The notes under the pieces: model-generated
The model's database searches: none
Told to the model about the DNA's origin: nothing
What the model saw: only the letters and a program-made list of their open reading frames with translations
Origin: Stygiolobus sp. CP850M
GTDB lineage: Archaea; Thermoproteota; Thermoprotei_A; Sulfolobales; Sulfolobaceae
DNA length: 24,000 bases
NCBI RefSeq assembly: GCF_037389425.1
Contig: NZ_JBBHKR010000043.1
Location: forward strand, 1 to 24,000
Direction: 5' to 3'
Part shown: one piece after another, positions 1 to 24,000 of the stretch
How positions within the stretch are numbered: position 1 is the stretch's first letter
How the letters are laid out: every line of letters starts with the position of its first letter
Translations under genes and position numbers: made by a program

Positions 1-352
1 TTAGAAATCTAGGAGCTCTTCTGAACTTTTGGCTAGGGTTTATGTTATTCTGAGGGTCTTTGATAAAAAGTACTTTTTTGTCGTAAATATCAATAGGAAT
101 TACGTACCCTGGATCATGATGGTCATAATGGTAATGAGTAACAATGATTACATCAACATCATTAGAAACCTCAAAGATTTTTTTAGCTAGCTCGCCTAGT
201 CTGTCAACTTCTAATTGATGAGGGGGTAAATTATACCTCCTCGGAGCAAGTGAAACAGCAGGATCTACCAGAATTCTTACGTCATTAGTCTCTATAAGTG
301 TAGCTTGAGATCTTACCCCTAAGCTTTCGAAGGCTAGCGGTTTAACTTCCAT
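1..352 (-). CDS. MBL-fold metallo-hydrolase, UPF0282-like (C-terminal part lies beyond the window edge)
   Basis: Reverse-strand ORF with ATG at 352-350 that runs off the left edge. Translation is [33 protein letters not shown]...[16 protein letters not shown], which contains an HxHxDH-type metallo-beta-lactamase motif. The N-terminus resembles archaeal UPF0282 proteins as I remember them. Confidence 0.6.
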
Positions 353-374
353 AACTTTACTCTTCTCTCAAGGA

Positions 375-707
375 TTAAAATCTCATTGTGGTTATGTCCA
401 TTATTGCTTCCCTTAAGGATCTTTTCAGCTCTTGAATATCTCTGTACGCCATTCTGAGCCCGTAGTTAGTGCGTCTTTCCATTAACTTTCCTATTCCGTA
501 GATTGCAAATCCAGAGATAGTAGTTATGTGAAAAGGATCGTCGAGTCCGAAGGCGATAAATTTCCCTACAGCTTGGACTGTTCCTCCCTTTACTTCATAA
601 TCTCCTAATATCTCTTTAAACGTGTTTTTCATACTTATGATCTGTGTGGAGAAACGATTTAAAGGAGAACGCATCGTATCAAGGTATTTTAACGTAATAA
701 GACCCAT
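375..707 (-). CDS. hypothetical protein, 110 aa, no recognisable motif
   Basis: Clean ORF with an ATG start. A TATA-like element (729-735) lies about 25 nt upstream on the minus strand. The downstream MBL gene follows after 22 nt, so the two are probably co-transcribed. Confidence 0.45.
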   Translation of the reverse strand: MGLITLKYLDTMRSPLNRFSTQIISMKNTFKEILGDYEVKGGTVQAVGKFIAFGLDDPFHITTISGFAIYGIGKLMERRTNYGLRMAYRDIQELKRSLREAIMDITTMRF

Positions 708-758
708 GTGTATTACCTCACAAAAGAATTTTAAACAAGATAAGACAGTGTTTAATTA

Positions 759-1943
759 ATGCTAGATGACATCATTGCCATATTCAGTATCTTAGTCTCA
801 GGCTGGAGTGTTTATAATTCACTTTTAGCGATGTATGGTTTCACATGGTCTCCTACAAAACACACGAACTATTCTGGCAAGACATTTTCTATTATTATAC
901 CCGCTAAAAACGAGGAAAAAGTCCTACCGCGACTTCTAGATAGGTTGATAAACCAAGAGTACGATAAGTCCAAATACGAAATAATAGTAGTTGAGGACGG
1001 TTCTACTGACAAAACGTATGAAGTATGTAAACAATACGAAGAAACTTACAGTAGAGATTTCATAAAATGTCTTAAGTTAGATCAGCCTAAAGTACCTAAC
1101 GGGAAAAGTAGGGCTCTGAATTATGCATTAAAAATAGCCAATAATGAAATTATAGGAATTTTTGATGCCGATACAGTTCCGAAATTAGATGTCTTAAACC
1201 AAGCATCTTCTTGGTTTGATAAGAATGAGGTGGTTGCTGTACAAGGGAAACTAATACCGATTAACGTAACGGAAAATATTGTGACAAGGTTTGCGAGTAT
1301 TGAAGAACTCTTCCATGAATACTCTATTGCCGGTAGGGCACGCTTGGGCTTATTTGTGCCCCTTGAAGGGACTTGTACTTTCATAAGGAAAGAAACGCTG
1401 GAGAAAATAGGAGGGTGGAATGAGTTCACCTTAACCGAGGACCTCGACTTAAGTATATCCTTAATCTCTCAAGGTTTTCAAATAAAATATGACCCTATGA
1501 TAATAGCCTGGCGAGAAGTACCATCCAGCCTAAGATGGTTGGTCAAACAAAGGTTAAGATGGTATAGGGGACATTTCGAAGTAACGATAAGATTGCCCCA
1601 AGGCAAAAAACTAGACCCTAAAATAATAGACGGATTCTTACTCATAGGTACGCCTTTATTAATGGTATTGAATTTAGTTAATTATTCATTAGTGTTAATC
1701 TACTCCACATCTCTGTTTGTTATAGCTGCATCCTTCGTTTCAGCAGCCTCGTTTATCTCCTTCATAGTAACCGTCACTATTTCAAGAAAACATCTTATTG
1801 AATCCTATTACTCAATATTATCACTCATTTACATGAATTTCGTTGTTCTCTTAAATTTAACAGCACTATTTATGGAAATCGTCAGAGCACCTAAGGTCTG
1901 GATAAAGACGGAGAGGAGTGGAAAAATAACATCGGAGGTCTAG
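759..1943 (+). CDS. membrane-bound family-2 glycosyltransferase, processive type (cellulose/chitin/hyaluronan-synthase-like)
   Basis: GT2 motifs are present in order: IIIPAKNEE, VVEDGSTD, FDAD (DxD), TEDLDLS and QRLRWYRG (the Q-x-x-R-W signature of processive beta-glycosyltransferases). There is one N-terminal hydrophobic segment and several C-terminal ones. Confidence 0.85.
   Translation: MLDDIIAIFSILVSGWSVYNSLLAMYGFTWSPTKHTNYSGKTFSIIIPAKNEEKVLPRLLDRLINQEYDKSKYEIIVVEDGSTDKTYEVCKQYEETYSRDFIKCLKLDQPKVPNGKSRALNYALKIANNEIIGIFDADTVPKLDVLNQASSWFDKNEVVAVQGKLIPINVTENIVTRFASIEELFHEYSIAGRARLGLFVPLEGTCTFIRKETLEKIGGWNEFTLTEDLDLSISLISQGFQIKYDPMIIAWREVPSSLRWLVKQRLRWYRGHFEVTIRLPQGKKLDPKIIDGFLLIGTPLLMVLNLVNYSLVLIYSTSLFVIAASFVSAASFISFIVTVTISRKHLIESYYSILSLIYMNFVVLLNLTALFMEIVRAPKVWIKTERSGKITSEV
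1934..1938 (+). promoter_or_regulatory. Shine-Dalgarno-like GGAGG for the operon-internal Cas4-like gene
   Basis: GGAGG sits 7 nt upstream of the ATG at 1946, inside the last codons of the glycosyltransferase gene. Distal operon genes in Sulfolobales typically use SD motifs. Confidence 0.5.
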
Positions 1944-1945
1944 AG

Positions 1946-2554
1946 ATGATAATAGATGAGTTAGTTAATTCAAAAATCATTGACACATTATCACATAAGC
2001 GTGAGGATAAAGTATTATACGTCACAGATCTAGTTAGATGTGCTCTTAAGATAAAATACGAAGAAAAATATAAGGAACTTTCCTTAGCAGAGTCGATTAA
2101 ACCGTCTGCAATTCTCGGGGATTTAGTCCATGAAGGGCTGGAGAAATTCCTAGCTGAGAAATTTAATGCAAAGTTGGAAGTAGAAAGTGAGAAGCAAGTT
2201 ACATTAGCTCAAGACGTGTACAAAATAAAAGGCAGAGCAGACGCGATCATTGAGGGAGAAAAGAAAATAGTTATAGAAATTAAAACAGCTAGAGCTGATA
2301 AAGGCTTACCGTTAGAACATCATAAACAGCAGTTGAGGTTATACTTGTGGCTTTTCGACGCCAATGAAGGGATCCTAGTCTACATTACCCCGGATAGAGT
2401 AACGGAATACAGTATCCGTAATAAGGCTGAGGACGACGAAGTGATAAGACTTGTAGAGGAGACAATCAAATTGCTGAAAACCCCCCGATATAACTGGGAA
2501 TGCAGTTATTGCATCTTTAACGTAATATGCCCAGAGTCTAGGAAAAACAAGTGA
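1946..2554 (+). CDS. Cas4-family PD-(D/E)xK nuclease with 4-Cys (Fe-S) cluster, not CRISPR-associated
   Basis: The 202-aa product carries Cys32, GDLVHEG, GRAD (Asp99), EIK (Glu111/Lys113), QQLRLY and a C-terminal C186-x2-C189-x5-C195. This is the full RecB-like/Cas4 (DUF83) motif set. The gene starts 2 nt after the GT2 stop. Confidence 0.8.
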   Translation: MIIDELVNSKIIDTLSHKREDKVLYVTDLVRCALKIKYEEKYKELSLAESIKPSAILGDLVHEGLEKFLAEKFNAKLEVESEKQVTLAQDVYKIKGRADAIIEGEKKIVIEIKTARADKGLPLEHHKQQLRLYLWLFDANEGILVYITPDRVTEYSIRNKAEDDEVIRLVEETIKLLKTPRYNWECSYCIFNVICPESRKNK

Positions 2555-2570
2555 AAACGTCTGTTATTAT

Positions 2571-2578
2571 TTTATATT
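2571..2578 (+). promoter_or_regulatory. TATA box for thiDN (leaderless transcript)
   Basis: TTTATATT is centred about 29 nt upstream of the ATG at 2604. Confidence 0.5.
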
Positions 2579-2603
2579 TTGATTGCCAGAGTTTTTACAC
2601 AAT

Positions 2604-3818
2604 ATGGAAACCAGAAAAAGACCTACCGTAATGACTATAGCTGGAAGCGATTCTGGTGGAGGGGCTGGGTTACAAGCAGATCTAAAAACCTTCACTTCTT
2701 TAGGAGTTTTCGGAACTACAATTATTACTGGACTGACAGCTCAAAACACTCAAGGAGTCTATAAAGTCTTAGAGGTACCTTTAGATTTCATAGAAGCACA
2801 GTTTGACGTAGTAATGAAAGATCTTTCACCTCAATTTGCCAAGACAGGTATGCTAGCTAACTCATCAATAGTTAAACTAGTAGAGAAAAAAATCTTGGAG
2901 TATTCAATAAAACTAGTTTTAGACCCAGTGATGGTAGCCAAGAGCGGAGATCAACTCGTAACTGAGGACACCGTTGAGGCTTTGAAAAGCCTTATGAAAC
3001 ATTCCCTTATTACGACACCTAACAAGTTTGAAGCCGAGAAGCTCACGTCCCAGAAGATAAATAGTATGGAAGATTTGATGAAAGCAGCGAAAAAAATCTA
3101 TGAGGAACAAGGCGTGAACGTTGTTGTTAAAGGAGGATCTACTTTAGGGGGAATTGATGCTGCTATAATTAACGGAAACGTAATAACCCTAAGGGGAGAA
3201 GAGGTAAATACTACTAACACACATGGAAGCGGAGACGTGTTCTCAGCCGCAATTACAGCCTATCTGGCTAAAGGAGAGACCTTAGAGAACGCCGTGAGGC
3301 TAGCTAAAAATTATGTTAATGAAAGCATAAAGTTCTCCCTATCCCTAGGAAAAGGGCACGGTCCGGTAGATCCCTTCGCCCCTATAGAAAGAATAGTAGA
3401 GAGAGAACAAGCAAGAAGTACTATTGAGAAAATACTATGGAACATTGAAAAGGAACCAGAGTTAATTACTACTTTATTAGATGAGGAGGATAAGTCGAAT
3501 CTTGCAGTAGCAACAAGTTACGGAGATATTGCGAGCCTTGCTGGAGGGATAATCAGATACCTTGATAAGCTAAAACTTGACGGACCGATATTAGTTAATA
3601 TAAACAATAAAGTTACTGAAGTAGCTAGAAAGTATAACAAAAAGATAGTATTATCCTTAACAGTTACAGATCGACTATTGAAAAAAGCTGAAGAAGGAAA
3701 AATAATACCTACTACCAGTGGTAAGACCGGGGATGTGATAATTGAAGGTGGAAGAGCTTATCTGACAGCTTATAGTTGCGAGGAATTAATAGGCAAATTG
3801 AGGGCTTTGACAAAATGA
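2604..3818 (+). CDS. thiDN: bifunctional ThiD (HMP/HMP-P kinase) - ThiN (thiamine-phosphate synthase) fusion
   Basis: The N-terminal [21 protein letters not shown] and [11 protein letters not shown] motifs are typical of ThiD. About 140 extra C-terminal residues match the archaeal ThiN-type domain architecture. I chose the ATG at 2604 over the TTG at 2583 because of TATA spacing. Confidence 0.85.
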
Positions 3819-4684
3819 TAACTGTCGTTGGAAGTTATAACGTGGACTTCATCTTAAAGGTAGATAAATTCCCTGAAGAAGGAGAGACTGTCTTCATCAA
3901 AGACATTTATATAAGCCACGGCGGTAAGGGATCTAACCAAGCTGTCTCGGCATCAAGATTAGGAGCTAAAGTTAAATTGATTGCGGCTGTAGGTAATGAT
4001 GAGTACGGCAGAAGGGCAATAAGCTTTTGGGAAGACGAAAAGATAGACGTGGGATATGTTAAAATAAAGAATGCACCTACCGGCTCAGCATATATTATTG
4101 TAAACGAGAACGGTCAGAATATGATAGTGGTAAACAGAGGTGCGAATATCTTTCTTTTACCTGAAGACTTAAACAGTGAATTAAAAGGTGAAGTAGTGCT
4201 AACGCAGTTAGAAATAAGGGAAGACACTGTGAAAAAGGCTTTGAGAGAGTTTAACGGATTGAGAATTTTAAATCCAGCTCCTGCGACTCTTAACGATATT
4301 TCAATCTTGGACTATGTAGACATCCTCACTCCCAATGAAGTGGAATTTAAAGAGTTGAGTGGTGCTGACGATCTAGATTACGGTATCGAAGTGTTGTTAA
4401 AAAAAGTAAAAAAGGCTGTAATAATAACATTAGGAGAAAAAGGTGCATTAATAGGGATGAGGAATAAGAGAATAAGAGTGGAAACAATGAAGGTTAACGC
4501 TATTGACACAACTGGTGCTGGTGATGTATTTAACGCGACGTTGGCTGTGTATTTAGAAAAAGGTTATGAAATTGAGAGGGCAGTAAGAATAGCTAACATA
4601 ATTGCAGCGTATTCGACCACTAAGATTGGAGCTTTAGGTCCTAGGTTAGAGGAGGTGAAAAGTTTAATTGAGGAAGAAGCTTAG
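3815..4684 (+). CDS. rbsK: ribokinase (PfkB family)
   Basis: [25 protein letters not shown] and DTTGAGDVF are the ribokinase signature motifs. The ATG at 3815 overlaps the thiDN TGA (ATGA, 3815-3818). Confidence 0.8.
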   Translation: MITVVGSYNVDFILKVDKFPEEGETVFIKDIYISHGGKGSNQAVSASRLGAKVKLIAAVGNDEYGRRAISFWEDEKIDVGYVKIKNAPTGSAYIIVNENGQNMIVVNRGANIFLLPEDLNSELKGEVVLTQLEIREDTVKKALREFNGLRILNPAPATLNDISILDYVDILTPNEVEFKELSGADDLDYGIEVLLKKVKKAVIITLGEKGALIGMRNKRIRVETMKVNAIDTTGAGDVFNATLAVYLEKGYEIERAVRIANIIAAYSTTKIGALGPRLEEVKSLIEEEA

Positions 4685-4777
4685 AATCAAGAAAACCGAA
4701 GAAAAAGAAGAAGGGCACAAGTGTATAGGTTTATGTTGTGATGATTTGGTAAGTATTGAAGAACGAGATGATGTGAA

Positions 4778-5473
4778 ATGAAGATCATATTCTTAGGGAC
4801 TGGTGCTGGAGCCACCTTCGGGAGCAAGAGAATGAAAGCGGGTATTTACGTAAAGGGAGAAAAAAATTCCGTAGTCTTAGACATGGGTACTGGAGCTAAT
4901 TTTAAGTTAGAAGATATGGGATTACTGGACTTTTCGACATTATTCATTACACACTTACACATCGATCACTTTAACGGAATTTTCGACCATCTAGTCCAGA
5001 GAAAACTGAAGGGATTACAGACCTTGAGGATATATTCCCCTAAGGGGCTCACGGAAGTCCTTAACACGTATATAAAAAGCGGAAATAACATATACGCTGA
5101 AGTAATAGAATCTGATTTGCCTTCGGCGGAAGTAGGTGAACTTCAAGTTTACTCTATAAAAGGATGTCATAGCATATATGATGTAGCGTATGTAATTTCC
5201 GACGGTAAGAAGAAAATACTTTACACTGGAGACACAGCTGAACCTTGTGAAGACATTCTTAAAGAGTCCGAAAAAGTAGACTTAGTAATCCACGAGAGCA
5301 GTTGTATAGACGATTGTTCAAAATGGGGGCATACGTCCCTTAAACAACTCATGGAGCTTTTTCCGAGAGAGAAACTAATTCTCACTCACATTCCCGCTCA
5401 AATAGAAGATGAAATTAGAAAATTGGCTAAAGGATATAATATAGCTTTTGATGGTTTTATAATGGATGTGTAG
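4778..5473 (+). CDS. MBL-fold metallo-hydrolase (RNase Z/PhnP-like size, 231 aa)
   Basis: A glycine-rich N-terminus (FLGTGAG) and a THLHIDHFNG HxHxDH motif are followed by downstream D/H residues (TGDT, HES, GHTS). Confidence 0.75.
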   Translation: MKIIFLGTGAGATFGSKRMKAGIYVKGEKNSVVLDMGTGANFKLEDMGLLDFSTLFITHLHIDHFNGIFDHLVQRKLKGLQTLRIYSPKGLTEVLNTYIKSGNNIYAEVIESDLPSAEVGELQVYSIKGCHSIYDVAYVISDGKKKILYTGDTAEPCEDILKESEKVDLVIHESSCIDDCSKWGHTSLKQLMELFPREKLILTHIPAQIEDEIRKLAKGYNIAFDGFIMDV

Positions 5474-6191
5474 ATTACTGGCATTCGACGTAAAAGAGAA
5501 AGTCGAGCTAGAAGTGATTAAGGCCTTCGTAAATGCTACTAAAAATGACATTTATTTTAAATATATCTCACATTCTCACGGTTGGGGAATATCGGCGATA
5601 ATTGAAATAAACGGTAAACACAAGCTAGTCTATTATAAATCTCCGGAACCAATATACGAGGATGAGTTCTTTTACAATATTGTTAACTTACTAAAAGGTG
5701 ATAGGGTTACCGGTATAATCCACGCTAGAAAGGCTGGGAAAGAATTCCTTATAGGGTTAAGGCATAACCACCCCTACCACATGAAAACTAAGACCCATGA
5801 CCTTTACTTCGCTCATAACGGTTCAATAAACAGGAAGGCTTTCAGCCAGCCAGATTACCCTAGTACGGATAGCTATCTATTCTTTCTGGAGTTAGTTAAG
5901 GCCTTAGAGAGCTCTCAACAAGGGATAGAAAGAGTTTACAAACAAGTAATAGATAATTTAAGTAAGTTCTCTTCAAGCTTAAATTCGGCTCTCCTTACTT
6001 TTAATGAAATAGAGGGACCGGTAGTCTACTTCGCTCACTACTATAATAAGGAGAGGATTAAAGAGATGGAAGAATATTATAAAGTGTACAAGTACGGAAA
6101 TTACGTCTTCTCTTCTACGGTAGGATATTATCTTAATAGAGACGTCGAAAGTGTTGAATTGGGAAGAGTAATCAGATTGTTAAATGATTAA
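5466..6191 (+). CDS. class-II (Ntn) glutamine amidotransferase-like protein
   Basis: The product starts MCRLLAF, so Cys2 becomes the N-terminal nucleophile. An HARKA...NHPY...FAHNGSI pattern typical of the Gn_AT_II / YafJ-like fold follows. The gene overlaps the upstream MBL gene by 8 nt. Confidence 0.7.
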   Translation: MCRLLAFDVKEKVELEVIKAFVNATKNDIYFKYISHSHGWGISAIIEINGKHKLVYYKSPEPIYEDEFFYNIVNLLKGDRVTGIIHARKAGKEFLIGLRHNHPYHMKTKTHDLYFAHNGSINRKAFSQPDYPSTDSYLFFLELVKALESSQQGIERVYKQVIDNLSKFSSSLNSALLTFNEIEGPVVYFAHYYNKERIKEMEEYYKVYKYGNYVFSSTVGYYLNRDVESVELGRVIRLLND

Positions 6192-6195
6192 AGAA

Positions 6196-6203
6196 TTTAA
6201 ATA
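6196..6203 (+). promoter_or_regulatory. TATA box for the TnpB-like gene (leaderless transcript)
   Basis: TTTAAATA is centred about 27 nt upstream of the ATG at 6226, immediately after the preceding stop codon. Confidence 0.5.
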
Positions 6204-6225
6204 AACTAGATGAGAAATTTATTTT

Positions 6226-7050
6226 ATGCCAAAAGAAGAGATAGTTGAAGCTAAAATTTTAGACTATGGTAAGCTAAAAACAATATATAGCTCAATCCAA
6301 TTCGCCAGAGCTTATGCTAAAATAGTGAAAGACGGACCACCTCCTAGGGATATACCTAAGGAATTGTACTATCAAGCTCTACAGTCTAATGAAATAAGAT
6401 ATGGACCGCTGAAGGTGATAAACAACGGAAATTTAATCAAGATAGCTGAAGTTAACGCTCTAGTTAAGTCCGATAGAGAAGGAATACCTCTCTACGCTAT
6501 AGTGGATTTCACAGACGGAATCAAAGTATACCTTGCTTATGAAAAGCCAAAGACAGTCGTGGGTGTGGATATCGGTGTAAGACATTTGTTTACTATCGTG
6601 GCAATCAGGGGGACGACACCTTGGAAAGTAAGGTACTGGGGTAATGAAGTCATAATAAACGAAATGATTAAAATTTTAGGAGATCCACAAGGTTTGCCAG
6701 AACTTAAAAACATGAGATCGAAAATAAAAGGAATCGTAGATGAGGCAGTAAAGTTTATAGATGAACTTGAGCCAAAAGTCGTGGCATTAGAAGACTTAAA
6801 ACTATTTGAAGGTAAGGCAGGTCAAGCCCTAAGAGTAGTTGAGGAGATGTTGGAAGAAAGACTGTACAATGCTGGAATTAGGTATAGGAGGTTATCTCCG
6901 TTTAATACAAGCAAGATCTGCTCTAAGTGCGGATATAAGAAAGGAGAAATAATGGGACCTTTATTTGTATGTCCTGCCTGCGGATTTAAGTCCGAAAGAG
7001 ATTATAACGCAGCTTATAATCTAGCTCTTCAGTGCTACTACCAATGCTAG
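6226..7050 (+). CDS. hypercompact TnpB-like (IS200/IS605 OrfB-type) RuvC nuclease with zinc ribbon, 274 aa
   Basis: GVDIG (Asp115), VALEDL (Glu189), FNTSKICSKCG-x13-CPACG (CxxC...CxxC) and SERDYNAAYNLA (Asp259) occur in the canonical TnpB order. Only about 113 residues precede RuvC-I. No tnpA or terminal hairpins were seen. Confidence 0.7.
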   Translation: MPKEEIVEAKILDYGKLKTIYSSIQFARAYAKIVKDGPPPRDIPKELYYQALQSNEIRYGPLKVINNGNLIKIAEVNALVKSDREGIPLYAIVDFTDGIKVYLAYEKPKTVVGVDIGVRHLFTIVAIRGTTPWKVRYWGNEVIINEMIKILGDPQGLPELKNMRSKIKGIVDEAVKFIDELEPKVVALEDLKLFEGKAGQALRVVEEMLEERLYNAGIRYRRLSPFNTSKICSKCGYKKGEIMGPLFVCPACGFKSERDYNAAYNLALQCYYQC

Positions 7051-8030
7051 ATCTTCCAGTACTCCCTTAAGATCCTTTTTTCTGTAGAGAGGAATTCCGC
7101 AAATTTACTTCTCGTTCTATCAGCACTTTTAGTACCCGCATAGTCCTTTTTCTCACCCTCTAACCCCTCTACAAAAGCCTTTATGCCCCTCTTCAAACCT
7201 ACGCTATACCCACCCTCTAATACGGCGTAAAACTTGTTTCTATGTCCTAAAATGCCTAACGCATTATAAGTCCTTTCGGTAGCCCTAATACTAGCCAATC
7301 CGTCATCTTCGAAGGCGTCAAAACCGGCTGAAAATGCTATGAGTGTCGGTTTAAAGTCGTCTAATATTGATTGGATTATAGGGAATAAATCCTCATATAA
7401 ATCATCCCCAGCCAGTGGTGGTAAAAGGAGATTAACCTTTGTACCTTTAGCTTCTCCCCCACCTATCATGTCAGGAAAACCGGTCCCAGGGTAAAGGGTA
7501 TGAGGATCTTGATGAATATCTATGTGCACGACATCTGGGTTTTCCCAGAAGATTTCTTGTGTACCGTTGCCATAATGAACGTCAAAGTCTATGATAGCTA
7601 CTCTTTTCAACTTCAATTTCAAGATGGGGTAAGCTATGTTGTTAAAGATACAAAAACCTAAAGTAGGTGCTCCTAAAGCTCTACCTGATTTACCCGCGTG
7701 ATGACCCGGAGGGCGAACTAAAGCAAAACCCTTATTTTTATATGCTGTTAACGCTCCGCCTAACGCTAACAATGCAGAATTCCACGTGTGTTCGTTAGTA
7801 TATGTATCGGCGTCTAACCATTCTCCTCTCTTGGAAGATAATTTTACTAGATTTACGTAGTTATCGTCATGAACGACTTTTGGCTCGTCCTCACCTACTT
7901 GATCTGGAGAGATAATAGGATTCTCTTTCAGGACTGACAACACAGTCTTTAATCTTTCGGGATTCTCAGCGTGACTAGAGGGATGTTGATGAAGAAGATA
8001 TGTCTCGGAGTAAACTAGTGGTATTTTCAT
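7047..8030 (-). CDS. histone deacetylase-superfamily amidohydrolase (AcuC / acetylpolyamine deacetylase-like)
   Basis: VRPPGHHAG (catalytic His pair), DFDVHYGNGTQ (metal ligands) and LEGGYS are present. The 327-aa length is typical of prokaryotic HDAC-like enzymes. Confidence 0.85.
   Translation of the reverse strand: MKIPLVYSETYLLHQHPSSHAENPERLKTVLSVLKENPIISPDQVGEDEPKVVHDDNYVNLVKLSSKRGEWLDADTYTNEHTWNSALLALGGALTAYKNKGFALVRPPGHHAGKSGRALGAPTLGFCIFNNIAYPILKLKLKRVAIIDFDVHYGNGTQEIFWENPDVVHIDIHQDPHTLYPGTGFPDMIGGGEAKGTKVNLLLPPLAGDDLYEDLFPIIQSILDDFKPTLIAFSAGFDAFEDDGLASIRATERTYNALGILGHRNKFYAVLEGGYSVGLKRGIKAFVEGLEGEKKDYAGTKSADRTRSKFAEFLSTEKRILREYWKI
7050..7081 (+). terminator. weak hairpin plus T6 tract downstream of the TnpB-like stop
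   Basis: GATCTT (7050-7055) pairs with AAGATC (7069-7074) around a 13-nt loop, followed by TTTTTT (7076-7081). Oligo-T tracts act as archaeal terminators. The element lies inside the opposing deacetylase CDS, and the stem is only 6 bp. Confidence 0.25.
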
Positions 8031-8034
8031 TTAC

Positions 8035-8041
8035 TTTAATA
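8035..8041 (+). promoter_or_regulatory. TATA box for the M24 peptidase gene
   Basis: TTTAATA is centred about 28 nt upstream of the ATG at 8066. Confidence 0.4.
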
Positions 8042-8054
8042 CTTTCTCCCTGAG

Positions 8055-8061
8055 AATAAAA
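8055..8061 (-). promoter_or_regulatory. TATA box for the deacetylase gene
   Basis: The minus strand reads TTTTATT, centred about 28 nt upstream of the ATG at 8030. It crosses over the peptidase TATA within the 35-nt divergent spacer. Confidence 0.4.
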
Positions 8062-8065
8062 GTGT

Positions 8066-9127
8066 ATGAATAGAGTGGCAAAAGTAAAGGAGTTAATGGT
8101 TAAAAACAACGTTGACTACATGTTGCTAGGTCCCGGAAGTAATATGTTCTATTTAAGTGGGTTCTCAGAAGAACAGATGGAAAGACCTTTATTTCTTATC
8201 ATTAGTCAATGGGACACTTACTTTTTAGCTCCGAAAATTTACGAGGAACAGCTTGAAAAACTGAACTTTAACGTGGTTTCTTATAACGATGGAGAAAACC
8301 CCTACAAAAAGCTGAATATAGAGAAAGGTAAAAGTATAGCTATTGACGACACGCTATGGTCTGCCTTCACCATAGACATTTTAGATTCGTTTTCTCCTTC
8401 TCGCCTAATAAAGGCTAGTAATATAATGAGAGAGGTAAGAATAATTAAAGATGATGAGGAGATCGCCATTATGAAAGAGGGACTTAAGATCGCCGAAAAG
8501 TCCTTCCTTGAGACATTAGAAATGGCAAAAGAGGGAGTGACGGAGAGAGAAATCTCTACATACTTAGTACACAGGTTTATCGAAAACGGAGCTGACGGAT
8601 ATTCATTCGAACCTATCATAACTTCCGGGAGTAATACATCGATGCCCCACCTCCGTTCTACCAGTAAGAAAGTTAGAAACGGTGAGGTTATAATATTCGA
8701 CTTTGGCGTGAAATACAAAGGATACTCAACAGATACTACGAGAGTCGCCTTTTTAGGAACTCCTACCGAGGAAGTAAAGAAGATTTATGAGGTAGTCAAG
8801 GAAGCTCAAGCGAAAGCTGAAGAATCCACAAGAGAAGGTATAAAAGCTTGCGAAGTTGACAAGATTGCTAGAGGACTAATATCTTACTACGGATATGGAG
8901 ACAAATTTATTCATAGAACTGGCCACGGCATAGGAATAGACGTTCATGAAGAACCTTATATATCTCCCGACAACAAGAGAAACTTACAAAATAACATGAC
9001 GTTCACTATCGAGCCTGGGATATACCTTCCTGGAAAGTTCGGCATAAGGATTGAAGATATGGTTTACATTAAAAACGGAAAGTCTGTAATCATGAATGAG
9101 CTCGAGAAAGAGATATTTAGGATCTAA
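8066..9127 (+). CDS. pepQ: M24B family Xaa-Pro dipeptidase / aminopeptidase P-like
   Basis: The pita-bread metal ligand pattern is present: FDFG...D, HRTGHGIGIDVHEEP, TIEPGIY and RIED. A creatinase-like N-terminal domain precedes it. Confidence 0.85.
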   Translation: MNRVAKVKELMVKNNVDYMLLGPGSNMFYLSGFSEEQMERPLFLIISQWDTYFLAPKIYEEQLEKLNFNVVSYNDGENPYKKLNIEKGKSIAIDDTLWSAFTIDILDSFSPSRLIKASNIMREVRIIKDDEEIAIMKEGLKIAEKSFLETLEMAKEGVTEREISTYLVHRFIENGADGYSFEPIITSGSNTSMPHLRSTSKKVRNGEVIIFDFGVKYKGYSTDTTRVAFLGTPTEEVKKIYEVVKEAQAKAEESTREGIKACEVDKIARGLISYYGYGDKFIHRTGHGIGIDVHEEPYISPDNKRNLQNNMTFTIEPGIYLPGKFGIRIEDMVYIKNGKSVIMNELEKEIFRI

Positions 9128-10263
9128 GCGTATAACCATGCTTTTTTAAGTCTCTTTACACCTTCAACTATTTGTTCCTCTGTAGCTACAGATACGCTTA
9201 ACCTAGCCATCGTCTCACCGCCTCTTAAGAAGAAAGTCCTTGCCGGAACGAAGCTGAGCCCTAGTTTCACCGCTTCTAAAAACACTTTCCATGAGTCCTT
9301 CTTTAAGTCTAATAGTAGAAAGAACCCGCATTTTGGAGGGTTAAAGTCTTTAAAACCTTCGTTTTGAAGCGAATCTGTAAGGACACTCATCTTCTTTCTG
9401 TAATGCTCCGATAACGATTTCATCCTACTTGTCACGATACCTTTTCTTATAAGCCTAGCTACAACGTATTGATTTATCGTAGAAGTTGAGAAGTCCATTT
9501 GCTCCAGTAAAGCCAGTTTTTGTGATATATCCTCCCTAGCTATAACAAACCCTATCCTTAATCCAGGGGCTATTATTTTACTGAAAGAACTGATGTAAAT
9601 AACCCTACCTTCTTTATCGAAATACTTGATAGGTTTTGGAGTACTTCCAGCTATGGGCTTATAAGGATCATCCTCAAGGATATAAAAATCGTATTTACTT
9701 GCCAGCTCCACTAACTTTTTCCTTCTCTCCTCACATAAGTTAACTCCTGCAGGATTATGACAATTTGGTATAACATAAAGGAGCTTTATCTTCACTATCT
9801 TCAATAACATCTCAAGTTCATCGACATTAATTCCGTTTGAGTCTAAAGAAATTGGAACTACTACATTACTTCTCAGCTTAAGAGGAGTAAAGGTTTCGAC
9901 AAAAGTAGGGTTTTCTACAGCTATTGTGTCGTTTTCGAGGAAGTACTTAGCTAATAACTCCATAGCATGTTGAGCTCCGCTCGTAACTACTATTTCGCTT
10001 TCTTTGGCTGATAAGTCGAGAGACGGTAATAAGATGTTTTTTATTTCCTTTATTAACTCCTCTTGACCACCAGCACCAGGGTAAAAGAGAACTTTACTTC
10101 CGTATTCATCAATTACTTCTTCATAAGCTTCCTTTATTTCCTTCAGAGGCATAACTCTTGGATCTGGCGTCCCACTAGCTAAGTTTATTTCAACCTTCTT
10201 AGCTGTTTGTGAGCCTAATTCTACCGGCGACAATTCTATTTCTTTTCCGATTCTGGAGACCAT
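9124..10263 (-). CDS. PLP-dependent class I/II aminotransferase (LysN / 2-aminoadipate or aromatic aminotransferase-like)
   Basis: NPTF, NCHNPAG, DDPY and SSFSKIIAPGLRIGF (the PLP lysine) are present. The product is 379 aa with no HTH domain. Confidence 0.8.
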   Translation of the reverse strand: MVSRIGKEIELSPVELGSQTAKKVEINLASGTPDPRVMPLKEIKEAYEEVIDEYGSKVLFYPGAGGQEELIKEIKNILLPSLDLSAKESEIVVTSGAQHAMELLAKYFLENDTIAVENPTFVETFTPLKLRSNVVVPISLDSNGINVDELEMLLKIVKIKLLYVIPNCHNPAGVNLCEERRKKLVELASKYDFYILEDDPYKPIAGSTPKPIKYFDKEGRVIYISSFSKIIAPGLRIGFVIAREDISQKLALLEQMDFSTSTINQYVVARLIRKGIVTSRMKSLSEHYRKKMSVLTDSLQNEGFKDFNPPKCGFFLLLDLKKDSWKVFLEAVKLGLSFVPARTFFLRGGETMARLSVSVATEEQIVEGVKRLKKAWLYA

Positions 10264-11189
10264 CTACCCCTCACCACTATTTCTGTACCCAAGCCTATTT
10301 TCTTAGCTTTTTCATATAATACTTTCATAACCGCTACGTCTTCCAGCCCTATCCCTAAGGATTTAAAAACTGTTATTTCGTCCTCGCTTTTCCTCTTTAT
10401 TTGCCCATCTATAACGGAAGAAATCGGTACAACTTTATCCCAGTCTAACATCTTCATTTTATCTGCTAAAATTAGGTCTCCCGCCTCTTCCTTAGCTTGT
10501 TGTAGATCTTCAACAACTATCAAAGATGCTACTTTGAGGACTTCTGGAAACAATTCCACCCTTTCTGGTAAATTAGATCCCATTGCGTTAATGTGAACAC
10601 CTTTCTCTAGAAATTCAGATTTGAGAAAAGGATCCTTTGAATTCGTCACGGTGACTATCACTTCTGCATCTTTACACGCATCTTTGTAATCCTTGGCTTT
10701 TATCACGTTAAAGCCGTCCTTAAGCAACTGTTTCACTTCTAACTCTAGCTTCTCTTTGCTAAACACTTTAATAGTAACACCTTTCTTCAGTTCATGAAAT
10801 GCTCTAACTTGGAATTGACCTTGTCTCCCGAGACCTATAACCGTAATGTGAGAATAACTTGGTTTTGCTAGATAGTCAGCTGCAATTACTGAAATAACTC
10901 CCGTTCTAATTCTGGTCAGAAGATCCGCCTCAGTTATTAACAATAACTCCCCGTTCTCGTCAAAGAGCATAGAAATGAAAGAACCTTTGAGAAATACTTT
11001 AAAGCCTAAATAACTGTCTATGCCACCCGCTTGATAAGTTAGTACACTACCGTGATACGACGTTCTCACCCTTTTCGTATTAGCGGCGAGACCAGAATTC
11101 AATTGTTTAAAAGCTCTGACTAGTGAATCATAAACTTCCCTATAGTTTAACACCTTTTCAACGTCATTCTCTCGGAGCAGTAATGCCAT
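10236..11189 (-). CDS. ornithine cyclodeaminase / mu-crystallin family NAD(P) enzyme (cyclodeaminase, ketimine reductase or alanine dehydrogenase type)
   Basis: The N-terminal LLRENDVEKVL...AF region, a Rossmann motif VIGLGRQGQFQ, and the 317-aa length with a GxNxP-like INAMGSN segment are typical of the OCD/mu-crystallin family. Confidence 0.8.
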   Translation of the reverse strand: MALLLRENDVEKVLNYREVYDSLVRAFKQLNSGLAANTKRVRTSYHGSVLTYQAGGIDSYLGFKVFLKGSFISMLFDENGELLLITEADLLTRIRTGVISVIAADYLAKPSYSHITVIGLGRQGQFQVRAFHELKKGVTIKVFSKEKLELEVKQLLKDGFNVIKAKDYKDACKDAEVIVTVTNSKDPFLKSEFLEKGVHINAMGSNLPERVELFPEVLKVASLIVVEDLQQAKEEAGDLILADKMKMLDWDKVVPISSVIDGQIKRKSEDEITVFKSLGIGLEDVAVMKVLYEKAKKIGLGTEIVVRGRWSPESEKK

Positions 11190-11249
11190 TTAGTCCCTAT
11201 TATCTTATGCCTTTCTGCTTAAAAGTAAAACTAATATAATTTTTCAATT

Positions 11250-11564
11250 ATGGAATTAACCCCGAGGTTACAAGATATTATCTCAATTTTAAAAGAAAGG
11301 GGAACCGTAAATCTAAAAGATCTAGCCCTAGAACTTAAAATATCTCCAAAGACAGCTAAGGGTTACGCAAGGGAATTGTATCGGCTTGGTTTTGTAGAAA
11401 TAGATGAAAATGATAACCTAAAGTTGAAGAACGAGAACCCTGATAGTGTAGAACATCTAAAGAAGACTGTCGAGATCCACGATAATGAAATAGCTTTACT
11501 CAAGAAAGAAATTGAACAACTAAAAGAGGAAATAACAAGACTTAAAAAAGCCCCTAAGAAGTAA
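11250..11564 (+). CDS. small winged-helix DNA-binding protein with C-terminal coiled coil
   Basis: An HTH-like segment (VNLKDLALELKISPKTAKGYARELYRLGFV) is followed by a heptad-rich tail (IALLKKEIEQLKEEITRLKK). Confidence 0.5.
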   Translation: MELTPRLQDIISILKERGTVNLKDLALELKISPKTAKGYARELYRLGFVEIDENDNLKLKNENPDSVEHLKKTVEIHDNEIALLKKEIEQLKEEITRLKKAPKK

Positions 11565-12237
11565 GCCCTAAGGATAGTTTCATGACATAAGAAAGCCATC
11601 TTAACATTTTTCCGTTATCAAGCTTACTATTCCCTTTTTCTCTATCTCGGAATATTATCGGAACTTCAACAATCCGTAAATTATTCCTCAACACTTTGTA
11701 TATAGCACAAATTTGAAACTCATAACCACCAGCGTTCTGGCAAGATGAAACGACTTCAACAGCTTTAGCACTATAGACTCTATAACCCGAAGTGTTATCC
11801 TGAACTGGAGAACGAAGAAGTATCCTAGTGATCAAATTCGCCCCCTTACTTATGATTTTTCTTTTCAAAGGCCAGTTTTCGATCTTTCCGCCTTGTATGT
11901 ACCTAGAGCCTATAACTAGATCAGTGTTCAAACTGGCGTTAAACATTGAAGGTAAGAAAGAGGGATCGTGACTGAGGTCTGCGTCCATAGTAGCGATATG
12001 TGACAGCCCCATCTCAACAGCCTTTCTTAACCCAAACCTCAAGGCACTTCCTAGACCTCTCTCGTTCGTTCTTACAAACACTACTGCACCCATCTGCTTA
12101 GCTATTTCTGCAGTATTATCCCCACTATTATCATCAACTACAATTACTACTACATCCTTTACCCTCTCCCTGATTTCCTTTATCAACACCTTAATGTTGT
12201 CAGCTTCATTATACGTTGGGACTACTACTCCGTACAT
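11554..12237 (-). CDS. dolichyl-phosphate mannose/glucose synthase-like GT2 (soluble Dpm1 type)
   Basis: VVVPTYNEADNI, VVDDNSGDNT and MDADLSHDP motifs are present. I chose the ATG at 12237 (MYGVVVPTYNE), although the GTG at 12261 is also possible. Confidence 0.8.
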   Translation of the reverse strand: MYGVVVPTYNEADNIKVLIKEIRERVKDVVVIVVDDNSGDNTAEIAKQMGAVVFVRTNERGLGSALRFGLRKAVEMGLSHIATMDADLSHDPSFLPSMFNASLNTDLVIGSRYIQGGKIENWPLKRKIISKGANLITRILLRSPVQDNTSGYRVYSAKAVEVVSSCQNAGGYEFQICAIYKVLRNNLRIVEVPIIFRDREKGNSKLDNGKMLRWLSYVMKLSLGLTS

Positions 12238-12688
12238 TACACATTTCCCATATTTTGTCACTTACATAATGTAAATTTATTCCAAACTTTCCTTTCCTTT
12301 CAGCCATAGCTTTCTCCTTTGACATTACCACTTTTATTATGGATACGGGTAAACCGGTTTTTGTCTTTACCAAGACTATATCCCCCTCTTTACATTCACA
12401 ATCGTAACTTACAATTCCAGGGGCAAACAAGTCAGCACCTTTAACCACATGCTTCACCGCTCCTTCGTCAATAGTCACAGAAGATATATTCAACTTAAAC
12501 TTCTGTATCAAACATATTGTAGGAATGAGTTCCTCTGAGAAGAAAGATAGTAAACCATCTATGAAATAATATACTTCCTTTTTTTCCTTACCTATTTCCA
12601 CTTTACCGTCCAATTCCCAACCATACTTTTCTTTGACCCTAGATAAAAACTCCCTCTTATCCTTTTCAGACAACATATGCTTCTGCAA
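12209..12688 (-). CDS. PUA-domain RNA-binding protein (archaeal MCT-1/Tma20-like)
   Basis: The C-terminal half (IDEGAVKHVVKGADLFAPGIV...GDIVLV...HYVSDKIW) matches the PUA fold pattern. The gene starts 3 nt after the upstream stop, and its tail overlaps the next gene by 29 nt. Confidence 0.7.
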   Translation of the reverse strand: MQKHMLSEKDKREFLSRVKEKYGWELDGKVEIGKEKKEVYYFIDGLLSFFSEELIPTICLIQKFKLNISSVTIDEGAVKHVVKGADLFAPGIVSYDCECKEGDIVLVKTKTGLPVSIIKVVMSKEKAMAERKGKFGINLHYVSDKIWEMCNVRSSSPNV

Positions 12689-12691
12689 GAC

Positions 12692-14812
12692 TTACTTCAC
12701 CAGATCCTCAAATTTTACGGGCATTTTGTATATATACTTGCCTATACATTGTTCAATTGCATTAATAATTGCTGGAGTCGCAGCTACCGCTCCAGCCTCA
12801 CCTATTCCTTTACTACCAGTTGGATGCGGAGACTTACCGAAGGTAATATAATGCCACTCAATCTCAGGGACTTCCACGGCTGTAGGTAAAGGATACTCTG
12901 TAAAGTTAGAGTTTATCTGAACCCCATTATCGTTAAACACAACCCCTTCAAGTATAGCCTGAGAAATTCCTTGCAATATACCACCAATAGCCTGACCCTC
13001 TGCTAGCAAGGGATTTATTACCACACCTACATCATCAATAGCTATATACTTTGTTATCTTTACCTTACCCGTCTCGTCAACGGTTACCTTAGCTAAATGG
13101 ACACCATAAGGCGTTGTAGGTGGTGTGTTAACTTTATATACAGCTGTAAAGTCGAGACTTTCACCCATTGAATACGCGTTCCGGACTATATCATTAAATT
13201 TAACCTCTCTACCGTCTTTCTTATGTCTAACTTTCCCTTCAGTGTATTCTACCTCTTCTACATCCGCGTTGAGAAGTTTGGACCCTATTTCAATTAGTTT
13301 AGCCTTCAACTTTTCACTAGCTAAAATAACTGCCGAACCGCCAATTGTCACCGTTCTGCTTCCCCAAGTACCTATTCCGTCTTCAATAATCTCTGTATCA
13401 CCCCATCTTATCTCTATTTTTTCCATAGGTAACTGAAGGACATCTGCGGCAATCTGAACAAAAGCGGTAGGATCTCCTTGACCATGAGGACCGGTTCCAG
13501 TTACAAGAGTCACTTTGCCATCACTCTTGACATATATTCTTGCTACTTCCCAAGGCCCGAAAGCCGTGATTTCAACATATGTAGAAACACCTACACATCC
13601 ATCGCCCTCATTCTTCAACTTTTCGTAATAACTCTTTCCAATCTCAAGAAGTTTCTTAACATCACCACTATCGTAAGTAATGCCGAAAACGTTTTTGTAA
13701 GGCAACGAGTCTATTACGTTCTTTAACCTGATTTCGTATTGGTCTATTCCGAGTTCGTTTGCAACTATATTCACTATTCTCTCTATAAAGTAAGTACCTT
13801 CGGGTCTACCTGCACCGCGGTAAGACTGAGTGGGAGTTATGTTTGTGTGAACCGCGTAAGCGTCAATCTCGGCTCCGATCAGCTTATATAAACCCGGAAG
13901 CATTCTAACTGAGCTCTTTACATTACCTAGCTCATCGTCGTTCGCATCATAATACGGTGCACCTAGGTTTCCTACTAATCTTCCCTTTATACCTAAGATT
14001 GTTCCATCCTTCTTAACGGCAACTTGGAAATCAAGGAACTTGTCTCTCCCATGACCTGCAGATATCATTTCCTCAGTCCTTGTAGGGATCCACTTTAAGG
14101 GTTTTCTAGTAATGATCGCTAACTTGGCTAAAGCATATTCTTCTGGATGAGCAATGATCTTGCTTCCGAAAGCACCTCCGACGTCAGGTTGGATAACTCG
14201 GATGTTTTCCATTCCTAAGAAGCTTACTAAATTACGCCTCAAGTAATGAGCAGATTGTGTAGAAGAGTAGAAGGTTAACTTGGTACCGTCATAATATGCT
14301 ACGGCACCCCTTGTTTCTAAAGGAGAAGCGATTACCCTCTGATTGTAAAGTCTTCCAGATATTACCTTGTCAGCCTCCCTAAAGGCTTTCTCAACATCTC
14401 CACCTTTCCATGTTTCTTTATAAGCAATGTTACTCTCTAACTTAGAGTACACTTTTACATGATCCTTTAAAGCCTCTTCTGGATCCAAGACATATTGAAG
14501 AGGCTCATACTCAACTTCAATACTCTCCAACATGTCATATGCTTCATATCTGTCCTTAGCAATTACTGCCGCAATAGGCTGACCCACGTAAGTAACCTCT
14601 TGTGAAGCTATCGGAAAGTCCTTTCCAGGATTTATGTCCTCACCAGTATACACACCTTGAGTTTTCCTAACCCTTATCCTAGCATGAGGGACTGTGCTCC
14701 TAAGAAAGGCAACAAATAACATCCCTGGAAATTCGATATCATCTACGTAGACTCCTTTACCCGTAATTAACCTTACATCTTCAACTCTCTTTATTGGTTT
14801 ACCAACGTACAT
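12692..14812 (-). CDS. molybdopterin-dependent hydroxylase large subunit (xanthine dehydrogenase / aldehyde oxidoreductase CutA-CoxL family)
   Basis: The N-terminal GKPIKRVEDVRLITGKGVYVDDI and a TQSYRGAGRPEG active-site loop (AYRGAGR-type, not the AYxCSFR of true CO dehydrogenase) are present. At 706 aa the product also carries a C-terminal GIGEAG motif. Confidence 0.85.
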   Translation of the reverse strand: MYVGKPIKRVEDVRLITGKGVYVDDIEFPGMLFVAFLRSTVPHARIRVRKTQGVYTGEDINPGKDFPIASQEVTYVGQPIAAVIAKDRYEAYDMLESIEVEYEPLQYVLDPEEALKDHVKVYSKLESNIAYKETWKGGDVEKAFREADKVISGRLYNQRVIASPLETRGAVAYYDGTKLTFYSSTQSAHYLRRNLVSFLGMENIRVIQPDVGGAFGSKIIAHPEEYALAKLAIITRKPLKWIPTRTEEMISAGHGRDKFLDFQVAVKKDGTILGIKGRLVGNLGAPYYDANDDELGNVKSSVRMLPGLYKLIGAEIDAYAVHTNITPTQSYRGAGRPEGTYFIERIVNIVANELGIDQYEIRLKNVIDSLPYKNVFGITYDSGDVKKLLEIGKSYYEKLKNEGDGCVGVSTYVEITAFGPWEVARIYVKSDGKVTLVTGTGPHGQGDPTAFVQIAADVLQLPMEKIEIRWGDTEIIEDGIGTWGSRTVTIGGSAVILASEKLKAKLIEIGSKLLNADVEEVEYTEGKVRHKKDGREVKFNDIVRNAYSMGESLDFTAVYKVNTPPTTPYGVHLAKVTVDETGKVKITKYIAIDDVGVVINPLLAEGQAIGGILQGISQAILEGVVFNDNGVQINSNFTEYPLPTAVEVPEIEWHYITFGKSPHPTGSKGIGEAGAVAATPAIINAIEQCIGKYIYKMPVKFEDLVK

Positions 14813-14876
14813 ATCATATTTTTAAATGTCAGTAAATTAAAAACTCTAGCATTAAAGTAAGTTAACGAAAGTGCGA

Positions 14877-15065
14877 TTAATTCAAAGAATTTTGAACATA
14901 ATGAAAGTACCTACCATGTCTGGTTATTTTATTTTCCTTCATTAACTGTATTAGGGCATCGTTTACCTCTGGTGCTGGTCTGTTCACTAACTTCAGTAGC
15001 TCGTTAAAGGTTATCCACCCCTTCTCTTTCATTAGTCTCTCCACTTCATCTTTCACTGAACTCAT
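14877..15065 (-). CDS. small (62 aa) winged-helix-like protein
   Basis: The GWITFNELLKLVNRPAPEVNDALIQLMKENKITRHGRYF pattern resembles a minimal wHTH. A TATA-like TTTTTTAA lies about 27 nt upstream on the minus strand. Confidence 0.45.
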   Translation of the reverse strand: MSSVKDEVERLMKEKGWITFNELLKLVNRPAPEVNDALIQLMKENKITRHGRYFHYVQNSLN

Positions 15066-15135
15066 GCTAAGCTAAAGAAGTAACAACAGTTAAAAAATAC
15101 ACATAAAACAGAGCTTGCATAGATGTTAAACAATT

Positions 15136-15495
15136 ATGAAGCTCTATTTTCCTATACTGGCTTCAGACGTAACAATAATTTTAGGTACAATACTCTTGCT
15201 CAATAAAGTCCCTTTTTTAATCACTGTTGGTAGTATAATAGACATAGTTTTGCTTACCATTGCCGCTTACCTAATTTATAAGGGCATAAAATATTCGGAT
15301 GTTCTGGGATTTGTCTTAAGTATAATTCAAATTCTAGGTAATTCTACTGATCCAGTTCATTTGAGAGCACTGAACGAGTTTGGCACAACATTATACTTGT
15401 CTATTTTAGACATCTTAATGGTGTTGTCATTTTACGTGTTTCCCCTAACCTACATAACTATGTTTCTTATAAAGAGAAAAAATCCCGTCACTTAA
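15136..15495 (+). CDS. small integral membrane protein (3-4 predicted TM segments)
   Basis: Four hydrophobic stretches occur across 119 aa. ACATAAAAC is centred about 28 nt upstream of the ATG. Confidence 0.5.
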
Positions 15496-16883
15496 CCCTC
15501 ATATTCTACTGGGTCTTTTAATCCGTTAATTTCGAACGCTTTTTTCCTCATGTAACATGGGCCACATCTACCGCAATGTTTTTCGCCACCCTCATAACAA
15601 CTCCACGTTAAATGTAACGGTGCACCTATCTCTACACCTAACTTAACTATTTCATGTTTTACTAAATTCCCTACGGGCATTAACACGTCAACTTTCTTGT
15701 TAGGACCAGTAGCATAAGGTGATAGTTTAGCGAAAAGTCTCACGAATTCCATCTCGTTATCAGGATAAGCTCCTGCTTCCTCGAGATTTATTCCCGAGGC
15801 TATTGCATCATATCCATGTGCCTCAGCAATAGCCAATGCTACGGAAAAGAATACTAGGTTTCTAGCGGGAACCCACTCGTGTGCGAACTCTGCTCCTTCT
15901 TCACCTCTTCTGTCCTTCACTATTTCTCCTCCACCCTTAAGAAGTGTCGAGTGTCCAACAATCTTGAAAAGATCCGTGTCTATCATCATGTAAGGGACTT
16001 GCAAAAATTCAGCGATCTTCTTCACTGCCTCTTTCTCTTTTTCCTCGGCTTTGTGGTGGTAATTGAAGTGGAGTAAAGTCACCTCATATCCATTCTTAAG
16101 TAAATAGGTAGCTGCAACAGTCGAGTCAAGCCCTCCACTAGCTATCACTAAAGCCTTCTTCCTTGGTTTCTCATCTAACAACGGGATTTCCTTTATTCCC
16201 ATATTGTTTGATACTTTAACAATCGAGTAGGGATTTAGCTTCCTGACAAAGACACTGTCTAAGGGCCTAATACTGAAATATTCGTCTAAAGAGGTAAAGA
16301 ATATAGCCCCTAATTCTTTATCGTACATCATATAAACAGGTTTAAAGTTTTGAGCGACGTAAATCGTGTTGGGATCTGACTTGTCACCTATTATGAAAGC
16401 AAAGCTGCCCTTTACATCTTGAAGAATCGTTTTCAAGACTTCAAGGTCTCCGTTCCATGCCTTATCCAAGATGGGAGGAATAACACTGCTATCTATCTTA
16501 CTTTGCTTCCTGACTTTGTACTTCTTTTCGAGTTCTGAGTCATTAGCAATTATGCCGTTATGAGTAACGATATACCGTTCTCCTTCAAATGGCTGAATCT
16601 CGTTATAGTTCTTATCCTTTACATATTCGGTTGTGGGTTCAGCCCTATTATTTGCTATGACAACTCTGCTGTTTTCATCTAAAACCCCTTTTAACTTCTC
16701 CTCATTTAACGAAGGTCTTCCGACTGACTTTACTACCTTAGTCTTACCGTCAATCTGAATTACTGCAACTCCGAAACTATCCCTTCCTCTATCTTCAGCT
16801 TTCTTCAAAATCTCTATAAGCTTAGCTTCGATCTCCTTGTAGTTCTCATGTTTAAGTATAAGTACTCCTGATACACTACACAT
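15492..16883 (-). CDS. GAT-QueC fusion (class-II glutamine amidotransferase + QueC-like PP-loop domain), crenarchaeal archaeosine synthase type
   Basis: The ATG at 16883 gives MCSVSG, so Cys is the N-terminal nucleophile. The C-terminal half has [11 protein letters not shown] (SGGxDS PP-loop) and C-x8-C-x2-C-x2-C ([15 protein letters not shown]), as in QueC. The GAT-QueC family is known to replace ArcS in Crenarchaeota. Confidence 0.85.
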
Positions 16884-16906
16884 TAAAGGCACTTAGCTTA
16901 TAGGTA

Positions 16907-16914
16907 TTTATAAA
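16907..16914 (-). promoter_or_regulatory. palindromic TATA box TTTATAAA, best placed for GAT-QueC
   Basis: Its centre is about 27 nt from the ATG at 16883 on the minus strand but only about 18 nt from the helicase ATG at 16928. It therefore probably serves the minus-strand gene. Confidence 0.45.
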
Positions 16915-16927
16915 GTTAGTGAGAAAA

Positions 16928-19165
16928 ATGTCACAAGACTATTTATTATCACGTGTCGAGGAAAGGCTTAGTTACTTCAACATAAAAATTGCACACGTAT
17001 ATACAGAAACAGCTCTAGAGCCCGACTTGGGAAGCGAAGTAGAACAATTAACTTACTTAGACACCCAACTAATAGAAGAACTGAAGAAAAAAGGAATAAA
17101 GAAACTTTACAAATTTCAAGAGGAAGCGATAAAAAAGATCCTAGAGGGAAAGAGTATCTTAATTATTTCTGGGACTGGAACGGGTAAAACCGAATCTTTC
17201 CTTATCCCAGCGTTACAGTTCGCACTAAACGGTAAGCGAAGCGTCTTTATCTACCCTACAAAGGCGTTAGCGAGAGACCAACTAGATAGGATTATGAAGT
17301 TTTCAAAAGACTTGGGAATTAATGTAGGGGTATTCGACGGAGACACTACCGATAAAGAGAGGGACAAGATGTATACAGACCCTCCTGATATACTAATTAC
17401 AAACCCAGACATGATACACATTGGACTTTCCTTGAGTTATAGGTTTAGAAGCTTGGTAAGAGGTGCGGACTTGCTCGTATTCGACGAGGTACATGCTTAC
17501 GAAGGGGTATTAGGAGCACATATAAGGATGATAAGCGATAGGTTGAGAGAGTTCGGCGATATTCAGATTGTAAGTTCTAGCGGGACTATTGACGCTTCTC
17601 CATATCTGTTTTCTGAGTTGTTTGGGATAGAAGGGGAAATAGTAAAGGGAACCCTCAGGAGAAAGGGGGTAGCGATCCACGCTTTACTTAACATAGGTTC
17701 AGCAAGCAGGTGGACGATCTCAGCATTCTTAGCTTCATTTCTAATAAAAGAAGGATTAAAGGTTTTAGTTTTTACAGATTCCCAACAAATGGCTGAGCTG
17801 GTCGCAAAGATAGCGTCTAGGTTCGGTGCTGACATAATGGTTCACAGGGCTGGAATCAGTAAGGAGGAAAGGAGAGCTGTAGAGGACGGAATCAAGAAGG
17901 GAAGAATTAAGGGAATTGTAGCTACTTCCACGTTGGAGTTAGGAATAGATATAGGAGACCTTGATGCTGTTATTATGGCACAAAATCCTCCCAGTTACAC
18001 AAAATACTTGCAGAGAGCTGGTAGGGCAGGTAGAAGAAACAGAATAGGTTACATTTTTACCTTACTTGGTGATGACCCGATAGACTCCTATTACTTGAGA
18101 AGACCTAAAGAGTTCTTCGAGAGAAAATTAATACCACTCACTTTCGACCCTACAAATATCGAAGTACTGAAAGTCCACGCGGCAGCATATCTACTCGAGA
18201 AGGGTAAATTATCAGTGAGCTCCATACCGTCTAACTGGCTTAAAGCGTTCAAACTATTGGAAAGGGAGGGTGTATTGATAATTAAAGGAGAGGTTATTTT
18301 ACCTACCCAAAGGCTTCTTCCCTTCGTGAGATCTTCACGTATAAGGACTACCGGACCTATCATAAGAATCTACGACGAGAGCGGAAAAGCTATCGGAGAG
18401 AGAGAATTACCGGTCGCATTATTCGACCTTTATCCAAGAGCGATCTACTTAATTTCCAAGCATAACTATGTAGTAGAGTCAATTGATTTAGATAAGCTCA
18501 AGGCTGTGGTTAAAAGAGTAAGAGATGACTTAGACTATTATACTAAGCCTATCTATTCTTCTCACCTAATGTCCATCGAGACTCTTGAGGAACGGAAAGT
18601 ATACGGTTTACCCGTAAAGTACGGGAATGTAAGGATCATGGAAATAGTTGAGGGCTACGCCATCTACGACCTAATGGGAAGGAAGGATAAACCTAGAGAG
18701 GAGATCTATTATAAGGAACCTATAACTTTCACTTACGAGACTAAAGGACTACTAATAAAACACCCTATCCTACCAGAATTCAATGAAATTGACGCCATGG
18801 AAGCATTCCACGCAACAGAGCACGTTCTGATATCAGCTGCTAAAGTCGTAGCTGGAGCTGGTATGACGGACTTATCGGGAATAAGTTACCCTAGTGGTCA
18901 CGTAGTCATTTACGACTCTGTAGTTGGAGGAAGTGGTGTAGCTAAGCTACTATTCGAAAGGCTAGAAGAGGCGTACTCAGTGGCTAAAGATATTACGGGT
19001 AGTTGCGATTGCGAGGACGGTTGTCCTAAATGCATTTACAGCCCGTTTTGCGGAAACAACAATAAGGTTTTATCGAGGAGGAAGTCCTTTAGGTTAATAA
19101 AGACGATAACTGAAGAAAGCTTAGAGGAGAAAAACGACGAATTATTCGGAAAACCTATTGCCTAA
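16928..19165 (+). CDS. DEVH-box superfamily-2 helicase with C-terminal DUF1998/MZB-type zinc-binding domain (COG1205, MrfA/Hrq1-like)
   Basis: Walker A (SGTGTGKTE), [18 protein letters not shown] and a C-terminal HATEH...[21 protein letters not shown] Cys cluster (nt 19004 onward) are present. The start could instead be the GTG at 16919. Confidence 0.85.
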
Positions 19166-19677
19166 CTAGACAAGTTAGAAACCCTTGCAACAACGGATGG
19201 ATGAGTAGAAAATATATTAGAAGACTTATCTCCGTATCTTAGGAGAAGACTCCTCATCTCGTTAACTCCCACAACTTTACTTGCCAACTTGTCAGCTTGT
19301 AGTTCTAATTTCCTTTGTACATACCTTTGTATTAATAAACTACTCATTAGGAAAATCACGAGAAGGGGAAATTGGTTTAAAATGCCTAGTATAGTCCCTC
19401 CTGTGACTGTTACTACTAACAAAACCCTATTTATTAAGTAATGCCTCAACTCCATGTGTGCGAGTTCATGCGCTAGTACCGCTCTTATCTCATTTGGAGC
19501 TATTTCTAGAATTTTAGACGTTATTACTAGCTTATCTTTACCTAAGATAAACGCGTTTATCAGGTCGGAGTTTTTTACATACACCTTAATTCCACTAACA
19601 GTAAATACGTACTTGGAACCCAGTAACGGTAATCTCTCTGACAATAATAACAGAGGGAGTAAAGCGAAAATAATCAT
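19162..19677 (-). CDS. small membrane M48-like zinc metalloprotease (HtpX/Ste24-type motifs)
   Basis: [10 protein letters not shown] (HExxH), a downstream LELQADKLA, and THPSVVARV are present, with hydrophobic N-terminal and central segments. The product is 171 aa. Confidence 0.7.
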
Positions 19678-19771
19678 TTTTAACCTTTGATCCGCGGTAT
19701 TACTATTAATATTTTTACATATATGAAAATTTCAGAATTATGTTGCAACTTGACTAAATCTAAACGATGGG

Positions 19772-19779
19772 TTTAATAT
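19772..19779 (+). promoter_or_regulatory. TATA box for the Zn-dehydrogenase gene (leaderless)
   Basis: TTTAATAT is centred about 27 nt upstream of the ATG at 19802. Confidence 0.5.
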
Positions 19780-19801
19780 CTCTTTTACGATAGCATCATT
19801 A

Positions 19802-20821
19802 ATGAAGGCTGTAGTCCTCGAAAACGGAAAAGCTGTAATAAAAGAACTACCGAAACCTACGATAAAGGAGAAGGGAGACGTCATAGTAGAGATGAAAGCT
19901 TGCGGTCTTTGCGGGACAGACGTGGAAAAAATATGCGGGCAATACACCGCTTCCCAGCCCATTTTGGGACACGAACCTTCAGGAATAATAGAGGAATCTT
20001 CCGTAGATTTTTTACGTAAGGGACAGAGGGTTTTTGCACATCACCACGTCCCTTGTTATGAATGTTACTATTGCACGCACGGAAGCCCCACCATGTGCCC
20101 CTATTACAGAAAGACAAACCTCGATCCCGGTGGATTTGCAGAGTTCTTCAGAGTCCCTGCATGGAACGTAGTAAGGGGGGGAATATTAGTCTTACCAGAT
20201 AATGTGAGCTTTGATGAAGGGGCGTTTATAGAGCCGTTAGCTACAGTGGTAAGGGCTCAGAACAGAGTAAGGATTAACAAGGGAGATAGCGTACTGGTGA
20301 TAGGAGCGGGACCCATGGGATTACTTCACGTAATGATGGCTAAGGCACAAGGGGCAGGAACAGTGATAGCTTCTGACATAAGCGATTATAGAGTCGAGTA
20401 TGCAAGTAAAGTGGGGGCAGATTATTCACTAAATTCTAGGAAAGGTGATGTGGTCTCTGAAGTCAAGAAGTTGACTGACGGAAGAGGTGCTGACATCGCT
20501 ATAATAGCCTCTGGAGCACCTCAGGCCATACTTACCGGTCTCTTTGCCGTAAGAAAAGGGGGATACGTACTACTCTTCGGTGTTCCTTATAAGGGGACGG
20601 TTCTGAATTACGATATAAGTGAATTGTTAAACAGCGAGATCTCAATAATATCAAGTAACGCAGCAGTAGAAGAGGATACGAAGAAAGCGTTAGAGTTAAT
20701 AGCCCAAAAGAAAGTTGATGTGACGAAACTGATCACTCATAGATTACCACTTGATCAGTTCAACGAGGCCGTAAGGATAGCTAAAGAGGGCGAGGCCGTA
20801 AAGATAATAATATACGATTGA
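19802..20821 (+). CDS. zinc-dependent medium-chain alcohol/threonine/polyol dehydrogenase
   Basis: The catalytic Zn ligands (CGLCGTD, GHEPSG), the structural Zn cluster (CYECYYCTHGSPTMC) and an NAD-binding VIGAGPMG motif are present. Confidence 0.85.
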   Translation: MKAVVLENGKAVIKELPKPTIKEKGDVIVEMKACGLCGTDVEKICGQYTASQPILGHEPSGIIEESSVDFLRKGQRVFAHHHVPCYECYYCTHGSPTMCPYYRKTNLDPGGFAEFFRVPAWNVVRGGILVLPDNVSFDEGAFIEPLATVVRAQNRVRINKGDSVLVIGAGPMGLLHVMMAKAQGAGTVIASDISDYRVEYASKVGADYSLNSRKGDVVSEVKKLTDGRGADIAIIASGAPQAILTGLFAVRKGGYVLLFGVPYKGTVLNYDISELLNSEISIISSNAAVEEDTKKALELIAQKKVDVTKLITHRLPLDQFNEAVRIAKEGEAVKIIIYD

Positions 20822-21661
20822 GATAATCAAGAGATAAAGAGACAAAGTCAACTTGAACAATTTAAGAGCCCTTTTTAGATCGTTCTCAGTAGGCAAGTTA
20901 CCCTTTCCCACTGTATAATGTCCGGGTTTCTCTAGTTTTACGCCCAGGATTATTGCGGCTGCTGTTATTGGATATTTGGCATTAATACTCTCTATTTCAC
21001 TTCTTCTGATTTCCTTAAAAACTCCATTGACTTTGATCCCCATGAGATACGCCGAGATAACCATGAATAGAGACGTAAGTCTGGCAGGTATGTAGTTGAG
21101 CAATGTATCGACCTTAGCTGAGAACCAACCTTGTTTAATCAGTTCAGGCGTTTTATATCCAACCATAGAATCCATAGTATTAGAAAGTCGCTGTAACAAT
21201 GCACCCGGGAATCCCAGAAAAAGAAACCAGAATAGGGGAGAAGTTATTCCATCTACAAGGCTTTCAAATAGGGACTCTATCGCGGCTGAAATAACGTGTC
21301 CGTCATCGAGCTCGTATACATTTCTTCTTACTAACTGCTGTGTATATTTTCTGGACTCCTCGTTGACTGGAGCTGACTTTTTGACAAGTGTGTAGAGCAT
21401 TTTAATAGAAAAAGTAGTCTTTAAGAAGATTATAGCCAAAATTAACTTTACACTCGGTATTGGAATTAAAAAAACCAAGGAAAGCATAACAAGTATTGGC
21501 ATTACTGATACGAACCAAAGTAAAATTCCGTAAGCTTTACCTTTATAAGGAACGATTAATCTTTCAGAAATTTTTCCACTCCATACTACGGGATGAAGCC
21601 AAAGGGGCGGTTCACCTAGTGCAAGATCAAGAGCAATTGCAAGATAGAGAATTGGCAACAA
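20744..21661 (-). CDS. cbiB: adenosylcobinamide-phosphate synthase
   Basis: The N-terminal LDLALGEPPLWLHPVVW signature is present. The product is a polytopic membrane protein of 305 aa and sits next to cobS and cobQ. Confidence 0.85.
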   Translation of the reverse strand: MLPILYLAIALDLALGEPPLWLHPVVWSGKISERLIVPYKGKAYGILLWFVSVMPILVMLSLVFLIPIPSVKLILAIIFLKTTFSIKMLYTLVKKSAPVNEESRKYTQQLVRRNVYELDDGHVISAAIESLFESLVDGITSPLFWFLFLGFPGALLQRLSNTMDSMVGYKTPELIKQGWFSAKVDTLLNYIPARLTSLFMVISAYLMGIKVNGVFKEIRRSEIESINAKYPITAAAIILGVKLEKPGHYTVGKGNLPTENDLKRALKLFKLTLSLYLLIISIVYYYLYGLALFSYPYGLVELIKW

Positions 21662-22365
21662 ATCTTCTCCGCAACTAATAAGTAAATGGGAAAAGATAAA
21701 GTTATAACGAAACCCACGTAATCACCAGAAGACCCTTTCAGTGTCCTCTTACACAGAACGAAGAAGAAGACTGTCAATAATAAATAAGCAAGGAGTAGAG
21801 GTAAAGAGGAAAAGAGTAAAGCCTCTAATTGAATGAGTATAAACTTCCACCATTTACCGTTTAACTTATCGTAAAAGACCTTAGCTAAAAAGCTGCCTTC
21901 AATTGGTGGTAATAACGCTAAAATGGATATAGCAGACGCTCTACTTAGGACTTCTGCTGATAAAAGGGTAAAAACAGAAAGTTTTAGGTTTAATGTGGCT
22001 ACTACAAAGATTGTCACATAAACTAAAAGAAGACCTATTGCTCCGGATCCAGTTTGAACGTCATGTAACACCTTGAGTTTCTTTTGGTAGTCTTTAACCA
22101 TTAGAGCATCGCCGTAATCCAAGAGCCCGTCAAGATGATGAAAACCCCTTATTATCTCTACAAAGGGTATCAGGAGAAGGAACGCCGTATTTCCCAAAAA
22201 GAAATGGGAAATGTAGAGAAATATAAAGTCCAGAATACCAGTGAATGCCCCTACAATTAGTGGTGCGGTAAATGAAAACCCCGCGATCTCTTCCAAGGGA
22301 GCTGAAATAGAAGGGATAATTGTGAAAAAGGAAAGTTGAGCCAGAATCGCCTTAAATACCTTCAT
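21616..22365 (-). CDS. cobS: adenosylcobinamide-GDP ribazoletransferase (cobalamin synthase)
   Basis: LSFFTIIPS and HHLDGLLDYGDAL motifs are present in a multi-TM protein of 249 aa. Confidence 0.8.
   Translation of the reverse strand: MKVFKAILAQLSFFTIIPSISAPLEEIAGFSFTAPLIVGAFTGILDFIFLYISHFFLGNTAFLLLIPFVEIIRGFHHLDGLLDYGDALMVKDYQKKLKVLHDVQTGSGAIGLLLVYVTIFVVATLNLKLSVFTLLSAEVLSRASAISILALLPPIEGSFLAKVFYDKLNGKWWKFILIQLEALLFSSLPLLLAYLLLTVFFFVLCKRTLKGSSGDYVGFVITLSFPIYLLVAEKICCQFSILQLLLILH
22352..22358 (+). promoter_or_regulatory. TATA box for cobQ, embedded in the first codons of cobS
   Basis: TTAAATA is centred about 29 nt upstream of the ATG at 22384. It lies within minus-strand cobS codons 3-5. 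Confidence 0.4.
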
Positions 22366-22383
22366 CCTGATTATCTGATAAGT

Positions 22384-23769
22384 ATGGCTATTATAATTGC
22401 TTCTACGATGAGTGACTCGGGAAAATCTACTATAACCGCAGGTCTAGTAAGACTGTTTTCCGCTATCCCTTTTAAAGCCCAAAATATGTCATTGAACAGT
22501 TATCCTACATTAGACTACGGGGAAATAGCATTTATTCAAGCTTACCAAGCTATAGGCTCTGGATTAAGTCCCAAACGATATATGAACCCCATCCTCCTGA
22601 AACCGGACGGGAGAGGAATAGAAATAGTTTTTATGGGCCAACCTTTGGGTAGCTTCTCCGCGTCCTATTATTACGAACATTTTCTACCTAAAGCTTGGAT
22701 TCAAGTGAAGGAGTTAGTTAGGGATGAGATGGTAATTGAATCCGCAGGGGGCATCGAACCAAACTTTGTCGAAAAGGACATAACTGCTGTAAAACTTTCG
22801 AAAGAACTACAGATCCCAATTATATTAACCTTAGATATAGATAGAGGAGGAGCTTTTACCTCAGCATTAGGGGCTTATCTGACTTTACCTCAAGAAGTAA
22901 GAAAAAAGGTTAAGGGGTTCATTATAAACAAGTTCAGAGGGGAAGAAAAATACCTCGAACCTGCTATAAAGTGGTTGGAAGAAAAAACTGGAATGAGGTA
23001 TTTGGGCTACCTCCCGTTATTTGATGAGCCCCTTATAATGCCTGAGGATTCTATGAACGTCCGAAATTTAGGTGAAGGAGAACTCGATGTTGTGATAGTA
23101 TCTTATCCCTATATGAGTAATTTCAACGAATTCTACGCACTTAAGGACTCAAACGCGACAGTTAGGTTCATTAAAAGACCATCTGAAATTGCTAAAAGTG
23201 ATTTAGTAATTTTACCGGGGAGTAAAAACACGTTAGAAAGCTTAAAGTATCTAGTGGATAAAGGCTTCGTCGAAGTCCTCAAGAAAAAACAAGTCCTTGG
23301 AATTTGCGGTGGATTTCAGATCATGGGAAGGAAGCTGAAAGACCCATATAACGTGGAGATTAGCGAAGGAGAGGTAAATGGGCTCGGACTACTTGATGTG
23401 GAAACGATTTATGAGAGGGATAAGATCGTATCTTTATCAGAAACCGACTTGTCGGTAAACGGTTACGAAATAAGAAGGGGCAGAATCAAGTATTTGGACT
23501 ATGGAAAACCCTTGTTTATTATAACTAAAAGGGGTTTGAAGGAGGTAAATATACCGGACGGAGCTGAAAAAGATAATTACTTAGGTTACAGCATACACGG
23601 GTCGATGTTCTCAGAGGGGGGTAAAAAGCTCCTTAGGGAAAAATTCGGCGTAAAAATTAACACGAAAAGTTTCGAAGACGCAGTAAAAGACGAGGTCGAA
23701 AAATTGACTATTGTCATGAAAAAATACTTACATTTTGACGAAATAAGGGATATTTACTTAGGCAAGTAA
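22384..23769 (+). CDS. cobQ: cobyric acid synthase
   Basis: MAIIIASTMSDSGKSTITAGL (a CobQ/CobB-type P-loop) and a C-terminal GATase-1 domain with GICGGFQIMG are present. I chose the ATG at 22384 over the TTG at 22336. Confidence 0.85.
   Translation: MAIIIASTMSDSGKSTITAGLVRLFSAIPFKAQNMSLNSYPTLDYGEIAFIQAYQAIGSGLSPKRYMNPILLKPDGRGIEIVFMGQPLGSFSASYYYEHFLPKAWIQVKELVRDEMVIESAGGIEPNFVEKDITAVKLSKELQIPIILTLDIDRGGAFTSALGAYLTLPQEVRKKVKGFIINKFRGEEKYLEPAIKWLEEKTGMRYLGYLPLFDEPLIMPEDSMNVRNLGEGELDVVIVSYPYMSNFNEFYALKDSNATVRFIKRPSEIAKSDLVILPGSKNTLESLKYLVDKGFVEVLKKKQVLGICGGFQIMGRKLKDPYNVEISEGEVNGLGLLDVETIYERDKIVSLSETDLSVNGYEIRRGRIKYLDYGKPLFIITKRGLKEVNIPDGAEKDNYLGYSIHGSMFSEGGKKLLREKFGVKINTKSFEDAVKDEVEKLTIVMKKYLHFDEIRDIYLGK
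22390..22398 (-). promoter_or_regulatory. TATA box for cobS, embedded in the first codons of cobQ
   Basis: The minus strand reads AATTATAAT, centred about 29 nt upstream of the cobS ATG at 22365. It lies within cobQ codons 3-5. Confidence 0.4.
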
Positions 23770-23781
23770 ATAAATAGTAGG

Positions 23782-23789
23782 TTTTAATA
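23782..23789 (+). promoter_or_regulatory. TATA box for GMP synthase subunit B gene
   Basis: TTTTAATA is centred about 29 nt upstream of the ATG at 23815. Confidence 0.4.
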
Positions 23790-23814
23790 GGAAGTATTTT
23801 ACTCATTTATATAA

Positions 23815-24000
23815 ATGCTGTTTGATCCTGTCAAGTTCATTGAGGAAGTAAAACCACAATTAGAACAAATAGTAGATGGAAAAACTATAGCTGCTGTAAG
23901 TGGCGGAGTCGACAGTACCACTGCAGCTGCATTGGCCTATAGAATTCTTGGCGATAAGGTTATTCCCGTAATGATAGATACCGGATTCCTAAGAGAGAAA
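23815..24000 (+). CDS. guaA: GMP synthase, ATP-pyrophosphatase subunit B (N-terminal part only, cut by window edge)
   Basis: The translation is [62 protein letters not shown]. It has an SGGVDS PP-loop but no preceding GATase domain, as in archaeal split GMP synthase. Confidence 0.8.

Follow-up and report, generated by a model that had tools for sequence, protein, structure and literature searches.

Gene organization of the locus

The window, a 24-kb stretch of DNA, contained a small gene for a TnpB-like protein, here called mini-TnpB (Table 1). The coordinates that the original prediction had assigned to the ORF, to the codons of D115, E189 and D259, and to the CxxC-x13-CxxC motif were confirmed. 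Upstream, a class-II glutamine amidotransferase (GATase) gene ended 34 nt before the ATG of mini-TnpB. The gene of a metallo-beta-lactamase-fold (MBL) protein ran 8 nt into the start of the GATase gene, an overlap suggestive of an operon. Downstream, the stop codon of mini-TnpB shared 4 nt with a convergent gene of the histone deacetylase family, an overlap that had also been predicted. The deacetylase gene is outside the system, though it sits at the place where the omega RNA of a TnpB is expected.

Table 1. Position, strand and supporting evidence of the features at the mini-TnpB locus (coordinates refer to the window).
Feature	Coordinates	Strand	Evidence and remarks
MBL-fold gene	4778..5473	+	Pfam Lactamase_B, Lactamase_B_2; synteny; in conserved block
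Class-II (Ntn, Cys2) GATase gene	5466..6191	+	Pfam GATase_4, E=4.5e-7; gives the clade its name
TATA-like box TTTAAATA	6196..6203	+	-30..-23 from the mini-TnpB ATG; window sequence
mini-TnpB CDS	6226..7050	+	ATG start, 274 aa plus stop; S. azoricus-type orthologue assigned to the 'GATase-TnpB' clade; ORF listing
N-terminal domain, residues 1-108	6226..6549	+	WED-like beta-barrel, strands 4-13 and 58-106
Two-helix stub, residues 17-53	6274-6384	+	Interrupts the WED-like barrel at the REC position of TnpB; AF2 model
RuvC nuclease domain, residues 110-274	6553..7047	+	Catalytic D115 (codon 6568-6570, in GVDIG), E189 (codon 6790-6792, in ALEDL) and D259 (codon 7000-7002, in SERDYNAAYNLA); invariance and profile alignment
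CxxC-x13-CxxC zinc ribbon (C232, C235, C249, C252)	6919..6981	+	TNB domain inserted in RuvC; PF07282
C270-Y-Y-x-C274 C-terminal tail	7033..7047	+	Alignment; conservation within the family 90% or more
Histone-deacetylase-family gene, convergent	7047..8030	-	Pfam Hist_deacetyl, E=1.6e-63

The TATA-like box in front of mini-TnpB was found where it had been predicted. In the orthologous loci examined, an A/T box of this kind was present at a similar distance upstream, even where a small ORF ended there. Judged from its sequence and spacing, the box would fit a candidate separate promoter and a leaderless mRNA for mini-TnpB. The same gene block also contained thiamine-biosynthesis and sugar-kinase genes. 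A solo Cas4-like gene was located at 1946-2554, with no array and no cas1 or cas2 alongside.

Pfam scans of the neighbouring ORFs revealed no Y1 transposase (tnpA). The repeats flanking the gene were short and at chance level, and did not mark IS ends. The predicted lack of tnpA and of LE/RE ends was thus upheld. No second TnpB-like sequence was found in the window, the 24 kb contained no tandem repeats or CRISPR array, and no association with a tRNA gene was seen.

Domain architecture and structural similarity

Pfam family PF07282 (Cas12f1-like_TNB) matched residues 206-266 of mini-TnpB with E=1.8e-16 (60.5 bits vs a cutoff of 26.3). In hhalign, the profile of the orthologues aligned with a profile of 25 full-length TnpBs at a probability of 99.9% (E=1.4e-36). 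The motifs GVDIG, EDL and RDxNAA fell on the RuvC-I, RuvC-II and RuvC-III columns of TnpB, with the D/E/D residues on the catalytic positions. The protein had originally been read as a TnpB-like RuvC/zinc-ribbon protein from its motifs, and these matches showed that the motifs were not due to chance. Residues 92-274 paired with positions 167-375 of the TnpB profile, while residues 1-91 were left unaligned by the sequence profile. About 113 residues preceded RuvC-I, in agreement with the prediction, vs about 190 in the TnpB profile.

The scores against curated models of whole TnpB proteins were below the cutoffs: 63 vs 100 bits for NCBIfam NF040570 (guided_TnpB), 30.7 vs 425 bits for NF038281 (IS200_TnpB), and 13.4 vs 30.5 for Pfam PF01385 (OrfB_IS605). 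The matches to the full-length TnpB HMMs covered only the C-terminal 60-70 residues. PADLOC likewise gave only Cas12-type C-terminal matches for mini-TnpB.

The AF2 model of mini-TnpB had a pLDDT of 89.4, and its best Foldseek matches were ISDra2 TnpB 8h1j (E=4.8e-12) followed by Cas12f, so that the comparison by AlphaFold and Foldseek pointed to the same relatives as the profiles. Bacterial RuvC resolvases were also found by Foldseek (4ld0_B, E=3.1e-5, TMt 0.61; 7xhj_A, TMt 0.62). A BFVD search returned nothing beyond ordinary TnpB/Fanzor-like proteins. The N-terminal domain modelled alone had a pLDDT of 91.4. Among 350,542 PDB chains, its four best matches were all ISDra2 TnpB; the top match was 8ex9_A, in which only WED and REC are resolved (probability 0.96, TMq 0.48, E=0.027).

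In TnpB, the WED domain binds the omega RNA scaffold, and in both TnpB and Cas12f, REC cradles the guide-target heteroduplex. In the AF2 model of mini-TnpB, WED strands 1 and 2 were separated only by the helices 17-33 and 45-53, and REC was cut down to about 37 residues.

The residues D115, E189 and D259 and all four cysteines of the zinc ribbon showed no variation in an alignment of 24 orthologues, and the flanking motifs GxDxGxRH, ED/ENL and RDxNAAxNxA were likewise invariant family-wide. The description of the protein as exceptionally small with an intact D-E-D triad was confirmed. P0035 and HS-7, which diverge most from the rest of the family, lacked the C-terminal C270-Y-Y-x-C274 tail. 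The protein was basic, with a pI of 8.9-9.3 and a net charge of +7 to +12, as expected for a nucleic-acid binder whether RNA-guided or not.

Distribution, synteny and selection

The nearest orthologue was WP_156007399.1 of Stygiolobus azoricus, with 99% identity (270/274). A total of 37 homologues of 206-282 aa were collected, the full-length ones having 272-282 aa; every named host belonged to the Sulfolobales, and the identity dropped in step with taxonomy. Orthologues were present in Stygiolobus, Sulfurisphaera, Sulfolobus, Saccharolobus, Metallosphaera, Acidianus, Sulfuracidifex and Ca. Aramenus, with full-length proteins of the same size in at least eight genera. A search of 1.84 billion proteins placed full-length members only in Sulfolobales or on metagenome contigs, and in a search of 5.8 billion proteins, the top match outside the family had E=1e-4. 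Matches on plasmids had at most 30% identity, none was found in phages, and no plasmid or virus carried a closer copy. Of the short TnpB-like proteins of other lineages that were inspected, none could be established as a comparable compact form: four of the seven lacked a start Met, and P0084 clustered with a 357-aa protein.

Of the 25 distinct orthologous loci, 23 had kept the order MBL, GATase, mini-TnpB. The two exceptions, HS-7 and the P0067 lineage, were the deepest in the family and had an intact-looking mini-TnpB with no GATase alongside. A small ORF separated GATase from mini-TnpB in seven loci; in several genera, this was an unrelated ORF of 87-89 aa (Acidianus and Sulfuracidifex versions). 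Further places with the same neighbours were collapsed (22 in S. acidocaldarius, 22 in S. solfataricus and 10 in S. islandicus). The GATase subfamily was also nearly restricted to Sulfolobaceae and diverged at a rate similar to that of mini-TnpB, in a search limited by its word index. Downstream, the genera differed in their neighbour, with five different genes that mostly lay at -4 to +70 nt, and HS-7 had 580 nt of non-coding DNA behind mini-TnpB.

For pairs with unsaturated dS, dN/dS was 0.011-0.087, and purifying selection on the gene is thus strong. The genome scan, which was able to reveal copy number, found one locus per assembly, at a syntenic position across the Sulfolobaceae genera. 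Mini-TnpB is a domesticated, chromosomally fixed gene outside any transposon, as the original prediction had considered possible.

Since SSO0010 is the neighbouring X-Pro aminopeptidase gene, the orthologue in S. solfataricus P2 is about SSO0008; SSO0007-0009 were not mentioned in the papers searched by locus tag. The orthologue of S. acidocaldarius is AAY79685.1.

Search for an omega RNA

Per-codon synonymous identity was computed over 20 orthologues for the ORF and over 15 for the deacetylase gene. The synonymous-site codon-identity ratio was 0.91-1.06 over mini-TnpB codons 199-273; for the final 60 codons of the deacetylase gene, it was 0.93-1.05. Known gene overlaps in the same block, which were used as positive controls, gave ratios of 1.30-1.66, and the ratio within the mini-TnpB ORF was never above 1.18. 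Even the closest species had saturated synonymous sites (pS 0.80-0.88), which also speaks against a cis RNA. Inside the upstream GATase, MBL and PfkB genes, only the expected overlap and promoter signals were detected, with a maximum of 1.22 in the GATase interior.

No excess of RNA folding was seen: the region 6850-7250 had a z-score of +0.27, and nine further loci had values near 0. Rfam gave no match at the gathering threshold or even at E<=1, and the sequence downstream of mini-TnpB was unrelated between genera. An omega RNA placed over the 3' end of the ORF or antisense to the deacetylase gene was therefore rejected, with synonymous identity, folding in 10 loci and Rfam all negative. L026 was the sole lineage with free downstream space (163 nt), and its AT-rich intergenic spacer folded better than shuffles (z=-2.6 to -2.8).

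Because there was no synonymous constraint, no excess structure or Rfam match, and a variable downstream neighbour, a cis-encoded omega RNA appears unlikely from these sequence comparisons. A trans-encoded RNA, or a fast-evolving RNA that keeps its structure and not its sequence, would be compatible with the missing conserved cis element. The miniature RNA-guided nuclease proposed in the original prediction found no support at the omega RNA position, where nothing was conserved in sequence or structure and the downstream context varied.

Comparison with the published clade and known TnpB derivatives

The GATase-TnpB clade was described by Altae-Tran, Shmakov, Makarova, Wolf, Kannan, Zhang and Koonin (2023, PNAS 120:e2308224120; PMC10691335) as non-mobile tnpB genes of Sulfolobaceae that lie beside a glutamine amidotransferase gene and encode proteins of about 280 aa. 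These proteins contain only a wedge and a catalytically intact RuvC, and there is no space for a downstream RNA gene (PMC10691335). Every feature listed in that description was found in the mini-TnpB ORF, no difference separated the ORF from the clade, and mini-TnpB almost certainly belongs to it. The finding is already known: the same conclusions were reached in 2023 (Altae-Tran et al.). As the clade and its oddities are in the literature, the finding itself is a rediscovery, and the novelty implied by the original prediction did not stand. New beyond the 2023 description are the negative check for an RNA overlapping the CDS, the varying downstream neighbour, the extra small ORF in some genera, and the deepest lineages without a GATase neighbour.

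TnpB of the ISDra2/IS200/IS605/IS607 type has the same order of WED, RuvC-I, RuvC-II, zinc-ribbon TNB and RuvC-III, and its D-E-D residues align with those of mini-TnpB. ISDra2-type TnpB was the best structural match for both the whole protein and its N-terminal domain; however, mini-TnpB is about 130 residues shorter and its REC consists of two helices. Unlike IS-borne TnpB, it has no TnpA, no LE/RE and a fixed position, and an omega RNA was undetectable in silico. Cas12f (Cas14, type V-F) matched mini-TnpB in the sequence and fold of RuvC and TNB, whereas mini-TnpB is about half its size and lacks a REC lobe, a CRISPR array and array-associated adaptation genes.

TldR, Sigma-TnpB, flagellin-TnpB and DppD-TnpB are, like mini-TnpB, immobilised TnpB derivatives recruited by the host in a conserved neighbourhood. 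TldR and its kin have lost the catalytic residues and have a long 3' guide-encoding region, while mini-TnpB has kept the triad and has no such region.

A non-mobile TnpB of about 220 aa is known from halobacteria, e.g., WP_004214924.1 of Natrialba magadii (PMC10691335). That protein is RuvC only, whereas the Sulfolobaceae mini-TnpB keeps WED, and the two belong to different archaeal lineages. No close relation to haloarchaeal proteins was seen in sequence, the haloarchaeal plasmid matches having at most 30% identity and covering only the RuvC part. The RuvC Holliday-junction resolvase, a homodimer acting on four-way junctions, shares the fold and the acidic residues with mini-TnpB, a likeness common to all TnpB/Cas12 proteins, but lacks the WED and TNB domains.

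Proposed function and alternative explanations

The best explanation, which we hold to be somewhat more probable than not, is that mini-TnpB is a GATase-TnpB orthologue, a fixed TnpB derivative that serves as a host nuclease without a canonical cis guide. An early Sulfolobaceae host would have acquired the TnpB derivative as a permanent part of its chromosome and passed it on vertically at a constant position. The gene probably has a promoter of its own that gives rise to a leaderless mRNA. The RuvC site of the host nuclease would cut DNA, probably in single-stranded or branched form, which the WED and zinc-ribbon surfaces would grip. The substrate would be chosen by the protein itself or by a protein partner, and not by a canonical cis-encoded omega RNA guide. 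Action without any guide RNA was given an even chance. The retained and conserved WED, the basic protein, the structured L026 spacer and the downstream space in HS-7 were counted against the guide-free reading. To our knowledge, guide-independent activity has been demonstrated for no member of the TnpB superfamily.

An enzyme that is still guided by RNA is possible but doubtful. The guide would be non-canonical, either a trans-encoded RNA or an RNA cut from its own mRNA; a trans guide could, for instance, be an omega RNA supplied by a full-length IS200/IS605 or IS607 element resident in the genome, or some other small RNA that is abundant. The stub and WED together would suffice to hold a short guide-target duplex. 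This explanation accounts for the kept and confidently folded WED, whose best matches are the RNA-binding WED/REC of ISDra2 TnpB, and for the basic protein with a fully TnpB-like TNB and RuvC. Recently mobile TnpB elements are reported from Sulfolobus in the literature, so that these cells should contain omega RNAs. Also in its favour is the AT-rich, structured spacer behind the L026 gene (z=-2.6), and omega RNAs can overlap CDS (PMC10691335). However, REC is essentially absent, the synonymous-site ratio of the ORF stayed at or below 1.18 vs 1.30-1.66 in the positive controls, and neither excess structure, an Rfam match nor related downstream sequence between genera was found. It would also be odd for a fixed host gene that relies on the RNAs of unstable mobile elements to be kept family-wide.

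A functional unit of mini-TnpB and the upstream GATase, possibly joined by the MBL-fold protein, is quite improbable; mini-TnpB would then not be a stand-alone nuclease. In such a unit, the nuclease or its substrate might be modified or activated by the Ntn amidohydrolase; alternatively, the pair might act as a module of the toxin/antidote-like or stress-response kind. The GATase gene lies directly upstream in 23 of 25 distinct loci (with the small ORF between in seven), its subfamily has, within the word-index limit of that search, the nearly Sulfolobaceae-only distribution and similar divergence rate given above, and it overlaps the MBL gene by 8 nt. Against a unit, mini-TnpB has its own conserved TATA-like box, the unrelated 87-89 aa ORF is inserted between the genes in several genera, and HS-7 and the P0067 lineage keep mini-TnpB without an adjoining GATase. 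The thiamine-biosynthesis and sugar-kinase genes of the block are equally syntenic, and the GATase adjacency may therefore reflect general collinearity only. No PADLOC defence model matched the GATase or the MBL protein.

A regulator that binds DNA or RNA without cutting, like TldR or Cas12k/Cas12m, is very unlikely; its triad would serve metal-dependent binding or folding. Several immobilised TnpB clades are regulators according to the literature, and a fixed chromosomal position with a separate promoter would suit a housekeeping regulator. All known regulatory derivatives have, however, lost the catalytic residues (literature), whereas here the triad and its flanking motifs are invariant, and no conserved guide or target-like element was found nearby.

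A remnant of an IS200/IS605 orfB, also raised in the original prediction, that has lost its N-terminus and its function and is decaying is scarcely credible: the database names 'transposase' and 'IS605 OrfB' and the sub-threshold scores of the full-length TnpB HMMs would agree with it, but at least eight genera have full-length orthologues of this size, with dN/dS of 0.01-0.09 and invariant catalytic residues and zinc ligands, the N-terminal domain is conserved and confidently folded, and no parent copy was found. A C-terminal fragment of a multicopy orfB was rejected by the lack of near-identical full-length copies (best match outside the family, E=1e-4), the conserved N-terminal domain and the purifying selection. 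A lost TnpB N-terminus upstream of the ORF was likewise rejected, the place being occupied by the intact GATase gene.

Implications

It is unlikely, though worth weighing, that mini-TnpB will prove to be a functional RNA-guided nuclease with a trans or otherwise non-canonical guide and almost no REC. The alternative, of the same evolutionary interest, would be the first enzyme of the TnpB superfamily to be shown to work guide-free, a conserved DNA-processing nuclease of the Sulfolobaceae host. If RNA-guided, it would be smaller by far than any known programmable nuclease and would set a new lower size limit. If guide-free, it would show the capacity of the TnpB/Cas12 scaffold apart from RNA guidance and would add a conserved nuclease to the biology of Sulfolobaceae. 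The negative synonymous-site result, obtained with working controls, closes a loophole left by the 2023 description and reduces the options to a trans-encoded RNA or none at all. Both S. acidocaldarius and S. islandicus, which are genetically tractable, have an orthologue, so that either answer is directly testable.

Domain architecture and relation to a published clade

The 274-aa TnpB-like protein (mini-TnpB) was found to derive from TnpB: it is built of WED, RuvC and TNB, has an intact active site and almost no REC, and is encoded at a fixed chromosomal locus. The finding is not new, because the GATase-TnpB clade was already published with the same reading: the GATase-TnpB paragraph of Altae-Tran et al. 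2023 (PMC10691335) describes a Sulfolobaceae clade with tnpB beside a glutamine amidotransferase gene, and every feature listed there was shared by mini-TnpB. Full-text literature searches for 'GATase-TnpB', or for TnpB with glutamine amidotransferase and Sulfolobaceae, matched PMC10691335 only. The literature searched contained no functional follow-up and did not mention SSO0007-0009, the likely locus tags in S. solfataricus. Mini-TnpB is unusual and experimentally tractable, and a specialist would recognise the clade.

All predicted ORF details (position, GVDIG, ALEDL, zinc-ribbon Cys and the D259 motif) were present in the window sequence. The 34-nt spacer upstream of the ORF held TTTAAATA at -30 to -23 from the ATG. 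Residues D115, E189, D259, the four Cys, R119, T123, Q155, G156, R258, N261, A262, A263 and N265 were invariant among the orthologues.

Coordinates of mini-TnpB features and neighbouring elements (window positions unless a locus is named)
Feature	Position	Strand	Remark
Cas4-like PD-(D/E)XK nuclease gene	1946-2554	+	stand-alone; PADLOC Cas4, E=9e-30
MBL-fold gene	4778-5473	+	stop overlaps GATase start by 8 nt
GATase gene	5466..6191	+	class II
mini-TnpB ORF	6226..7050	+	ATG start, 274 aa
RuvC-I motif GVDIG, D115	6568-6570	+	read in window sequence
PQG motif, Q155-G156	6688-6693		invariant
RuvC-II motif ALEDL, E189	6790-6792	+	read in window sequence
RuvC-III motif SERDYNAAYNLA, D259	7000-7002	+	read in window sequence
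Zinc ribbon C232-x2-C235-x13-C249-x2-C252	within mini-TnpB	+	read in window sequence
C-terminal tail C270-Y-Y-x-C274	7033-7047		CYYQC / CYYTC
16-nt direct repeat TTAAGTCCGA[T/A]AGAGA	6464-6479 + 6986-7001		15/16 identical
Hist_deacetyl gene, convergent	7047..8030	-	4-nt overlap with mini-TnpB stop codon
GATase_7-QueC fusion gene	15492-16892	-	466 aa
87-89 aa ORF	L002 5708-5974; L003 5671-5934; L005 5715-5975; L007 725-985; L011 5708-5974; L022 3671-3937; L023 3718-3981		none in window
HS-7 tandem duplication AAAAGGGTATTATTCCTAA x2	L010 6804-6841		exact, 19 nt
HS-7 direct repeat TATTCCTAAA[A/G]TGAA	L010 5953-5967 and 6833-6847		15 nt, flanking orthologue

Single-sequence methods detected TnpB likeness in the C-terminal 60-70 residues only, which explains the RefSeq family name 'zinc ribbon domain-containing protein'. 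The Pfam profile Cas12f1-like_TNB matched over its cutoff (E=1.8e-16); OrfB_IS605 (Pfam, 13.4 bits) and NCBIfam guided_TnpB (63 bits vs cutoff 100) stayed under theirs, and sequence matches to Cas12f and TnpB in the PDB spanned residues 204-271 only. Profile-profile alignment of 24 orthologues with 25 full-length TnpBs gave a probability of 99.9% (E=1.4e-36) and placed residues 92-274 on TnpB profile positions 167-375. GVDIG, EDL and RDxNAAxN fell on the RuvC-I, -II and -III columns, and the D/E/D residues aligned to the RuvC catalytic positions.

The AlphaFold2 model built on the orthologue alignment (pLDDT 89.4) comprised a strand (4-13), two helices (17-33 and 45-53), six strands within 58-106, an alpha/beta RuvC fold, a small beta zinc ribbon at about 226-257 and a terminal helix (258-273) bearing D259. 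Foldseek against the PDB placed ISDra2 TnpB in its ternary complex (8h1j_A, E=4.8e-12) on top, together with several Cas12f structures (about 1e-11); lower-ranked matches were Fanzor2, larger Cas12 and bacterial RuvC resolvases (4ld0_B, E=3.1e-5, TMt 0.61). When residues 1-108 were modelled separately (pLDDT 91.4) and compared with 350,542 chains, the four best matches were all ISDra2 TnpB, led by 8ex9_A, a chain resolved for WED and REC alone (probability 0.96, TMq 0.48, E=0.027). This match appeared weak but specific. Given the models and structural matches, the predicted architecture is a WED barrel whose REC insertion has shrunk to some 37 residues, ahead of a complete RuvC-TNB module. In tblastn with full-length TnpBs, alignments set in at about residue 125-150 of TnpB, opposite about residue 49-63 of mini-TnpB, which leaves mini-TnpB roughly 80-100 residues short.

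The near-invariant C-terminal tail, additional to the four zinc-ribbon Cys, was missing from the HS-7 and P0035 orthologues; it may form a disulfide or second metal site and goes unmentioned in the 2023 GATase-TnpB description (PMC10691335). The model is least confident (pLDDT about 70) in the loop that holds the PQG motif, located between the pair of long helices separating RuvC-I from RuvC-II; the invariance of this loop amid variable sequence suggests that a substrate or partner is contacted there. The copies of the 16-nt repeat encode KSDRE (residues 81-85) and KSERD (residues 255-259), and the repeat is probably due to chance.

Distribution and selection

A search of 5.8 billion proteins gave 37 homologues of 206-282 aa (full-length ones, 272-282 aa), and all organism-named ones belonged to Sulfolobales. 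The more distant the taxon, the lower was the identity to the window protein: 99% in S. azoricus (WP_156007399.1), 84% in Stygiolobus caldivivus, 62% in Sulfurisphaera, 61% in S. acidocaldarius, 50% in Metallosphaera and 47-50% in Saccharolobus. The first match beyond the family was an ordinary OrfB fragment (E=1e-4). In a profile search of 1.84 billion representatives, no more than 7 proteins scored below 1e-30; six were full-length members of the family and the seventh a short fragment, and beyond them ordinary TnpBs matched via the RuvC part only.

The genome scan showed one locus per assembly, and dN/dS (Nei-Gojobori) was 0.011-0.087 wherever dS was unsaturated, so mini-TnpB is under strong purifying selection. 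No Y1 transposase or other IS gene was found among the neighbouring ORFs scanned in the window, no second TnpB-like sequence within it, and no terminal hairpins flanking the gene. No relative above 30% identity was present in 72,556 plasmids, and none at all in 50,697 phage records. The gene thus proved to be fixed and inherited vertically, and the alternative of an in-frame IS orfB remnant was rejected. The original prediction of a miniature TnpB that is domesticated and keeps its triad intact was borne out by the TnpB-profile alignment, the invariant D-E-D, the synteny and the selection.

In one Sulfolobales MAG (L011 6405-6456), the frame was broken beside an N, with a 153-aa ORF after which homology resumed; the likeliest cause is a faulty assembly, not a pseudogene.

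Search for a guide RNA and proposed activity

In codon alignments of 20 distinct mini-TnpB and 15 deacetylase orthologues, the fraction of shared amino acids that also had the same codon was compared with the fraction that pooled codon usage predicts, for pairs below 70-80% amino-acid identity. The observed/expected ratio was 0.88-1.18 for the whole mini-TnpB ORF, 0.91-1.06 for codons 199-273 (expected start of the TnpB omega RNA scaffold) and 0.93-1.05 for the last 60 deacetylase codons (antisense to the putative omega RNA). The method does detect real overlapping constraint in the same loci, since ratios reached 1.66 at the PfkB start (overlapping the ThiD-like gene), 1.30 at the MBL end (overlapping the GATase start) and 1.33-1.41 at the PfkB end (ahead of the MBL promoter). 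Between Stygiolobus species pS was saturated (0.80-0.88). Plus-strand 6850-7250 showed no excess folding vs shuffles (z=+0.27), and equivalent regions of nine other loci ranged between -2.0 and +1.9. Rfam gave no match in the window at gathering thresholds and none around mini-TnpB at E<=1. Because synonymous constraint, excess folding and Rfam matches were lacking and the downstream neighbour was not conserved across genera, a conserved cis-encoded omega RNA at the canonical position is very unlikely, and the predicted RNA-guided function found no support; a trans-encoded RNA lies beyond the reach of a single 24-kb window.

Mini-TnpB is best read as a host DNA nuclease that works without a canonical guide and whose substrate would be gripped by WED and TNB. 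In TnpB and Cas12 the RuvC site cleaves single strands that are threaded into it, which makes single-stranded or branched DNA the obvious candidate substrate. The chance that mini-TnpB acts guide-independently is about even. Use of a non-canonical or trans-encoded guide is rather improbable, and a module with GATase, a non-cutting regulator and a relic together share what is left.

Synteny and neighbouring genes

The order MBL-fold gene, GATase_4 gene, mini-TnpB was kept in 23 of the 25 distinct orthologous loci, usually with PfkB kinase, ThiD-like kinase and a solo Cas4-like nuclease farther upstream. Additional places with the same neighbouring genes were collapsed (S. acidocaldarius, 22; S. 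solfataricus, 22; S. islandicus, 10). Downstream lay a convergent deacetylase (Stygiolobus, Sulfurisphaera, Saccharolobus, Acidianus), metallophosphoesterase (S. acidocaldarius) or alcohol dehydrogenase (P0035 lineage), or a co-directional M24 peptidase (Metallosphaera, Aramenus) or NPCBM-like gene (Sulfuracidifex), with spacers of mostly -4 to +70 nt. SSO0010, neighbouring the S. solfataricus orthologue, is an aminopeptidase.

A functional link between GATase and mini-TnpB would fit their near-universal adjacency and a GATase subfamily almost confined to Sulfolobaceae with similar divergence, in a search whose reach was limited to relatives with exact words in common with the query. However, mini-TnpB has a TATA-like box of its own, conserved in its distance, the two genes are split by an unrelated, conserved 87-89 aa ORF in loci of the Acidianus, Aramenus and Sulfuracidifex types, the two deepest lineages (HS-7, L010; P0067, L026) keep all motifs without a GATase neighbour, and unrelated housekeeping genes of the block are equally syntenic. 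The adjacency is therefore more likely historical than mechanistic.

The 87-89 aa ORF (consensus ...P.NSVKE..V.K......SS.DN......EG.PQ.L....LQ.LK) had no Pfam match, was missing from Stygiolobus, Sulfurisphaera, Sulfolobus, Saccharolobus and Metallosphaera loci, and could be a lineage-specific partner or a mere insertion.

The most divergent orthologue (Sulfolobales archaeon HS-7, L010 5953-7403) lay outside the GATase block. No ATG, GTG or TTG stood in frame for its first ~30 conserved residues (the ATG at 5963 is in another frame). It lacked the C-terminal Cys pair, ended in the tandem duplication and was followed by about 580 nt of non-coding DNA. The locus may be a relocation footprint, or the gene may be decaying there. 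The deep-branching P0067 lineage (L026/L027) carried a 285-aa orthologue. Its 163-nt AT-rich 3' spacer (5859-6022) folded better than shuffles (z = -2.6 to -2.8), a signal seen at no other locus; of its three short hairpins, the first immediately follows the stop. The spacer could hold a terminator or promoter, or what remains of an RNA.

The overlap of MBL and GATase suggests that they are probably co-translated. The MBL-fold protein had a sub-threshold match (27.4 bits vs cutoff 50) to Anti-Pycsar Apyc1, a cyclic-nucleotide phosphodiesterase. The Cas4-like gene, with no CRISPR array nearby, heads the block Cas4-like, ThiD-like, PfkB, MBL, GATase, mini-TnpB in Stygiolobus, Sulfolobus, Saccharolobus and Sulfurisphaera, so two homologues of mobile-element/CRISPR nucleases lie inside a conserved housekeeping block. 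The second Ntn-type GATase of the window, unrelated to the GATase neighbour of mini-TnpB, is a class-II glutamine amidotransferase domain fused with QueC, which presumably resembles the GAT-QueC type of crenarchaeal archaeosine synthesis.
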